Shown: positions 1 to 64,000 of the stretch, in pieces
Layout: each line of letters begins with the position of its first letter
Numbering within the stretch: position 1 is the first letter of the stretch
Assembly: GCA_964545915.1 (NCBI GenBank)
Contig: CAZJHQ010000005.1
Location: forward strand, 29,374-93,373
Reading direction: 5' to 3'
Length of the DNA stretch: 64,000 bases
Origin: an uncultured Candidatus Kuenenia sp.
GTDB taxonomy: Bacteria > Planctomycetota > Planctomycetia > Pirellulales > UBA1268
Translations under genes and position numbers: made by a program
The notes under the pieces: generated by a model
What the model was told of the DNA's origin: nothing
Databases searched by the model: none
The model's input: the letters and a program-made list of their open reading frames with translations, nothing else

Positions 1-35
1 AGCCACGCTCACCCCATGCCGCCAGGGGTCTTCCC

Positions 36-914
36 ATGCCCATGACCTTCCCGGCCACACTCACGATCGCCGCCCTGCTGCTCGCGTCGATCGCCAACGC
101 CCAGACGCTCACGTCCAACATCCCCTACGCCGAGCCGGCGCTCGAACGCCAGGTGCTCGACATTTATGTCCCCGCAGGGGCCAAAGGGCTTCCGGTCGTG
201 TTCTGGATCCACGGCGGGGGCTGGCAAGGGGGTGACAAGACCGCCGTCGCGCTCAAGCCCAAGGTGTTCAATGACCGGGGCTTCGTCTTCGTCTCGATCA
301 ATCATCGGCTCCTGCCGACCGTGGACATGGCGACGCTGATCGGGGACTGCGGGCAGGCGTTGGGCTGGGTCCATCGCCACATCGCCGACCACGGCGGTGA
401 CCCGAACCGCATCTTCGTGATGGGCCATTCGTCCGGCGCCCAGCTCGCGGCACTCCTCTGCACCGACGACCGTCAGCTGCGGGCCGCCGGGGTGCCGTTC
501 ACGGCCCTCCTCGGTTGCGTCGCCGTCGATGGCGACACCTACGACATTCCCGCGATGATCATGACCCACGAATTCCGCCAGCAGCTCCACGGCCTGTCGT
601 TGCCCGAAATGGGCCACCGCCAAATCTTCGGCAACGCCCCGAAGCAGCACATCGAGTACTCGGCCGTCACGCATGTCGCCAAAGGCAAGGGCATCCCGCC
701 GTTCCTGATCCTCCATGTCGCCGGCCAGCCTGACGTGACCGCCCAGGCCCGGCGGCTGGGCAATGTGCTGAAGGCGGCGGACGTCCCGGTGACCGTGTTC
801 GGCAAGCGTGAAACGAGCCACGGAAAGCTGAACGACGACCTCGGCATCCCGGACGATCCCGCGACCCAGGCCCTTTACGCCTTCGTCGACCAGATCGTTG
901 CCGCAAAACGCTGA
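36..914 (+). CDS. Secreted alpha/beta hydrolase (esterase/lipase-type carboxylesterase)
   Basis: 292-aa ORF. Signal-like N-terminus ([14 protein letters not shown]). Oxyanion-hole HGGGW and nucleophile-elbow GHSSGA motifs. Confidence 0.85.
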
Positions 915-1033
915 GCCCGTTCAGGCGAACCCGACTTCGAAGTCGCCGATCGTGCCCGCGTCCCGACAAATCACCCGCACACGGTAAGATGCCCATCCCC
1001 ACTCACCCCGCGCAGCCACCAGCAGGAGCCACC

Positions 1034-1930
1034 ATGCCCGCCCCGGAAACGATTCGCACCAGCGACAAGTCGCTCGCCGAACTCAAGGAGGAGATCTGCG
1101 ACATCGGCCGCCGGATCTACGCCAAGGGCTTCGCCGCCGGCAACGACGGCAACATCTCGTTTCGCCTCGGGCCCAACGAGGTGCTGTGCACGCCCACGCT
1201 GGTCTCGAAGGGCTTCATGAAGCCCGCCGATCTGTGCATCGTCGACATGGAAGGCAATCAGCTCGACGGCGCCCGCAAGCGGTCGAGCGAAATCCTCCTC
1301 CACCTCACGATCATGAAGGAGCGGCCCGACGTCAACGCGGTGGTTCACTGCCACCCGCCGCACGCCACGGCCTTCGCCGTGGCCCGCGAGCCGATCCCGC
1401 AATGCGTGCTCCCCGAAGTCGAGATCTTCCTCGGCGAGGTGCCGATCACCCGCTACGAGACCCCGGGCGGGCAGAAGTTCGCCGACACGGTGAAGCCGTT
1501 CGTGAAGCATGCCAACGTGATGATCCTCGCGAACCACGGCACCGTGAGCTGCGGCGAGACCGTCGAGCGGGCCTACTGGTGGACGGAGATCCTCGACGCC
1601 TATTGCCGGATCCTCATGCTCGCCAAGGATCTGGGCCGCGTCAGCCATCTCACCCGGGCGGAGACGCAGGAGCTTCTGGACCTCAAGGCCAAGTGGGGCT
1701 TCGCCGACCCGCGGCTCGAGAAGGGCATGGCGGGCTGCGACGTCTGCGGCCACGACGTCTTCCGCTCGACCTGGGCGGACACGGGCGTGGCCCGCACGGC
1801 GTTCGCCCCCCCGCCCCCCGCGGGTGCCGATCGGCAGCCGGCCCCATCCCGAGCGCCGATCGACCACGAGACCGTGGCCCGGATCGTCAGGGAGGTCTGC
1901 AAGCAGCTGGGGATCCCGACCCCGGGCTGA
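1034..1930 (+). CDS. Class II aldolase/adducin family protein with ~80-aa C-terminal extension
   Basis: Family motifs GNDGNISFRL, HCHPPHATAF, LANHGTVSCG. AGGAG lies 6 nt upstream of ATG 1034, so this start is preferred over the ORF-track start at 989. Confidence 0.85.
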   Translation: MPAPETIRTSDKSLAELKEEICDIGRRIYAKGFAAGNDGNISFRLGPNEVLCTPTLVSKGFMKPADLCIVDMEGNQLDGARKRSSEILLHLTIMKERPDVNAVVHCHPPHATAFAVAREPIPQCVLPEVEIFLGEVPITRYETPGGQKFADTVKPFVKHANVMILANHGTVSCGETVERAYWWTEILDAYCRILMLAKDLGRVSHLTRAETQELLDLKAKWGFADPRLEKGMAGCDVCGHDVFRSTWADTGVARTAFAPPPPAGADRQPAPSRAPIDHETVARIVREVCKQLGIPTPG

Positions 1931-2134
1931 ACACCGTTTGGCTAGGGCGCATTCGACTTTGGTGGAGCACCGGCTTCGGGGGCGGCAAAAGTCGCCGCTG
2001 CGCGGTCTTGCAGATTCTCGCTGTGGCCGCGGCGGCCACGCGAGGTCGCCGCCCACGACCGCGGGCAACGCCATGCAGCCGGCAGATGAGGCGGACGCGG
2101 TCGATCACGGCCCGAGCATACCGGGGCCGACGGT

Positions 2135-5100
2135 TCAGGGCGCCGCGGTCGCCGTTCGCCGCCGCGCGATCTCCGCCGCGGACACGCCCCACGCCCGCAC
2201 CGTGCCATCCCAGGAGCCGGTGACGAGCGACCGGCCGTCGGTCGCGAAGGCCAGCGCCCAGACCTGGTCGCGATGACCGCGGAGCAACGCCGCCGACCGG
2301 CCGGAGGCCGCGTCCCAGAGCTGCGCCGTGCCATCGGCCGACACCGCCGCCACCCGCGTGCCATCGGGGGAGAAGGCGACCTTCCAGATCTGGCGGGCAG
2401 GTCCCGTCAGCACCGCCAGCGGCCGGCCGTCGGCGACGTTCCACAGCCGGACCGTGCGGTCGGAAGACGCCGTGGCGATCCGGCTGCCGTCGGGTGCGAA
2501 AGCGACCCAGTTCACGGCGGCCTCGTGCCCGGTGAACCGCCGCTCCTCTCCCCCCGTCGCGAGGTTCCACAGCCGCGTGATGCCGTCCTCGCCGGCCGTG
2601 GCCAGCCGCCCGCCGTCGGGGCTGACCGCCACGCAAAACGCCCGCTTCGGATGACGCAGCGGCGGGCACGCCGGCTCTCCGCTCGCGACGTCCCAGACCC
2701 GGGCGGTGCGATCCTCAGCCGCCGTCGCCAGCCGCCCCCCGTCGGCCGAGAAGGCGACCGCATACACCCGCCGCCGATGCGCCTCCATCACGGTGGCCCC
2801 CTGGGCCGCGTCGCGCGGCCACAGACGCACCGTCCCGTCATCGCACGCCGCGGCGACGGTCCGGTCGTCGGGAGCCCAGGCCACGCCGTTCACCCGGCCG
2901 GCCTCGACCGCGAACCCGCCGGCGGGCAGGAGCGTGGCAGCGTCGTAGAGCAGGACCCGGGACGCGGCGGTGCCCACGGCCAACGTGCGTCCATCCGTGG
3001 AGAATGCCGTGGCGAGCACCCGGTCGCTGCAGTGGATCACGGGAGCGACGGCGAACTCCAGATCCCACTCCCGCGCCGTTCCGTCCGCCGACCCGGTTAC
3101 CGCCCGCGTCGTGCCGGGTACGACAGCCAGCGACCACAGCGCCGCTGCATGCCCCCGGAGCCGCGCCACCTCCGCCGCCGGATCGACATCCCAGATCCGC
3201 AGCGTGCCGTCACCGGAGGCCGTCGCGATCCGGCGGTCGCCAGCGACGAACGCGACGGCGTTCACTCGGAATGGATGCCGCATGACCGCCAGTGACGCCC
3301 CGCCGTCCACCTCCCACACGCGGGCCGTGGCGTCTGCGGAAGCCGTCGCCAGCCGTTCGCCATCGGCCGAAAACTCGATGCGGAAAATCCGTCCCTCGTG
3401 CCCTTCGATCACCGCGCGCTCGGTGCCAGTCGCCACGTCCCACAGGCGAACGACGCCGTCCTGGCCGCCGCTGGCGAGCAGGCCGCCATCCGGGGAGAAG
3501 GCCGCGGCGTACACGGTGCCGTCATGCCCCATGAGCACCTGCCGTTCGTGCCAGGTCGCCGTGTCGTGGAGCCGCACCGTGCCGTCGCGGCCGGCCGTGG
3601 CCAGCAGGCTGCCGTCGGGGGAGAACGTCGCGGCATAGACGGGGCCGTCGTGACGATCGAGCACGGCCACCTCCGCGTCGGTCGCGGCATCGTGGAGCCG
3701 CACCGTGGCATCGGCCGCAGCGGTCGCCACCAGATCCCCATCCGGCGAGAACGTCACAGCCCAGACCGCTCCGTCGTGCATGGCGATCACCCGCGGCTCG
3801 CCTGACTCTCCCCCCTTGAACAGCCGCACGCCGCCATCCGCGCCCCCCGTGATCAGGCGGCGGCCGTCGGGCGACCAGCCCACGGCGGTCACGATGCCGC
3901 GATGGCCGCGGTGGATGACGGTGGCGTCGTCGAGCGATGCGAACAGGCAGTCGAGTTCCAGTGGATGGCCCGGGCCCGCAGCGGCGACGAGATCGGCGGC
4001 CGTCGCCAGCAGCCGTGCCGCTTCGGGAAGGTTGTCGCGGTCGCGGGCCTCGGCAGCCAGGAGGACGGTCGACAGATAGAGCTGGCCCCGGGCAACGGCC
4101 GTCTGCCGGTCGGCCTCGCGCTGCCGCGACTCGGCCAGGGCCAGCGCCTCGACCGCCGCCCGCCGCTGGGTCTCGGCCCGCAGCGAGAACCAGGTGATCC
4201 CCGCCGCTGCGAGTACGACCGCGGCGACCGCGGCCAGCGCGGCCGCCGTCGCCGCCCGGTGCTTGACCGCGAGCCGCCACAGCGACTCCCCCGCGCCGAG
4301 CGGCCGCGCGAGCACCGCGTCTCCCGCCAGCCAGCGTTCCAGTTCGGCCTCCACCTCGACCGCCGTCGCATACCGGTCGGCCGCGCGGGGCTCGAGGCAG
4401 CGGGCCATGATCGCCGCCAGGGACCGCGCCTCGTCGGCCCGCAGCCGCCCCTCGGCCCGAACCGCCCGCTCGAGCGCCGCCGTTTCCGGCGCCGCACGAC
4501 CGTCGAGCATCCGCGCCGCCTCCACCGGCGACTTGCCTTGCAGATCGTAGGGCAAGGCCCCCGTGAGCAGCTCGTGCAGCACCAGCCCGAGGGCGTAGAC
4601 GTCGGTCCGGGCATCGACCTCGTCGGGGTCGGCCCCGAGCTGTTCCGGACTCATGTACCGCAGCGTGCCCACCAGCTCGCCCGCTCCCGTCGCCACCCCC
4701 GCCCGCGTGTCCTCGGGATGCAGCGTCCGCGCCACGCCGAAGTCGATCACCTTCGGCCAGCCGGCGGCATCGACGAGGATGTTGCCCGGCTTGAGGTCGC
4801 GATGGATCACGCCCTTGCCATGGCCGTGGGCGACGGCGGCGGCCACGTCACGAAACAACCGCACCCGCTCCCGGATCGACAGGCCCGCAGCCGCCGCGTG
4901 CGCCGTGATCGACCGCGCCCCGTCGACGAGTTCCATGACGATGTACGGCAGCGGCCCGCGGGCCGAAGCGAACGTGCCGCAGGCATGGATCTGGGCGATG
5001 TGGGGATGCCGGAGCCGGGCCAGCACGCGGGCCTCGTACTCGAACCGCCGCAGCACGTCGGGGCCGAGCCGCCCCTCGCGGACGACCTTCACGGCCACCG

Positions 5101-5329
5101 TCCGTGCCGGCGTCGTCTGCCGTGCCTCGTAGACGCTCCCCATGCCGCCCCGGGCGAGCAGCCGCACGACGACCACGTCGCCGATCTGCGTGCCGGCGGC
5201 AAGATCGTCCTCCTGCCAGGCGGCCCACGCCCCGGCGGCAAGCCCGAAACTCGCGTTGGCGCCGCTCAGGATCGACGCCTCGGCGGCACTGGAGCGAGGC
5301 GACGCGGCCGGCGGCTTGGTACCACCCAT
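2135..5329 (-). CDS. Ser/Thr protein kinase - single TM - 14x WD40 repeat protein
   Basis: Hanks kinase motifs GGMGSVYEA, AVKV, HRDLKPGNIL, DFG, SPEQ. One TM (AALAAVAAVVLAAAGITWF). I counted 14 WD40 units (..FSPDG..T.RLWD). ATG 5329 is residue 96 of the track ORF; the part upstream of it overlaps the divergent sigma gene. Confidence 0.9.
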   Translation of the reverse strand: MGGTKPPAASPRSSAAEASILSGANASFGLAAGAWAAWQEDDLAAGTQIGDVVVVRLLARGGMGSVYEARQTTPARTVAVKVVREGRLGPDVLRRFEYEARVLARLRHPHIAQIHACGTFASARGPLPYIVMELVDGARSITAHAAAAGLSIRERVRLFRDVAAAVAHGHGKGVIHRDLKPGNILVDAAGWPKVIDFGVARTLHPEDTRAGVATGAGELVGTLRYMSPEQLGADPDEVDARTDVYALGLVLHELLTGALPYDLQGKSPVEAARMLDGRAAPETAALERAVRAEGRLRADEARSLAAIMARCLEPRAADRYATAVEVEAELERWLAGDAVLARPLGAGESLWRLAVKHRAATAAALAAVAAVVLAAAGITWFSLRAETQRRAAVEALALAESRQREADRQTAVARGQLYLSTVLLAAEARDRDNLPEAARLLATAADLVAAAGPGHPLELDCLFASLDDATVIHRGHRGIVTAVGWSPDGRRLITGGADGGVRLFKGGESGEPRVIAMHDGAVWAVTFSPDGDLVATAAADATVRLHDAATDAEVAVLDRHDGPVYAATFSPDGSLLATAGRDGTVRLHDTATWHERQVLMGHDGTVYAAAFSPDGGLLASGGQDGVVRLWDVATGTERAVIEGHEGRIFRIEFSADGERLATASADATARVWEVDGGASLAVMRHPFRVNAVAFVAGDRRIATASGDGTLRIWDVDPAAEVARLRGHAAALWSLAVVPGTTRAVTGSADGTAREWDLEFAVAPVIHCSDRVLATAFSTDGRTLAVGTAASRVLLYDAATLLPAGGFAVEAGRVNGVAWAPDDRTVAAACDDGTVRLWPRDAAQGATVMEAHRRRVYAVAFSADGGRLATAAEDRTARVWDVASGEPACPPLRHPKRAFCVAVSPDGGRLATAGEDGITRLWNLATGGEERRFTGHEAAVNWVAFAPDGSRIATASSDRTVRLWNVADGRPLAVLTGPARQIWKVAFSPDGTRVAAVSADGTAQLWDAASGRSAALLRGHRDQVWALAFATDGRSLVTGSWDGTVRAWGVSAAEIARRRTATAAP

Positions 5330-5404
5330 GCTCGCGGTTATACACCTCCCAGGACTCCGGGGGCAGGCCCCGCGTCGTCCGCCGAGCCACACACGCCCCT
5401 GCCC

Positions 5405-6028
5405 ATGACCGCCGACCACGACTCGCATGCCGCGGCCGTCAGCGCCTGCCTCGAGCGTTTGGCGGCGGGCGAGATCGCCGCCCGCGACCGGATCCTGGAG
5501 CTCTTTGCCACGCGGCTGCGGGCCCTGGCCAGCCGGATGCTCGACCGGTATCCGACGGTCCGTCGCTGGGACGACACCGACGACGTTTTCCAAAACGCCG
5601 CCCTGCGGCTGCATCGCGCCCTGGGCACGCTGCAGCCGCAGACGCCACGCGACGTGATGACGCTGGCGGCCGCGCAGGTCCGCCGCACGCTGCTCGACCT
5701 CGCCCGCCGCTACGCGGGGCCGCAGTCACATGCGGCCCACCATGCCACGAACCTGGTCGCGGCGGACCTCGACCCCGACGCGGCGTCGTTCCACACCGAC
5801 CGCTCGGCGGCTCCCGACGAGAGCCTCGACCGCTGGTCGCAGTTTCACGCGGCGATCGACGAGCTGCCGGCCGAGAGCCGCGAGATGTTCCTCCTCGTCT
5901 GGTACCTGGGCGCCGACCAGAAGACGATCGCCCGCCTGCTCGACTGTTCCGCGCGCACGGTCAAGACCCGCTGGCGTGCGGCCCGCGACGCCGTCACAGC
6001 GGCGCTCGACGGCCAGCGGCCCGAGTGA
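5405..6028 (+). CDS. ECF-type RNA polymerase sigma factor (kinase-associated type)
   Basis: Region 2 (DDTDDVFQNAALRLH) and region 4 HTH (MFLLVWYLGADQKTIARLLDCSARTVKTRW). ATG at 5405. The first ~500 codons of track ORF 3902-6028 are antisense shadow of the kinase gene. Confidence 0.85.
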   Translation: MTADHDSHAAAVSACLERLAAGEIAARDRILELFATRLRALASRMLDRYPTVRRWDDTDDVFQNAALRLHRALGTLQPQTPRDVMTLAAAQVRRTLLDLARRYAGPQSHAAHHATNLVAADLDPDAASFHTDRSAAPDESLDRWSQFHAAIDELPAESREMFLLVWYLGADQKTIARLLDCSARTVKTRWRAARDAVTAALDGQRPE

Positions 6029-6049
6029 GCCGCCTGGCATCCGCGGTCG

Positions 6050-6745
6050 TCAGGTGGCGGCGGGATCCGCGTCGTCGGCGTCGAGCCCGCGGAGGATCGC
6101 GATCGCCTCGTCGAGCGACGGGGCGTCGTAGCCGCGGATGCGAGCCCGCCGATCCGCATCCGCCAGCACCAGGGCGTCGAGAAAATCCGCGTGCATCTCG
6201 AGCCGCTGCCGGGCCCGATGGCCGAGCGTGCGGTCGCCGTAGGCGACCGCGGCAGGCAGCGTCTCCACCAGCCAGGCCGTTCGCGGCGTGATCAGCCCCT
6301 CCAGAGCCGCCAGGGTCGCGGCCACGGGGGCGGCGCGATCGATGGCCCGCCCCACGTCGTGCACCAGCGCCGCGGTCAGCAGTTCCTCGTCATAGGGCCG
6401 CTCGGCCCGCACGCGGGCGAACACCTGCAGCGAGTGCTCGAGCACGTCGCCCTCGGGATGCTTGACGGGATCCTGCCGCACGGTGGCCAGGACCGACACC
6501 ACCGCCGCGATCTGGTCGAAGCGATCGCCCGCGAGCCGTGCGGCCGCCACCGCCGGATCGAGGCCGCGGGTCACCTCGTCGCACACCTCGGCATGGCTCG
6601 GCAGCTGATCGGCGGGCACCCAGCCCCCGGCCACCCGTCGCGCCGCCCGAAACACCGCCCGCGTGGCATCGCTGCCGCCGGCGACGCCGCGGGCCGCGGC
6701 CTGGGCGATCCGCCGCCGCAAGGCGTCGTCGTCGCGGTCGCTCAT
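6050..6745 (-). CDS. HD-domain phosphohydrolase-like protein
   Basis: H...HD pattern (EHSLQVF ... LVHDVGRAID). ATG 6745 overlaps the stop of the upstream peptidase gene (ATGA at 6742-6745). Confidence 0.7.
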   Translation of the reverse strand: MSDRDDDALRRRIAQAAARGVAGGSDATRAVFRAARRVAGGWVPADQLPSHAEVCDEVTRGLDPAVAAARLAGDRFDQIAAVVSVLATVRQDPVKHPEGDVLEHSLQVFARVRAERPYDEELLTAALVHDVGRAIDRAAPVAATLAALEGLITPRTAWLVETLPAAVAYGDRTLGHRARQRLEMHADFLDALVLADADRRARIRGYDAPSLDEAIAILRGLDADDADPAAT

Positions 6746-9441
6746 CGCGGCCCCGGGCCGCCGACCGGCCGCCAGCGCAGGTTCCGCAGCTCGGCCGTCG
6801 TGGCGTAGGTGGCCACGCCCAGCGGCCGTGAGGGCTCGACCGAATCGCGGATCGAGATCGTGTGGCCCGCCCGCGGCTGATCGACCACCCGCACGCCGTC
6901 GAGGAAGCACTCGATCCGCTCCTTCGTGACCCGCACCTTCACGGCGTACCAGCGGCCGGTCTTGAAGGCCCGCACGAGCGTCGTCTCGTTGTTGGCGGCA
7001 TCCGCCCCGTCGATGCTCGAGAGGCCGACGATCCCGCCCCCCCAGCCGCCGACGATGAAACTGCACGGATCCTCGCCCACGGGAAACGTGAGGCCGCAGA
7101 AGAAGTCGTTGCCCTCCACGCGGCGGGCCTCCAGCTCCACCTCGTAGCCTTCCTTGGGGAACTCGTCGGTCCACGTGATGCCGCTCAAATCCACGCCCAT
7201 CGGAATCCGGATCACCCCGTCCGCCACCTCCGTGTCGCCGGCGCCGCCGTAGCCCGACTGCTTCCATGCCCCGAGCGCCTTGCCGTCGAACAGTGACCGC
7301 CACTCCGCGGCCGCCGGCACGCCGGGCGCCGCGGCTTCGAGTTCGGCCACCAAGCCCTCGGCCGCATACACCTTCCGCAGCGCGGCGAGGATCCCGGTCG
7401 CATCCACCGACACGGCCCGCGACAGCCGGTCGTCGTACGCCAGGTCGAGTCGCAGGGAGTGGATGTTGCCGTCGAAGATCAGGCCCACGAGCTCGCCGGC
7501 CCGGTTCACCACCGGGCTGCCGGAGTTGCCGCCGATGATGTCGGCCGTCGCGGCGAAGTTGAAGGGTGTGCCCATGAAGGCCGCGTCGGCCTCGAGCTGC
7601 TTCCGTTGTGCCTGCCAACGCGGCGGCAGCACGAAGGGGACGGCGTCGCCTTTGCTGCGGGCCCGCGCGAAGAGACCGGCGTATGTCGTGATCGCGGGGC
7701 AGTCCTCCGGTCCGCTGCCTTCGATGCCGCGGACCACACCATAGGCCAGCCGGAGCGTGAAGGTGGCGTCGGGATAGAGCGTCGCTCCCAGGCGGGCGAA
7801 CCGGGCCCGCGTGATCTCCGCGTGGGCCTGCTGCTTCACTTCCTGCGCCGCCTCCGCCACCGACCGCAGTCGCCGCGACTCCTCGTCCACGAGCCGCGCG
7901 ACGGCGAGCATGGTGTCGGACGACGCGGCCACGGCCGCCGCGCCGCCGTCGAAGAGCTCCCGGCGCCGATCGGGCGGCGGAGCCTGTGCCACCTCCGGCT
8001 GAGGCCGCCGCCCGAGGGCCGTACCGCCGACGAGCGCGGCCGCCCGCTCGCGGGGCGGACGGCCGGCGAGTACGGCCTGCACGAGCGGATCGTCGGCGCC
8101 GAGCACCGTCGCCAGGGCGGTGAGCGAATCGGCGAGCTTGGCGATTTCGAAACCGTCGTACAGCGGCTCCGCCGAGAAGAGCTGCAGCTCCAGCGGGCCG
8201 CGGTTGGAGTCGCGATACTCGCGGAGCCGGTCACCGTCGGGCTTGGCCCGCTCCGCGACCGATCGGAGGATCGTGCGGGCGTTCGCGAAGAACTTGCTAT
8301 TGAAGCCGGCCGCCCCTTCGAGCATCCGGTGGCGGACGGCGATGCGGTCGAGTTCGGCCTGCGCTTCCACGATCCGCTGGTAGGGCGAGGGGCGGCTGTC
8401 GAGGCCGGCCTCGATCGGCCCGCGGTCTGCCGCTTCAGCCGCCCGCTTCCGCGCGATCAGGTCGGGGTCGAGCAGCGCGGCGAGGATGCCCGACCGCGCC
8501 TTGCGGCCATTCTGCACGCTGACCAGGCTGCCGACGGCCTGCCGTCGCTCCTCCGGCCCCTCTTCGCAGAAGGCGCCGTACAGCGATTCCAGACGGTGAA
8601 TCACCTGCAGGTCGAGCGGCAGCTGCCGGTCCCGCATCGCCACCACCTCGGCAACCGTCTTGGCCCGGTCGGTGTGGCCGGGGTGGCCGGACACGAAGAC
8701 GAGGTCGCCGGCGGCCACGGGCTGCCGACCCCAGGCGAGATGGTGCGGCACCCGCGCCGGCTGGCCATTCTCGTAAGCCCGGAAGAAGCAAATGTCGAGG
8801 TTGTACCGCGGAAACTCGAAGTTGTCGGCGTCGCCGCCGAAGAAGGCGATCGCATGCTCGGGCGCGAACACGAGCCGCACGTCGGTGTACCGCTTCGCGC
8901 GGTACAGGTGATACGCCCCGCCCTGATGGAGCGTGATCACGTCGCTCCGCAGGCCCGTGGCGGCGAGCGACTCCTTCTCGATCGCGGCCAGCACCGCCCG
9001 TCGGGCCGCAACCGCTTCCGTGGGTGGCATGTCGGGCTTCACGGCCGCCTGCACGCGGGCAGTCACGTCCTCGATCGAGACGAGCACGTTGAGCTCGAGG
9101 TCGTGGCAGCGGAGCTCCTGCTCACGGGTCGCGGCCGCGAAGCCGTCGCGGTAGTAGTCGTGCGTCGCGTCGCCGAGCTTCTGGATCGCCCCGGCGCCGA
9201 CATGGTGATTGGTGAGCACCAGGCCGTCGGCCGACACGAAGGAGCCGGAGCCGCCGGAGCTGAACCGCACGCTCGACTGCTGCAGGTGCAGGAGCCACTC
9301 GGGCGTGAGGCGGAAGCCGTGGTCCTTCTCGAGCCGCTCCCGCGGCGGCTGGTTGAACAGCCACATGCCCTCGTCGGCCCGGAGGGCGGGAGCGAGCAGC
9401 AGCACGACGAGCAGACCGCGGAATGAATTTTGGTATTTCAT
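6742..9441 (-). CDS. S46-family (DPP7/DPP11-like) serine peptidase fused to a C-terminal DUF1080-like domain
   Basis: Signal peptide MKYQNSFRGLLVVLLLAPALRADEGMW. Catalytic His context TNHHVG and Ser context GGNSGSPV. C-terminal ~180 aa show a DUF1080-like pattern (WRSLFDGKALGAWK ... ELRNLRWRP). The rest of track ORF 6742-12054 is antisense shadow. Confidence 0.85.
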   Translation of the reverse strand: MKYQNSFRGLLVVLLLAPALRADEGMWLFNQPPRERLEKDHGFRLTPEWLLHLQQSSVRFSSGGSGSFVSADGLVLTNHHVGAGAIQKLGDATHDYYRDGFAAATREQELRCHDLELNVLVSIEDVTARVQAAVKPDMPPTEAVAARRAVLAAIEKESLAATGLRSDVITLHQGGAYHLYRAKRYTDVRLVFAPEHAIAFFGGDADNFEFPRYNLDICFFRAYENGQPARVPHHLAWGRQPVAAGDLVFVSGHPGHTDRAKTVAEVVAMRDRQLPLDLQVIHRLESLYGAFCEEGPEERRQAVGSLVSVQNGRKARSGILAALLDPDLIARKRAAEAADRGPIEAGLDSRPSPYQRIVEAQAELDRIAVRHRMLEGAAGFNSKFFANARTILRSVAERAKPDGDRLREYRDSNRGPLELQLFSAEPLYDGFEIAKLADSLTALATVLGADDPLVQAVLAGRPPRERAAALVGGTALGRRPQPEVAQAPPPDRRRELFDGGAAAVAASSDTMLAVARLVDEESRRLRSVAEAAQEVKQQAHAEITRARFARLGATLYPDATFTLRLAYGVVRGIEGSGPEDCPAITTYAGLFARARSKGDAVPFVLPPRWQAQRKQLEADAAFMGTPFNFAATADIIGGNSGSPVVNRAGELVGLIFDGNIHSLRLDLAYDDRLSRAVSVDATGILAALRKVYAAEGLVAELEAAAPGVPAAAEWRSLFDGKALGAWKQSGYGGAGDTEVADGVIRIPMGVDLSGITWTDEFPKEGYEVELEARRVEGNDFFCGLTFPVGEDPCSFIVGGWGGGIVGLSSIDGADAANNETTLVRAFKTGRWYAVKVRVTKERIECFLDGVRVVDQPRAGHTISIRDSVEPSRPLGVATYATTAELRNLRWRPVGGPGPR

Positions 9442-9546
9442 GATGCATGATGGTAGCCGATCCGCCGGCACCGTTGGTGCTTTGCTACACTCCGCGCCAC
9501 GGTGCGGCGGCGACCGCGGCGTCTTCTCATGCTTGGGTAGCCACTC

Positions 9547-12500
9547 ATGCAGCCATCCGAATCGGATGCCGCAGGTCCGCAGATCGAGGCCGGCGCGGAT
9601 TCCCTGTCGTCCTCGGGGGGCCTGACCGACTTCCTCGTGCCGCCCGCCGCGCCCGCCGGCCCCGACCTCGGTCCCGGGACACGCCTCGGCGACGTGACGC
9701 TCGTCCGGTTCGTCGCCGAGGGGGGCATGGGACGGGTTTATGAAGGGCTGCAGGGCATGCCCTGCCGGACCGTCGCCGTGAAGGTGATCCGCCCCGGCGT
9801 GCTCTCGAAGGCGTCGCTCAAGCGGTTCGAGTACGAGGCACACATTCTGGGCCGCCTCACCCATCCGGGAATCGCCCGCATCTATTCGCTGGGGATGCAG
9901 CCGGTGCATGGCGGCGACATGCCCTACTTCGTCATGGAGTACATCGCCGACGCGCGGCCGATCACCGCCTACGCGGCCGACCATGACCTCTCCACGCGGG
10001 CCCGGCTGCAGTTGTTCCGCGACGTCTGCCGCGCCGTCGCCCACGGCCACCAGCAGGGGGTCATCCATCGTGATCTGAAGCCGGGCAACATGCTCGTCGA
10101 CGCCGCGGGACAGGCGAAGATCATCGACTTCGGCATCGCCCGGACCACCGACGGCGACGCGACCCTGACCACCATGCACACCGAGCTCGGCCAACTCGTC
10201 GGCACCGTGCAGTACATGTGCCCCGAGCAGTTCTCCGGCGATCCCGACGCGGTCGACGTCCGGGCCGATGTCTACGCGCTGGGCGTCGTGCTCTACGAAC
10301 TCCTCGTCGGCAGGCTGCCCTATGACGTCGCCAGGCGGCCGGTCTATGCCGTCGCCCGCCTGGTCCAGGAGTCCGAGCCGACGCCGATCAGCACCGTCAA
10401 CCCGCGGCTCCGCGGGGATCTCGCCACGATCGTCATGAAGTGCCTGGAGAAGGACCGGGCCCGCCGCTATTCGAGTGCCGCCGAGCTCGAGGCCGACCTG
10501 GGCCGCTATCTCGGCGGCGAGCCGATCACCGCCAGCCCGCCGCGACTCGGCGCCTCCCTCGTCAGGCTGGCGCGGCGTCACAAGCTCGCCGCGCTGACGG
10601 CGACCGGCCTGCTGACGGCGATCGTGGCGGGGGGCATCGGCGCGTCGATCTTCGCGGTGCAGGCCGCGCGGGAACGGGCCACGGCCCTGCGGGAGACGGC
10701 CCGGGCCGACGCGGAGGCGACTCTCTCCCGGCAGCGGCTCTACGTCGCCAACCTGCGATCGCTGCAGGCCGCCATCAGCACCGGAAATCTGCGGCTCGGC
10801 CGCCAGTTGCACGCGGAGAACCGCGGCCTCGTCGGCACCCCTCTGCCGCTGGAAATGAACGTGCTGGCCGCCGACCTCGACCACGCCCTGGTCGTGCTCG
10901 ATTGGAAACGCGGGCCGGTGCGGGACGTCGAGTACAGCCCTGACGGCAGGATTCTTGCCGCGACGTGCATTGCCGGCGACAAGTGGCAGTCTCTTGACGA
11001 CCTCAAACGACTGTCTCACGCCAGCTCCTTGCATTCTCGCAAGGGCGATCTTCTGTTCTTCGGTGTCGATGGCCAGCGGGCCTATGAACGGCTGGAGTCG
11101 CCTCATGACACATGGTCGAAATTGTGGAGTGCCCAGACGGCGGCGACTGGGCTGCGCAGCGTGGACGATCTCGCCACCGTGCCGCTGGCCGTCTGCCCGG
11201 CCGTGAACCGCACCGCGGTTCATACGGCGGAGGGCCGCGTCCGCATCGTGACCGCGGCATCCGCCGCGGAAGACGTCACCCTGGAGCACCATCGTGGCCG
11301 GCTGACGGCCGCCGCCTTCAGCCCGGATGGCACACGGCTGGCCATCCTCGGCGCGGCGCGGAGTCTCGGCCTGTGGGATGTGACCAGCGGCCGGAGGATC
11401 GCGATGCTCGGCGACGCGGACGCACGCTTCGGGGACTTCCATTTCAGCCCCGACGGCGGACGGATCGCGGCCATCTTCGACCGACGCGATCGCCGGCGGG
11501 AGGTCTGCCTGTACGACACCCGCACCGGCCGTCACCTCTCCACCGTCACGACGCAGCGGGGCCGCGGGCCGATCGATTCCCTGCTCGCCTTCAGCCCGGA
11601 CGGCGATCGGCTGGCCACGAATTTCGACGACCACGAACTCCAGGTCTGGGACGTCGCCAGTGGCACGCGGGTCGCCGGCCTGCCCGGCACGGCGGGGATC
11701 GCCACGGCGGCGGCCTTCAGCCCCGACGGCCGGCAGGTTGCCGGCGGATTCACCAATGGCACGATCCGGCTCTGGGATTCCCGCACGTCCGCGGTCGAGC
11801 GGGAGTTGCTGGGTCACGACGGAGGGGTCACGACGCTGGCGTTTCACCCCGCCGGAGAGACGCTCGCGTCCGGCGCCCACGACGGCACCGTGCGCATCTG
11901 GTCCCGCGCGACCGCGCAGCCGCTCGCCACCCTTCCCGAGCACCCGGGCATGACGGCCGCCGCCTTCAGCCCGGACGGTCGGCAACTGGCGGTGGCACCG
12001 CAGGGCACCGGGAGTGTCGAATTGTGGAACCCGCGAACCATCCAGCGGCTGCATGCGCTGGCGGGCGGCCCGGGCCTCGTGACGGAGGTCGCCTACAGTC
12101 CGGACGGCACGCTCGTCGCGGCCGCCGTCAAGAACGGTGACGAAGCGGGCGAAGTCCGCGTCTGGAGGACCGACACCGGCGAACGAACCGCCACGCTCGC
12201 CGCCATCCGGCGGGGCGTCGAACGGGTCGCCTTCAGCCCCGAAGGCTCACGCCTGCTGACGACGTCGGGCGATGCCACGGTGGCGGTCTGGGAACCGCGC
12301 ACGGGCCGGCAGCTCATGGCGGTGGCCTCGGGCTACCATGGCGTGTTCGTCGCCGCCGGCGCCGTCTTCGGCCTGGCTGGCACGCGGGTGGCCTACCGCA
12401 TGCCCCATCTTCTCGACGCCACGACCGGCGCGGTGGCGGCAACCTTACGGCCCCAAGGTCACGTGACCTGCCTCGCAGCCAGCCCTGACGGCCTGGTGCG

Positions 12501-12984
12501 GGCAGCCGGCATGGCCATCGGGTCGGTCGATCTCGCCGACTTTGCGACCGGAAAGAGAATCGCCATGCTCAACGGCCATCGGGCGGCCGTGCGGGCCCTG
12601 GCCTTCAGCGCCGATGGCCGCCGGCTCGCGGCCGGCTCCACGGACGGCTCGGTCCGCCTCTGGAACACCCGCAGCGGCCCCGATGCCGCGACTGCCATCC
12701 GCGTCTTCAGCGGTCATGAAGGGGTCGTCGAGACGGTGCTCTTCAGTCCCGACGGTCGGCGGATCGTGACGGCCTCCCGTGACGGCACGGCCCGCATCTG
12801 GGATGCCGAATCAGGGCACGAGCTGTGCATCCTGCCCGCCCCCCGGGAGTTTCCGCGGGCGGTCGTGTTGAGCCCCGACGGCACGCTGCTCGTGACCGCG
12901 GCAGCCACGGGGGGTGTGCGGGTCCACGGGCTGTCCAATGCGGCCGTCATCAGCGCCCGGCAGGCGGCTGCCGCGTCGCGGTGA
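9547..12984 (+). CDS. Ser/Thr protein kinase - single TM - WD40 repeat protein (paralogous architecture to 2135-5329)
   Basis: Kinase motifs GGMGRVYEG, AVKV, HRDLKPGNML, DFG, CPEQ. TM LAALTATGLLTAIVAGGIGASIF. About 13 WD40-like units (..FSPDG..RLWD/RIWD). Confidence 0.9.
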   Translation: MQPSESDAAGPQIEAGADSLSSSGGLTDFLVPPAAPAGPDLGPGTRLGDVTLVRFVAEGGMGRVYEGLQGMPCRTVAVKVIRPGVLSKASLKRFEYEAHILGRLTHPGIARIYSLGMQPVHGGDMPYFVMEYIADARPITAYAADHDLSTRARLQLFRDVCRAVAHGHQQGVIHRDLKPGNMLVDAAGQAKIIDFGIARTTDGDATLTTMHTELGQLVGTVQYMCPEQFSGDPDAVDVRADVYALGVVLYELLVGRLPYDVARRPVYAVARLVQESEPTPISTVNPRLRGDLATIVMKCLEKDRARRYSSAAELEADLGRYLGGEPITASPPRLGASLVRLARRHKLAALTATGLLTAIVAGGIGASIFAVQAARERATALRETARADAEATLSRQRLYVANLRSLQAAISTGNLRLGRQLHAENRGLVGTPLPLEMNVLAADLDHALVVLDWKRGPVRDVEYSPDGRILAATCIAGDKWQSLDDLKRLSHASSLHSRKGDLLFFGVDGQRAYERLESPHDTWSKLWSAQTAATGLRSVDDLATVPLAVCPAVNRTAVHTAEGRVRIVTAASAAEDVTLEHHRGRLTAAAFSPDGTRLAILGAARSLGLWDVTSGRRIAMLGDADARFGDFHFSPDGGRIAAIFDRRDRRREVCLYDTRTGRHLSTVTTQRGRGPIDSLLAFSPDGDRLATNFDDHELQVWDVASGTRVAGLPGTAGIATAAAFSPDGRQVAGGFTNGTIRLWDSRTSAVERELLGHDGGVTTLAFHPAGETLASGAHDGTVRIWSRATAQPLATLPEHPGMTAAAFSPDGRQLAVAPQGTGSVELWNPRTIQRLHALAGGPGLVTEVAYSPDGTLVAAAVKNGDEAGEVRVWRTDTGERTATLAAIRRGVERVAFSPEGSRLLTTSGDATVAVWEPRTGRQLMAVASGYHGVFVAAGAVFGLAGTRVAYRMPHLLDATTGAVAATLRPQGHVTCLAASPDGLVRAAGMAIGSVDLADFATGKRIAMLNGHRAAVRALAFSADGRRLAAGSTDGSVRLWNTRSGPDAATAIRVFSGHEGVVETVLFSPDGRRIVTASRDGTARIWDAESGHELCILPAPREFPRAVVLSPDGTLLVTAAATGGVRVHGLSNAAVISARQAAAASR

Positions 12985-14176
12985 CAGGCTCGTCTTCGAT
13001 CGCCGGCAACGGCGGAGGCAGCACCCGCTGCCGCGGCTCCTCGAGGGCGCCGAGAAAGGCGGCCAGGTCGGCGAGGTCCTGCCGGTTGAGCCCCAGCGGC
13101 TTCAGGTGCGGCGACTTCACCGGAAACGCCGGGTCGTCCCGCTGGTAGGGCTGGCGCTTGAGCGTCACCATCCCCGCGTTGTACATGTTGAGCACGCCGG
13201 AGAGTTCGAACATGCCCGTGTGCATGAGCGGTGTCGTCCGCGTCACGTCCCGCAAGGTCGGCGTGCGGAAGCGGCCCCGGTCGGCCGCCGCGCCGGTGAC
13301 GGCATGGCGGCCGAGGTCCTCGGTGCGCCGTCCGTAGAAGCTCAAGCCGAGGTCGTGAAACCGGCCGTCGCTGAACGTCGGGCCATGGTGGCAGTTCAGG
13401 CACCGTGCGTCGCGGCGAAACAGATCGAGGCCGAGGATCTCCGCATCGGCGAGCGCCGCCGCGTCGCCCCGCAGGAAGCGGTCGAACCGCGAGCGGCCCG
13501 ACACGATCGTCCGCTCGAAGCAGGCCACCGCCTCGACCACCGCCGCGAACGAGGGCGGGCGGCCGGCGAAGGCGTCGGCAAACAGCTGCCGATACCCTGG
13601 GCTCCGCGCGAGCAGGCCGACCACCGCGTCACGGTCGGCCGCCATCTCCGCCGGATTGGTGAGCGCCTCCTCGACCTGCTGCTCCAGGCTGCCGGCCCGT
13701 CCGTCCCAGAACAGATGCGTCTGAAACGCCACGTTGCGAATCGTCGGCGTGTTTCGCTGCGGCGACCGGCCATGCGGCTGGCTGACGGCCCGCCCGTCGG
13801 CCCAGCCGAGGTTCGGCTCGTGGCAGGTGACGCAGGCAATCTTGCCGTCGGCCGAAAGGCGGGCGTCGAAGAACAGGAGCCGGCCGAGCTCGGCCTTCGC
13901 GGCGGTGTAGGGATTGCTCTCCGGGTGCACGACCTCCGGCAAGAGGCCGATTTCCCGCCATTCAACCCCTGGATCGACGTGCGGCGCCGGCCACTGGGCA
14001 GGCGGGCGGCGATAGTCTTCCCGCAGCTGCCGGACGGCTTCCGCCCGCGCGGCCGCCGACCGCTCCGGCCGCGGGGGCCGCTTCGCCGGCGGGTCGGGTT
14101 CGGCGGCCCCCACGACGGCGAGCCCGAGCACGATCCATGCCGCTCCGCTCGCCACGGCGAGCAGACTGCGGAACAA
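12950..14176 (-). CDS. Di-haem cytochrome c peroxidase family protein
   Basis: Two CXXCH sites (CVTCHEP, CLNCHHG) and MHTGMF. Start is uncertain: TTG 14176 gives MFRSLLAVASGAAWIVLGLAVVG, with GTG 14155 as an alternative. The track start at 14365 reads through a DNA repeat and was rejected. The 3' end overlaps the kinase gene by 35 nt (convergent). Confidence 0.8.
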   Translation of the reverse strand: MFRSLLAVASGAAWIVLGLAVVGAAEPDPPAKRPPRPERSAAARAEAVRQLREDYRRPPAQWPAPHVDPGVEWREIGLLPEVVHPESNPYTAAKAELGRLLFFDARLSADGKIACVTCHEPNLGWADGRAVSQPHGRSPQRNTPTIRNVAFQTHLFWDGRAGSLEQQVEEALTNPAEMAADRDAVVGLLARSPGYRQLFADAFAGRPPSFAAVVEAVACFERTIVSGRSRFDRFLRGDAAALADAEILGLDLFRRDARCLNCHHGPTFSDGRFHDLGLSFYGRRTEDLGRHAVTGAAADRGRFRTPTLRDVTRTTPLMHTGMFELSGVLNMYNAGMVTLKRQPYQRDDPAFPVKSPHLKPLGLNRQDLADLAAFLGALEEPRQRVLPPPLPAIEDEPVTATRQPPAGR

Positions 14177-14284
14177 GTCTGCCCGAGCAGGATGTGAGGA
14201 ATACCGACCGGGGAAACCTCCGGCGTTTCCACCGGTCGGCCAAGTGGACAAAGGCCATGGAGGGCTTTGGCCACGGACAGCGAG
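14161..14284. repeat. Interspersed palindromic intergenic repeat, family A, copy 1
   Basis: ~124 nt with about 9 mismatches to 23170-23293 (hand alignment). Contains hairpins GCAGAC..GTCTGC, CCGACCGGGGAAAC..GTTTCCACCGGTCGG and GTGGACAAAGGCC..GGGCTTTGGCCAC. Confidence 0.85.
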
Positions 14285-14361
14285 GATGCCGCAACGCATG
14301 GCGGTGGAGCATCGGCCGGCGGCATCGTGAAGGTGCTGCATGGGGAGCGAACTCCGCGACG

Positions 14362-15381
14362 TCAACGCACGCGGGCGTCGTCTGCGGCCTGAATGGTGAG
14401 TTGGGCGGCCACCACGTCCGCGGAGGCGGCCTCATCGCTGAACCGGACCGCGCCGTCGACGAACAGGGTTGCAGCCCCGCCGGAATGGAACCCATAGATT
14501 CCGAAGTTGTTGCTGCCGTTGATCATCGTCGGCCCGGGCGACTTGTATCGATTGGCCGGATCGACCTGCGTCGCGTCGCGACGAAATCCCCGGACTGCAA
14601 ACTGGTTGGTGTCGGCCCAGCCGCACAGCGGAGCGTACTTGGTGCTGACGGGGCTCGAGTCGAACCGCCCGGAATCGGGCACCAACGCGCCGAACGCCCA
14701 TACCTGCGGCCGCCCCGCCGACTCGACGACGGCGATGCTCTTCGAGGTGCCGTCGGTGATCTCGCGCATGCGGCGTCCCCGGGCCCCGGGGACGGTCGCT
14801 CCCTTGAGGAAGCCTTCCCAGTTGTCGGGCCGGGGATACGACACCACGGCCGGAGCATTCCACAGCGCCGCACTCGGGCCGTCGGAGGCGGCGTAATCGG
14901 CCACCGCCGCACTCCATGTCGGACTCGTGGTCTTGAACCGCGGGTGCTGCCGCGGCCCACCTGGTGTGGACGGGCACGTCATGAAGGCCAGCGGCGTCTG
15001 CACGGCGGCCATGTTGATGGCGTCGTCGAACCGCACCGCGTAGTCGTAACGGTCCGCCAGCGGACGCTCGTCGAGATAGGGCAGGATCTGGGCGCACCAA
15101 TGATGGCGGATCGGCCCCACCGACACGTTGTTCGGAAAGCAGTCTCGGGCCGCGTGATACTGATGGAAGCCGATGCCGATCTGCCGCAGGTTGTTCGCGC
15201 ACTGCGTGCGGCGGGCCGCTTCCCGAACCGCGAGCACGCCAGGCATCAGCAGCCCCGCGAGCCCGGCGATGATGGCGACCGCGACGAGCATCTCGACGAG
15301 CGAAAATCCGCCCGCCACGCCACGTTCGGCTCGTCCGGCCCCGGCGTCGCCACCGGTTTCTGATTCATGGCTGCATGGCAT
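14362..15381 (-). CDS. DUF1559 protein with prepilin-type N-terminal cleavage/methylation domain
   Basis: GFSLVEMLVAVAIIAGL N-terminal pilin-like helix. C-terminal H-X9-DG pattern (FHSGGAATLFVDGAVRF). This is a hallmark planctomycete family. Confidence 0.9.
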   Translation of the reverse strand: MPCSHESETGGDAGAGRAERGVAGGFSLVEMLVAVAIIAGLAGLLMPGVLAVREAARRTQCANNLRQIGIGFHQYHAARDCFPNNVSVGPIRHHWCAQILPYLDERPLADRYDYAVRFDDAINMAAVQTPLAFMTCPSTPGGPRQHPRFKTTSPTWSAAVADYAASDGPSAALWNAPAVVSYPRPDNWEGFLKGATVPGARGRRMREITDGTSKSIAVVESAGRPQVWAFGALVPDSGRFDSSPVSTKYAPLCGWADTNQFAVRGFRRDATQVDPANRYKSPGPTMINGSNNFGIYGFHSGGAATLFVDGAVRFSDEAASADVVAAQLTIQAADDARVR

Positions 15382-15402
15382 CGTCGGGGCTTCCCCTGCC
15401 GA

Positions 15403-16023
15403 TCACTCCGGCCGCTCGCCATCCAGAGCCGCCTTCACCGCGTCTCTCGCCTGCCGCCAGTAGTTCTTCACGGTCCGCTCGGAGCATCCCATCACGGCGG
15501 CGATCGTCTTTTGATCGCAGCCGAGATACCAGACCAGGCGAAACACCTCCTTCGGCTCCGCTGCCAACTGTTCGACGGCGTCGTGAAACCGCTCCCAGCG
15601 ATCGAGCGATTCCTCGGGCTGCGCGGCATCGTCCACGAAATGCCGCGGCCCGTCCCCGGCGTTGTAGACGTTCGTGCCGTGATTCGCCTGAGAGGCCGAC
15701 TTGTGCGTGTACCGGCGGGCCAGATCGACGAGTTCCCGGTGGATCTGCACGGCGCCCAGGGCCATCAACGACCGCGGCGACTCGCCGGCCACGGCCAGCT
15801 GGCCCAGCGCCCGGTGCAGCCGCATGATCGCCCCCTGGAACACGTCGTCGGTGTCGTCGTAGCGGCGGACACCGGGATAGGTCCGCAGGATCTTGTGCGT
15901 CAGGTGCCGCAGCCGCGCGCTGCACACCTCGACGATCCGATCCCGCGCCGCGAGGTCGCCGTTCATGAGAGCGGTGAACAACCGGGAAACGTCCGCGGCG
16001 TCCTGCACGGCTGCCGACTCCAT
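15403..16023 (-). CDS. ECF-type RNA polymerase sigma factor, paralogue of 5405-6028
   Basis: DDTDDVFQGAIMRLH and VFRLVWYLGCDQKTIAAVMGCSERTVKNYW. The C-terminus ALDGERPE matches ALDGQRPE of the paralogue. ATG 16023 (MESAAVQ) chosen. Confidence 0.85.
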   Translation of the reverse strand: MESAAVQDAADVSRLFTALMNGDLAARDRIVEVCSARLRHLTHKILRTYPGVRRYDDTDDVFQGAIMRLHRALGQLAVAGESPRSLMALGAVQIHRELVDLARRYTHKSASQANHGTNVYNAGDGPRHFVDDAAQPEESLDRWERFHDAVEQLAAEPKEVFRLVWYLGCDQKTIAAVMGCSERTVKNYWRQARDAVKAALDGERPE

Positions 16024-16200
16024 GACCACGCGAACCGAAAACCAGCACCGGTTATAGGATTCTTTCGCGACTCGGGAAGCCCGCGGGCCGCCCGCCCGGG
16101 GGCCCCAGGTCAGGCACCCCACCATGTGCATTACACTCCTCATTATTGACTACCTTTCCCGGCAGGGGCTATCCTCCGCCCCTGTCTCGGTTATTGGCAC

Positions 16201-17997
16201 ATGCGTCGCCTGAATCCCCAGCGGACGATCCGCTGCCTCGCCCCCGGCCTGCTGATCCTCGTTGTCTTGCCGTGCCTGCCCGCGGCGCCGGCGGCGACGA
16301 CCACCCATACCGCCGCCTGGTCGGGGGGCACGATCGCGGCGGGCGAGACCGTGATCCTCAACGCCGGCGCGAGCATCACCGGCAACGTCGTAGCCAACGG
16401 GCTGCTGCAGTTCAATCAGACGACGGCCTTGACGACCGGTGGCACCATCTCCGGAACCGGCGGCCTGTCGCTGACCAACACCGGCACGTGGTTCCTGACG
16501 GGCTTGACCTCCGGCACGGGCCGGTTTGACCTGGCGATCACCGCATCGAGCGGCGTGCTAGGCATCGGCACGACGGGCACCAATCCGCTCGTCGTGGGCG
16601 ACGTCGGCACCGGCACGCTCGCCGTGACGGGCGGTGTCGTGCGGAACGGCGCCGGCTTCCTCGGCTTCGCGGCGGGGAGCCTGGGCTCGGCGACCGTCAG
16701 CAGCGGCACGTGGGCCAACGCCACCGGCAGCTCGGTGCGGATCCTCTACGTCGGCTATTCAGGCACCGGCGTGCTCGACGTCTCGGGCGGCTTCGTCACC
16801 AACTCCAGCGGCTATCTGGGCTGGGCCGCCGGCAGCGTCGGCACGGCGACCGTGGGGAGCGGCACCTGGAACAACCGCGGCCCGCTCTATGTGGGCGGCG
16901 CCCTGGGCGGGACCGGTGGCACAGGCGTGCTGCACGTGACCGGCGGCAACGTCACCAGCACCACGGCATACATCGGCTCCAATGCGACGGCATCCGGCTC
17001 GGTCACAGTCAGCGGCGGCACATGGAGCACCGCCGCCAATCTGAACGTGGGCACCAGCGGCCCCGGCAGCCTGACGATCTCCGGCAGCGGCGGCACCGGG
17101 GGCCTGGTGATCGTCGGTGGCACGCTCTCCAAAGGAGCCACCGGCACGATCACCCTCGACGCCGGGGGCACGCTGCAAATCGGCACCGGCACGACGGCGT
17201 CGGGCGTCCTCGGCACCGACCTGGTCAACAATGGCACGCTGATCTTCAACCGGCTCGGTTCCGGCACGGCGGCCACGAGCATCAGCGGAACGGGGGGGCT
17301 GACGCTGGCGGGGGCCGGCACGCTCCGGCTCACCGCGACCAGCAGCTATTCCGGCGCCACGCTGGTCAACGCCGGCACCCTGCTGGTCAACGGTGCGGTC
17401 GGCAGCACGTTGGTCTCGGTGGCCGGCGGTGCCACACTAGGGGGATCAGGGAGCATCGGCGGTGCCGTGACGGTCCTGGCCGGCGGCACGTTGTCCCCCG
17501 GCGATGGCCTCGAAAGCCTGGCCTGCGGCCCCGTCTCGCTGCTTGATGGATCGGTCTTCCGTGCCGAAGTGCGGTCCGTGGTCCCGGCGGCGGACCTGCT
17601 GACGATCATGGGAGATCTGACGTTGACGGGCACGGTCGGGCTCGTGCTCGCCGATCTCGCGGCCGGTGCCGGGAGGGTTGCCGAGGGGACGATCCTCTCG
17701 CTGATCAACTATGGCGGGAGTTGGAACGGAGGCTTTTTCCATTCCGGCGGTGCGGCCTTGACGGACGGCTCCCTGTTTTCCGTCGGGGCTCAGCAGTGGC
17801 GGATCGACTATGACGCCCCCCTCGGCGGCCTGAACCACACCGGCGACTTTCTGCCCGACAGCCGTTTCGTGAACGTCGTCGCGGTGCCCGAACCCTCGGC
17901 CGGCGTCCTGCTGGCCATCGGCCTGCTCGGCACCGGATGGGCCTGGCGACGGGCACGGCGGCGGCGGCGCAAAAACGGGATTTTCTGCGGCTTGTAA
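16201..17997 (+). CDS. Autotransporter-associated beta-strand repeat protein with PEP-CTERM anchor
   Basis: Signal peptide, then many G/T-rich beta-strand repeats (GGTLxLxGxNTYSG-like: LRLTATSSYSGATLVNAGTLLVNG). C-terminal VPEPSAGVLLAIGLLGTGWAWRRARRRRR. Confidence 0.85.
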   Translation: MRRLNPQRTIRCLAPGLLILVVLPCLPAAPAATTTHTAAWSGGTIAAGETVILNAGASITGNVVANGLLQFNQTTALTTGGTISGTGGLSLTNTGTWFLTGLTSGTGRFDLAITASSGVLGIGTTGTNPLVVGDVGTGTLAVTGGVVRNGAGFLGFAAGSLGSATVSSGTWANATGSSVRILYVGYSGTGVLDVSGGFVTNSSGYLGWAAGSVGTATVGSGTWNNRGPLYVGGALGGTGGTGVLHVTGGNVTSTTAYIGSNATASGSVTVSGGTWSTAANLNVGTSGPGSLTISGSGGTGGLVIVGGTLSKGATGTITLDAGGTLQIGTGTTASGVLGTDLVNNGTLIFNRLGSGTAATSISGTGGLTLAGAGTLRLTATSSYSGATLVNAGTLLVNGAVGSTLVSVAGGATLGGSGSIGGAVTVLAGGTLSPGDGLESLACGPVSLLDGSVFRAEVRSVVPAADLLTIMGDLTLTGTVGLVLADLAAGAGRVAEGTILSLINYGGSWNGGFFHSGGAALTDGSLFSVGAQQWRIDYDAPLGGLNHTGDFLPDSRFVNVVAVPEPSAGVLLAIGLLGTGWAWRRARRRRRKNGIFCGL

Positions 17998-18037
17998 CCG
18001 GTTTTGCCCCTGGAGGCACTTTTCTTCGCCATTGATT

Positions 18038-18078
18038 CCAGGAGACGGCCTGTCCGGCCGTCTGCATCTCTCTCCTGG
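18038..18078 (+). terminator. Stem-loop after the PEP-CTERM gene (terminator-like)
   Basis: Outer arms CCAGGAG / CTCCTGG and inner arms AGACGGCC / GGCCGTCT. Lies 41 nt after the stop at 17997. No clear T-tract. Confidence 0.4.
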
Positions 18079-18088
18079 AGTCGACCGC

Positions 18089-18340
18089 ATGATCACTTTC
18101 GCTGCCGGCTGGAAGGCCGAACCGAGCCGCTCCCAGCCTCTGGCCGCCCCCCACGAGGTGCTCGGACTACCCCCCGACACCACCGACGCGGCCCTGATCG
18201 TGCAGGCGGCGCGGCGGCGGCTCAACGCCATTCGCGACGCCTATGGCAGCGAGGAAGACGTGAAAGACGCCCTGGTGTCGATGATCGTCGCGGCGCGGCA
18301 GGCGATGCTCGCCCGGGCCAATGCCGAGGCTGGCCGATAG
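18089..18340 (+). CDS. Small hypothetical protein (83 aa)
   Basis: High GC3 codon pattern. GGAG 9 nt upstream of ATG 18089. The upstream track start at 18032 lies inside the hairpin. No recognisable domain; PHEVLGLPPDTTDAALIVQAARRRLNAI is only vaguely J-domain-like and lacks HPD. Confidence 0.45.
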   Translation: MITFAAGWKAEPSRSQPLAAPHEVLGLPPDTTDAALIVQAARRRLNAIRDAYGSEEDVKDALVSMIVAARQAMLARANAEAGR

Positions 18341-18519
18341 GCCCGCCTCCACACCGTCACGGCGTCATTCGGGTCGGCGAACGACCGTCAAGCCGCCCCC
18401 GTCGCGGAACGTGGCCGTTGGTGATGCCGGCGACGGTGCTCTATCCTGCTCAGCTGCAACGACGTTCCACTCGCGGCGACCATGATCTTCTCGGCGCTTC
18501 CTCCGGAGGATGACCACCG

Positions 18520-21500
18520 ATGGTGACGCGCGTGTTCCCCCGATTCCTGGCGGCGGTCCTGCTCTCCGCCGCGACGATCCACGGCGCGGAGGTGGTCGAG
18601 GCCAAAGCGGGCGTGGCCATCCACGTCTGCGCCGGTTCGCCGCAACCCGCGCTCGACCTGGCTTCGACCGGGCGGTGGGTGGTGCAGTCGCTGTGCCCCA
18701 ACGCACGGACCACCGCCATGGTTCGGGCCGCCTTCACCACCGCGGGCGTGTACGGCCTGGCGTCGGCCGATCATCGTGCGGATCTGCGGTCGCTTCCCTA
18801 TGCCCGCAGGGTGGCCAACACGCTGATCATCGACGATGTGCAGGAGGCGCAGTCGCGTGGGCTGGCATGGGCCGAGTGCCTGCGGGTCGTCGCGCCGCGG
18901 GGGACCATCCTGGTGGGCGGCGGCACGCTCGATCAGGTCAAGGCGCAGCTCGCTACGGCGGGGCTGACCGTGCAGGATGCAAAACAGGAGGGCGATCACG
19001 TGCGTGTCACGGCCGCATGGCCGGCGGACATGGATCAGTGGACGCACAGCCGCTACCGCGAGGCCGGCGGCCTGTCGATCTCGCGCGACGCGATCAATCC
19101 CCTCACGCAGAACCTCTGGCTCCAGTGGCTCGACGGCGAACAAGACCCCCAGGGCTCGCACGCCGCGATGGCCGCCCTGGTCAGCGCCGATGGGCGTTTC
19201 GTCTCGCTGGCGGGCTTCGAGGTCGCCGGGCTGATCCGCGAGGGCAGCTACTGGCACGCCGGGCCGCGGCAAATGTGGATGCTCTCGTGCCGTGACGCGT
19301 TCAACGGCACCCTGCAATGGCTCCGCCCGTGGAACGGCACGCACGCGAAGAGGGTCAAGCGGCCCTTGGCCATGGCGGGCGGGCGGATCTTCACCATCGA
19401 GGCGGGGCGTTTGACCGCCACGGATCTCCACGACGGCCGCATTCTCTACGCGGCGGAGGCGCCGGTGCAGTTTCACGAGCAGTCATGGCTGCACTGCAAC
19501 GCCACGGTGGCGGCGGTGCACGACCCGATCGCCAAGGTGCTGTACGTCTTCGATGCTGCGACCGGCAGGCAGCTGTGGCACGGACCGCAGGACGTGCGGT
19601 TTCCCGTCCTCCTCGACGGCGATCGCATCTATGCCTGCGTCGGCGCGGCCGCGGAAGGCCAGCCGGAACAGCCGGCGCGTCTGCTGGCCATGCGGGCGGC
19701 GAGCGGCGCGGAAATCTGGCGGAAATCGGCCCGGGAGTTCGGTGACGGGAAAGGACCGCTGACGCTTTCGGCAGCGGCGGACGGGCGGGTGCTGGCGACG
19801 GTTCCCCCCGGGGTCACGGCCGTCATCGACGGGGCGAGCGGCGACCTGCTGCACGCCTTCGACGCGGTGGCCGAGCACATCCTCAGCGACCGCATCCTGA
19901 TCGTCGAAAAGGCGGGGCGGACGTCGACGGGCGTGTTTTACGACATCGCCACGGGAAAACGGATCGGCACGGGTGCGGCACCGCACCCTAATATGTCGTT
20001 GGGGCTCTATGCCTGCGCCGAAGGCGCGTACACGGAAAAAATGCTGCTCGACCTGATGGCACCGGGCGGTGACCCTGCGCGGCGTGAAAAGACCCCGCTT
20101 CCCTTCCCCTATCTGGGAACGTCCCGCCCCCATGTGACGTGCATCTCGGGTGGCGGCGTGGCGCACGGCATGATCTATCAGCCCCAGCAGGGCTGCCGAT
20201 GCGGGCATTTCAGGGCCGGCCTCCGCGGCCTCTACGCGTTGGCGCCGGTCGACGTGCCGCCTCCGCAGAAGGCGTTCGAGGAGCCCGGCGAACTCGAGAA
20301 GGGGGAGGTGTTCGGCCAGGTCGATGCAACGCCAGAAGACGCCGGCGACTGGCCGATCCTGCGGGCGAATCCGACCCGCTCGTGCTCCACGTCCGCCGCG
20401 GCCGACCCGCGCGGCATTGCCTGGCGCACGCCGCTGGGCGTGCGGCCGGATGCCTGGATCGTCAAGAGCAGCTGGCGGGCCCAGCACAATCACAACCAGG
20501 TCATCAGCGCCCCGGTCGTGGCGGCGGGCAAGGTGTTCGTGAGCCTCATCGACGAGCACCAGGTCGTGGCGCTGGACGAGAAGAGTGGTGCAGTCGCCTG
20601 GCGGTACACGGCCGAATCGCGGATCGACTCGCCGCCGACGATTCATCGGGGGCTGTGCATGTTCGGCTCGCGTGGCGGCTGGGTCTACTGCCTTCGCGCG
20701 GCCGACGGTCGGCTGGCATGGCGGCGCCGCATCGCCCCGGCGGAGGAGCGGATCCTCGTCTACGGGCAGCTCGAATCCCGCTGGCCGGTGACCGGCACGA
20801 TCCTCGTCGATGGTGACCGCGGCTACGCCAACGCCGGGCACGATCCGGGCATGAACATCATGGTCTGGGAGTTCGAGCCGGCCACGGGCAAGACGATCGG
20901 CTACCGGCCGACGCGGCCGACGTATCCCAACGACATGCTCGTCAAGGGGGAGGACGGGATCTACCTGAACCGCAACGCCGTCGACGCCGCGGCCCCCACG
21001 ACCGGACCGCCCGGGTGGCTGGCCGCGCTGGCCCCCTACAACCCGCCGACAGCCATGCACCTGTGCGCCCTGGATACGCCGATCATCAGCGCCGCCGACA
21101 CGCTCTCGCTCAAGCCGCGCGGCGGCCTCTATCTTCGGCAGATCGCCGCCAATCGCTGGGCCTGGGATCAGGGACACATGATCGGCTTCACGGCCGCAGG
21201 TTACGGCAAGCCCATCAAGGCGATGCGGCCCGGCCTCGCGCCCGATGCCATCACCACGTCCGCCGTCTTCTGCCTCGATCCCGCCAGGCTGGATGGGAAG
21301 ACAAACGATGCGGTTCGCTGGCAGACGCCCGCCAAAGACGTGTGGGCCTTGGCCCTGGCGGGGCCACGGGTGATCGTCGCCGGGCCGCGCATCGATCGCC
21401 CCAAGCCCGGCTCGCGGCCGCCATCGCCGCCCCCCAGTGAGCCAACCCCCTTGCCCACCGGACGGCCCGCCGACGAGCTGTGGGATGATGCGGTGCTCTC

Positions 21501-21711
21501 GACGATGATGGGCCAATGGGTGGAGCGGCAGCAGGATCCGCTCGTCGCGCCGGGCTTCGTGCACGTGCTCGACGCCGCCGACGGCGGGCGTCTTGCCGAT
21601 ATCGATCTGCCCGCCGCGGTCGTCCAGGACGGCATCGCGGTCAGCCGCGGCCGCGTCTACGCGACCACCGCGGACGGGGCGGTGTGCTGCCTGCAGGGAT
21701 CGACGCCCTGA
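18520..21711 (+). CDS. Secreted giant: methyltransferase-like (degenerate) N-domain plus PQQ-like/BamB-like beta-propeller repeats
   Basis: Signal peptide MVTRVFPRFLAAVLLSAATIHG. Class-I MTase-like layout (IHVCAGS..DLAS..LIIDDV..LRVVAPRGTILV) lacking GxGxG. Repeated ..G..lW.. propeller strands (GRQLWHG, GAEIWRK, GAVAWRY, GRLAWRR). Confidence 0.7.
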   Translation: MVTRVFPRFLAAVLLSAATIHGAEVVEAKAGVAIHVCAGSPQPALDLASTGRWVVQSLCPNARTTAMVRAAFTTAGVYGLASADHRADLRSLPYARRVANTLIIDDVQEAQSRGLAWAECLRVVAPRGTILVGGGTLDQVKAQLATAGLTVQDAKQEGDHVRVTAAWPADMDQWTHSRYREAGGLSISRDAINPLTQNLWLQWLDGEQDPQGSHAAMAALVSADGRFVSLAGFEVAGLIREGSYWHAGPRQMWMLSCRDAFNGTLQWLRPWNGTHAKRVKRPLAMAGGRIFTIEAGRLTATDLHDGRILYAAEAPVQFHEQSWLHCNATVAAVHDPIAKVLYVFDAATGRQLWHGPQDVRFPVLLDGDRIYACVGAAAEGQPEQPARLLAMRAASGAEIWRKSAREFGDGKGPLTLSAAADGRVLATVPPGVTAVIDGASGDLLHAFDAVAEHILSDRILIVEKAGRTSTGVFYDIATGKRIGTGAAPHPNMSLGLYACAEGAYTEKMLLDLMAPGGDPARREKTPLPFPYLGTSRPHVTCISGGGVAHGMIYQPQQGCRCGHFRAGLRGLYALAPVDVPPPQKAFEEPGELEKGEVFGQVDATPEDAGDWPILRANPTRSCSTSAAADPRGIAWRTPLGVRPDAWIVKSSWRAQHNHNQVISAPVVAAGKVFVSLIDEHQVVALDEKSGAVAWRYTAESRIDSPPTIHRGLCMFGSRGGWVYCLRAADGRLAWRRRIAPAEERILVYGQLESRWPVTGTILVDGDRGYANAGHDPGMNIMVWEFEPATGKTIGYRPTRPTYPNDMLVKGEDGIYLNRNAVDAAAPTTGPPGWLAALAPYNPPTAMHLCALDTPIISAADTLSLKPRGGLYLRQIAANRWAWDQGHMIGFTAAGYGKPIKAMRPGLAPDAITTSAVFCLDPARLDGKTNDAVRWQTPAKDVWALALAGPRVIVAGPRIDRPKPGSRPPSPPPSEPTPLPTGRPADELWDDAVLSTMMGQWVERQQDPLVAPGFVHVLDAADGGRLADIDLPAAVVQDGIAVSRGRVYATTADGAVCCLQGSTP

Positions 21712-21896
21712 CGGCGGAACCGTTCAGGGCCGCTGATCGCGGGGGGCGGAATAGCGGCCGCCGTGGTGACAGATCTATCACCTGCTCGGCTGCCGTCCGC
21801 TGGATGCAATGCGCTCCCCGGCTCGTTCCCTGCCCCGCCGGCAACAACGGCTCGGCGGCGACGACCCGTCGGCACGGCCTCGTGGCCGTCTCACCC

Positions 21897-21931
21897 GAAT
21901 GATTCGATTTGTTCATTGCATGAATCATTTC
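21897..21931. promoter_or_regulatory. AT-rich inverted repeat upstream of the ADH-deoC-ADH-xylR-like operon (candidate operator)
   Basis: GAATGATTC-N16-GAATCATTTC with nested TTCAT-TGC-ATGAA, about 45 nt upstream of ATG 21974. It is the only AT-rich patch in this intergenic region. Confidence 0.3.
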
Positions 21932-21973
21932 ATGCTTGCCACCAGTCGGTCCTTCGGGTACGTTCCCTAGCCC

Positions 21974-23170
21974 ATGAACGACTCCGACACATTCTTCGTG
22001 AACTGGCCCGGGCGGATCGTCTTTGGCGCTGGCAGGCTCGCCAGCCTCGCCGAGGAATGCAAGCCGCTCGGCGGGCGGCACGTGCTCGTGGTCACGACCG
22101 AAGACCTCGTGCGACTCGGGGTCGTGGAACGGGCCGAGCGGATCCTCCGGGATGCCGGCTTCACGACGACCCGCTTCGCCGGCGTGCAGCCCGACCCGAC
22201 CTGCGACGACGTGGACCGCGCGGCGACCGAGGTCCGCCAGAGTGGCGTGGAGGTGATTGTGGCCCTCGGTGGCGGCAGCGCCATCGACTTCGCCAAGGCC
22301 CTCTCGGCGGCAGCGACCCACGACGGGCCGATCTGGGACTATGTCACCTACACCGGCGCAAGCGCCAAGCCGCTCACCGCCCCGCTTCTGCCGCTCGTCG
22401 CGATCCCCACCACCGCCGGCACCGGCTCGGAGGTGTCGCAGGGTGCGGTGCTCGACAACCCTCGCCTGGAAATGAAGGCGGCGCTGCTCACGCCGCGGAT
22501 GTATCCGCGGGTGGCGATCGTGGACCCCGAACTCACCCTCACGATGCCGCCGCGAACGACGGCCATGACCGGGTTCGACACGCTCACGCACGGCATCGAG
22601 TCGTTCCTGAACGTGGACCGCAGCACACCGGCCTCCGAACTCTTCGCCCTGGAGGCGGTCCGCCGCGTGGCGGCCCACCTGCCCACGGCGATCCGCGACG
22701 GCGGCAACCGCACGGCCCGCGCCGAAATGGCCTGGGCCGCCACCTGCGGGGGACTCGCCATCGGCCTGGCCAACGCCGCGGTCGCGCATGCCATGGCCCT
22801 GCCGCTCGGCGCCCGGCTGGGAACGCCGCACGGGCTGGCGCTGGCCCTCGTGCAACCCGTCGTGCTGGCGCACACCTGGGAGGCCCAGCCGGAACGCTGC
22901 GCGATGCTGGCGGAGGCCGTGGGGGCCGCCCGGCCCGGTATGAGCGTTCGCGACAAGGCCCGGTCGCTGGTTGACTGGATCGATCGGTTCGTGGCGGAGA
23001 TCGGCCTGGCTGGCCTGTGGAGCAACGCGGGCCTCGACCCGGCGCTGCCCGCCCGGCTGGCACAGGACGTCTTTGCCTACATGGGCCGCCCGGTGGCCCA
23101 ATACCGACCGGTGTTCGACGAGGCACAGATCAAGCGGATGTTCGAGCAGGCGCTGGGCTGCCCGGCTTAG
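21974..23170 (+). CDS. Iron-containing (group III) alcohol dehydrogenase
   Basis: 398 aa. GGGSAIDFAKA motif, His-rich metal site region (LTHGIES, AHAMALP). Confidence 0.9.
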   Translation: MNDSDTFFVNWPGRIVFGAGRLASLAEECKPLGGRHVLVVTTEDLVRLGVVERAERILRDAGFTTTRFAGVQPDPTCDDVDRAATEVRQSGVEVIVALGGGSAIDFAKALSAAATHDGPIWDYVTYTGASAKPLTAPLLPLVAIPTTAGTGSEVSQGAVLDNPRLEMKAALLTPRMYPRVAIVDPELTLTMPPRTTAMTGFDTLTHGIESFLNVDRSTPASELFALEAVRRVAAHLPTAIRDGGNRTARAEMAWAATCGGLAIGLANAAVAHAMALPLGARLGTPHGLALALVQPVVLAHTWEAQPERCAMLAEAVGAARPGMSVRDKARSLVDWIDRFVAEIGLAGLWSNAGLDPALPARLAQDVFAYMGRPVAQYRPVFDEAQIKRMFEQALGCPA

Positions 23171-23293
23171 CAGAATGTGGAACAAGTCTGCCCGAGCAGG
23201 ATGCGAGGAATGCCGACCGTGGAAACCCTCGGCGTTTCCACCGGTCGGCCAAGTGGACAAAGGCCATGGAGGGCTTTGTCCACGGACAACGAG
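23170..23293. repeat. Interspersed palindromic intergenic repeat, family A, copy 2
   Basis: Same orientation on the + strand as copy 1 (14161-14284). Lies between the ADH stop and the deoC start. Confidence 0.85.
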
Positions 23294-23338
23294 CCACCGG
23301 CACCAGACACGGAACTACGTACAGAAACGGAGCGAAGC

Positions 23339-24028
23339 GTGAAGACGACGGCCACCCAGATCAAGCAGTCCCTCGACGTGGCGATCCTCAAGCCGACGAC
23401 CACGGAGGCGGAGATCGAGACCCTGGCCGCGACCCTGCGGGAGGAGGGCTTCCGCTACCTGTGCGTGAACTCCCTGCACACGGCCACGGCGGCCCGGGCG
23501 GTGAAGGGCTCGAAGGTCGAGGTCGTGGCCTGCGTGGGGTTTCCGCACGGCACGGTGAAGACGGCCGCCAAGGTCTTCGAGACCGAAGCGGCCGTTGCCG
23601 AGGGGGCCGACGAGATCGACATGGTGCTCGATCTGGGCGGCCTGTTCGCCGGCAATCGCAAGCGGGTCGAGGCGGACGTGCGGGCCGTGGTCACGGCGGC
23701 CCAGGGGCGGCCAGTGAAGGTGATCATCGAGACGCCCTTCCTCGACATGCGGCAGAAGATCGAGGCCTCGAAGATCGTCCGCGACGGCGGAGCGGCGTTC
23801 GTCAAGACCTGCACGGGCGCGAGCCCCGATCCGCTGGCCCTCTACGAGGACGTGCGGCTCATCCGCCGCACCGTCGGGCCGAAGATGGGCATCAAGGCCT
23901 CCGGCCGTGTCGGCAACTTCTTCCGCTACATGAGCATGCTCGAGGCCGGGGCGACGCGGGTCGGGCTGGTGCTCGATCAGGCTCGTGAGATCCTCCGCGG
24001 CTGCGCCGAGCACAAGGGCAAGCTATGA
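23339..24028 (+). CDS. deoC: Deoxyribose-phosphate aldolase
   Basis: DeoC-like layout (DVAILKP, VGFPHG, EIDMV, VKVIIET, Schiff-base Lys context FVKTCTG). GTG 23339 has GGAG 6 nt upstream. The track start at 23177 reads through the repeat. Confidence 0.85.
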   Translation: MKTTATQIKQSLDVAILKPTTTEAEIETLAATLREEGFRYLCVNSLHTATAARAVKGSKVEVVACVGFPHGTVKTAAKVFETEAAVAEGADEIDMVLDLGGLFAGNRKRVEADVRAVVTAAQGRPVKVIIETPFLDMRQKIEASKIVRDGGAAFVKTCTGASPDPLALYEDVRLIRRTVGPKMGIKASGRVGNFFRYMSMLEAGATRVGLVLDQAREILRGCAEHKGKL

Positions 24029-25194
24029 ACGCGATGACGCCGTGGACCCTGCGGATGCCTGTGCCCGTGGAGTTCGGGACAGGCGCGCTCGAACGGCTGC
24101 CGGCATTCATGCCCGGCCTGCGGCGGGCGCTGATCGTCACCGGCCGTCAGGCCATGAAGCGGGCCGGAGTGACCGCCCGTCTCGAGGCCGTGCTCGACGC
24201 CGCGGGCATCGCCCATGCGGTGTTCGACGGGCTCTCGGCCGAGCCGGAGTACGCCGAGATCGAGGCCGCCGGTCGCGCCGCGCGGGAGATGGCCGCCGAC
24301 GTCGTCATCGGGTGCGGCGGCGGCAGCGCCATCGACGCGGCCAAGGCCGTGGGTGTGGCGGCCACGCATCCTGGGCCGATCATGGACTACATCGTCAACG
24401 GACCGCGGCCGATCACCGCCACCACCCTGCCGACCATCGCCATCAGTTCCACCTCCGGCACAGGCAGTCACGTCGGCCGGGTGGCCGTGCTCTCCGACCG
24501 CGCGCGGGGCATCAAGCGGGCGCTGATCTCCGACCATCTCTATCCCCGGGCCGCCATCTGCGACCCCGAGATCCTGCGGACGATGCCCCGCGAGGTGACC
24601 GCCTGCACCGGCTTCGACGCCTTCGCCCAGGCGCTCGAGGGCTTCCTCTCGCGGTCCGAGAATCCGCTCGGCAACCTCTGCGCCGAGGAGGCGATGCGGA
24701 TCGTCTACCACACGCTGCCGGAGGTGCTCGAGCGGCCCGACGATCTCGAACTCCGCAACCGGATGGCCTGGGCCGACACGCTGGCCGGCATCTCGCTGGC
24801 CGCCAACGCGATCGTCATCCCGCACGTCATCGCGATGGTGCTCGGCGGACGGTACTCAATCGTCCATGGCCGTGCGATCGCGACGGTCACCGTGGCCTGC
24901 CTGCGGCACTCGCGGCCCGGTGCAGTCAGCAAGTTGTCGCACATCGCCGGCCTGTTGGGCTGCCGCGACGAGACCGACGACGCGCGGGCCGACTGGGCCA
25001 TCCAGGCGATCGCCGACTTCATCGCCCGGATCGGGCTGCGGAAAAACGTCCTCGAATACGGCGTCCCCGCGGCCGACTTCGACGCGATCGGATCGGAAGT
25101 GCGGGCGGACTTCGGCGTCCGCGTGGACGCGGATCCCGTGCCGACGGATGCCGCCGGCCTGGCGGATATCCTCCGGGCGTCGGTGGCGTGCTAG
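24025..25194 (+). CDS. Iron-containing (group III) alcohol dehydrogenase, second copy
   Basis: 389 aa, GGGSAIDAAKA. ATGA overlap with the deoC stop (24025-24028). Confidence 0.9.
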   Translation: MNAMTPWTLRMPVPVEFGTGALERLPAFMPGLRRALIVTGRQAMKRAGVTARLEAVLDAAGIAHAVFDGLSAEPEYAEIEAAGRAAREMAADVVIGCGGGSAIDAAKAVGVAATHPGPIMDYIVNGPRPITATTLPTIAISSTSGTGSHVGRVAVLSDRARGIKRALISDHLYPRAAICDPEILRTMPREVTACTGFDAFAQALEGFLSRSENPLGNLCAEEAMRIVYHTLPEVLERPDDLELRNRMAWADTLAGISLAANAIVIPHVIAMVLGGRYSIVHGRAIATVTVACLRHSRPGAVSKLSHIAGLLGCRDETDDARADWAIQAIADFIARIGLRKNVLEYGVPAADFDAIGSEVRADFGVRVDADPVPTDAAGLADILRASVAC

Positions 25195-25215
25195 AACGGC
25201 CCGGGGATTCCCACC

Positions 25216-26409
25216 ATGGCCGACCGCCGCATCGCCTTGCTCGTCGAAACGTCGCACGCCTCGGCCCGCGAGGCGCTCCGCGGCATCCTCGCCTTCGTCG
25301 CGGAAAGCGGCGTCCGCTGGCAGCTCGACCACGAGCCGCGACGGCTGGAGAACGGGCCGCCGCCGTGGCTCCGGCGGTGGCAGGGCGACGGCATCATCGC
25401 CCGCTCCCACTGCCCGAAGGCGATGGCGGCCGTCGTCGCATCGAACGTGCCGGCCGTGGAGCTGCTCGGCGTGGCCCGCCATCCCTCCGTGCCGCTCGTG
25501 GTGTGCGACGAGCGGGCCGCGGGGCGGCTGGCCGTCGATCACCTTTTGATCTGCGGCCTGCGGTCGTTCGCCTTCGTGGGGGCGAAGGGGATGTACTGGT
25601 CGGACAACCGCCGGGCGGCATTCCGCGCGGCCCTCGAGGCGGGAGGGCATAGCTGCCACGTCTTCGAGTTTCCGCAGCACCAGCGGCTGGCCGTGCCTCC
25701 CGAGGCGCGGCTGCGCCGGCTGTCGGCCTGGCTGCGGCGGCTGCCGCGACCCGTGGGCATCATGGCGGCCAACGACCAGTACGCCGGGTTCACGACGGCC
25801 GCCTGCCGCATCGCGGGCATCGACGTGCCCGACGAGGCGGCCGTCATCGGCGTGGACAACGACGAGGTGTTTTGCGAACTGGCGGCCCCGCCGATCACGA
25901 GCGTCATCGCCGACCACTTCACGATCGGCTTCGAGGCCGCCAAGCTCCTTGCCGCCGTCATGGACGGCCGGGGACCACGGCGACCATCCGCCGGCCGGAG
26001 CGCGACGGCGGCCGACTGGGTGGCGATGGAAGTGCCTCCGCGGGGCATCGTAGCGCGGCGGAGCACCGACTTCCAGTCCGCTGCCGACGCCGACGTGGCC
26101 GCGGCCCTGCGGCTCATCCGCGACCACTTTCACGGCCCGCTGACGGTCGGCGACGTCGCCGCGCGGCTCGACGTGTCACGGTCGACGCTCGTCCGCCGCT
26201 TCAAGGCGGTGCTCGGCCACGGCTTCCACGACGAGCTCGTCACGGCCCGGGTGCGGGAGGCGAAGCGGCTTCTGGCCGGCAGCGACCTGGCGATCGAGAC
26301 GGTGGCGGCCCGCAGCGGGTTCGGCTACCCGCAGCAGATGAACCGCGTGTTCCGCGGCCGACTGGGGGTCTCGCCCGCGGCGTATCGGGCCGCCCATCGC
26401 GACCGCTGA
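25216..26409 (+). CDS. XylR-like transcriptional regulator (sugar-binding-like domain + AraC-type HTH)
   Basis: N-terminal periplasmic-binding-protein-like fold (IALLVE..GIIA..VGIMAANDQ..IGVDND). C-terminal AraC HTH (LTVGDVAARLDVSRSTLVRRFK ... IETVAARSGFGYPQQMNRVFR). Confidence 0.85.
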   Translation: MADRRIALLVETSHASAREALRGILAFVAESGVRWQLDHEPRRLENGPPPWLRRWQGDGIIARSHCPKAMAAVVASNVPAVELLGVARHPSVPLVVCDERAAGRLAVDHLLICGLRSFAFVGAKGMYWSDNRRAAFRAALEAGGHSCHVFEFPQHQRLAVPPEARLRRLSAWLRRLPRPVGIMAANDQYAGFTTAACRIAGIDVPDEAAVIGVDNDEVFCELAAPPITSVIADHFTIGFEAAKLLAAVMDGRGPRRPSAGRSATAADWVAMEVPPRGIVARRSTDFQSAADADVAAALRLIRDHFHGPLTVGDVAARLDVSRSTLVRRFKAVLGHGFHDELVTARVREAKRLLAGSDLAIETVAARSGFGYPQQMNRVFRGRLGVSPAAYRAAHRDR

Positions 26410-26579
26410 ACCCGGCGCCCGCGGCGTGCCAGCCGCCCAATCGGTTCCGCTGAAAGCGGATCGGTCAGCCCGCAGGGAACATGCGGGCGAGAGGACATCG
26501 AGATCCCCGCCAGCCGGGGCAGCGGGCCGCTGACGCATCGCCCCGTCGCGTGGCCCGACCTTCGGCGCACGGCCCCGAC

Positions 26580-27155
26580 TCAACCGGCCGCGAGGCACGA
26601 CCGCACGATCGTGTGCACCTGGCCACAGGGACCGCGATCGCTGCGGTACACATGAAACCGGTCCACGGCCACCTCGAGCGGTTCGAGCTCCGCCGCCTCC
26701 CGCAGAAACCCCTCGACCGCACCGCGGCCGGCCTGCCGTTCCAGGCGGGCGAGCGTCACGTGCGGTAGGTAAGGCCGCGGCTCGACGGTCTCCCCGTGTC
26801 GTACGAGGGCCTCACCGAGCGCCGCGTGCAGATCGGAGAGGCCGCGGCTCTCGCGAACGCCGACCCAGAGCACGGCCGCCGGCCCCCGCGGCGGGAACCG
26901 TCCGCCCCCCGCGAGCACGAGCGGAAACCCGCGCCACATCACGCCGCCGAGGCCGGCGGCGAGCGGATCGACGGCCGCCGCCGCCACCGCACCGAGAAAG
27001 TGGAGCGTGAGGTGCACCTGGCCGACCGCGACCCGCCGCACGCCCGGGGCGACGGGCACGAGCGCAAGCAGCCGCCGCTGCACCTCGGGCGGGACATCGA
27101 TGGCCACGAACAGCCGCACCAGCGCCGCGTCCGCGTTCGCCCCCGCGTCGCTCAC
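26580..27155 (-). CDS. thpR: RNA 2',3'-cyclic phosphodiesterase (2H family, LigT/ThpR)
   Basis: Two H-x-T-x motifs (VHLTLHFLG and PHVTLARL). 191 aa. Confidence 0.85.
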   Translation of the reverse strand: MSDAGANADAALVRLFVAIDVPPEVQRRLLALVPVAPGVRRVAVGQVHLTLHFLGAVAAAAVDPLAAGLGGVMWRGFPLVLAGGGRFPPRGPAAVLWVGVRESRGLSDLHAALGEALVRHGETVEPRPYLPHVTLARLERQAGRGAVEGFLREAAELEPLEVAVDRFHVYRSDRGPCGQVHTIVRSCLAAG

Positions 27156-27562
27156 GACCCGTCACCTGCCAGCGGCGCGGCATCGGCCTCGAGGGTAGAC
27201 AGGCCGTTTCTCGAGAACTGGCCTTTGCAGCCGGCCAGCGATTTGGCCGTCTTGGCATCTCGTGAAGAAAGTCTATTCAGTTCAAGGAACTGCCCCGTGA
27301 ACGTTGCCAGTTTCGCGGCAGTGGCAGCCGAGAGCGACGTGAGACCACGCAGCGACAGCCCATTCGCACCGCGAAGAAGCGAGTCCTTCACCCTGAACTC
27401 CGCAACAAGACTCTTGGTTCGCTCAGCCGAGAGCGATTGGATTGGGGTGACTTCTGCAGAAACTTCTTCAGCCAGCGAGGGAGGGAGGCCTGGAAATGCT
27501 CCGGGCAGCAGCAGGGCAACGACAAAGAGCACCGCGCGGCTGAGCTTCATGGCGAGCAGCAT
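27152..27562 (-). CDS. Small secreted hypothetical protein with leucine-rich LS/LT repeats
   Basis: Signal peptide MKLSRAVLFVVALLLPGA. Repeated GLSLRGLTSLSAATAAKLA-like units. Visibly lower GC than the flanks. 4-nt overlap with the thpR start. Confidence 0.55.
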   Translation of the reverse strand: MLLAMKLSRAVLFVVALLLPGAFPGLPPSLAEEVSAEVTPIQSLSAERTKSLVAEFRVKDSLLRGANGLSLRGLTSLSAATAAKLATFTGQFLELNRLSSRDAKTAKSLAGCKGQFSRNGLSTLEADAAPLAGDGS

Positions 27563-27875
27563 GGTTGTCGGTCGGGATAGAGAGGTTGCTTCCGGGCGAG
27601 CAACGGCTTCACCAAGAGCTGCCTGGGTCCGGAGGAAGCCGGGGTTTGCCGCACGTCGGAGATCAGCGGTTCGCGACCAAGGGATTATTCACACCACCGG
27701 ATTTTATCACGCGTCCGCTGCCGCGGTTCGTTCGGCAACGAACCGCCGGCATCCCCGCCTGGAGCCTGCGAAGCTCGTGACGGAGCGCCGTCATGGTTGG
27801 TGGAACTTCGAGCACCGAACGTCGGCATCGCCAACTCGTTCGCTTCGGTCCGCGCACGCCCCGGGGAGTGGGCCC

Positions 27876-27903
27876 TTGACAGAAAAGTGGACATCTGTAT
27901 ACA
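27876..27903 (+). promoter_or_regulatory. Sigma-70-like promoter candidate upstream of comM/yifB
   Basis: TTGACA-16 nt-TATACA, about 65 nt upstream of ATG 27970. Consensus match only. Confidence 0.3.
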
Positions 27904-27969
27904 CCTATCGCTGACGGTCGTTGTTTCACCTATTCGCAGCCGCTTCCCACATCACGAAAGGACCGCGTC

Positions 27970-29532
27970 ATGCTCGCCCGCCTCCACACCTTTTCCCTCT
28001 TCGGCATCGACGCCGTGCCGGTGGACGTCGAGGTCGACGTGTCGGCGGGGGCCCTCCCGGCCACGGTGCTCGTCGGCATGCCCGATGCGGCGATCCGCGA
28101 GAGCACCCACCGCGTCGCCCGCGCCATGGTCAATTCCGGGTTTAACCGGCCCAACGATCGGATCGTCGTCAACCTCGCCCCGGCCGAGCTGCCCAAGCAG
28201 GCGGCCACGTTCGACCTGCCAATTACCCTCGGGATCCTCGCCGGCAGCGGCCAGTTCTCGTCGGACCGGCTCCGCGACTACGCCGTCGTGGGCGAACTCT
28301 CGCTGGAGGGCTTCACGCGGCCGGCCCGCGGCGCGCTGTCGATCGCCATGGCGGCCGCCCGCCAGGCGCGGCAGGCCGCCCCGTCCGACCGACCGCTCAA
28401 GGGCGTGGTGGTGCCGGCGGCGAGCGCCACCGAGGCGGCCGTCGTCGAGGATATCGAGGTGATTCCAGTGACGTCGCTGACCGAAGCGGTGCAGTTCTTC
28501 GCCGGCGACCTTCACATCCCGCCTGCACCGCCGCGGGTGACGGAGTGGTTCGACCGCTTCGCGGCCTACGACATCGACTTCGCCGACGTCCGCGGACAGG
28601 AGGCGGCCAAGCGGGCCCTCTGCGTGGCGGCGGCGGGCGGCCACAACTGCCTGATGGTCGGCCCGCCGGGGGGCGGCAAGACGATGCTCGCCAAGCGGAT
28701 TCCCACGATCCTGCCGCAGCTCTCGGCCGCCGAGTCGATCGAGACCACGCGAATCTACAGTGCGCTTGGCCTGATGCAGCCGGGGCAGCCGCTGCTGGCG
28801 ACCAGGCCCTTCCGCGCCCCGCACCACACGATCTCGGAGGCGGGGCTGATCGGCGGCCGCTCGGTGCCGATGCCGGGGGAGATCTCACTCTCGCACAACG
28901 GCGTGCTTTTTCTCGACGAACTGCCCGAGTTCAACCGGCGCACGCTCGAGGTGCTGCGGCAGCCGCTCGAGGACGGTTCCGTGACCATCAGCCGCGCCAA
29001 GACGACGACGAAGTTTCCGGCCGACTTCATGCTCGTGGCCGCGCTCAATCCCTGCCCGTGCGGGTACCGCGGCGATCCGCGGCGTGAGTGCCAATGCACC
29101 GTGCCGCAGGTCGAGAAGTACATGGGCAAGATCTCCGGGCCGCTGCTCGATCGGATCGACATCCACCTCGAGGTGCCGGCCGTGCCCTTTCGCGAGCTCG
29201 CGGCGAGCCGGGCCGGCACGTCGAGCGGCCAGATGCGCGAGGCCGTGTTGGCGGCGCGGATTCGCCAGGCCGAGCGGTTCGCCGGCATGCCAACCCGCGC
29301 CAACGCGCGGATGAACTCGCGGCAAATCCGCGAGTTTTGCCGGCTGGAGCCGGCGGCATCCGAACTCCTGCGGGCCGCCGTCGCCGACATGGGGCTCTCG
29401 GCCCGCGCCCACGACAAGGTGCTCCGGGTCGCCCGTACGATCGCCGACCTCGACGCCTCCGACGGGATCGGCTGCGCGCACATCAGCGAGGCGATCAACT
29501 ATCGCCTCCTCGACCGCGGCCTGTGGCTGTAA
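27970..29532 (+). CDS. comM: YifB/ComM family Mg-chelatase-like AAA+ ATPase
   Basis: 520 aa. N-terminal Lon-like domain (MLARLHTFSLFGIDAVPVDVEVDV), Walker A GPPGGGKT, LFLDELPEF, C-terminal Mg-chelatase subunit ChlI-like region. Confidence 0.9.
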   Translation: MLARLHTFSLFGIDAVPVDVEVDVSAGALPATVLVGMPDAAIRESTHRVARAMVNSGFNRPNDRIVVNLAPAELPKQAATFDLPITLGILAGSGQFSSDRLRDYAVVGELSLEGFTRPARGALSIAMAAARQARQAAPSDRPLKGVVVPAASATEAAVVEDIEVIPVTSLTEAVQFFAGDLHIPPAPPRVTEWFDRFAAYDIDFADVRGQEAAKRALCVAAAGGHNCLMVGPPGGGKTMLAKRIPTILPQLSAAESIETTRIYSALGLMQPGQPLLATRPFRAPHHTISEAGLIGGRSVPMPGEISLSHNGVLFLDELPEFNRRTLEVLRQPLEDGSVTISRAKTTTKFPADFMLVAALNPCPCGYRGDPRRECQCTVPQVEKYMGKISGPLLDRIDIHLEVPAVPFRELAASRAGTSSGQMREAVLAARIRQAERFAGMPTRANARMNSRQIREFCRLEPAASELLRAAVADMGLSARAHDKVLRVARTIADLDASDGIGCAHISEAINYRLLDRGLWL

Positions 29533-29575
29533 CAGGGCCGCGTGCGTCGGACATGGCGATCTCGACCATCCGCGG

Positions 29576-30319
29576 ATGATCTGCCAAACTTGGACCATGG
29601 CACTTCACGACACGACGGCATCGGCGGTCCGGCGGGGTGGGGAACCAGTCCGCTTTCGCATGCGGCTGGCGATCCTCGCGGCCGCGCTCATCTGCCTTGG
29701 AGGGCTGGCCCTGACGATCGACCTTCCCGTCGCCCGCTGGTGCCGCGACCCGCGGCTGCCGCGGGAGGCGATGCGGCTGCTGAACTTCTCCGAGGCTTTC
29801 GCCCACGGGACCGGTGCGGCGGCGCTGCTGGTGGTCGTGCTCGTGCTCGATCCGCGGCTGCGGCTGCCGCGGCTCGGCCGAGGAGGGATCGACGCCGGGG
29901 CCCGCGACTTTCTCCGGATCGTCGCCGCCACCTTTGCCGGCGGCATCATGGTCGACCTCATCAAGGCGTCGGTGGCACGGGTGCGGCCGCGGGCGGCTGA
30001 TCTCGCCGCGGTCCAATCCGCGATCGACACCTTCAGCACGGCGGCACTGCTGCCCTCGTCCACGAGCCATGCCGACGTGGCAAGTTTTCCGTCGGGACAC
30101 GCGGCCGTGGCCGCCGGCTTCGGGGCGGCCCTCGCCTGGCGTTATCCCCGGGCGGCGATCCTCTTCGCGGTGATCGCGACCCTGGCGGCAGCCCAGCGGG
30201 TCGCATCGTCGGCCCACTATCCCAGCGACGTCGCCTGCGGTGCCGCGATCGGCCTGTGCGGCGCCGCCCTGTGCCTCTGCGACCGCGGTCGCAGCATGGA
30301 AGCACCCGCTGATTCGTGA
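29576..30319 (+). CDS. PAP2-family membrane phosphatase
   Basis: KX6RP (KASVARVRP), PSGH (FPSGHAA), RX5HX3D (RVASSAHYPSD). The start could instead be ATG 29597. Confidence 0.85.
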   Translation: MICQTWTMALHDTTASAVRRGGEPVRFRMRLAILAAALICLGGLALTIDLPVARWCRDPRLPREAMRLLNFSEAFAHGTGAAALLVVVLVLDPRLRLPRLGRGGIDAGARDFLRIVAATFAGGIMVDLIKASVARVRPRAADLAAVQSAIDTFSTAALLPSSTSHADVASFPSGHAAVAAGFGAALAWRYPRAAILFAVIATLAAAQRVASSAHYPSDVACGAAIGLCGAALCLCDRGRSMEAPADS

Positions 30320-30357
30320 TACGATTCTGGCATTGTTGCTCTGCACCGAGGTCGTCC

Positions 30358-30807
30358 ATGCCAGCCCAGAAGAAGCCCCGTAAGGCCGTTTCCCGATCAA
30401 AGCCGGACGCGTCCGCCGGCCCCGAGGCTGGTGGGCCGCCGACGGAAGGCAAGCGGATTCTGCTCGTTGACGATGATGCCGAGATCATCGAATCGATGCG
30501 CGCGGTGCTCGAGTCGCGGGGCTATCAGATCCTCGTGGCCCGCGACGGCAACCAGGGTCTGGCCATGGCCGAGAGCGACGGACCGGATCTCGTCGTGCTC
30601 GACATGATGATGCCCAAGCGCAGCGGCTTTCTCGTGCTGGAGAAACTGCGGCGGTCGAACCCGAACCCGATCCGCGTGATCATGATCACCGCGAACGAGG
30701 GCAGCCGCCACAAGGCCTACGCCGAGATGCTGGGGGTCGACGACTACATCCGCAAGCCGTTCGCCATGGATCGGCTCCTGGACAGCGTCGACCGGCTGTT
30801 GTCCTGA
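30358..30807 (+). CDS. Single-domain response regulator (CheY-like receiver)
   Basis: LLVDDD, phospho-acceptor context LVVLDMMMP, conserved Lys context IRKPF. The track start GTG 30316 overlaps the PAP2 stop and is an alternative. Confidence 0.85.
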   Translation: MPAQKKPRKAVSRSKPDASAGPEAGGPPTEGKRILLVDDDAEIIESMRAVLESRGYQILVARDGNQGLAMAESDGPDLVVLDMMMPKRSGFLVLEKLRRSNPNPIRVIMITANEGSRHKAYAEMLGVDDYIRKPFAMDRLLDSVDRLLS

Positions 30808-30851
30808 CTCGCCGCGGCAAAATGGGCGAATTGCGGGGCCGCAAGTTGGCG

Positions 30852-30880
30852 TTGACCCGTTTTCGGGACAGCCATACATT
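30852..30880 (+). promoter_or_regulatory. Sigma-70-like promoter candidate upstream of dnaG
   Basis: TTGACC-17 nt-TACATT, about 40 nt upstream of GTG 30923. Consensus match only. Confidence 0.3.
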
Positions 30881-30922
30881 CCGGCGGTCCCTTCGAGCAG
30901 CGGCGTTTCTCGAGGATCCAGC

Positions 30923-32761
30923 GTGTCTCTGCAGCCCTCCACTTCGACCCCGCGCGACGACCTGAAGGAACGGGTCCGCGACGCCGTCGACATCACCGAC
31001 GTGGTGGGCTCTTACATCGCCCTGCGGCGCCAGGGCAAGGCCATGGTGGGACTCTGTCCGTGGCACGAAGACTCCCGCCCCAGCTTCCAGGTCAACCAGG
31101 AGCGTCAGACCTATCGTTGCTGGGTCTGCGACATCGGCGGCGACGTCTTCAACTTCCTGATGCGGATGGAGAAGGTCGAGTTTCGCGAGGCCCTCGAGCA
31201 ACTCGCCGACCGGGCCGGGATCACGATCCCCAAGGGCCGCGGTGGCCTGGCCTTTGATGACAAGGCCGCCCTCTGGAAGGCGCTCTCGTGGGCGGCCGAT
31301 CGGTTCCACGACTGCCTGCGTTCGCACCCCGAGGCCGGCCCGGCGCGGGACTACCTCGCGGGCCGCGGCCTGACCGCCGCCACCATCGAGCGGTTTCGGC
31401 TCGGCTTCGCCCCGCAGTCGTGGGACTGGCTCCTGCGACAGGCGGCCGTTTCCGGCATTTCGGCTACTGACCTGCTGCGAACGGGCCTGGCCGTGGAGCG
31501 GCAGGGCCGCTCGGGCCACTACGACCGCTTCCGCGGCCGCGTGATGTTTCCGATCCGCGATCCGCAGGGCCGGTGTGTCGCCTTCGGCGGCCGCGTGCTT
31601 CCCGGCCCCGACGCCGACCCGGCGAAGTACATCAATTCACCGGAAACGCCACTGTTTTCGAAGAGCTCGATGCTCTACGGCCTCGACACGGCCCGCGAGG
31701 CGATGACGCAGTCGCGACGGGCGATCGTCGTCGAGGGCTACACCGACTGCCTCGCCGCCCGGCAGGCGGGCATCGACGACGTCGTCGCCGTCCTCGGCAC
31801 GGCCCTGGGGGAGCGTCACGCGAAGCTGCTGCGGCGGTATGCCGACCGCATCGTGCTGGTGCTCGACGGCGACGACGCCGGCCGCCGGCGGGCCAACGAG
31901 ATCCTCGACGTGCTGCTCGCCGAGCCGATCGACGTGCGGATCGCCCGCATGCCGGCGGGAGTCGATCCCTGCGAGTTCGTGCTGGGGCAGGGCCGCGCGG
32001 CCTTCGAGGCGCTCGTGGATGGCGCCGGCGACCCGCTCGAATACCGGATGGACGAGGCCCTCGCGGCGCTCGCCCCCGACGCCGGCGACGACGCGGCGCT
32101 GGCGTCGATCGAGAGCGTGCTCAAGGCGCTGGCGGCCGTCTCGCCCCGTTCGCCGCTGTCTCCCTCGCAGCGCCGCCTGCGCGAGGACCAGCTCCTCGGC
32201 CGGTTGTCCCGCCGCTTCGGCCTGTCGCGCGACGTGCTCCGCGGCCGGATGCTCGAACTGCGGAGCAGTTCGGCGTCGGCGGACGAGGCGAACCACGCCC
32301 CGCCCCGCCCGCTGCCGCGTCTGCCCGCCTGGGACCGCGAGGTGATCGAGGTGCTCGTGGGTGTTCCCGACAGCGCCGGCCTGATCGTGCGCGAGGTGGG
32401 GGCCGCGGGCCTGGAAAGCCGCGAGGCCCGCGTTGTCCTCCAGGCTGCGGAGCGGCTCCATGGGGCAGGACGCCCGGTCGCCCTGCCGGACCTGCTGCTC
32501 GAGATCGAGGATCCGGCGCTCCAGAGCCTGCTCGTCGCCGTCGATGAGACGAGCGCCGAGCGCGGCCCGATGGATCCCCACGAACGCATCAACCACCTCG
32601 AAGACGCCCTGCGACGCCGCTCCGCCGAGCGGCAGGCGCACGCGAGCGCGAGGACCCTGAAAACCTCCCGGCTGGATTCCCGGTCGGAGGCGGAACTTTT
32701 GGAGCGGCTCGTCGCGGAGCGGCGGGCGGCTCAGGGCATGGCCGATCCCAAGGATGGGTGA
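30923..32761 (+). CDS. dnaG: DNA primase
   Basis: CHC2 zinc finger (CPWHEDSRPSFQVNQERQTYRCWVCDIGGDVFNF). TOPRIM region (AIVVEGYTDCLA ... VLVLDGDDAG). Confidence 0.9.
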   Translation: MSLQPSTSTPRDDLKERVRDAVDITDVVGSYIALRRQGKAMVGLCPWHEDSRPSFQVNQERQTYRCWVCDIGGDVFNFLMRMEKVEFREALEQLADRAGITIPKGRGGLAFDDKAALWKALSWAADRFHDCLRSHPEAGPARDYLAGRGLTAATIERFRLGFAPQSWDWLLRQAAVSGISATDLLRTGLAVERQGRSGHYDRFRGRVMFPIRDPQGRCVAFGGRVLPGPDADPAKYINSPETPLFSKSSMLYGLDTAREAMTQSRRAIVVEGYTDCLAARQAGIDDVVAVLGTALGERHAKLLRRYADRIVLVLDGDDAGRRRANEILDVLLAEPIDVRIARMPAGVDPCEFVLGQGRAAFEALVDGAGDPLEYRMDEALAALAPDAGDDAALASIESVLKALAAVSPRSPLSPSQRRLREDQLLGRLSRRFGLSRDVLRGRMLELRSSSASADEANHAPPRPLPRLPAWDREVIEVLVGVPDSAGLIVREVGAAGLESREARVVLQAAERLHGAGRPVALPDLLLEIEDPALQSLLVAVDETSAERGPMDPHERINHLEDALRRRSAERQAHASARTLKTSRLDSRSEAELLERLVAERRAAQGMADPKDG

Positions 32762-32858
32762 GGATGCCCGTCTCGTCGCTGCCAGCGGCCGCCGGCTTTC
32801 ACCGGCGGTCCGGGGGGCGGGGCGAGTGACGGTACGATGGTGAAGGAGAACCCTGCAG

Positions 32859-34589
<1,731 letters not shown>

Positions 34590-34622
34590 CCGGCCGCGGT
34601 GATCGGCCAATCGTGGTCCACA

Positions 34623-34658
34623 GGCCGGCCGGCCCCCCTTCGTGGCGGCCGGCCGGCC
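34623..34658 (+). terminator. GC-rich stem-loop after rpoD
   Basis: Two copies of the self-complementary GGCCGGCCGGCC separated by 12 nt, about 35 nt after the stop. No T-tract. Confidence 0.3.
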
Positions 34659-34678
34659 GCATTGGTACACTCCCGGGC

Positions 34679-35401
34679 ATGACCGTCGCCGTCACCACCG
34701 CCACGCTCCGCACGCTGCACCGCATCCATCGGCAGTTGGCCGACCTCCAGGATCAGCTGGCCGCCGGCCCGCGCCAGGTCGCGAGCCGCACCAGGCAGCT
34801 CGAGGCTGCGGAGACGAAGAAGGCCGCGGCCCAGGATGACGTGAAAAAGGCCCGCATGGCCGCCGACCAGAAGCAGCTGCAGCTCAAGTCGGCCGAGGCG
34901 AAGAACCGCGACCTGGAGGGCAAGCTCAACGCCTGCAAGACGAACCGCGAGTACCAGACACTCACCGAGCAGATCGCGGCCGACAAGATGGCGCTCAAGG
35001 TGCTGGAGGACGAGATCCTCGAGGCCCTGGAGCGGATCGACGCCCTCAAGCCCACCGTGCCGGCGGCCGACACGGAGGTCGAGGCTGCCAAAAAACTGCT
35101 TGCCGCCGCGCAGGCGACCGTGGCGGCCGAGACGGGCCGGCTCAACGGCGAGGTAACCCGGGTGCGTGCCGAACTGGAGGCCGTCGAGAAGGAGCTTGCC
35201 GCGGACGTCCGCGAGAAATACGAGCGGGTCGTGAAGCACAAGGGCGCCGACGGCATGGCGCCGGTCGAGGGGCAGAGCTGCGGCGGCTGCTTCCAGCAGA
35301 TCACGGGCAACATGCTTTCCGATCTGATGCTGGGCCGGGTGGTGATGTGCCGCAGCTGCGGCCGCCTGCTCTACGTGCCCGAGTCGTCCGCCCCGGCCTG
35401 A
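34679..35401 (+). CDS. Coiled-coil protein with C-terminal C4 zinc ribbon (COG1579/DUF164-like)
   Basis: Long heptad-rich region, then CGGCFQQI ... CRSCGRLLY. Confidence 0.8.
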   Translation: MTVAVTTATLRTLHRIHRQLADLQDQLAAGPRQVASRTRQLEAAETKKAAAQDDVKKARMAADQKQLQLKSAEAKNRDLEGKLNACKTNREYQTLTEQIAADKMALKVLEDEILEALERIDALKPTVPAADTEVEAAKKLLAAAQATVAAETGRLNGEVTRVRAELEAVEKELAADVREKYERVVKHKGADGMAPVEGQSCGGCFQQITGNMLSDLMLGRVVMCRSCGRLLYVPESSAPA

Positions 35402-35470
35402 TCGCCGGCTCCCGCCCCGGGGCCGCCGTCACGCCCCGGAAGTGAACTTCCAGAACCTGGAGAGACCGAG

Positions 35471-35950
35471 ATGTCCGATCGCATTCCCATGACCCGCGCC
35501 GGCTACGAGAAGCTCAAGGCCGAGGTCGATCACTTCGAAAACGTCGAGATGCCGAAACTCGCCGCCCGCGTGGCCGCGGCCCGCAGCGAAGGGGATTTGA
35601 GCGAAAACGCGGAGTACCACGGGGCCCGCGAGAGCCAGGGCATGATGCAGGCCAAGATCAACCTCCTGCGCGACAAGCTGGCCCGGGCCGTGATCGTGGA
35701 GCGGGCGAAGGAGGCCGGCGACGAGGTGGTTTTCGGCGCCACGGTCGTGGTCAAGGACCTCAAGTTCGGCGACGAGGAGATCTTCGTGCTCGTGGGCGCC
35801 GGCGAGGAGGATTACGACGCCGGGCGGATCAACGTGGCCAGCCCGCTCGCCCAGGGCCTGCTGGGGAAGAAGGTGGGGGAGAAGGTGTCGATCGACGTGC
35901 CGGCCGGCACGATGAAGTTCGAGATCCTCGAGGTCCGCTTCGACGACTGA
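35471..35950 (+). CDS. greA: Transcription elongation factor GreA
   Basis: 159 aa. MTRAGYEKLKAEVDHFENVEMPKLA ... GDLSENAEYHGARE ... SPLAQGLLGKKVGE. Confidence 0.95.
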   Translation: MSDRIPMTRAGYEKLKAEVDHFENVEMPKLAARVAAARSEGDLSENAEYHGARESQGMMQAKINLLRDKLARAVIVERAKEAGDEVVFGATVVVKDLKFGDEEIFVLVGAGEEDYDAGRINVASPLAQGLLGKKVGEKVSIDVPAGTMKFEILEVRFDD

Positions 35951-35956
35951 CTGTAC

Positions 35957-35987
35957 GCCTGCGGGGCCATCCATGGCCCCCGCAGGC
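35957..35987 (+). terminator. Stem-loop immediately after greA
   Basis: GCCTGCGGGGCCAT-CC-ATGGCCCCCGCAGGC (14-bp stem, one bulge), 7 nt after the stop, followed by TT only. Confidence 0.5.
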
Positions 35988-36090
35988 TTGGGCCGTCGCG
36001 GCGAACGCCAAGGGTTCGCCTGACGGCCGGGCGGTCGCACCTCCGGGCGACCGTGGCCGCTGCTTCTGGAGCGGCGGCCTCCGACCGTCG

Positions 36091-36259
36091 TGTCCCCCGG
36101 CTTCCGCCGGGGGCTTCTTGTGTGGATGACGCGCGTGGCCCAAGAAGCCCCGGGTGGCAACCCGGGGACTCCGGGCCCGAAAACCACCCCACCGTCCATG
36201 CCGCATGACGGCACGTGATTCCCCGGCTCAAGCCCCCATCGCATGGCACCCGGAAAGGC
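36091..36259 (-). repeat. Interspersed palindromic intergenic repeat, family B, copy 1 (inverted relative to copy 2)
   Basis: The reverse complement aligns with 48667-48826. Shared blocks: GCCTTTCC..GTGCCATGCG, TGCGGCATGGACGG.GGGG.GGTT, GTCCCCGGGTT.CCACCCGGGGCTTCTTG, GCCCCCGGCGG.AGCCGGGGGAC. Confidence 0.8.
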
Positions 36260-36274
36260 ATGCAACCATGGGCT

Positions 36275-37006
36275 TCATGAGTCGAGGCCGGCGAACAGCG
36301 CCGAGCCGATGCGAATCATCGTCGCGCCTTCGAGGATCGCCTCCACGAAGTCGCCACTCATTCCCATCGAGAGTTCGCGCAGAGAATCGCCCCCCGGGAG
36401 CGTCGCCGCAAACCGGTCACGCAGTTCGCGCAGCCGGGCGAACTCGCGGCGGGCGGCCCACGGATCGCCGTCCGGCACACTCGCCATGCCCATCAGGCCG
36501 CGGATGCGAATCTCGGGCCGCGTCGCCGCTGCGGCCACGATCGCCTCCGCCTCGGCCTCCGTGGCCCCGGTGCGGTCGGGATCGCCTGCCAGGTTCACCT
36601 CCACGAGCGCCTCGCACACGCCCCCGGCGGCGGACTCCGCGGCCAGCGCCTCGAGCAGCCGCCCGCTGTCGAGCGAATGAATGAGCGGGTTCACGGCCAA
36701 CGTGCGGCGGATCTTGTTCCGCTGCAGGTGCCCGATGAGATGCCAACGCGGCGGCGGCGCCAGGTCGGCGAGGGCCTCCGCCTTGCCCCACAACGCCTGC
36801 GGCCGGCTCTCGGCGAGGTCGTGGCAGCCCGCGGCATGCACGAGCCGAGCGGCTGCGGCATCGACGTACTTCGTGACCCCGATGAGCGTCACCGTGGCCG
36901 GGTTGCGGCCCGCGCGGCGGCAGGCCTCGGCGACCTGGTCGCGGACCCGAGCCAGATTGGCGGCCACCACCGCCGCGGCCCCCTCCGGCAGCGGCCGGCC
37001 GGTCAC
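36275..37006 (-). CDS. yggS: YggS-family pyridoxal-phosphate homeostasis protein
   Basis: 243 aa. PLP-Lys context LIGVTKYV, HLIGHLQRNK, MGMS. GTG start, GTGA overlap with the upstream gene stop. Confidence 0.9.
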   Translation of the reverse strand: MTGRPLPEGAAAVVAANLARVRDQVAEACRRAGRNPATVTLIGVTKYVDAAAARLVHAAGCHDLAESRPQALWGKAEALADLAPPPRWHLIGHLQRNKIRRTLAVNPLIHSLDSGRLLEALAAESAAGGVCEALVEVNLAGDPDRTGATEAEAEAIVAAAATRPEIRIRGLMGMASVPDGDPWAARREFARLRELRDRFAATLPGGDSLRELSMGMSGDFVEAILEGATMIRIGSALFAGLDS

Positions 37007-38763
37007 TGGATCTCGAGCGTGCGGGCCACCTCACCCGAACGCTTCACGCGGCCGAGCAGGAACTCGCACGACACGTTGCAGCCAAGGAGCGTCCGGTTCC
37101 GGGGCACGTCGAGCGCCCGATACAGCAGCCATTGTTCGAGGCCCGCCTGCACCCGAAATCCCACGGCCTGGTGCGGCGGCAGGATCGTCCGCATGTCGGC
37201 GACGGTCAGCTGCCGCCAGGTTCTCGGCTTCGCGATTCGCTTCGCGTCGCAGTCGATCCACAAGGGGGCGTACAGCCGGATCGCGCCCTGCTGTTCCAAC
37301 ACCAGCCCGTCGGCCGTGACGTCGAGCGCCCCGCGGCCCGCCACCCGCCACTCGGGCAGGGCCAGCGGCAACGCCATGAATCGCGTTTTGGTATCCGCCG
37401 TGATCACTTCGCGAGTCTCCTCCTCGCGGTGGCAATCGAGGCCGCCTGCGACCGGGACCGTGCCGCGATACCGCAGATCCTGCACCGCCACGGACCCGCC
37501 GGGACGCGGCGTGACGGCATCCGCCAGCAGCACGAGCTTTTCTCCGGGCAGGACGACCACCTGTCGCTCGATCTGCATGCCGCCGGTGAGCGGCGCCACG
37601 ACTTCCAGGAACGTCGCCTTGCGATCGGACTCCCAGCAGGAGACGGTCCACGCCCCCTCCGCGTCGAGCGGCCGCCCCTCGGCGACGGCCGACCAGCGCC
37701 ACGGCCCGTCCACAAGCAGGCGGTCGTCCACCGCGATCTCCAGCCGCGGCGTCGCCTCGCGGTACTCCAGCAGCACACGCACGCCGCCCCGTTCCCAGCC
37801 GGAACGGAGCACGGCCACGGCCGCAGCCGGGTCGTGGAAGTCGCGCGGCAGGCAGCGGCCGGCGACGCGGCCCCGCACCAGCGCTCGGGCCGCCCGGACG
37901 GCCGGCCGGGATCCGTCGCGACACGACGTCAGCGCATCGAGCAGCGGCGCCGAGAAGCACGCGGGCAGACGTCCGGGGCCGGCGAGGATTCGCCCGCCCC
38001 CGCCGAGCAGTCGCAGGGCGGCGGCGGCGGCCGTAGCCCATGCCGTCTCGGTGGCCTCGTTCCACGGCGGGCCGCCCGTCGCCAGCCCTGCCGCGCGAAC
38101 GCCGCTCCAGCGCACGATTCGCTCGACGACGGCCGCTGATCCTGACAGGCCGACGGCGCCGGCCGCCGTCACCAGCCGCCGGATCTCCTCGGCGACGGCC
38201 GCCGTCGCCGACTCCTCCAGGCAGCGGCAGGCCTCGATGTCGTTGAACAGCCGGGCCAGCACGAGCACGAATCGCGCCGGCTGTGTGTCGCGGCCGGCCA
38301 GCATTCTCTCCGCCGCCCGTGCCTGCTGCACGAGCCGCTCGAGCAGACCCCCGGCGGAGCCGCCCGCCCGCTTCGTCCGGGCCATCCATCCCAAGGCCCA
38401 CGCCGCCGCCTCGCAGAGCAGCCAACGGTCCGGCGACTCGGCACACTCGATCACGTGATCGAGGCACGCACCGATCTCCGTCTCCAGGAACGTCATCCGC
38501 TGCGCGTTTCCGGATCCGCGCCCCACCTGGCCGGCGAGCCGCCGCAGCCGCCGCCGCACCTCGATCGAGCCGCTGACCTCGGCCAGCTCCCGGATCCGCC
38601 TGCCCGCGGCGCGGCCGCCCACCTTCGCCGGCACGCCCCGGTGCCCCGCACCCTGGTTCCGCCCGGAAGGTGGGGGCGTGGTCGCTTCCTGGGCCTGGCG
38701 GGCCTCGGCGTTCCCACGACTCTTGCCCTTGGCCTGCTTCTTCTTGTGATGCGTCGCGACCAT
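37003..38763 (-). CDS. Hypothetical protein, possibly heparinase II/III-like
   Basis: 586-aa coding-looking frame. Lys-rich N-terminus (MVATHHKKKQAKGKSR). The C-terminal half resembles the heparinase II/III beta-sandwich region only loosely, so function is uncertain. Confidence 0.55.
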   Translation of the reverse strand: MVATHHKKKQAKGKSRGNAEARQAQEATTPPPSGRNQGAGHRGVPAKVGGRAAGRRIRELAEVSGSIEVRRRLRRLAGQVGRGSGNAQRMTFLETEIGACLDHVIECAESPDRWLLCEAAAWALGWMARTKRAGGSAGGLLERLVQQARAAERMLAGRDTQPARFVLVLARLFNDIEACRCLEESATAAVAEEIRRLVTAAGAVGLSGSAAVVERIVRWSGVRAAGLATGGPPWNEATETAWATAAAAALRLLGGGGRILAGPGRLPACFSAPLLDALTSCRDGSRPAVRAARALVRGRVAGRCLPRDFHDPAAAVAVLRSGWERGGVRVLLEYREATPRLEIAVDDRLLVDGPWRWSAVAEGRPLDAEGAWTVSCWESDRKATFLEVVAPLTGGMQIERQVVVLPGEKLVLLADAVTPRPGGSVAVQDLRYRGTVPVAGGLDCHREEETREVITADTKTRFMALPLALPEWRVAGRGALDVTADGLVLEQQGAIRLYAPLWIDCDAKRIAKPRTWRQLTVADMRTILPPHQAVGFRVQAGLEQWLLYRALDVPRNRTLLGCNVSCEFLLGRVKRSGEVARTLEIQ

Positions 38764-38862
38764 CTGCAGCCCAGCCTCCGGAGTTTCCCTGTCGACCCGC
38801 GGGCCGGTATCGTAACGGAGGCGGTGGCGGTTCTCCACGGCCCGATCCCCCAGGAGCCCACC

Positions 38863-39609
38863 ATGTTTCACGCCTGTCTCCGTTCCTGCTGCCTCGCGGG
38901 CATGCTGCTAGCCTGCGTCGGGTCACCGCGACCGCTCCTCGTGGCGGCCGAGCCCCCGACCGCGGCTGCCGACGCGGAGGCCCCGCCCCGCCCCGCCTCC
39001 CGGCCCGACCGGCATCCCGAGCTCAAGCGGCTGTCGCGCACCGAGGAGGTGTGGATCGACAAGGCCCGCAAGGAAGTGATCGTGGGCGGGAAGATCGTGC
39101 TCGACCGGGGCCCGATCGAGGTGTTTGCGTGCGTCGAGAAGACGAAGGAGCACGAGGCGATCGTGGCCACCCGGTCGACCGCTCGGCTGATCCACGCGGC
39201 GCTGTTGGCGATCGGGCTCGACCCGGGAAGCCCGGTGTCGTTCGATCCCGAGTATGCGCCCGCCAAGGGGCCGCGGGTGAGCGTCCGGCTGCGCTGGAAA
39301 GACGCCGCGGGCAAGGAGCAACAGGCGCGGGCCCAGGAATGGATCCGCAACGCGCAGACAGGAAAGCAACTCGAAGCCGAATGGGTGTTCGCCGGCAGTT
39401 CGTTTTGGCGGGATCCCAATGACGGCATCGAGTACTACCAGGCCGATGGCGGCGACGTGATCTGCGTGTCGAACTTCCCCACGGCGCTGCTCGACCTGCC
39501 GCTGCAGAGCTCGCAGGCCAATGCGGACCTCCTCTTCGAGGCCTTCGCGGGCCGTGTGCCCCCCCGAGACACCGAGGTCGACCTGATCCTCTCCGCGGTC
39601 AAGGAGTGA
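38863..39609 (+). CDS. Secreted hypothetical protein
   Basis: Signal-like N-terminus MFHACLRSCCLAGMLLACVG. 248 aa with coding-like composition. No motif I can name confidently. Confidence 0.6.
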   Translation: MFHACLRSCCLAGMLLACVGSPRPLLVAAEPPTAAADAEAPPRPASRPDRHPELKRLSRTEEVWIDKARKEVIVGGKIVLDRGPIEVFACVEKTKEHEAIVATRSTARLIHAALLAIGLDPGSPVSFDPEYAPAKGPRVSVRLRWKDAAGKEQQARAQEWIRNAQTGKQLEAEWVFAGSSFWRDPNDGIEYYQADGGDVICVSNFPTALLDLPLQSSQANADLLFEAFAGRVPPRDTEVDLILSAVKE

Positions 39610-39618
39610 TGTCCGGCG

Positions 39619-40509
39619 TCAGCCGACGTGGCAGTGAGCCAGGACATCCCGCGGCGGCGCCACGTATCCGGTGTAGAACGGGCCGAACTCGGCGTAGCGG
39701 GCGCTCGCCTCGTCGAACCGCATCGTGTAGACGATCTCCTTCAGCCAGTCGGGCCGCCGGGCCCAGAGCGTCACGCCCCACTCCCAGTCGTCGAGCCCCA
39801 CGGCCACCGTGATCAGCTGGCTGACGCGGCCGCCGAACTTCATCCCCGAGGCGCCGTGCTCGGCCATCAGCCGGCTGCGTTCCGCGAACGGCAGCGTGAA
39901 CCAGTTCTCGCCCACCTTCCGCTTCTTGTTCATCGGGTAGAAGCAGGCGTTGGGCCACGGGGGCAGCTCCGGCTCCAGCCGCGCCTGCCGCATCGCCGGC
40001 TCCCGCGCCGCGTAGCCCTGCACCTTGGCGTTGTAGGACGGACTGTCGGCCACCTCCCCCTCGGCCACGAGCCGGGCGGCGTACTGTTCGACCGTCGGCA
40101 CGTACTCGCTCACCTCGGTGAGGCTCACGAACGAGTAGGTGGGCACGAGGGCCGGGCCGAGCGGGCCGGCCAGCAGCCGCTGGTGCACGTCGTCGACCGC
40201 CAGCGGCGAGCGATCCATGACCACGACGCCGAAGTCGGCCTTGTGGCCGGGCACGACCCAGGTCTGGAGCCGCCGGGGCGCGTGCGGTGCGGCGGGGTCG
40301 AGCGTGGCGGCGAAGGCATCGACGCCGGCGGCGATCTCCGCGGCCGAGAGCGCCGCCAGCCGGCCGCGGTCGAAGGCGTAGAACGAATGGGTCACGTGCC
40401 AGCCGGTGCAGGGCTCGATCGAGGTCTCGACGGACTGGGCGGCGGCGTGCGGTGGCGGCCCGCCGTGGCGGTGGGGCGCGGCGGGGGCGGCAGGCTGTGA
40501 CACGGGCAT
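39619..40509 (-). CDS. Chlorite dismutase-family protein, coproheme decarboxylase (HemQ/ChdC)-like
   Basis: C-terminal signature WFTLPFAERSRLMAEHG ... GLDDWEWGVTLWA ... YTMRFDEASARYAEFGPFYTG. ATG 40509; the upstream part of the track ORF is shadow. Confidence 0.8.
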   Translation of the reverse strand: MPVSQPAAPAAPHRHGGPPPHAAAQSVETSIEPCTGWHVTHSFYAFDRGRLAALSAAEIAAGVDAFAATLDPAAPHAPRRLQTWVVPGHKADFGVVVMDRSPLAVDDVHQRLLAGPLGPALVPTYSFVSLTEVSEYVPTVEQYAARLVAEGEVADSPSYNAKVQGYAAREPAMRQARLEPELPPWPNACFYPMNKKRKVGENWFTLPFAERSRLMAEHGASGMKFGGRVSQLITVAVGLDDWEWGVTLWARRPDWLKEIVYTMRFDEASARYAEFGPFYTGYVAPPRDVLAHCHVG

Positions 40510-40668
40510 GCTCCGGAGCGGCTCGGGAATGAAAACGGCGCCGCAGTCTACGCTCCGGGTCTGCCACTTCCCAGCCGCAGAGCGCCGGCGGGCCGCTGTC
40601 CAAGGGGGGGCGGTTGGCGGTACGATGAAGATTCGGACCACAGGCAGGCACGCAGAGGGGAGACCACC

Positions 40669-40941
40669 ATGGGACAGGCGATCGTCGATCCGGCTGAGCT
40701 CCGCAGGTTCGCGGGCAGCCTGCGGAAGTTCAGCGACGAAGTGGTGGCCCAGATGCAGATGGTGCAGCGGCAGCTCGCCGCCTTGAGCTCCACGTGGCGC
40801 GACCAGGAGCAGCAGAAGTTCGCCGAGGAGTTCGAGCAGCAGCTCGGCACCTTCAAGCGGTTCGCGGAGTCGACCAGCGAATACGTCCCCTACCTGATCC
40901 GCAAGGCGGAGCGGGTCGAGGAATACCTGCAGCAACGCTGA
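40669..40941 (+). CDS. WXG100-like small helical-hairpin protein (W-x-D variant), 90 aa
   Basis: Two predicted helices joined at mid-length by STWRDQEQQKFAEEF (compare W-x-G-x3-x-x-F of Esx proteins). GGGGAG 6 nt upstream of the ATG. First gene of an operon with an FtsK/SpoIIIE ATPase. Confidence 0.65.
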   Translation: MGQAIVDPAELRRFAGSLRKFSDEVVAQMQMVQRQLAALSSTWRDQEQQKFAEEFEQQLGTFKRFAESTSEYVPYLIRKAERVEEYLQQR

Positions 40942-40964
40942 TCGCCGCGCCAGGAGCCCGCCGC

Positions 40965-41567
40965 ATGTCCGACCAGGCCGACGTCAAGTCGATCGACACG
41001 CTCGCCTTCGTCAAGGCGGCGTTCGCGGCGTTCGCGCACGAGACCAACCAGGCCGTCTCCGAGATCGAGATCCAGGGGCAGCGGGCCGTGGAATGGATCA
41101 CGGTCGACCGGGCCGCCTTCTGGAAGGCGGAAATCCGCCGCCGGTCCGACATCGTCAACAAGGCGATCAAGGATCTGGAGCACTGCCGCACCTTCAAGAA
41201 GGTGGGCGACAACACGCCGTCGTGCATCGAGGAAAAGAAGGCCCTCGACAAGGCGCGGAAGCTGCTGGAGACGGCCGAGCGCAAGGCCGAGGCCGTCCGC
41301 CGCTGGACGCCGGTCGTGCAGCAGCAGTTTCGTGAGACGTGCGTGCGGCTGGTGCGGTTCCGCGAGGTGATCGACGTCGATTGCCCGCGGGCGATGGCCC
41401 AGCTCGAGAAGATGCTCAAGGCGCTGGACGCCTACCAAAACGCATCCAGCCCGCGGGCGGCGGACGGCGGCGCGGGCGGCACCGGGGCCCAGAACGTCAC
41501 GCGCCAGCTCGACGCAGCGGCGCCCCCCGCACCGGCCGCGGCCCCCCCCACGGAGGCGGCATCATGA
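40965..41567 (+). CDS. All-helical hypothetical protein (200 aa) with Ala/Pro/Gly-rich tail
   Basis: AGGAG 9 nt upstream of ATG 40965. Coding-like composition. The stop overlaps the next start (ATGA 41564-41567). No recognisable domain. Confidence 0.65.
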   Translation: MSDQADVKSIDTLAFVKAAFAAFAHETNQAVSEIEIQGQRAVEWITVDRAAFWKAEIRRRSDIVNKAIKDLEHCRTFKKVGDNTPSCIEEKKALDKARKLLETAERKAEAVRRWTPVVQQQFRETCVRLVRFREVIDVDCPRAMAQLEKMLKALDAYQNASSPRAADGGAGGTGAQNVTRQLDAAAPPAPAAAPPTEAAS

Positions 41568-41800
41568 AGGTCGGCGACCTCTCCAGCGGGGCCTCGAAAC
41601 TCGCCAACGCCCTCAAGCAGCTCAACATCAAGTGGGACAGTGCCAAGGACACATGGCACGACACCCGCGCCAAGGCCTTTCAGAAAGACAACGTCGAGCC
41701 GCTGCTGCCGGCCGTCAAGGAAACCCTCGACGCCCTCGGGCGGCTGGCCGAGGTTCTCGACCGGGCCGCCCGCGACGTCAGCGAGCACGACGGCGGCTGA
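41564..41800 (+). CDS. WXG100-like small helical-hairpin protein (W-x-D variant), 78 aa
   Basis: Central DTWHDTRAKAF parallels STWRDQEQQKF of the 90-aa protein. GGAGG 8 nt upstream. Translationally coupled to the preceding gene. Confidence 0.6.
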   Translation: MKVGDLSSGASKLANALKQLNIKWDSAKDTWHDTRAKAFQKDNVEPLLPAVKETLDALGRLAEVLDRAARDVSEHDGG

Positions 41801-41840
41801 CGCCGCTTCCCGCCCCGCACCACCCCGTGGATCAGCATCT

Positions 41841-44800
41841 GTGAGCACCGACGCCCTTCCCGCCCCAGCCGCCTCCGTGAACGCCTACGACCGCGACCTC
41901 TTGCGCGGCCAGATGGAACTGCTGCGCACCGAGGCGGCCCTGCGGGCCCGCCTCGAGAACGAGATCGCGGCGGAGCACGAGGCGGCGGTGACGCAGACGC
42001 GGGCCGACGCGGAGGCCGCCCTCGCCGCCACGAAGCAGAAGTACGCCGCCGAGATCGAGGCCACGCAGCGGGAATACGCGGGCCTGCTGCACAAGGCCGA
42101 CGCCTACCTCGCCGCCGAGCGCGGCAAGCTCGACGAGCAGCGCAAGGCGATGGCCGCCCAGGTCGCCAAGCTCTGCGAGAAGGAGGCACGACAGGCAAAG
42201 GAAGACGATCAGTTCGACGAGCTGTCGATCAAGGAAAAGCACAAGGAGGACCGCAAGCAGCCGGCCCGCCTGTTCGCCAAGGATGAGAAGGAGGTCGCCC
42301 GCGTGAGCGGCCAGATCACCGAGGCGGAGGCGAAGGCGGGCCAGGCGCTGGCGACGTGCGGCCTGACACCGGCCGCCGGCGCGGACGACGCACCGCTCCC
42401 CGAGGGCAAGGAGCTGCTCGCCGAGATCGAGTCGCTGCGGGCTTCGATCGTCGAGCAGGCCAAGGTCATCGTCGACCTGCCGGCCGCGAAGCAGGCATTC
42501 GCCGGCGGCCTGCAGGGGGCGGCGATCGGGCTGCCGATCGTGCTCGGCCTGGCGGCAGGGGCCGCCGCCTTCTTCGGCCTGCCCGGCGGCATGGACATGG
42601 GCCTCAAGGCGGCCGCGGCGGCCGGCACGGCCGCGGTCCTCGCCGGCGGCGGGATCGCGGGCGGCCTGTCGTTCGTGCGCGGTCGGCGGAAGGTCGCCCG
42701 CGAGCAGCTCGCCGGCCTGCAGGCGGCACTGGCGACCGCGGTGGCCCGGGCCCGGCGGCTCGAACCGGCCTGCGCCGAGTTCCTCAAGGTCCGCCGGGAC
42801 GAGCAGGCGACGAGGCTCGAAGCCCGCTTCGCACAGGAGCAGGAGCAGCGCCGGGCGAAGTCGGAAGAGCGGCTGGCGTCGTTCACGGCCAAGCGTGACA
42901 AGGCGCTTGCCGACCTGGAGGCGAAGTACCGCGGCTCGTGCGCGGCTCTCGCTCAGAAGGTGGCGGCGGCGAAGGACGCCGCGGAGCAGAAGTATCCGCC
43001 GCGGCTGGCCGCGCTGGAGACCAGCGGCCGCGAGGACATCGCCACGCTCGAACGCGAGCGTGACGAGCGGCTGGCGGCCGCCGACCGCCGCCGCGACGAG
43101 CGGCACCGCGCGATGACCGCCCGCTGGCAGGAGGTCCGCGAGCGCACGGCCGCCGTCTACGACGAGGCCAATCGCATCGACGCCGCCGCCTTCAGGCCCT
43201 GGGACGAACTGGCCCGCGACGACGTGCCGCTGCCGGCCGATCCGCCCCCCGGGCTGCGGTTCGGGTCGCTGGGGCTGTCGCTGGAGCGGGTGCCGGGAGG
43301 CGTGTCGGGTGAGCCGGCGCTGAACGCCTTCGGTCCGGTGTCGTGGACGCAGCCGGCCATCCTCCCCTACCCCGTCCACTCCTCGCTGCTGATCAAGACG
43401 ACGGCCGACCAGAAGGAGACGGCCTCGGCGCTGCTCCAGGCGCTCACGCTGCGGATCGCCACCGGCATTCCGCCGGGGCAGAGCCGGTTCACGATCATCG
43501 ATCCGCTCGGCCTCGGCAAGCAGTTCGCCGGCTTCATGCACCTGGCCGACCACGACGAATTGCTCGTCACCAGCCGGATCTGGACGGAGCCGCCGCTCAT
43601 CGAGCAGAAGCTGGCCGACATCACCGAGCAGATGGAGGTGGTGATCCAGAAGTACCTGCGAAACGAGTACGAGTCGATCGGGGCCTACAACGCCGAGGCG
43701 GAGGTGCCGGAGCCCTACCGGTTCGTGGTCGTGGCCAACTTTCCCGCCAACTTCAACGAGACCAGCGCCCGCCGCCTGGCGAGCATCGCCGCTTCCGGCG
43801 CCCGTTGCGGCGTGTACACGATCATCTCGGTCGATACCAAGGCCCAGATGCCGTCGGGCTTCAGCCTCGCCGAGCTCGAGCAGCACGCGACCACGCTCGT
43901 GCTCAAGGACGGCACGTTCACCTGGAGCGACCCCGAGTTCTCCAAGTGGCCCCTGACCGTGGAGCAGGCGCCCCCCGACGACGTGTTCACGCAGATCATC
44001 CAGCGGGTCGGCAAGGCGGCCAAGGCCGCCAAGCGGATCGAGGTGCCGTTCGACCGCGTCGCCCCGGCGGAGGAGGACTGGTGGAAGGGGAGCACGGCCA
44101 ACGAGGTGCTCGCGCCGCTCGGCCCCGCCGGCGCCAAGAAGCTGCAGTACCTCAAGCTCGGCAAGGGCACGAGCCAGCACTGCCTGATCGCCGGCAAGAC
44201 GGGCTCCGGCAAGTCGACCCTCATGCACGCGATGATCACGAGCCTCGCGCTGCAGTACAGCCCCAACGAGATCCAGTTCTATCTCATCGACTTCAAGAAG
44301 GGCGTCGAGTTCAAGCTCTACGACCACTACAAGCTGCCGCACGCCCGCGTGATCGCCATCGAGAGCGAGCGCGAGTTCGGCCTCTCCGTGATGGAGCAGC
44401 TCGACCGCGAGCTGAAGCGGCGCGGCGACCTGTTCCGCGAGCTCTCCGTGCAGAACGTGGCAGGGTTCCGCCAGACGGGGCACCCCGACCCGATGCCGCG
44501 GATTTTGCTGCTCATCGACGAGTTCCAGGAAATCTTCGTCGAAGACGACAAGATCGCCCAGGATGCCTCGCTGATCCTCGACCGCCTCGTCCGCCAGGGC
44601 CGGGCCTTCGGCATGCACGTGCTCCTCGGCTCGCAGACGCTGGGCGGCTCCTACAGCCTGCCGCGGGCCACGATGGGGCAGATGGCCGTCCGCATCGCCC
44701 TGCAATGCAACGAGGCCGACTCGAGCCTCATCCTCTCGGAGGACAACACCGCCGCCCGCCTGCTGACCCGGCCCGGCGAGGCGATCTACAACGACGCCAA

Positions 44801-45992
44801 CGGCATGGTCGAGGGCAACAACCCGTTCCAGGTGGTGTTCCTCAACGACGACCGCCGGGAGCGGTATCTCGGCGCGCTGCGGGAGCTGGCCGACCGGCGG
44901 ACCGACATCCCGCAGCTGCCGCGGATCGTCTTCGACGGCAACCAGGCGGCCGAACCGGCGGGCAATCCCCTGCTCACGGAGCTCCTCGACGCCGGCACCG
45001 TGCACGGCCGGGAAATGACCGCGCCGCTCGCCTGGCTCGGCGATGCGATCGCCATCAAGGATCCAACCGCGGCGATCTTCCGCCGCCAGGGGGGAGCCAA
45101 CCTGCTGATCGTCGGCCAGCGCGAGGACCTGGGGGCCAGCCTGCTGGCGATGGCTCTCACCAGCCTCGCCGCCGGCCACGACCCGCACCCGGGCGGCGGC
45201 CTCGGTCGCGCCGCGCGGTTCGCGCTTCTCGAGCCGGCGATCGCCGAGGAGAAGCCCGACCTGCTGCTCGCAAAACTGGCCGACCACCTGCCCCACGAGA
45301 TCGAGGTCGTGGGCCGGCTGGGCACGGCCGACGCCCTGGAGACGCTGGCCGCCGAGATCCGCCGCCGGCTCGACGGGCAGATCATCGACGCCGAGGCGGT
45401 GTTCGTCGTGGTCCGCGACCTGGGCCGGTTCCGCGAACTCCGCAAGAGCGACAGCGACTTCGGCTTCTCGATGGGCGACAAGAAGGCCGGACCCGCGGAG
45501 AACTTCCTCACGCTCATCAAGGATGGTCCGGCCGTCGGCGTGCATGCCATCATCTGGTGCGACTCGCTGACGAACCTGCAGCGCACCTTCGACCGCAACG
45601 CGATCAAGGAGTTCGAACTGCGGGTCCTCTTCCAGATGAGCGGCAACGACTCCAGCCAACTCGTCGACACGCCCGCGGCCGCGAAGCTGGGCCCGCAGCG
45701 GGCCCTGTTCATCCACGAGGAGACCGGCACGCTGGAGAAGTTCCGCCCCTATGCGTTTCCGTCGGCCGAGTGGCTCGCCGCCGTCGCGGCGGCGATGGCG
45801 AAGCGGCCGCAGGGCACGCCGGTGCCCCGGCAGCGGCCGGCCGCGAAGCCGGCGACCGAGTCGGCCGATGTCGGCGGCGGACTCGGGGGCTTCACCGCGT
45901 TCGGCGGCGGCGATTTCAACTTCACGAAGATGCTCGACGACCTGCCCGGCGGCGACGAGACGACTCCCTCCGAAGACAACGCTGCAGGCTGA
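41841..45992 (+). CDS. Membrane FtsK/SpoIIIE-family ATPase with three tandem P-loop modules (EssC/EccC-like)
   Basis: Walker A GKTGSGKS (44193-44216), Walker B LLLIDEF (44505-44525), RQGRAFGMHVLLGSQ. It is flanked by two degenerate FtsK-like modules. Two TM helices (about 42510-42674) lie between two long coiled-coil regions. GTG 41841 is my best guess at the start; there is no clear SD. Confidence 0.85.
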   Translation: MSTDALPAPAASVNAYDRDLLRGQMELLRTEAALRARLENEIAAEHEAAVTQTRADAEAALAATKQKYAAEIEATQREYAGLLHKADAYLAAERGKLDEQRKAMAAQVAKLCEKEARQAKEDDQFDELSIKEKHKEDRKQPARLFAKDEKEVARVSGQITEAEAKAGQALATCGLTPAAGADDAPLPEGKELLAEIESLRASIVEQAKVIVDLPAAKQAFAGGLQGAAIGLPIVLGLAAGAAAFFGLPGGMDMGLKAAAAAGTAAVLAGGGIAGGLSFVRGRRKVAREQLAGLQAALATAVARARRLEPACAEFLKVRRDEQATRLEARFAQEQEQRRAKSEERLASFTAKRDKALADLEAKYRGSCAALAQKVAAAKDAAEQKYPPRLAALETSGREDIATLERERDERLAAADRRRDERHRAMTARWQEVRERTAAVYDEANRIDAAAFRPWDELARDDVPLPADPPPGLRFGSLGLSLERVPGGVSGEPALNAFGPVSWTQPAILPYPVHSSLLIKTTADQKETASALLQALTLRIATGIPPGQSRFTIIDPLGLGKQFAGFMHLADHDELLVTSRIWTEPPLIEQKLADITEQMEVVIQKYLRNEYESIGAYNAEAEVPEPYRFVVVANFPANFNETSARRLASIAASGARCGVYTIISVDTKAQMPSGFSLAELEQHATTLVLKDGTFTWSDPEFSKWPLTVEQAPPDDVFTQIIQRVGKAAKAAKRIEVPFDRVAPAEEDWWKGSTANEVLAPLGPAGAKKLQYLKLGKGTSQHCLIAGKTGSGKSTLMHAMITSLALQYSPNEIQFYLIDFKKGVEFKLYDHYKLPHARVIAIESEREFGLSVMEQLDRELKRRGDLFRELSVQNVAGFRQTGHPDPMPRILLLIDEFQEIFVEDDKIAQDASLILDRLVRQGRAFGMHVLLGSQTLGGSYSLPRATMGQMAVRIALQCNEADSSLILSEDNTAARLLTRPGEAIYNDANGMVEGNNPFQVVFLNDDRRERYLGALRELADRRTDIPQLPRIVFDGNQAAEPAGNPLLTELLDAGTVHGREMTAPLAWLGDAIAIKDPTAAIFRRQGGANLLIVGQREDLGASLLAMALTSLAAGHDPHPGGGLGRAARFALLEPAIAEEKPDLLLAKLADHLPHEIEVVGRLGTADALETLAAEIRRRLDGQIIDAEAVFVVVRDLGRFRELRKSDSDFGFSMGDKKAGPAENFLTLIKDGPAVGVHAIIWCDSLTNLQRTFDRNAIKEFELRVLFQMSGNDSSQLVDTPAAAKLGPQRALFIHEETGTLEKFRPYAFPSAEWLAAVAAAMAKRPQGTPVPRQRPAAKPATESADVGGGLGGFTAFGGGDFNFTKMLDDLPGGDETTPSEDNAAG

Positions 45993-46025
45993 TACGGCTC
46001 ACACGTGAGCCTCGCGCACGAACCA

Positions 46026-46071
46026 CTCCTGGGCAACACCGGTCAGGGCGGGGTTGCCCATGCCCCAGGAG
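46026..46071 (+). terminator. Imperfect stem-loop after the ATPase gene
   Basis: CTCCTGGGCAAC ... GTTGC-CCATGCC-CCAGGAG, 34 nt after the stop, in the convergent intergenic region. Confidence 0.3.
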
Positions 46072-46255
46072 CCGGCGTGGCTGACCCGCGAAGGCAACGA
46101 CCAATCCGCCTGCGGCGGATCGGTGCCCGCCGCAGCGCAGGCAGCCTCGAGAGAACGGAGGCCCGGAAGTCCGAAGCGAACGTTCGGCGATGGGGCGTGG
46201 GCAGCCCCGACCAGCGTGACGCCCGAGGTTCAAGTGTGAAGCGTAGAAGGGGCCG

Positions 46256-47356
46256 TCACTGCCGGGGGCGGCGGCCGACCGCGACGGTCACCGCCAGCGG
46301 CGCCCCGTCGCGGACGAGATCGATGTCCACCGCCTGGCCCACCGGCACCCGGGTCAGCAGCAGCACGAGCGTCGCTGGATCGGCCACCTCCTCGCCGTCG
46401 AACCGCACGACCAGGTCTCCCGCGCGGATGCCCGCCAGCGCCGCCGGGGACCGCGGCTCGACGCCGGCCACGAGCACCCCGGCCACGTCGGCCGGCGTGG
46501 GCCGCAGCGCCATGCCGAGGTAGCCGCGCTCGACATGGCCCGTCTCGAGAATGGCGCCACACACCTGCCGCGCGGTGTTGCTCGGGATCGCGAAGCCGAT
46601 GCCCGAATAATCGCGGCCCACGATCGCCGTCGTGATCCCCATCACCCGGCCGTGCACGTCCACCAGCGGCCCCCCCGAGTTGCCCGGATTGATCGCCGCA
46701 TCGGTCTGCAGGAACTCCTGATACGGGCTCTCGAGCACGCCCCGCCGGCCGACGGCGCTGACGATGCCGTAGGTGATCGTGCGATCGAGGCCGAAAGGGC
46801 TGCCCATCGCCCACACCATCTCCCCCACCTCCACGGTCTCGCTGTCGCCCCAGGCGGCCGTCGGCAACTGTTTGGCGTCGATCCGCAGCACGGCCAGGTC
46901 GGTCGCGGCGTCGGCACCGACGAGGTCGGCCGCGAAGGTGCGGCCGTCGGCCAGCGTCACGTCGATCGCGTCGCTGTTGGCGACGACGTGGTAGTTGGTG
47001 ACGATCACGCCGTCCTCGGCGACGATCACTCCCGAGCCGACCGATTCGCTCGTGGCCCCGACTGGCCTGAGCCCGCGCAGCGAGGCGATCTCGTCGGCGA
47101 TCGTCAGCACGCGGCGTTTCGACGTCACGTTGACGACTGCCGGCCCGATGAGCCGGGCCAGCGTGGTGAACAGCTTGCCCACGCTCGTCAGCTCCGCCCC
47201 CGCCGCGGCGTCGCGAATCGCCGCCAGTTCCGCCCGGGTCTTGGCGTACTGCACCCGCCCGGCGAGCGACGGCCAGACGATCAGCCCGACCAGGCCCACG
47301 AGCCCGAGAAAGAGGAGCGTCGTGCGGCTCGCGCCGCCCCGGGGATCACCGTGCAT
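46256..47356 (-). CDS. HtrA/DegP-family serine protease with one PDZ domain
   Basis: N-terminal TM. Triad contexts TNYHVV, DLAVLRI, GNSGGPLV. C-terminal PDZ (GVLVAGVEPRSPAALAGIRAGDLVV). Confidence 0.9.
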   Translation of the reverse strand: MHGDPRGGASRTTLLFLGLVGLVGLIVWPSLAGRVQYAKTRAELAAIRDAAAGAELTSVGKLFTTLARLIGPAVVNVTSKRRVLTIADEIASLRGLRPVGATSESVGSGVIVAEDGVIVTNYHVVANSDAIDVTLADGRTFAADLVGADAATDLAVLRIDAKQLPTAAWGDSETVEVGEMVWAMGSPFGLDRTITYGIVSAVGRRGVLESPYQEFLQTDAAINPGNSGGPLVDVHGRVMGITTAIVGRDYSGIGFAIPSNTARQVCGAILETGHVERGYLGMALRPTPADVAGVLVAGVEPRSPAALAGIRAGDLVVRFDGEEVADPATLVLLLTRVPVGQAVDIDLVRDGAPLAVTVAVGRRPRQ

Positions 47357-47387
47357 CGTGCTCCTTCCCTGCAGGTCCAGGCTCCGG

Positions 47388-48578
47388 TCAGCCGCGGGCC
47401 AGCGCCCAGCGTCGCACCTGGTCGATCGCGAACTTCGCCGCCCGCGAGCCGGCCAGGAAGGCCCCGCCCCCCAGCATATGCCGAAACCGCTCCACGCCGG
47501 CGTCGGTCACGAGGGCGACCTCGATCTCGCCGCGGCCGTCGGCCACCGGCTCCACCGCACCGACGCCCAGCCCCAGGGCCGCGTTATGCTCGGCCCGGGC
47601 CCGGGCGGCAAGCGCGGCGGCCAGGCCGGAGTCGGCCGACCGCGGCAGCACCCGGCCCCCCCGAAAGCAGCCGCCCTGTGGACTGCGGGCCGCGGCCTGG
47701 GCGAGCAACGCCGCCACACGACCATCGGTGCCGACCTCGGCCGTGGCCAGCGTCACCCCGGCGGCGGCCACGGCGGCGACCACCGCGTCTTCCAGCTCAT
47801 CATCCTCGACGCCATACACGAGCGGGCCCAGGCAGTGGCGGATCGTCGCCTCGGTGTCGGCGATCTTGCCTTGGCACTCGGCCTCGTCGCGGCCGCGGGC
47901 GGCGATCCGCAGCGTGATCGTGGCCTCGTGGGCGGTGATCCCCACGAGCGGGTCCCGTCCGCGGCGCACGAGATCGGGCAGCATGGCCTCGATGGCGCTC
48001 TCGCCGGCGCCGAAGCATTTGATCCGCCGCTGCACGATCGTGGCCCGCTCGGGCAGCATGGCGAGGATGGCCGGCATCACGGTGCCCCGCCACATCGTCC
48101 GCATCTCGGCCGGCACGCCCGGCAGGGCGAAGATCCGCGCGCGGCCGCCGGCGACATCCAGGTCGATGCCAGGGGCCGTGCCCTCCGGATTGGGAATGAT
48201 CCGGCTGCCGCGCGGGAAGACCGCCTGCCTGCGGTTGCTCTCCGGCATCGGCATGCCGCGCCGGGCGAACCGCGACTCGACCGCCGCGAGGGCCTCAGGC
48301 GAGAGTTCGAGCGGACTGCCAGCCACGGCCGCGAGCACGTCGCGGGTCAGGTCGTCGGCGGTCGGGCCGAGGCCGCCGGTCGCCACGACGATCTCGGCCC
48401 GGCCGGCGGCCGCACGAAACGCCTCCACGCCCGCCTCCAGCGTGTCGGCCGCCGTCGTGTGAAACACGACCGGCACCCCGAGCACGCCGAGTTCGGCCGA
48501 CAGCCATTGGCTGTTGGTGTCGAGCCGCTGGCCCGAGGTCAGTTCGTCGCCGATGGCGATCACTTCCGCCCGCATCAT
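47388..48578 (-). CDS. cinA: CinA-family protein (MoCF-type domain + nicotinamide-nucleotide amidohydrolase domain)
   Basis: MRAEVIAIGDELTSGQRLDTNSQWL ... ATGGLGPTADDLT. 396 aa. 31 nt upstream of the htrA-like gene. Confidence 0.9.
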   Translation of the reverse strand: MMRAEVIAIGDELTSGQRLDTNSQWLSAELGVLGVPVVFHTTAADTLEAGVEAFRAAAGRAEIVVATGGLGPTADDLTRDVLAAVAGSPLELSPEALAAVESRFARRGMPMPESNRRQAVFPRGSRIIPNPEGTAPGIDLDVAGGRARIFALPGVPAEMRTMWRGTVMPAILAMLPERATIVQRRIKCFGAGESAIEAMLPDLVRRGRDPLVGITAHEATITLRIAARGRDEAECQGKIADTEATIRHCLGPLVYGVEDDELEDAVVAAVAAAGVTLATAEVGTDGRVAALLAQAAARSPQGGCFRGGRVLPRSADSGLAAALAARARAEHNAALGLGVGAVEPVADGRGEIEVALVTDAGVERFRHMLGGGAFLAGSRAAKFAIDQVRRWALARG

Positions 48579-48622
48579 GCACCTCGCCTCACGTTTTCCG
48601 GGGCCATGATCCTACACCCCGA

Positions 48623-48834
48623 CACCAAAACGCCCCCGGCGGAAGCTGGGGGACTCCGGGTGAACCGCCTTTCCCCGTGCCATGCGGTACGGGTTCCAAC
48701 CGGAGTTCGGAATACCTTCGTGCGGCATGGACGGCGGGGAGGTTGTCACGCCCGGTGTCCCCGGGTTTCCACCCGGGGCTTCTTGCCGCACTGCCCACAA
48801 AACGCCCCCGGCGGGAGCCGGGGGACTCCGGGTG
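48623..48834 (+). repeat. Interspersed palindromic intergenic repeat, family B, copy 2 (core 48667-48826 flanked by a ~40-nt direct repeat)
   Basis: CAC(C)AAAACGCCCCCGGCGG.AGC.GGGGGACTCCGGGTG occurs at 48623-48662 and 48795-48834. The core aligns with the reverse complement of 36091-36259. Confidence 0.8.
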
Positions 48835-48953
48835 GCATTCCTTCCCGGTCGCCATGCGCCGCGACCGCGGCCGCGGCAGGACGCGGAGCCTTGCCGCATG
48901 GGCGACAGCCGCTCGGGCTGGCGGGCGGGGCGACGGCAGGAAACAATGCCGGC

Positions 48954-50147
48954 ATGAACTACGGCCTTCTCGGAATCGACGCGCAAATATTGCAGGTGGT
49001 GGATGCCGCTCGCAACCGCGGCGACGCGGTCGTCATCGGCTGCGACCTGCCCGCGTCGCTGCCGGGCCCGCTCGCCGGCATGCGGCGGGCCGACTCCTGG
49101 CAGGCCCTGCTCGATGCGACGAGCTGCGACGCCGTGATCGTGGGCCGTGCGGACTGGAATGCCACCCGAGCCGAGGCCGTTCGCACGCTCGTGCAGGCCG
49201 GCCGCACGCTCCTCCTCGCGCAGCCGCTGGAGCTGTCGATGCTGTGGGCATACGAGCTCGACATGATCCGCCAGGACACCAGCGCTCGGCTCGTGCCACT
49301 GCTCACCGCCCGCCTCCATCCGTTCGTGCGGCGGCTCCGGGCCGCGATCGAGGCGGGGCTGGCCGGCTCGGGCCCGCTCGGCCCGCTGGAGTCGATCGGC
49401 CTCGTGCGCCGGATGCCGACCCGGACCCGCGAGACGGTGCTCGCCCGCCTGGCCGCCGACGCCGACCTGGTCCGCGTGCTGGCCGGCGATCCCGCCCGTC
49501 TGGCGACGCTCGGTGCCATCGATCCCGACGCGGCCTGGAGCACGCTCGCCGTGGGGTTCAGCGGCCCCGACCTGGTGCCCACGCGGTGGCAGGTGGCCCC
49601 GGGCGACTCCCCTGCCCTGGCGATCACCCTGCAGCACGCCCGCGGCACGATCGAGGTCGAAGCGGCCGACGACCCGACGCTGCCGTGGACCTGGTCCGGC
49701 CCTCCCGTGGAGCGACTCGCGTTCGACACCGCCGCCGGCCTGCTCGATCGCCTCGCGGGCGGAGAGGCGGGCGACGCCGTTCCCACGGCCACCTGGGCCG
49801 ACGCCGCCCGCGCGGTCGAACTGGCGGAGACGGTGCCGCGCAGCCTGGCGAAGGGGCGGGCGATCGACCTCCACCGCGAGGAGTTCTCGGAGCTCGGCAC
49901 GTTCCGCGGCACGATGGCATCGCTGGGATGCGCCATCGTGCTCGCCGGCCTGCTCGTGCTGGTCGCCGCCACGCTCGTCGGTGGCATCGCCAACGAGCTC
50001 GATCCGCAGCGTTGGGGGATCGTGAAGACCGTCGCCACGCGGATCGCCGACGCCTGGCCGGTCGTCGTGCTGGTGGCCCTGGGTGCGTTCCTCGCCCTCC
50101 AGCTCCTGCCGCTCCTCGTCGGCCCGGATCGCCCGCGCGACTCTTGA
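48954..50147 (+). CDS. Hypothetical membrane-anchored protein with Gfo/Idh/MocA-like N-terminal region
   Basis: 397 aa. Rossmann-like start (MNYGLLGIDAQILQVVDAA..AVVIGCD) without a clear GxGxxG. Two C-terminal TM helices. Confidence 0.55.
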   Translation: MNYGLLGIDAQILQVVDAARNRGDAVVIGCDLPASLPGPLAGMRRADSWQALLDATSCDAVIVGRADWNATRAEAVRTLVQAGRTLLLAQPLELSMLWAYELDMIRQDTSARLVPLLTARLHPFVRRLRAAIEAGLAGSGPLGPLESIGLVRRMPTRTRETVLARLAADADLVRVLAGDPARLATLGAIDPDAAWSTLAVGFSGPDLVPTRWQVAPGDSPALAITLQHARGTIEVEAADDPTLPWTWSGPPVERLAFDTAAGLLDRLAGGEAGDAVPTATWADAARAVELAETVPRSLAKGRAIDLHREEFSELGTFRGTMASLGCAIVLAGLLVLVAATLVGGIANELDPQRWGIVKTVATRIADAWPVVVLVALGAFLALQLLPLLVGPDRPRDS

Positions 50148-50337
50148 GTCTTTCTCGTCCTGCCCGCACGGCCGGGAAGTCGTCTGAAAACAGGGCATTT
50201 CGTGGCTCTGACTGGGCAGACTGTGCGGGCCGCAGCCCCCGCCGGTGATCGGACGCCGCCGGGGGGGCCGATGCTCCTGGCAACGCGGGGGCGGTATGAC
50301 CGTCGTCCGCCCTCGTGCCTGGGGGAGCCAACACTCC

Positions 50338-51648
50338 ATGCGGTGCCCGTGGATCGTCCTGCCGCTCGTGACCGCCTGCCTGGCGGTCGCCGCGACTCGG
50401 GCCCCCGCCTCCGAAGCCCGCCGCTCCGTGATCGTCCGGGCGATCGAGTCGCAGCGCGACGCCGTGGTCAATATCCATGGCCAAAAGATGGTCGGCGGCA
50501 CGGAGGAGGACGGCGGCGAGATGCGCCGCGTCAACGGCATGGGCACGGGGGTCGTGATCGACTCCCGGGGCTACGTCGTCACCAACTTCCACGTCGTGGA
50601 CGGCGTGCGGCGGATCGAGGTCACGCTCGCCTCCGGCCGGACCGTCGCGGCCACGCTCGTCTCGCACGACCCGCGAACCGATCTCGCCGTGATCAAGGTC
50701 GACATCGACACGCCGCTGCCGGTGATCACGATCGGCACCTCCAGCGACCTGATGATCGGCGAGACCGTGCTCGCCCTCGGCAACGCCTACGGCTACGAGC
50801 ACACCGTCACCCGCGGCATCATCTCGGCTCTGCACCGCTGCGTGGAGGTGAGCCGCACCCAGCGATATGACGATCTCATCCAGACCGACGCCAGCATCAA
50901 CCCCGGCAACTCCGGTGGCCCGCTGCTCAACATCGACGGCCAGGTGATCGGCATCAACGTCGCGGTGCGGGCGGGCGCCCAGGGCATCGGCTTTGCGATC
51001 CCGATCGACGACGTCCTCGAGATCGTCACCCGCCTGATGTCGGTCGAGCGGGTGGACCACACCTGGCACGGCATCGTGGCCAAGCCGGACGGCCGCCCGG
51101 GGGTGGTCGTGGAGGCGGTGCACCGCGAGAGCCCCGCGGCCACGGTGGGCGTGCGGGCTGGCGACCTGATCACGCGGATCGCCGACGTCCCTGTGTCACG
51201 ACAGCTCGATATCGAGCGGGCGTTGCTCGGCCGCAAGGCCGGCGAACGGGTGCCGGTGACGGTCGTGCGGGCCGGCGCCGAGGAGCGAATCGACCTGCCG
51301 CTGGCGGCGATGCGGCGCGACGCGATGCCGCTCGACGAGCGGTGCTGGAAGGAGATCGGGCTGCGACTGCAGCCGGCGGCCGCGGGCAAGGTGCAGAAGC
51401 TGCAGGCCCGCTACCGGGGCGGACTGGTGGTCACCGAGGTGCGGCCCAACGGCCCGGCCGCCGAGCAGGGCATCAAGGAGGGCGACATCCTCGTCGGCCT
51501 GCACGTCTGGGAGACGATCGCCCTGGAGAACATCTCCTACATCCTCGACAAGTCCCACGAGGAGCACCTCAACCCGATCAAGTTCTACGTGCTCCGCGGC
51601 CGGGAGACGCTCTTCGGCCACATCGTCTCCGACACCGTCCTGCGGTAG
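50338..51648 (+). CDS. HtrA/DegP-family serine protease with PDZ domains
   Basis: Signal peptide MRCPWIVLPLVTACLAVAA. Triad contexts TNFHVV, DLAVIKV, GNSGGPLL. Two PDZ-like regions. Confidence 0.9.
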   Translation: MRCPWIVLPLVTACLAVAATRAPASEARRSVIVRAIESQRDAVVNIHGQKMVGGTEEDGGEMRRVNGMGTGVVIDSRGYVVTNFHVVDGVRRIEVTLASGRTVAATLVSHDPRTDLAVIKVDIDTPLPVITIGTSSDLMIGETVLALGNAYGYEHTVTRGIISALHRCVEVSRTQRYDDLIQTDASINPGNSGGPLLNIDGQVIGINVAVRAGAQGIGFAIPIDDVLEIVTRLMSVERVDHTWHGIVAKPDGRPGVVVEAVHRESPAATVGVRAGDLITRIADVPVSRQLDIERALLGRKAGERVPVTVVRAGAEERIDLPLAAMRRDAMPLDERCWKEIGLRLQPAAAGKVQKLQARYRGGLVVTEVRPNGPAAEQGIKEGDILVGLHVWETIALENISYILDKSHEEHLNPIKFYVLRGRETLFGHIVSDTVLR

Positions 51649-51688
51649 CGCGGCTGGCGGCATGGCCGGCGTCGTTCGCATACACTTG

Positions 51689-52027
51689 GCCGCAACGCTC
51701 GCATCGCGTTGCCCCGGCCGACGGAACGGTCGTTTTCGCCGTAGGTTTCCCGGGGGTGAGCCGCTGCACGCATGCAGCGATAACAGATGAAACAGGTGTT
51801 GAGCCTCGGAACCAGCAACGCGGTGGCCACGCCGGCACCGCTGCCGGGAAGCCCGAATCGTCAGATGAGGGAATCCGCGTCGCTCCACCAGAGGCCATCC
51901 GCATTCCCTCGGCTCACGCCTCGGGCTTCAAGGAACGGAACCGCCAAACCCGACAGACCGGAAACGCAACACCAGTCCCAAGAGGCAGACTGGCTCAACG
52001 ACGGGGCGAGATGTACGCGTTACGCCC
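51689..52027. mobile_element. Candidate MITE-like non-coding insert bracketed by a 10-bp direct repeat
   Basis: CATACACTTG at 51679-51688 and 52028-52037. The ends just inside show an imperfect inverted repeat (GCCGCAACGCTCGCATCGCG vs reverse complement GGCGTAACGCGTACATCTCG, 14/20 by hand). No convincing ORF, and lower GC by eye. Confidence 0.3.
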
Positions 52028-52051
52028 CATACACTTGCATGCGATCGCCCC

Positions 52052-52990
52052 ATGGAAACCGACTTTATCGCCTGGCTGCTGCCCCGTCTTCCGGCCGATC
52101 CCCGGCTCGAGGTGCCCGCGGGTGACGATGCCGCCGTGCTCCGCCCGCCGGCGCAGCGGCGGACCGTGGTCACGGTGGACATGCTCATGGAGGGCGTGGA
52201 CTTCATCCTCGGCCCCGACTGCCCGCCACAGGCGGTCGGGCACAAGGCGTTGGCGGTGAACCTGAGCGACCTGGCCGCCATGGGGTCACGGCCCGAGGCG
52301 GCCGTGGTCGCGGTCTCGCTGCCGCGTCACGGGGGCGACACCCTCGCCCGTGCACTGCAAGATGGCATCGCGGCCCTCGCGGCCCGCCACGACGTCGCCC
52401 TGGCGGGCGGCGACACCAACGCCTGGGACGGGCCGCTGGTGATCAGCGTCACGGCGCTCGGCAGCGTGCCGCCCGGCGCCGCCTGGCGGCGGGACGGCGC
52501 CCGGCCCGGCGACCTGATCGCCGTCACGGGCGGCTGCGGCGGCAGCCTCCTCGGCCGCCATCTCGCCGTCGAACCGCGGGTCCGCGAGGCGTCGTGGATC
52601 GCGGAGCGGTTTGCGGTGCATGCGGCGATCGACGTCAGCGACGGCCTGTCGCTCGACCTGGCCCGGATGATGGCCGCCAGCGGCACGGCCGCCGTGCTCG
52701 ATCTCGACCGCGTGCCGATCCATGCGGATGCGGTGCGCATGAGCCGGCAGCCGGGGGACGGCCGCACGCCCCTCGACCACGCCCTCGCCGACGGCGAAGA
52801 CTTCGAGCTGCTCCTCGCCCTTCCTCCCGAGGCGGCGCGGACGCTCGCCGCGGAGGCGGCCGCCGCCCTGGGCACGCCCGTCACGATCATCGGCGAGGTC
52901 GTGGAGGGCCAGGGTTTGTTCTCCAGCAGCCCCGATGGCCGCCGCACGCCGCTCGCGGCCCGGGGCTATGTCCACGCCTTCGACTCCTGA
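52052..52990 (+). CDS. thiL: Thiamine-monophosphate kinase
   Basis: AIR-synthase-like fold motifs (PAGDDAAVL, DMLMEGVDF, GGDTN, DVSDGL). Confidence 0.9.
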   Translation: METDFIAWLLPRLPADPRLEVPAGDDAAVLRPPAQRRTVVTVDMLMEGVDFILGPDCPPQAVGHKALAVNLSDLAAMGSRPEAAVVAVSLPRHGGDTLARALQDGIAALAARHDVALAGGDTNAWDGPLVISVTALGSVPPGAAWRRDGARPGDLIAVTGGCGGSLLGRHLAVEPRVREASWIAERFAVHAAIDVSDGLSLDLARMMAASGTAAVLDLDRVPIHADAVRMSRQPGDGRTPLDHALADGEDFELLLALPPEAARTLAAEAAAALGTPVTIIGEVVEGQGLFSSSPDGRRTPLAARGYVHAFDS

Positions 52991-52997
52991 CGCCGCC

Positions 52998-53462
52998 ATG
53001 ACCACCTGCTCGCGCACGATCGCCGCCGAGGCCGCCTTGGCACCGCTGGCAGAGGCGCTCGCCGCGGCCCTGCCCGACCACTCTTTCATCGCCTTGGCGG
53101 GCGACCTCGGCGCCGGCAAGACGACGTTCGTCAAAGCCTTCGCGGCCGCGGTGGGCATCGATCCGGCGGAGGTGGTGAGCCCGACGTTCGGCCTCGTGCA
53201 CGAGCATTTATCCCATGCCGGCATCCTCCTCCACGCCGACATGTACCGGCTCACCGGGCCCGACGACCTGCACGAGGTGGGCTGGGAGGACGCCGTAGCC
53301 CGAGCGAAATGGGTGTTCGTCGAGTGGCCCGAGCGGATCGCGGCCGCGCTCCCGGCCGACAGGCTCGACGTGGCGATCACGATCGACTCGCCCACGGCCC
53401 GCACATTCACCTTCACCGGCCACGGCCCGGCTCACGAGACCGTCATCCCCCGCCTCCGGTAG
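52998..53462 (+). CDS. tsaE: tRNA t6A37 biosynthesis ATPase TsaE
   Basis: LAGDLGAGKTTFVKAF ... VSPTFGLVHEH ... HADMYRL. Confidence 0.85.
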   Translation: MTTCSRTIAAEAALAPLAEALAAALPDHSFIALAGDLGAGKTTFVKAFAAAVGIDPAEVVSPTFGLVHEHLSHAGILLHADMYRLTGPDDLHEVGWEDAVARAKWVFVEWPERIAAALPADRLDVAITIDSPTARTFTFTGHGPAHETVIPRLR

Positions 53463-53509
53463 CCACCGTTCGCGGATCGGCGGGCCCGCGTGCCCCGACC
53501 GGCAGCCCG

Positions 53510-54631
53510 TCAGAGCAGGATCCGCAGCATGCGGCGGAGCGGCTCGGCCGCGCCCCAAAGCAGTTGGTCGCCGATCGTGAAGGCGCCGATGTATTCCGGG
53601 CCCATCGCCAGGGCCCGGATGCGGCCCACGGGAATCGTGAGCGTGCCGGTGACCGCGACGGGGGTGAGTTCGCGCAGCGTCGCCTCGCGGGTGTTGGGCA
53701 CCACCTTCACCCACTCGTTGTCGGCGGCGATCAACGCTTCGACTTCCGCCGGTGGCACGGCCCGCGTCAGTTTGAACGTCAGCGCCTGGCTGTGGCACCG
53801 CATCGCTCCGACCCGCACGCAAAACCCGTCGACCGGAACGGGCGGCGTGCCGAACGCCTCGCCCCGCCCCAGGATCTTGTTGGTCTCCGCCATGCCCTTC
53901 CACTCCTCGCGGCTCATCCCGTTGCCGAGGTCCTTGTCGATCCACGGGATGAGCGAGCCGCCGAGCGGCACGCCGAACTGGGCGGTCTCGGCCGCCGAGA
54001 GAACGCGCTGGCGGGCGATCACGCGGCGGTCGATCTCCAGGATCGCCGCGTGCGGATCGCCGAGCAGGTCACGCACCTCGGCGTGCAGCGTGCCGAACTG
54101 GGTGAGCAGTTCCCGCATGTGCTGGGCGCCGCCGCCGGAGGCGGCCTGGTAGGTCTGGGTGGTCATCCACTCCACGAGCCCCGCCTTGTAGACCGCGCCC
54201 AGGCCCATGAGCATGCAGCTGACGGTGCAGTTGCCGCCGATCCAGTTTTTGATTCCCTGTTCCAGGCCGCGGTCGATCACGCCGCGGTTCACCGGATCGA
54301 GGATGATCACGGCGTCGGAGTTCATCCGCAGCGTGGAGGCGGCGTCGACCCAGTGCCCCTGCCAGCCCTGCCCGCGGAGCTGCGGAAACACCCGCGACGT
54401 GTAGTCGCCTCCCTGGGCCGTGAGCACGATGTCGCACGCGGCCAACGCGGCGACGTCGTAGGCGTCCTGGAGCACGGCCGCGCCGCGGGCCTGGGGCGGG
54501 GCCGCCCCGCCGGCGTTCGAGGTCGAGAAAAAGACCGGCTCGAAATGGGCGAAGTCGTCCTCCGCACGCATGCGGTCCATGAGCACCGACCCCACCATGC
54601 CCCGCCAGCCCACGATACCGACCCGCTTCAT
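53510..54631 (-). CDS. asd: Aspartate-semialdehyde dehydrogenase
   Basis: [21 protein letters not shown] ... PVFFSTS ... [12 protein letters not shown] ... [11 protein letters not shown]. Closely follows the E. coli-type Asd pattern. Confidence 0.95.
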
Positions 54632-54769
54632 GACGATCGACCTTTCCTGCGTTCCTGATGGTTTCTGCGTCCCCGCATCCAGCCCTGCGATCCTACCCTG
54701 CCCGCCGAAAAACGCACGCTTGGATCGCCGGCGGAACCATGCCACCGCCGCCATGGCGTTGCACCTGGC

Positions 54770-55312
54770 TCACAGCACGAGTCGGCGGACGGCCTGGAAC
54801 TGCGGATGGGCGGCGGAGCGGCACCATTCGAAGAGCACGGCCTCGCTCGTCGTCAGCACGACCCCAGCCGCCTCCAGCCGCCGCAGGCCGATCTCGTGGT
54901 CGAGCGCATGCCGCGACGCGACCGCATCCACCGCCACGAACACGCCGAGGCCGCGGGCCAGCAGATCGAGCGCCGTCTGCGTGACGCAGACGTGCGTCTC
55001 CAGGCCCGCGAGCACGACCGTCGCGGCCGTGGCCGGCAACGCCGCCACGAAAGCCTCGCTGCCGCAGCAGCTGAAGGCCATCTTGCTCACCGCCGGCGGC
55101 AGCCGCTCGACCAGCGCCGGCTGCGTCGGTCCCAGCCCGTGCGGATACTGCTCGGTGAGGATCGCCGGCACGCCGAGCAGCTCCGCGGCCGCAGCCAGCC
55201 GCAGGCAGCGGTCGACCACGCGGTCGCCGCCAGCCACCGCCGGCAGCAGTTTTTCCTGCACGTCGATGACGCACAGCGTGGACGTGGCAGGGTCGAGTCG
55301 CATGCAGGACAT
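54770..55312 (-). CDS. Isochorismatase-family hydrolase
   Basis: CVIDVQEK and the catalytic Cys context GLETHVCVTQTALD. Confidence 0.85.
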   Translation of the reverse strand: MSCMRLDPATSTLCVIDVQEKLLPAVAGGDRVVDRCLRLAAAAELLGVPAILTEQYPHGLGPTQPALVERLPPAVSKMAFSCCGSEAFVAALPATAATVVLAGLETHVCVTQTALDLLARGLGVFVAVDAVASRHALDHEIGLRRLEAAGVVLTTSEAVLFEWCRSAAHPQFQAVRRLVL

Positions 55313-55326
55313 CGTCGCGGCCTCCT

Positions 55327-56205
55327 TCAGCCGGCAGGGATCGACCGCGGGGCGGGCGGTTCGCGGGGCTCGACGGTCAGATCGAGCCGGCCGTCGCCGC
55401 CGGTCGCCCCCAGTTCCTTGAGCCGCGCGAGTTTCGCCGCGGCCGGCGGCTCACCGGCCGTCTCCCGGCCGGGCGCCGAGCCGAACAGGATCCGGCCGCC
55501 GTCGCCGGCAACGAGTTCCCACATCCGCAGGTTCCGCTCGCGGACCGGACGAATCTCGACCAGCCGCAGCGCGGCCCAGTCGGGCCCCAGCGCGGCGGCG
55601 ACGGAAGCCGCCTCCTCCACCGCGGCGTCGCCCCACGGAAATCCCTCGGTGCCCTGCGGGCTCGACTCGATGCCGGTGACGCGCGGATAGCGGGCGGCGA
55701 CGGTGGGCGTGAAGTCGGCACTCGGCAGAACGACGGCCTCCGCGTCCACCGCCAGCAGGCCGTCCTGCCAGGCGACCATCGCCACCGGCTCGCGACACTC
55801 CACCTCGATGACGGCCGCGGCGGGATGCATCAACTCCACGCTCACCACGCGGCGCACCCAGGGATGGATGTCGAACGCCCGGGCGAGCCGCCGCTGCAGT
55901 TCCGGGTCGTCGAGCGGCAGCCCCTGATCCAGGCTGGCGTTCCGCAGCGCCTCGACCTTCATATCTCCCTTCACCCACTCGGCCACGCCCTTGAGCCGCA
56001 CCGCTTCCGGCAGCAGGACGACATCGGGATGGGCCCGGGTGCCGTCGCCGAACCGCGACCACGCCGCCCAGCCGGCCAGGAACGCGGCGGCCAGCACCGC
56101 CAGGGCGGCCAGGCCCGCACGGTGCTCGGCCAGGAAGGCGGCGCCCCGGCTCGGCGTCGGCTCGGCTTCCGGCGGCGGCCGGCGGCGGGATGAGGGGGTG
56201 TTCAT
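55327..56205 (-). CDS. ftsQ: FtsQ-like cell-division protein (TM + POTRA)
   Basis: Basic N-terminus, TM LAALAVLAAAFLAGWAAW. POTRA/FtsQ pattern (VRLKGVAEW ... IHPWVRRVVSVELMHPAAAVIEVECREPVAMV). Lies directly downstream of murB. Confidence 0.7.
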   Translation of the reverse strand: MNTPSSRRRPPPEAEPTPSRGAAFLAEHRAGLAALAVLAAAFLAGWAAWSRFGDGTRAHPDVVLLPEAVRLKGVAEWVKGDMKVEALRNASLDQGLPLDDPELQRRLARAFDIHPWVRRVVSVELMHPAAAVIEVECREPVAMVAWQDGLLAVDAEAVVLPSADFTPTVAARYPRVTGIESSPQGTEGFPWGDAAVEEAASVAAALGPDWAALRLVEIRPVRERNLRMWELVAGDGGRILFGSAPGRETAGEPPAAAKLARLKELGATGGDGRLDLTVEPREPPAPRSIPAG

Positions 56206-56222
56206 GGCGGTGCGCAGGCTGG

Positions 56223-57167
56223 TCACCAGACGTCGACCTGCGGCGTCAGTTCGACTCCCAGCCGCTCGCGGACGCGGGCGCGGACCGCCTCCACGAGCGT
56301 CCGCACGTCGTCGCAGGTGCACTGCGAACCGGCGACGACGTAATTCGCGTGCGGGGCGTAGACCGCCGCGTCGCCGGACCGCATGTCGCGGGCGCCGGCC
56401 TGCACGATCAGCGACTCCGCCGTCGCGCCGAGCGGATCCTTGAACATCATCGCCACCGCCCGCGTGCCGCTGGGCTGCTGGGAGCGGCCCACGATCCACT
56501 GCTTCTGCATCCGCTTCGTGAGCTGCTCCGGGTTCTCCTCGTCGAGATCGAGGCGGCAGCCGATGACGACGCAGTCGTCGAGGTTGCTCCAGCGCGACTC
56601 GAAGGCCAGCCGCGCCCCCTCGCGCACCTCCACGCTGCCGTCGGGCAGCATCACGGTGACCGAATGCACGCAGGCGCCGATGTCGCCGCCATGGCCGCCG
56701 GCGTTGCCGACCAGCGCCCCGCCCACGGTGCCGGGCACGTCGACGAGCGTCTCCAACCCGGCGAGCCCGGCCTGCACCGCCGCCGAGACGACATGCACGA
56801 GTTTCGCGCCGGCCCCGGCGACGACCGCCGGCTTCTGCACCTCGATGCCGCAGAAGGGAGCCGCCGACAACCGCACCACCATGCCGGGGAAGCCGGCGGC
56901 CGAGACGAGCACGTTCGACCCGCCGCCGATCACCCGCAGCGGGATCCCGCGGTCGCGGCACCGACGCACCACGCGGCCCAGCGCCTCGACGTCCACCGGC
57001 TCGCAGAAATACCCCGCCGCGCCCCCGAGGCCCAGCCAGGTGTGGTGGGCCAGCGGCTCGCCGCACGACACGGCGACGCCGAGATCATCGAACGCCGAGG
57101 AAGCGGCGTCGTTGCCGCCGGCGGCCGGGCCGCGGGCGGACTCCTTGGTCTTCGAACCCTGATGCAT
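56223..57167 (-). CDS. murB: UDP-N-acetylenolpyruvoylglucosamine reductase
   Basis: FAD-binding region (WLGLGGAAGYF ... VIGGGSNVLV). C-terminal region (SLIVQAGARDMRSGDAAVYAPHANYVV). Confidence 0.9.
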   Translation of the reverse strand: MHQGSKTKESARGPAAGGNDAASSAFDDLGVAVSCGEPLAHHTWLGLGGAAGYFCEPVDVEALGRVVRRCRDRGIPLRVIGGGSNVLVSAAGFPGMVVRLSAAPFCGIEVQKPAVVAGAGAKLVHVVSAAVQAGLAGLETLVDVPGTVGGALVGNAGGHGGDIGACVHSVTVMLPDGSVEVREGARLAFESRWSNLDDCVVIGCRLDLDEENPEQLTKRMQKQWIVGRSQQPSGTRAVAMMFKDPLGATAESLIVQAGARDMRSGDAAVYAPHANYVVAGSQCTCDDVRTLVEAVRARVRERLGVELTPQVDVW

Positions 57168-57315
57168 CGCGAACTCCTCGTGCCCTGCGGCGCCGGGCCG
57201 GCCGGCCGCCATTCGCCCGGGGCTGCGGACGGATCAGATTGTGCCTCACGCCCCGCTCTTCCGTCCATCCGCGCGGCCCGCGCTGACCGGCGGCGGGACT
57301 GAGCGCACGGCCTGG

Positions 57316-64000: not shown

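Follow-up and report, generated by a model that had tools for sequence, protein, structure and literature searches.

Recent papers and reviews still confine type VII secretion to Actinomycetota and Bacillota (PMC11217815, PMC13492133). A small relative of these systems is known from sequence analysis: Zhang et al. (2012) set down in footnote 6 a solo WXG protein and a three-domain YueA/EssC-like ATPase that is active in its middle domain, with planctomycetes among the listed owners (PMC3482391). Bell et al. (2024) described the same cassette, together with a second, WxG-less WXG100 protein and a coiled-coil protein (PMC11090510), and PMC4978471 also describes this architecture. Mobile copies of the cassette sit in CoCoNuT/TerY-P defence loci or come with nuclease toxins; the Type III-A CoCoNuT/TerY-P link, as relayed in PMC11090510, comes also from Anantharaman et al. 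(2012). For ATPases of the cassette that have no membrane helices, Bell et al. judged a "different mechanism" likely (PMC11090510). So far, the diderm cassette has had no more than a table footnote and a side section, both in papers on other topics, and homologues of its Helicobacter pylori member HP0062 are already annotated as "type VII secretion protein."

Here, we describe a planctomycete version, which raises two questions. Can one EssC-like ATPase with WXG100-type hairpins carry proteins across a membrane when the usual accessory subunits are missing? In cells that have an outer membrane, what is the role of a T7-like module?

A four-gene operon

In the window—the whole 64-kb stretch of DNA that was analysed—four plus-strand reading frames follow one another at 40669-45992, in the order A90, B200, C78 and ATPase:

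40669..40941, plus strand: A90, 90 aa, two-helix hairpin of the WXG100 family (EsxA/HP0062-like; Pfam PF06013)
40795-40803, plus strand: the A90 turn W43-R44-D45, invariant in the orthologue comparison
40965..41567, plus strand: B200, 200 aa, long helical hairpin with a disordered Pro/Ala/Gly-rich tail (AF2 model)
41493-41513, plus strand: NVTRQLD, a conserved short motif in the B200 tail (37 of 53 orthologues, at a fixed offset)
41564..41800, plus strand: C78, 78 aa, small helical protein without WxG, its start overlapping the B200 stop (sub-threshold Pfam WXG100 match)
41654-41662, plus strand: the invariant W31-x-D33 of C78 (W-H-D in the window protein; in the family alignment F39 is invariant too)
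41841..45992, plus strand: EssC/EccC-like ATPase, 1383 aa, GTG start

The initial annotation had read four co-directional genes here, three of them with Shine-Dalgarno-like sites and one pair with an ATGA overlap, and its coordinates and motifs were found again: GGGGAG, AGGAG and GGAGG lie 6-10 nt 5' of the three small genes, and the ATGA at 41564-41567 joins the stop of B200 to the start of C78. The GTG start of the ATPase is backed by orthologue N-termini of the form "MST...YDRDLLR." These frames are genes rather than chance ORFs, because 52 of 57 related loci keep the whole set in this order (tblastn; the 57 are those with enough upstream sequence). In a 53rd locus, L063, the B200 orthologue was found by clustering alone, and so the survey of orthologue neighbourhoods across Planctomycetota that had been suggested at the outset returns the four-gene order in 52-53 of the 57. 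A promoter and terminator scan of the operon found nothing, as did Rfam and tRNA scans of the whole 64-kb window. Read from their sequences, A90, B200 and C78 have neither an N-terminal signal peptide nor a YxxxD/E motif.

Two small proteins and a helical partner

On its sequence, A90 is a true WXG100 protein, as had been supposed: it scores 35.3 bits against Pfam PF06013 (cut-off 27.3), and 35.8 bits, below the cut-off of 44.85, against the subfamily model TIGR03930. The top PDB match of its family profile is HP0062 (3fx7/2gts, E 4e-11), followed by deposits named "secreted protein EsxB" (4j42 and related), SAG1039 and Staphylococcus aureus EsxA. Neither of the two small proteins has a literal W-x-G turn: A90 has W-R-D in its place and C78 has W-x-D, both invariant. 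HP0062 has the same W-R-D turn as A90 (PMC3397514). Identity of A90 to its orthologues is 47-97%.

C78 is probably a WXG100-like hairpin too. The search against PF06013 that had been proposed for it comes out below threshold (24.4 bits against a cut-off of 27.3, E 3.7e-5), and 5 of 24 members of its family match WXG100; compared by hhalign, the C78 and A90 families align on W-x-D...F with E 7.5e-4. Against the PDB, C78 has no sequence relative and only spurious TAL-repeat matches, and it has no similarity to HP0065 or to the 76-aa protein of the plasmid cassette discussed below.

B200 had been called all-helical. That holds for aa 5-160, where the AF2 model places helices at aa 5-27, 31-78, 85-136 and 141-160, but aa 161-200 are predicted to be disordered; the model as a whole has a pLDDT of 65.8, and its central hairpin exceeds 90. 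None of its 654 homologues has a name. Pfam, NCBIfam, a PDB profile search and Foldseek of the AF2 model gave no significant relative (the best Foldseek match, E = 0.14, is to generic coiled coils), hhalign found no similarity to the A90 family, the C78 family or HP0063, and no likeness to LXG, to PE/PPE or to any solved fold was detected. A weak match (E 0.0075) ties B200 to the coiled-coil protein of a Caballeronia plasmid, and its position in the operon is the slot that a coiled-coil-nuclease effector takes in the mobile relatives.

Could the operon, then, export interbacterial toxins, as the H. pylori locus appears to do, with toxin and immunity genes elsewhere in planctomycete genomes? 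In H. pylori, the genes between those for the WXG100 protein and the ATPase code for a nuclease toxin (WHH) and an immunity protein (SUKH), and Zhang et al. (2012; PMC3482391) list planctomycetes for many toxin families, with T7SS (WXG) among the export routes. B200 itself has no toxin or immunity domain. The one exception among its orthologues, in a locus from Phycisphaerales (L053), is fused to an Imm33-like domain; apart from it, B200 and the neighbouring genes are free of toxin and immunity domains in all of the 52-53 conserved loci. Nor was a second, paralogous WXG-like gene found elsewhere within the 64-kb window. Polymorphic toxin loci are usually variable and island-like, and this operon is syntenic and conservative. 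We consider toxin export quite improbable.

A single-engine ATPase

The long fourth gene divides as follows:

41841..42485, plus strand: N-terminal helical/coiled-coil region, aa 1-215 (from composition; the least conserved part)
42519..42677, plus strand: putative two-helix membrane hairpin, aa 227-247 and 255-279, then a basic RGRRK (Kyte-Doolittle maximum 1.65)
42693..43202, plus strand: second helical/coiled-coil region, aa 285-454 (from composition; the N-terminus of the Caballeronia plasmid ATPase aligns from aa 398)
43203..44084, plus strand: D0, degenerate FtsK-like domain (AF2 alpha/beta domain, Foldseek; weak sequence signals)
44085..44855, plus strand: D1, sole ATPase domain predicted from motifs to be catalytically competent (PF01580, 110.6 bits)
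44193-44219, plus strand: D1 Walker A, GKTGSGKST, aa 785-793 (sequence)
44505-44531, plus strand: D1 Walker B, LLLIDEFQE (sequence)
44856..45845, plus strand: D2, degenerate C-terminal FtsK-like domain (hhalign against D1; Foldseek)
45846..45989, plus strand: low-complexity C-terminal tail (sequence)
45915-45941, plus strand: FNFTKMLDD, a conserved motif at the end of the tail (orthologue comparison), found in the window's own clade only (38 of 69 orthologues)

Of the "three tandem P-loop modules" first described, three FtsK-like domains stand by fold and profile, but a P-loop and a Walker B are present in the middle domain only. D0 has "IKTTADQKETAS" at the P-loop position and "VVVANFP" at that of Walker B; D2 has "VGQREDLGAS" and "VVVRDLG" in the corresponding places, and these noncanonical positions are themselves conserved (11-29 homologues). 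D2 is linked to D1 by hhalign (probability 95%, E 3e-8). The sequence signals of D0 are weak (E 0.12 against D1; E 0.018 against EssC, 5fv0), and this domain, shared with HP0066 and the plasmid homologues, has 2241 cluster representatives in a library of 1.84 billion proteins.

At the N-terminus, a coiled coil is judged from composition—aa 17-175 are 77% A/E/K/R/Q/L/D with a single proline—and homologous ATPases are described as beginning with over 200 aa of coiled coil (PMC11090510). The hairpin of the window protein (aa 227-279) is rich in Ala and Gly, and its hydrophobicity is marginal. Most planctomycete lineages, including Phycisphaerae, the deepest sampled, have a clear hairpin, but it is deleted in P0109/P0110/P0112, L009, L010, L014, L035, L048 and others, which include sister lineages so close that A90 is 95-97% identical.

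The initial annotation had placed a WXG100 protein beside an EccC/EssC-type ATPase, and the ATPase half of that claim, with the checks against PF01580 and the EccC/EssC models that went with it, is borne out. NCBIfam scores are 112 bits for EccCa, 105 for EssC and 99 for EccCb, against 33 for FtsK; phmmer against the PDB gives EccC 116 bits and FtsK 46; and the top Foldseek match of the model is Thermomonospora curvata EccC D1-D3 (E 8e-27, ~860 aligned columns). The model itself is of moderate confidence (pLDDT 64), and the structure models were built on shallow alignments of close homologues. The ATPase is nearest to EccC/EssC in sequence and fold, yet it is not an orthologue of either, because its scores are far below the equivalog cut-offs (112 vs 509 for EccCa and 105 vs 778 for EssC; for FtsK, 33 vs 1566).

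These same numbers bear on a more conventional identity: a chromosome-segregation or division FtsK paralogue of the FtsZ-less planctomycetes or a conjugative DNA translocase of the TraB/TcpA type. The protein does contain the FtsK_SpoIIIE Pfam domain, its homologues go by the name "FtsK" in source databases, and FtsK motor and TcpA structures do appear lower among the Foldseek matches. The 33 bits against NF007615, however, come from model positions 1011-1106 only, the P-loop region; there is no four-helix N-terminal membrane domain, and no FtsK-specific part beyond the motor is matched; FtsK aligns over ~310 columns against the ~860 of EccC; and no relaxase, integrase or other transfer gene lies nearby, nor did the viral contigs searched hold a relative. 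On HMM scores, architecture and context we reject this identity as very improbable.

A known anti-phage system was likewise rejected: the PADLOC matches (SspH, mad8 and HerA) fall on D1 only and are at the level of the FtsK domain.

Spread and surroundings

The loci that keep the gene order span Pirellulales, Isosphaeraceae, Gemmataceae and Phycisphaerae, and the operon occurs in at least several hundred species-level planctomycete genomes, among them those of the culturable strains Singulisphaera sp. Ch08, Kolteria novifilia Pan216 and Urbifossiella limnaea. In distant orders, D1 is 71% identical, A90 55%, D0 52% and D2 45%, so the operon is under purifying selection. It is, by all appearances, chromosomal and vertically inherited, and its surroundings across planctomycetes are housekeeping genes (dnaG, rpoD, greA, hemQ, htrA and cinA). 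In the window, its neighbours are HemQ-like, YdjY-like, HtrA and CinA genes, and Pfam agrees with the first reading of the flanking HemQ-like and HtrA genes and of a lipid A acyltransferase gene in the window:

39622-40500, minus strand: Chlor_dismutase/HemQ-like gene (Pfam)
46259-47356, minus strand: HtrA gene (Pfam)
62113-63252, minus strand: lipid A acyltransferase gene (Pfam)

Also re-found was the emptiness of the flanks, which hold no equivalent of EccB, EccD, EccE, MycP, EsaA, EssA, EssB or EsaB/YukD and no mobile-element gene. In the 21 loci examined for further conserved neighbours, such as a membrane or outer-membrane partner, there was none beyond the four genes.

What might the operon do?

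We favour, by a modest measure, the following reading as a whole: the operon is a chromosomal, stand-alone planctomycete form of the WXG100/EssC-like cassette, and it works by the export mechanism proposed here. The parts of this reading do not stand equally firm. Membership of the cassette class we hold with high confidence; actual export, which is argued by analogy, is a serious but tentative proposal.

In the proposed mechanism, the ATPase would be a hexamer, like other FtsK/EssC-type ATPases, which its hairpin and coiled coils would anchor on the cytoplasmic side of the inner membrane. D1 would supply the energy, and the degenerate D0 and D2 would regulate and dock substrate, by comparison with the DUF domain and D2/D3 of EccC; D2 in particular is a candidate substrate-docking domain, like EccC D3. 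A90, B200 and C78 would form an elongated helical bundle comparable to the tripartite complexes, LXG-Lap1-Lap2 or PE-PPE, that serve targeting in T7SS (the heterotrimer is a proposal by pure analogy), which the ATPase would engage and carry to or across the cytoplasmic membrane. A pore of the EccC/EssC style, made from the ATPase's own helices, is disfavoured, because sister lineages do without the hairpin and neither the H. pylori nor the plasmid relatives have one. The planctomycete middle protein would bring only a disordered tail and a conserved short motif where mobile relatives have a nuclease effector; because B200 carries this motif tail and no nuclease, the system seems to have been domesticated for some conserved task in the envelope or in cell biology, and not to deliver toxins.

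But is it secretion at all? One could imagine a cytoplasmic or membrane-peripheral ATPase-adaptor machine in which the hairpins and B200 regulate a hexameric motor acting on an intracellular protein or nucleic-acid substrate, in a role derived from a stress or defence function and perhaps still serving one. Loss of the membrane hairpin within the window's own clade, and its absence in H. pylori and plasmid relatives, fits such a machine, as does the lack of an envelope-spanning partner among the conserved neighbours. Mobile relatives are embedded in defence and stress loci (Caballeronia and Rhodococcus plasmids; PMC11090510), and the ATPase orthologue of Urbifossiella has an N-terminal Ser/Thr kinase domain that echoes the TerY-P kinase. 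A90, moreover, is more conserved than D0, D2 and the N-terminal regions of the ATPase. This is above the conservation that secreted effectors usually show. On the other side, most planctomycete lineages down to Phycisphaerae have kept the hairpin, which suggests that tethering matters; PADLOC returns generic FtsK-domain matches only and none for the small proteins; and no nuclease, CARF, VWA or kinase genes neighbour the planctomycete modules. To our knowledge, every WXG100 and EssC/EccC pair studied by experiment is a secretion system, which also counts against this reading, and we regard it as rather unlikely. Were it true, the annotation of WXG100/FtsK pairs would need rereading.

A bolder form of the domestication idea, which we consider unlikely, is that a formerly mobile conflict cassette became in Planctomycetota a phylum-wide core machine, gaining the hairpin and losing the nuclease, that moves or positions A90, B200 and C78 at the inner membrane. 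If so, with its single ATPase and its trio of helical proteins it would be the simplest T7-like translocase in nature. Even then, it could be a membrane-associated machine rather than a secretion system, as repeated loss of the hairpin hints.

Comparison with known systems

Returning to the reading that we favour, the operon shares with the described cassette three tandem HerA/FtsK-type domains (Foldseek and hhalign; D0 is weak by sequence), Walker A and B in the middle domain alone (GKTGSGKST and LLIDEFQE, in D1 only), and the trio of a stand-alone WXG100 protein (A90), a WxG-less, sub-threshold WXG100-like second protein (C78) and, as counterpart of the coiled-coil protein, a long helical hairpin (B200), and it is homologous to the named members HP0062/HP0066 and the CoCoNuT-linked plasmid cassette. 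Mobile, sporadic spread and a helix-free ATPase, which it does not share, are descriptive traits of the mobile members and not strict criteria. In other words, the module is of a kind already recognised by comparative genomics (PMC3482391, PMC11090510), and the remark in the initial annotation that it lacked experimental study in this phylum agrees with our literature search, which found none for the planctomycete operon. The present analysis shows that planctomycetes have it as a stable operon of four genes, which is under purifying selection, widespread and present in culturable strains.

The classical systems are the more distant relatives. T7SSb of Bacillota likewise has an EsxA-type WXG100 protein beside a multidomain FtsK-like ATPase; in T7SSb, two membrane helices precede the ATPase domains, at the place where the window protein has its weak putative hairpin, and the LXG-Lap complexes, of one long helical protein and two small hairpins, are a possible parallel to A90-B200-C78 (PMC10801868). 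T7SSb, however, has EsaA, EssA, EssB and EsaB, which the planctomycete module lacks among its flanking genes; the window ATPase has a coiled coil in place of the FHA domains of EssC and Walker A/B in one domain, whereas EssC has them in two, D1 and D2 (per PMC11090510); and the turn is W-x-G there and W-x-D here, in a diderm host. T7SSa/ESX has EccB/D/E and MycP, which the flanks of the module lack, and differs also in the YxxxD/E motif, absent from A90, B200 and C78; its EccC places a degenerate DUF domain ahead of the active one, as D0 stands ahead of D1.

Closer is HP0062-HP0066 of H. pylori, the "minimal T7SS." HP0062 (3FX7/2GTS) is the best solved match to A90, HP0066 is collinear with the window ATPase over D0-D1-D2 (27% identity, E 4e-54), and both loci lie in diderm hosts without other T7SS parts. 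Unlike the window ATPase, HP0066, at 805 aa, lacks both an N-terminal coiled coil and a membrane hairpin; the middle genes of H. pylori encode a SUKH immunity protein and a protein of 489 aa that ends in a WHH nuclease, whereas the planctomycete operon encodes neither; and no similarity is detectable between HP0063 and B200 or between HP0065 and C78.

In the plasmid and defence cassettes, the ATPase has no membrane helices, whereas the planctomycete one has a putative membrane hairpin inserted in its coiled coil; the coiled-coil protein carries a nuclease (restriction-endonuclease-like D-ExK), whereas the planctomycete one has no effector domain; and the cassettes have one extra small protein, flanks with VWA, PP2C, kinase and CARF genes, and a place on mobile DNA. 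The Caballeronia plasmid, for instance, reads VWA-WXG-...-FtsK-CARF-VWA-PP2C-STK-AAA, and the Rhodococcus plasmid copy adjoins TerD/DUF475. The likeness lies in the core. In CoCoNuT/TerY-P-type cassettes, the ATPase likewise begins with a coiled coil and goes on to three FtsK-like domains, the central one alone active, and on plasmid pSBC2-5 of Caballeronia sp. SBC2 (L088), the genes run in the same order, from WXG100 protein to larger helical protein to small helical protein to ATPase, with a WXG100 protein that the A90 profile identifies as an orthologue (99.4% probability, E 1.6e-21) and an ATPase collinear with aa 398-1304 of ours (28% identity, E 7e-80).

Results

The four-gene operon and its conservation

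At ~71% G+C the window is bound to contain many long spurious open reading frames. The four that make up the operon are real genes, and the initial annotation's account of them as co-directional genes at 40669–45992 was borne out when coordinates and sequence were read again.

Genes of the operon and two short motifs encoded within them (window positions)
40669–40941, + strand: A90, the WXG100 member, 90 aa
40965–41567, + strand: B200, helical protein, 200 aa
41493–41513, + strand: tail motif NVTRQLD of B200, aa 177–183
41564–41800, + strand: C78, 78 aa; start codon overlapping the stop codon of B200 (ATGA)
41841–45992, + strand: ATPase, EssC/EccC-like, 1383 aa, GTG start
45915–45941, + strand: tail motif FNFTKMLDD of the ATPase, aa 1359–1367

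Shine-Dalgarno-like sequences (GGGGAG, AGGAG and GGAGG) precede the genes for A90, B200 and C78, and the GTG start of the ATPase aligns at the same position as the orthologue N-termini, 'MST...YDRDLLR'. Full-length homologues of the ATPase fall into more than 120 clusters at 58–96% identity and one farther cluster at ~50%; a scan in which each GTDB species was represented by a single genome gave at least 577 relatives. By tblastn, all three small genes stand in the same order at 52 of the 57 loci with enough upstream sequence, and clustering recovered a 53rd locus with all of them. Carrier labels among the matches listed are Pirellulales, Planctomycetia, Isosphaeraceae (including the cultured Singulisphaera sp. 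Ch08), Gemmataceae, Paludisphaera and Phycisphaerales/Phycisphaerae. Strains that can be grown and carry the operon include, besides Ch08, Kolteria novifilia Pan216 and Urbifossiella limnaea. Across 18 distant loci, identity is 71% in D1, the central FtsK-like domain of the ATPase, 55% in A90, 52% and 45% in the outer domains D0 and D2, 36% in C78, 31% in B200 and 26% in the N-terminal region of the ATPase; the value for A90 argues that it behaves as a core component and not as a fast-evolving effector.

Full-length ATPase orthologues also occur at four loci (L049:5110–9081, L071:5857–9780, L066 and L076) in whose flanks the small genes were not found; upstream of the ATPase lies a polyketide-synthase-like gene in L049 and a large unrelated ORF, apparently topoisomerase I, in L071. 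There the small genes may lie elsewhere in the genome, or the ATPases may be orphan paralogues. Some carriers are MAG records titled 'Candidatus Kuenenia' or 'Chitinophagaceae' (L006, L008, L013, L015, L028, L030–L032, L042 and L059), with ATPase orthologues that are 59–86% identical; since this similarity to Pirellulales-type sequences is at odds with the titles, the bins are probably mislabelled.

The planctomycete operon is not mobile. In the window, dnaG, rpoD, a CT398-like gene, greA, a yggS-like gene and hemQ lie on one flank, with htrA and cinA at the opposite end; related contigs have the same context, and no relatives were found on viral contigs. The flanks vary across orders and the four genes remain together, with no fifth gene found to travel with them. 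Pfam matches neither of two large ORFs of the window, at 37003–38871 (− strand, 622 aa) and 59543–62113 (− strand, 856 aa); counterparts of the first, 586–612 aa long and likewise without a Pfam match, occupy the same position in L081–L085. No tRNA genes, and no Rfam families at gathering threshold, were found anywhere in the 64 kb.

The small proteins

Searched against the WXG100 family (PF06013), as the initial annotation had proposed, A90 scores 35.3 bits against a cut-off of 27.3, and C78 gives a match that, at 24.4 bits, stays below it. A profile of 24 diverse A90 orthologues finds Helicobacter pylori HP0062 as its best solved structure (E 4e-11), followed by 4j42 and related entries deposited as 'secreted protein EsxB', streptococcal SAG1039 and Staphylococcus aureus EsxA. 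The turn of A90 is an invariant W-R-D, not W-x-G, and the identical turn is present in HP0062 (PMC3397514). For C78, only 5 of 24 orthologues give any WXG100 match and a PDB search found no relative; hhalign pairs it with the A90 family at E 7.5e-4, a common W-x-D-x5-F aligned, and a WXG100-like hairpin is its probable nature.

B200 found no family in Pfam, NCBIfam or PDB profile searches. Its AF2 model has helices at 5–27, 31–78, 85–136 and 141–160, the central hairpin at pLDDT above 90, and a disordered tail; Foldseek returned generic coiled coils only. The otherwise variable tail carries the motif S-[VM]-[TA]-R-x-x-[DE][DE], 19–22 residues past the helical domain, in 37 of 53 orthologues; these include some from Phycisphaerales and from distant Pirellulales. 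The motif might act as a signal for docking, export or cleavage. No effector domain was found on B200, and neither a signal peptide nor a YxxxD/E motif can be read in A90, B200 or C78. The sole extra domain seen among B200 orthologues is an Imm33-like one (Pfam E 1.4e-14) at the C terminus of a 354-aa protein in Phycisphaerales bin220 (L053:3759–4820, CP070772.1).

The ATPase

Layout of the ATPase (amino acids)
1–215: helical/coiled-coil region 1
227–279: two-helix hairpin, weak, Ala/Gly-rich
285–454: helical/coiled-coil region 2
455–748: D0
749–1005: D1
1006–1335: D2
C-terminal of D2: low-complexity tail

The ATPase sides with EccC and EssC, as had been supposed: NCBIfam ranks EccCa (112 bits), EssC (105) and EccCb (99) far above FtsK (33), each score far under its own equivalog cut-off, and the top PDB sequence matches are Thermomonospora curvata EccC, EccC5 and YukB. 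Pfam recognizes a single FtsK_SpoIIIE domain, at aa 758–933. D1 and D2 are homologous by hhalign (95%, E 3e-8), and the sequence similarity of D0 is weak. An AF2 model of aa 455–1383 (pLDDT 64, domain cores 70–90) aligns over ~860 columns with the cytoplasmic domain of EccC and its three ATPases (E 8e-27), and over only ~310 with FtsK motors, so that the "three tandem P-loop modules" of the initial annotation are right at the level of fold; at the level of motif they are not, because Walker A (GKTGSGKST) and Walker B (LLIDEFQE) are kept only in D1, both positions being non-canonical in D0 and D2 of all homologues aligned. D0 alone matches 2241 cluster representatives in a library of 1.84 billion proteins, 896 of them at E ≤ 1e-30; most of the best 150 are ~1300 aa long and share this layout, and the others are shorter and seem to be incomplete.

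In the window's own clade (38 of 69 orthologues) the protein ends in a low-complexity linker and a conserved [DE]FNF[TSA]K[FML]LDD; distant orthologues end ~25–35 residues past KFRPY. One orthologue from Gemmataceae (Urbifossiella limnaea QDU20274.1, P0425, 1573 aa) has an N-terminal Ser/Thr kinase (Pkinase, aa 38–296) fused to the ATPase, which recalls both the TerY-P triad kinase and the control by kinase and FHA that certain T7SS variants are reported to have.

Midway along the N-terminal helical region, two hydrophobic helices are clearly present in most orthologues, among them those of Phycisphaerae, Gemmataceae and Isosphaeraceae. In the window this hairpin is marginal (Kyte-Doolittle 1.65), and a subclade near it (L009, L010, L014, L016–L018, L027, L033–L035 and L048), whose A90 is 95–97% identical to that of the window, lacks it; in the protein alignment the loss is a clean deletion (P0109, P0110 and P0112), and these close relatives retain the rest of the ATPase and all three small genes. 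The putative membrane anchor of the ATPase is, to judge by these comparisons, labile.

Discussion

The module first noticed in the window is real, its family assignment was essentially right, and we are highly confident that it belongs to the class of WXG100/EssC-like cassettes. As a kind it is not new: Zhang et al. (2012, PMC3482391), Bell et al. (2024, PMC11090510) and Uchiyama et al. had already described this architecture from in silico work. In the cassette of Bell et al. the EssC homologue is free of transmembrane helices and bears, behind an N-terminal coiled coil of >200 residues, three ATPase domains, the central one alone active; its other components are a pair of WXG100 proteins, of which one lacks WxG, and a coiled-coil protein with a nuclease fused to it. 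In its passage on this cassette that paper cites Anantharaman et al. By the searchable literature, the new elements are a four-gene form that spans the phylum and is vertically inherited, the membrane hairpin of the ATPase and its secondary loss, a B200 with a conserved tail motif and without an effector, and explicit homology to both the H. pylori and the CoCoNuT-linked modules. Experimental work on this operon in planctomycetes was not found in the literature, as the initial annotation had said, and for the H. pylori module the crystal structures of HP0062 were the only such work found.

In H. pylori (L086, GCA_002533575.1, 8001–12889) the order is HP0062 (WXG100), a 489-aa protein with a C-terminal WHH nuclease, a SUKH (SMI1/KNR4) immunity protein, a 115-aa protein and HP0066, and with nuclease and SUKH between HP0062 and HP0066 the module looks like a toxin-immunity cassette. 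HP0066 lacks the N-terminal region of the window ATPase and matches it from D0 into D2 (aa 473–1106, 27% identity, E 4e-54); the ~4.2 kb upstream of HP0062 hold no called gene. When plasmids were searched with D0–D2 by tblastn, homologues that include D0 came up in Rhodococcus, Deinococcus, Caballeronia and a Helicobacter species. Caballeronia pSBC2-5 (L088) carries, in order, VWA, WXG100, 436-aa, 113-aa, 76-aa, FtsK-like (927 aa), CARF, VWA, PP2C, Ser/Thr kinase and AAA genes, which is a CoCoNuT/TerY-P context; its WXG100 protein ('MAQAIGDPEELERFA...TWQD') is orthologous to A90 (99.4% probability, E 1.6e-21), its ATPase aligns collinearly with aa 398–1304 of ours (28% identity, E 7e-80), and its 436-aa protein matches the B200 profile weakly (E 0.0075). 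The Rhodococcus copy (L087) adjoins TerD and DUF475 genes, its small genes apparently downstream of the ATPase.

What, then, might the operon do? ATPases of the FtsK/EssC type are hexamers, and here D1 would be the motor, with D0 and D2 as regulatory or docking domains, by analogy with the DUF and D2/D3 domains of EccC. A long helical protein with two small hairpins recalls the tripartite LXG-Lap-Lap secretion signal of T7SSb and the PE-PPE pairs (PMC10801868), and the long protein of the mobile relatives is an effector carrier; on these likenesses we propose that A90, B200 and C78 would form a helical bundle, which the membrane-tethered ATPase would engage and move to or across the inner membrane. 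True export is a tentative reading, to which we give slightly less than even credence. The main alternative, a non-secretory role that is cytoplasmic or membrane-peripheral, seems to us rather unlikely; it draws on the dispensability of the hairpin, on hairpin-less relatives in defence and stress loci, on the kinase fusion in U. limnaea, and on the finding of no envelope partner near the module. The planctomycete operon differs from its mobile relatives in being non-mobile, in having no effector domain on its second protein and, in most lineages, in the hairpin of its ATPase.
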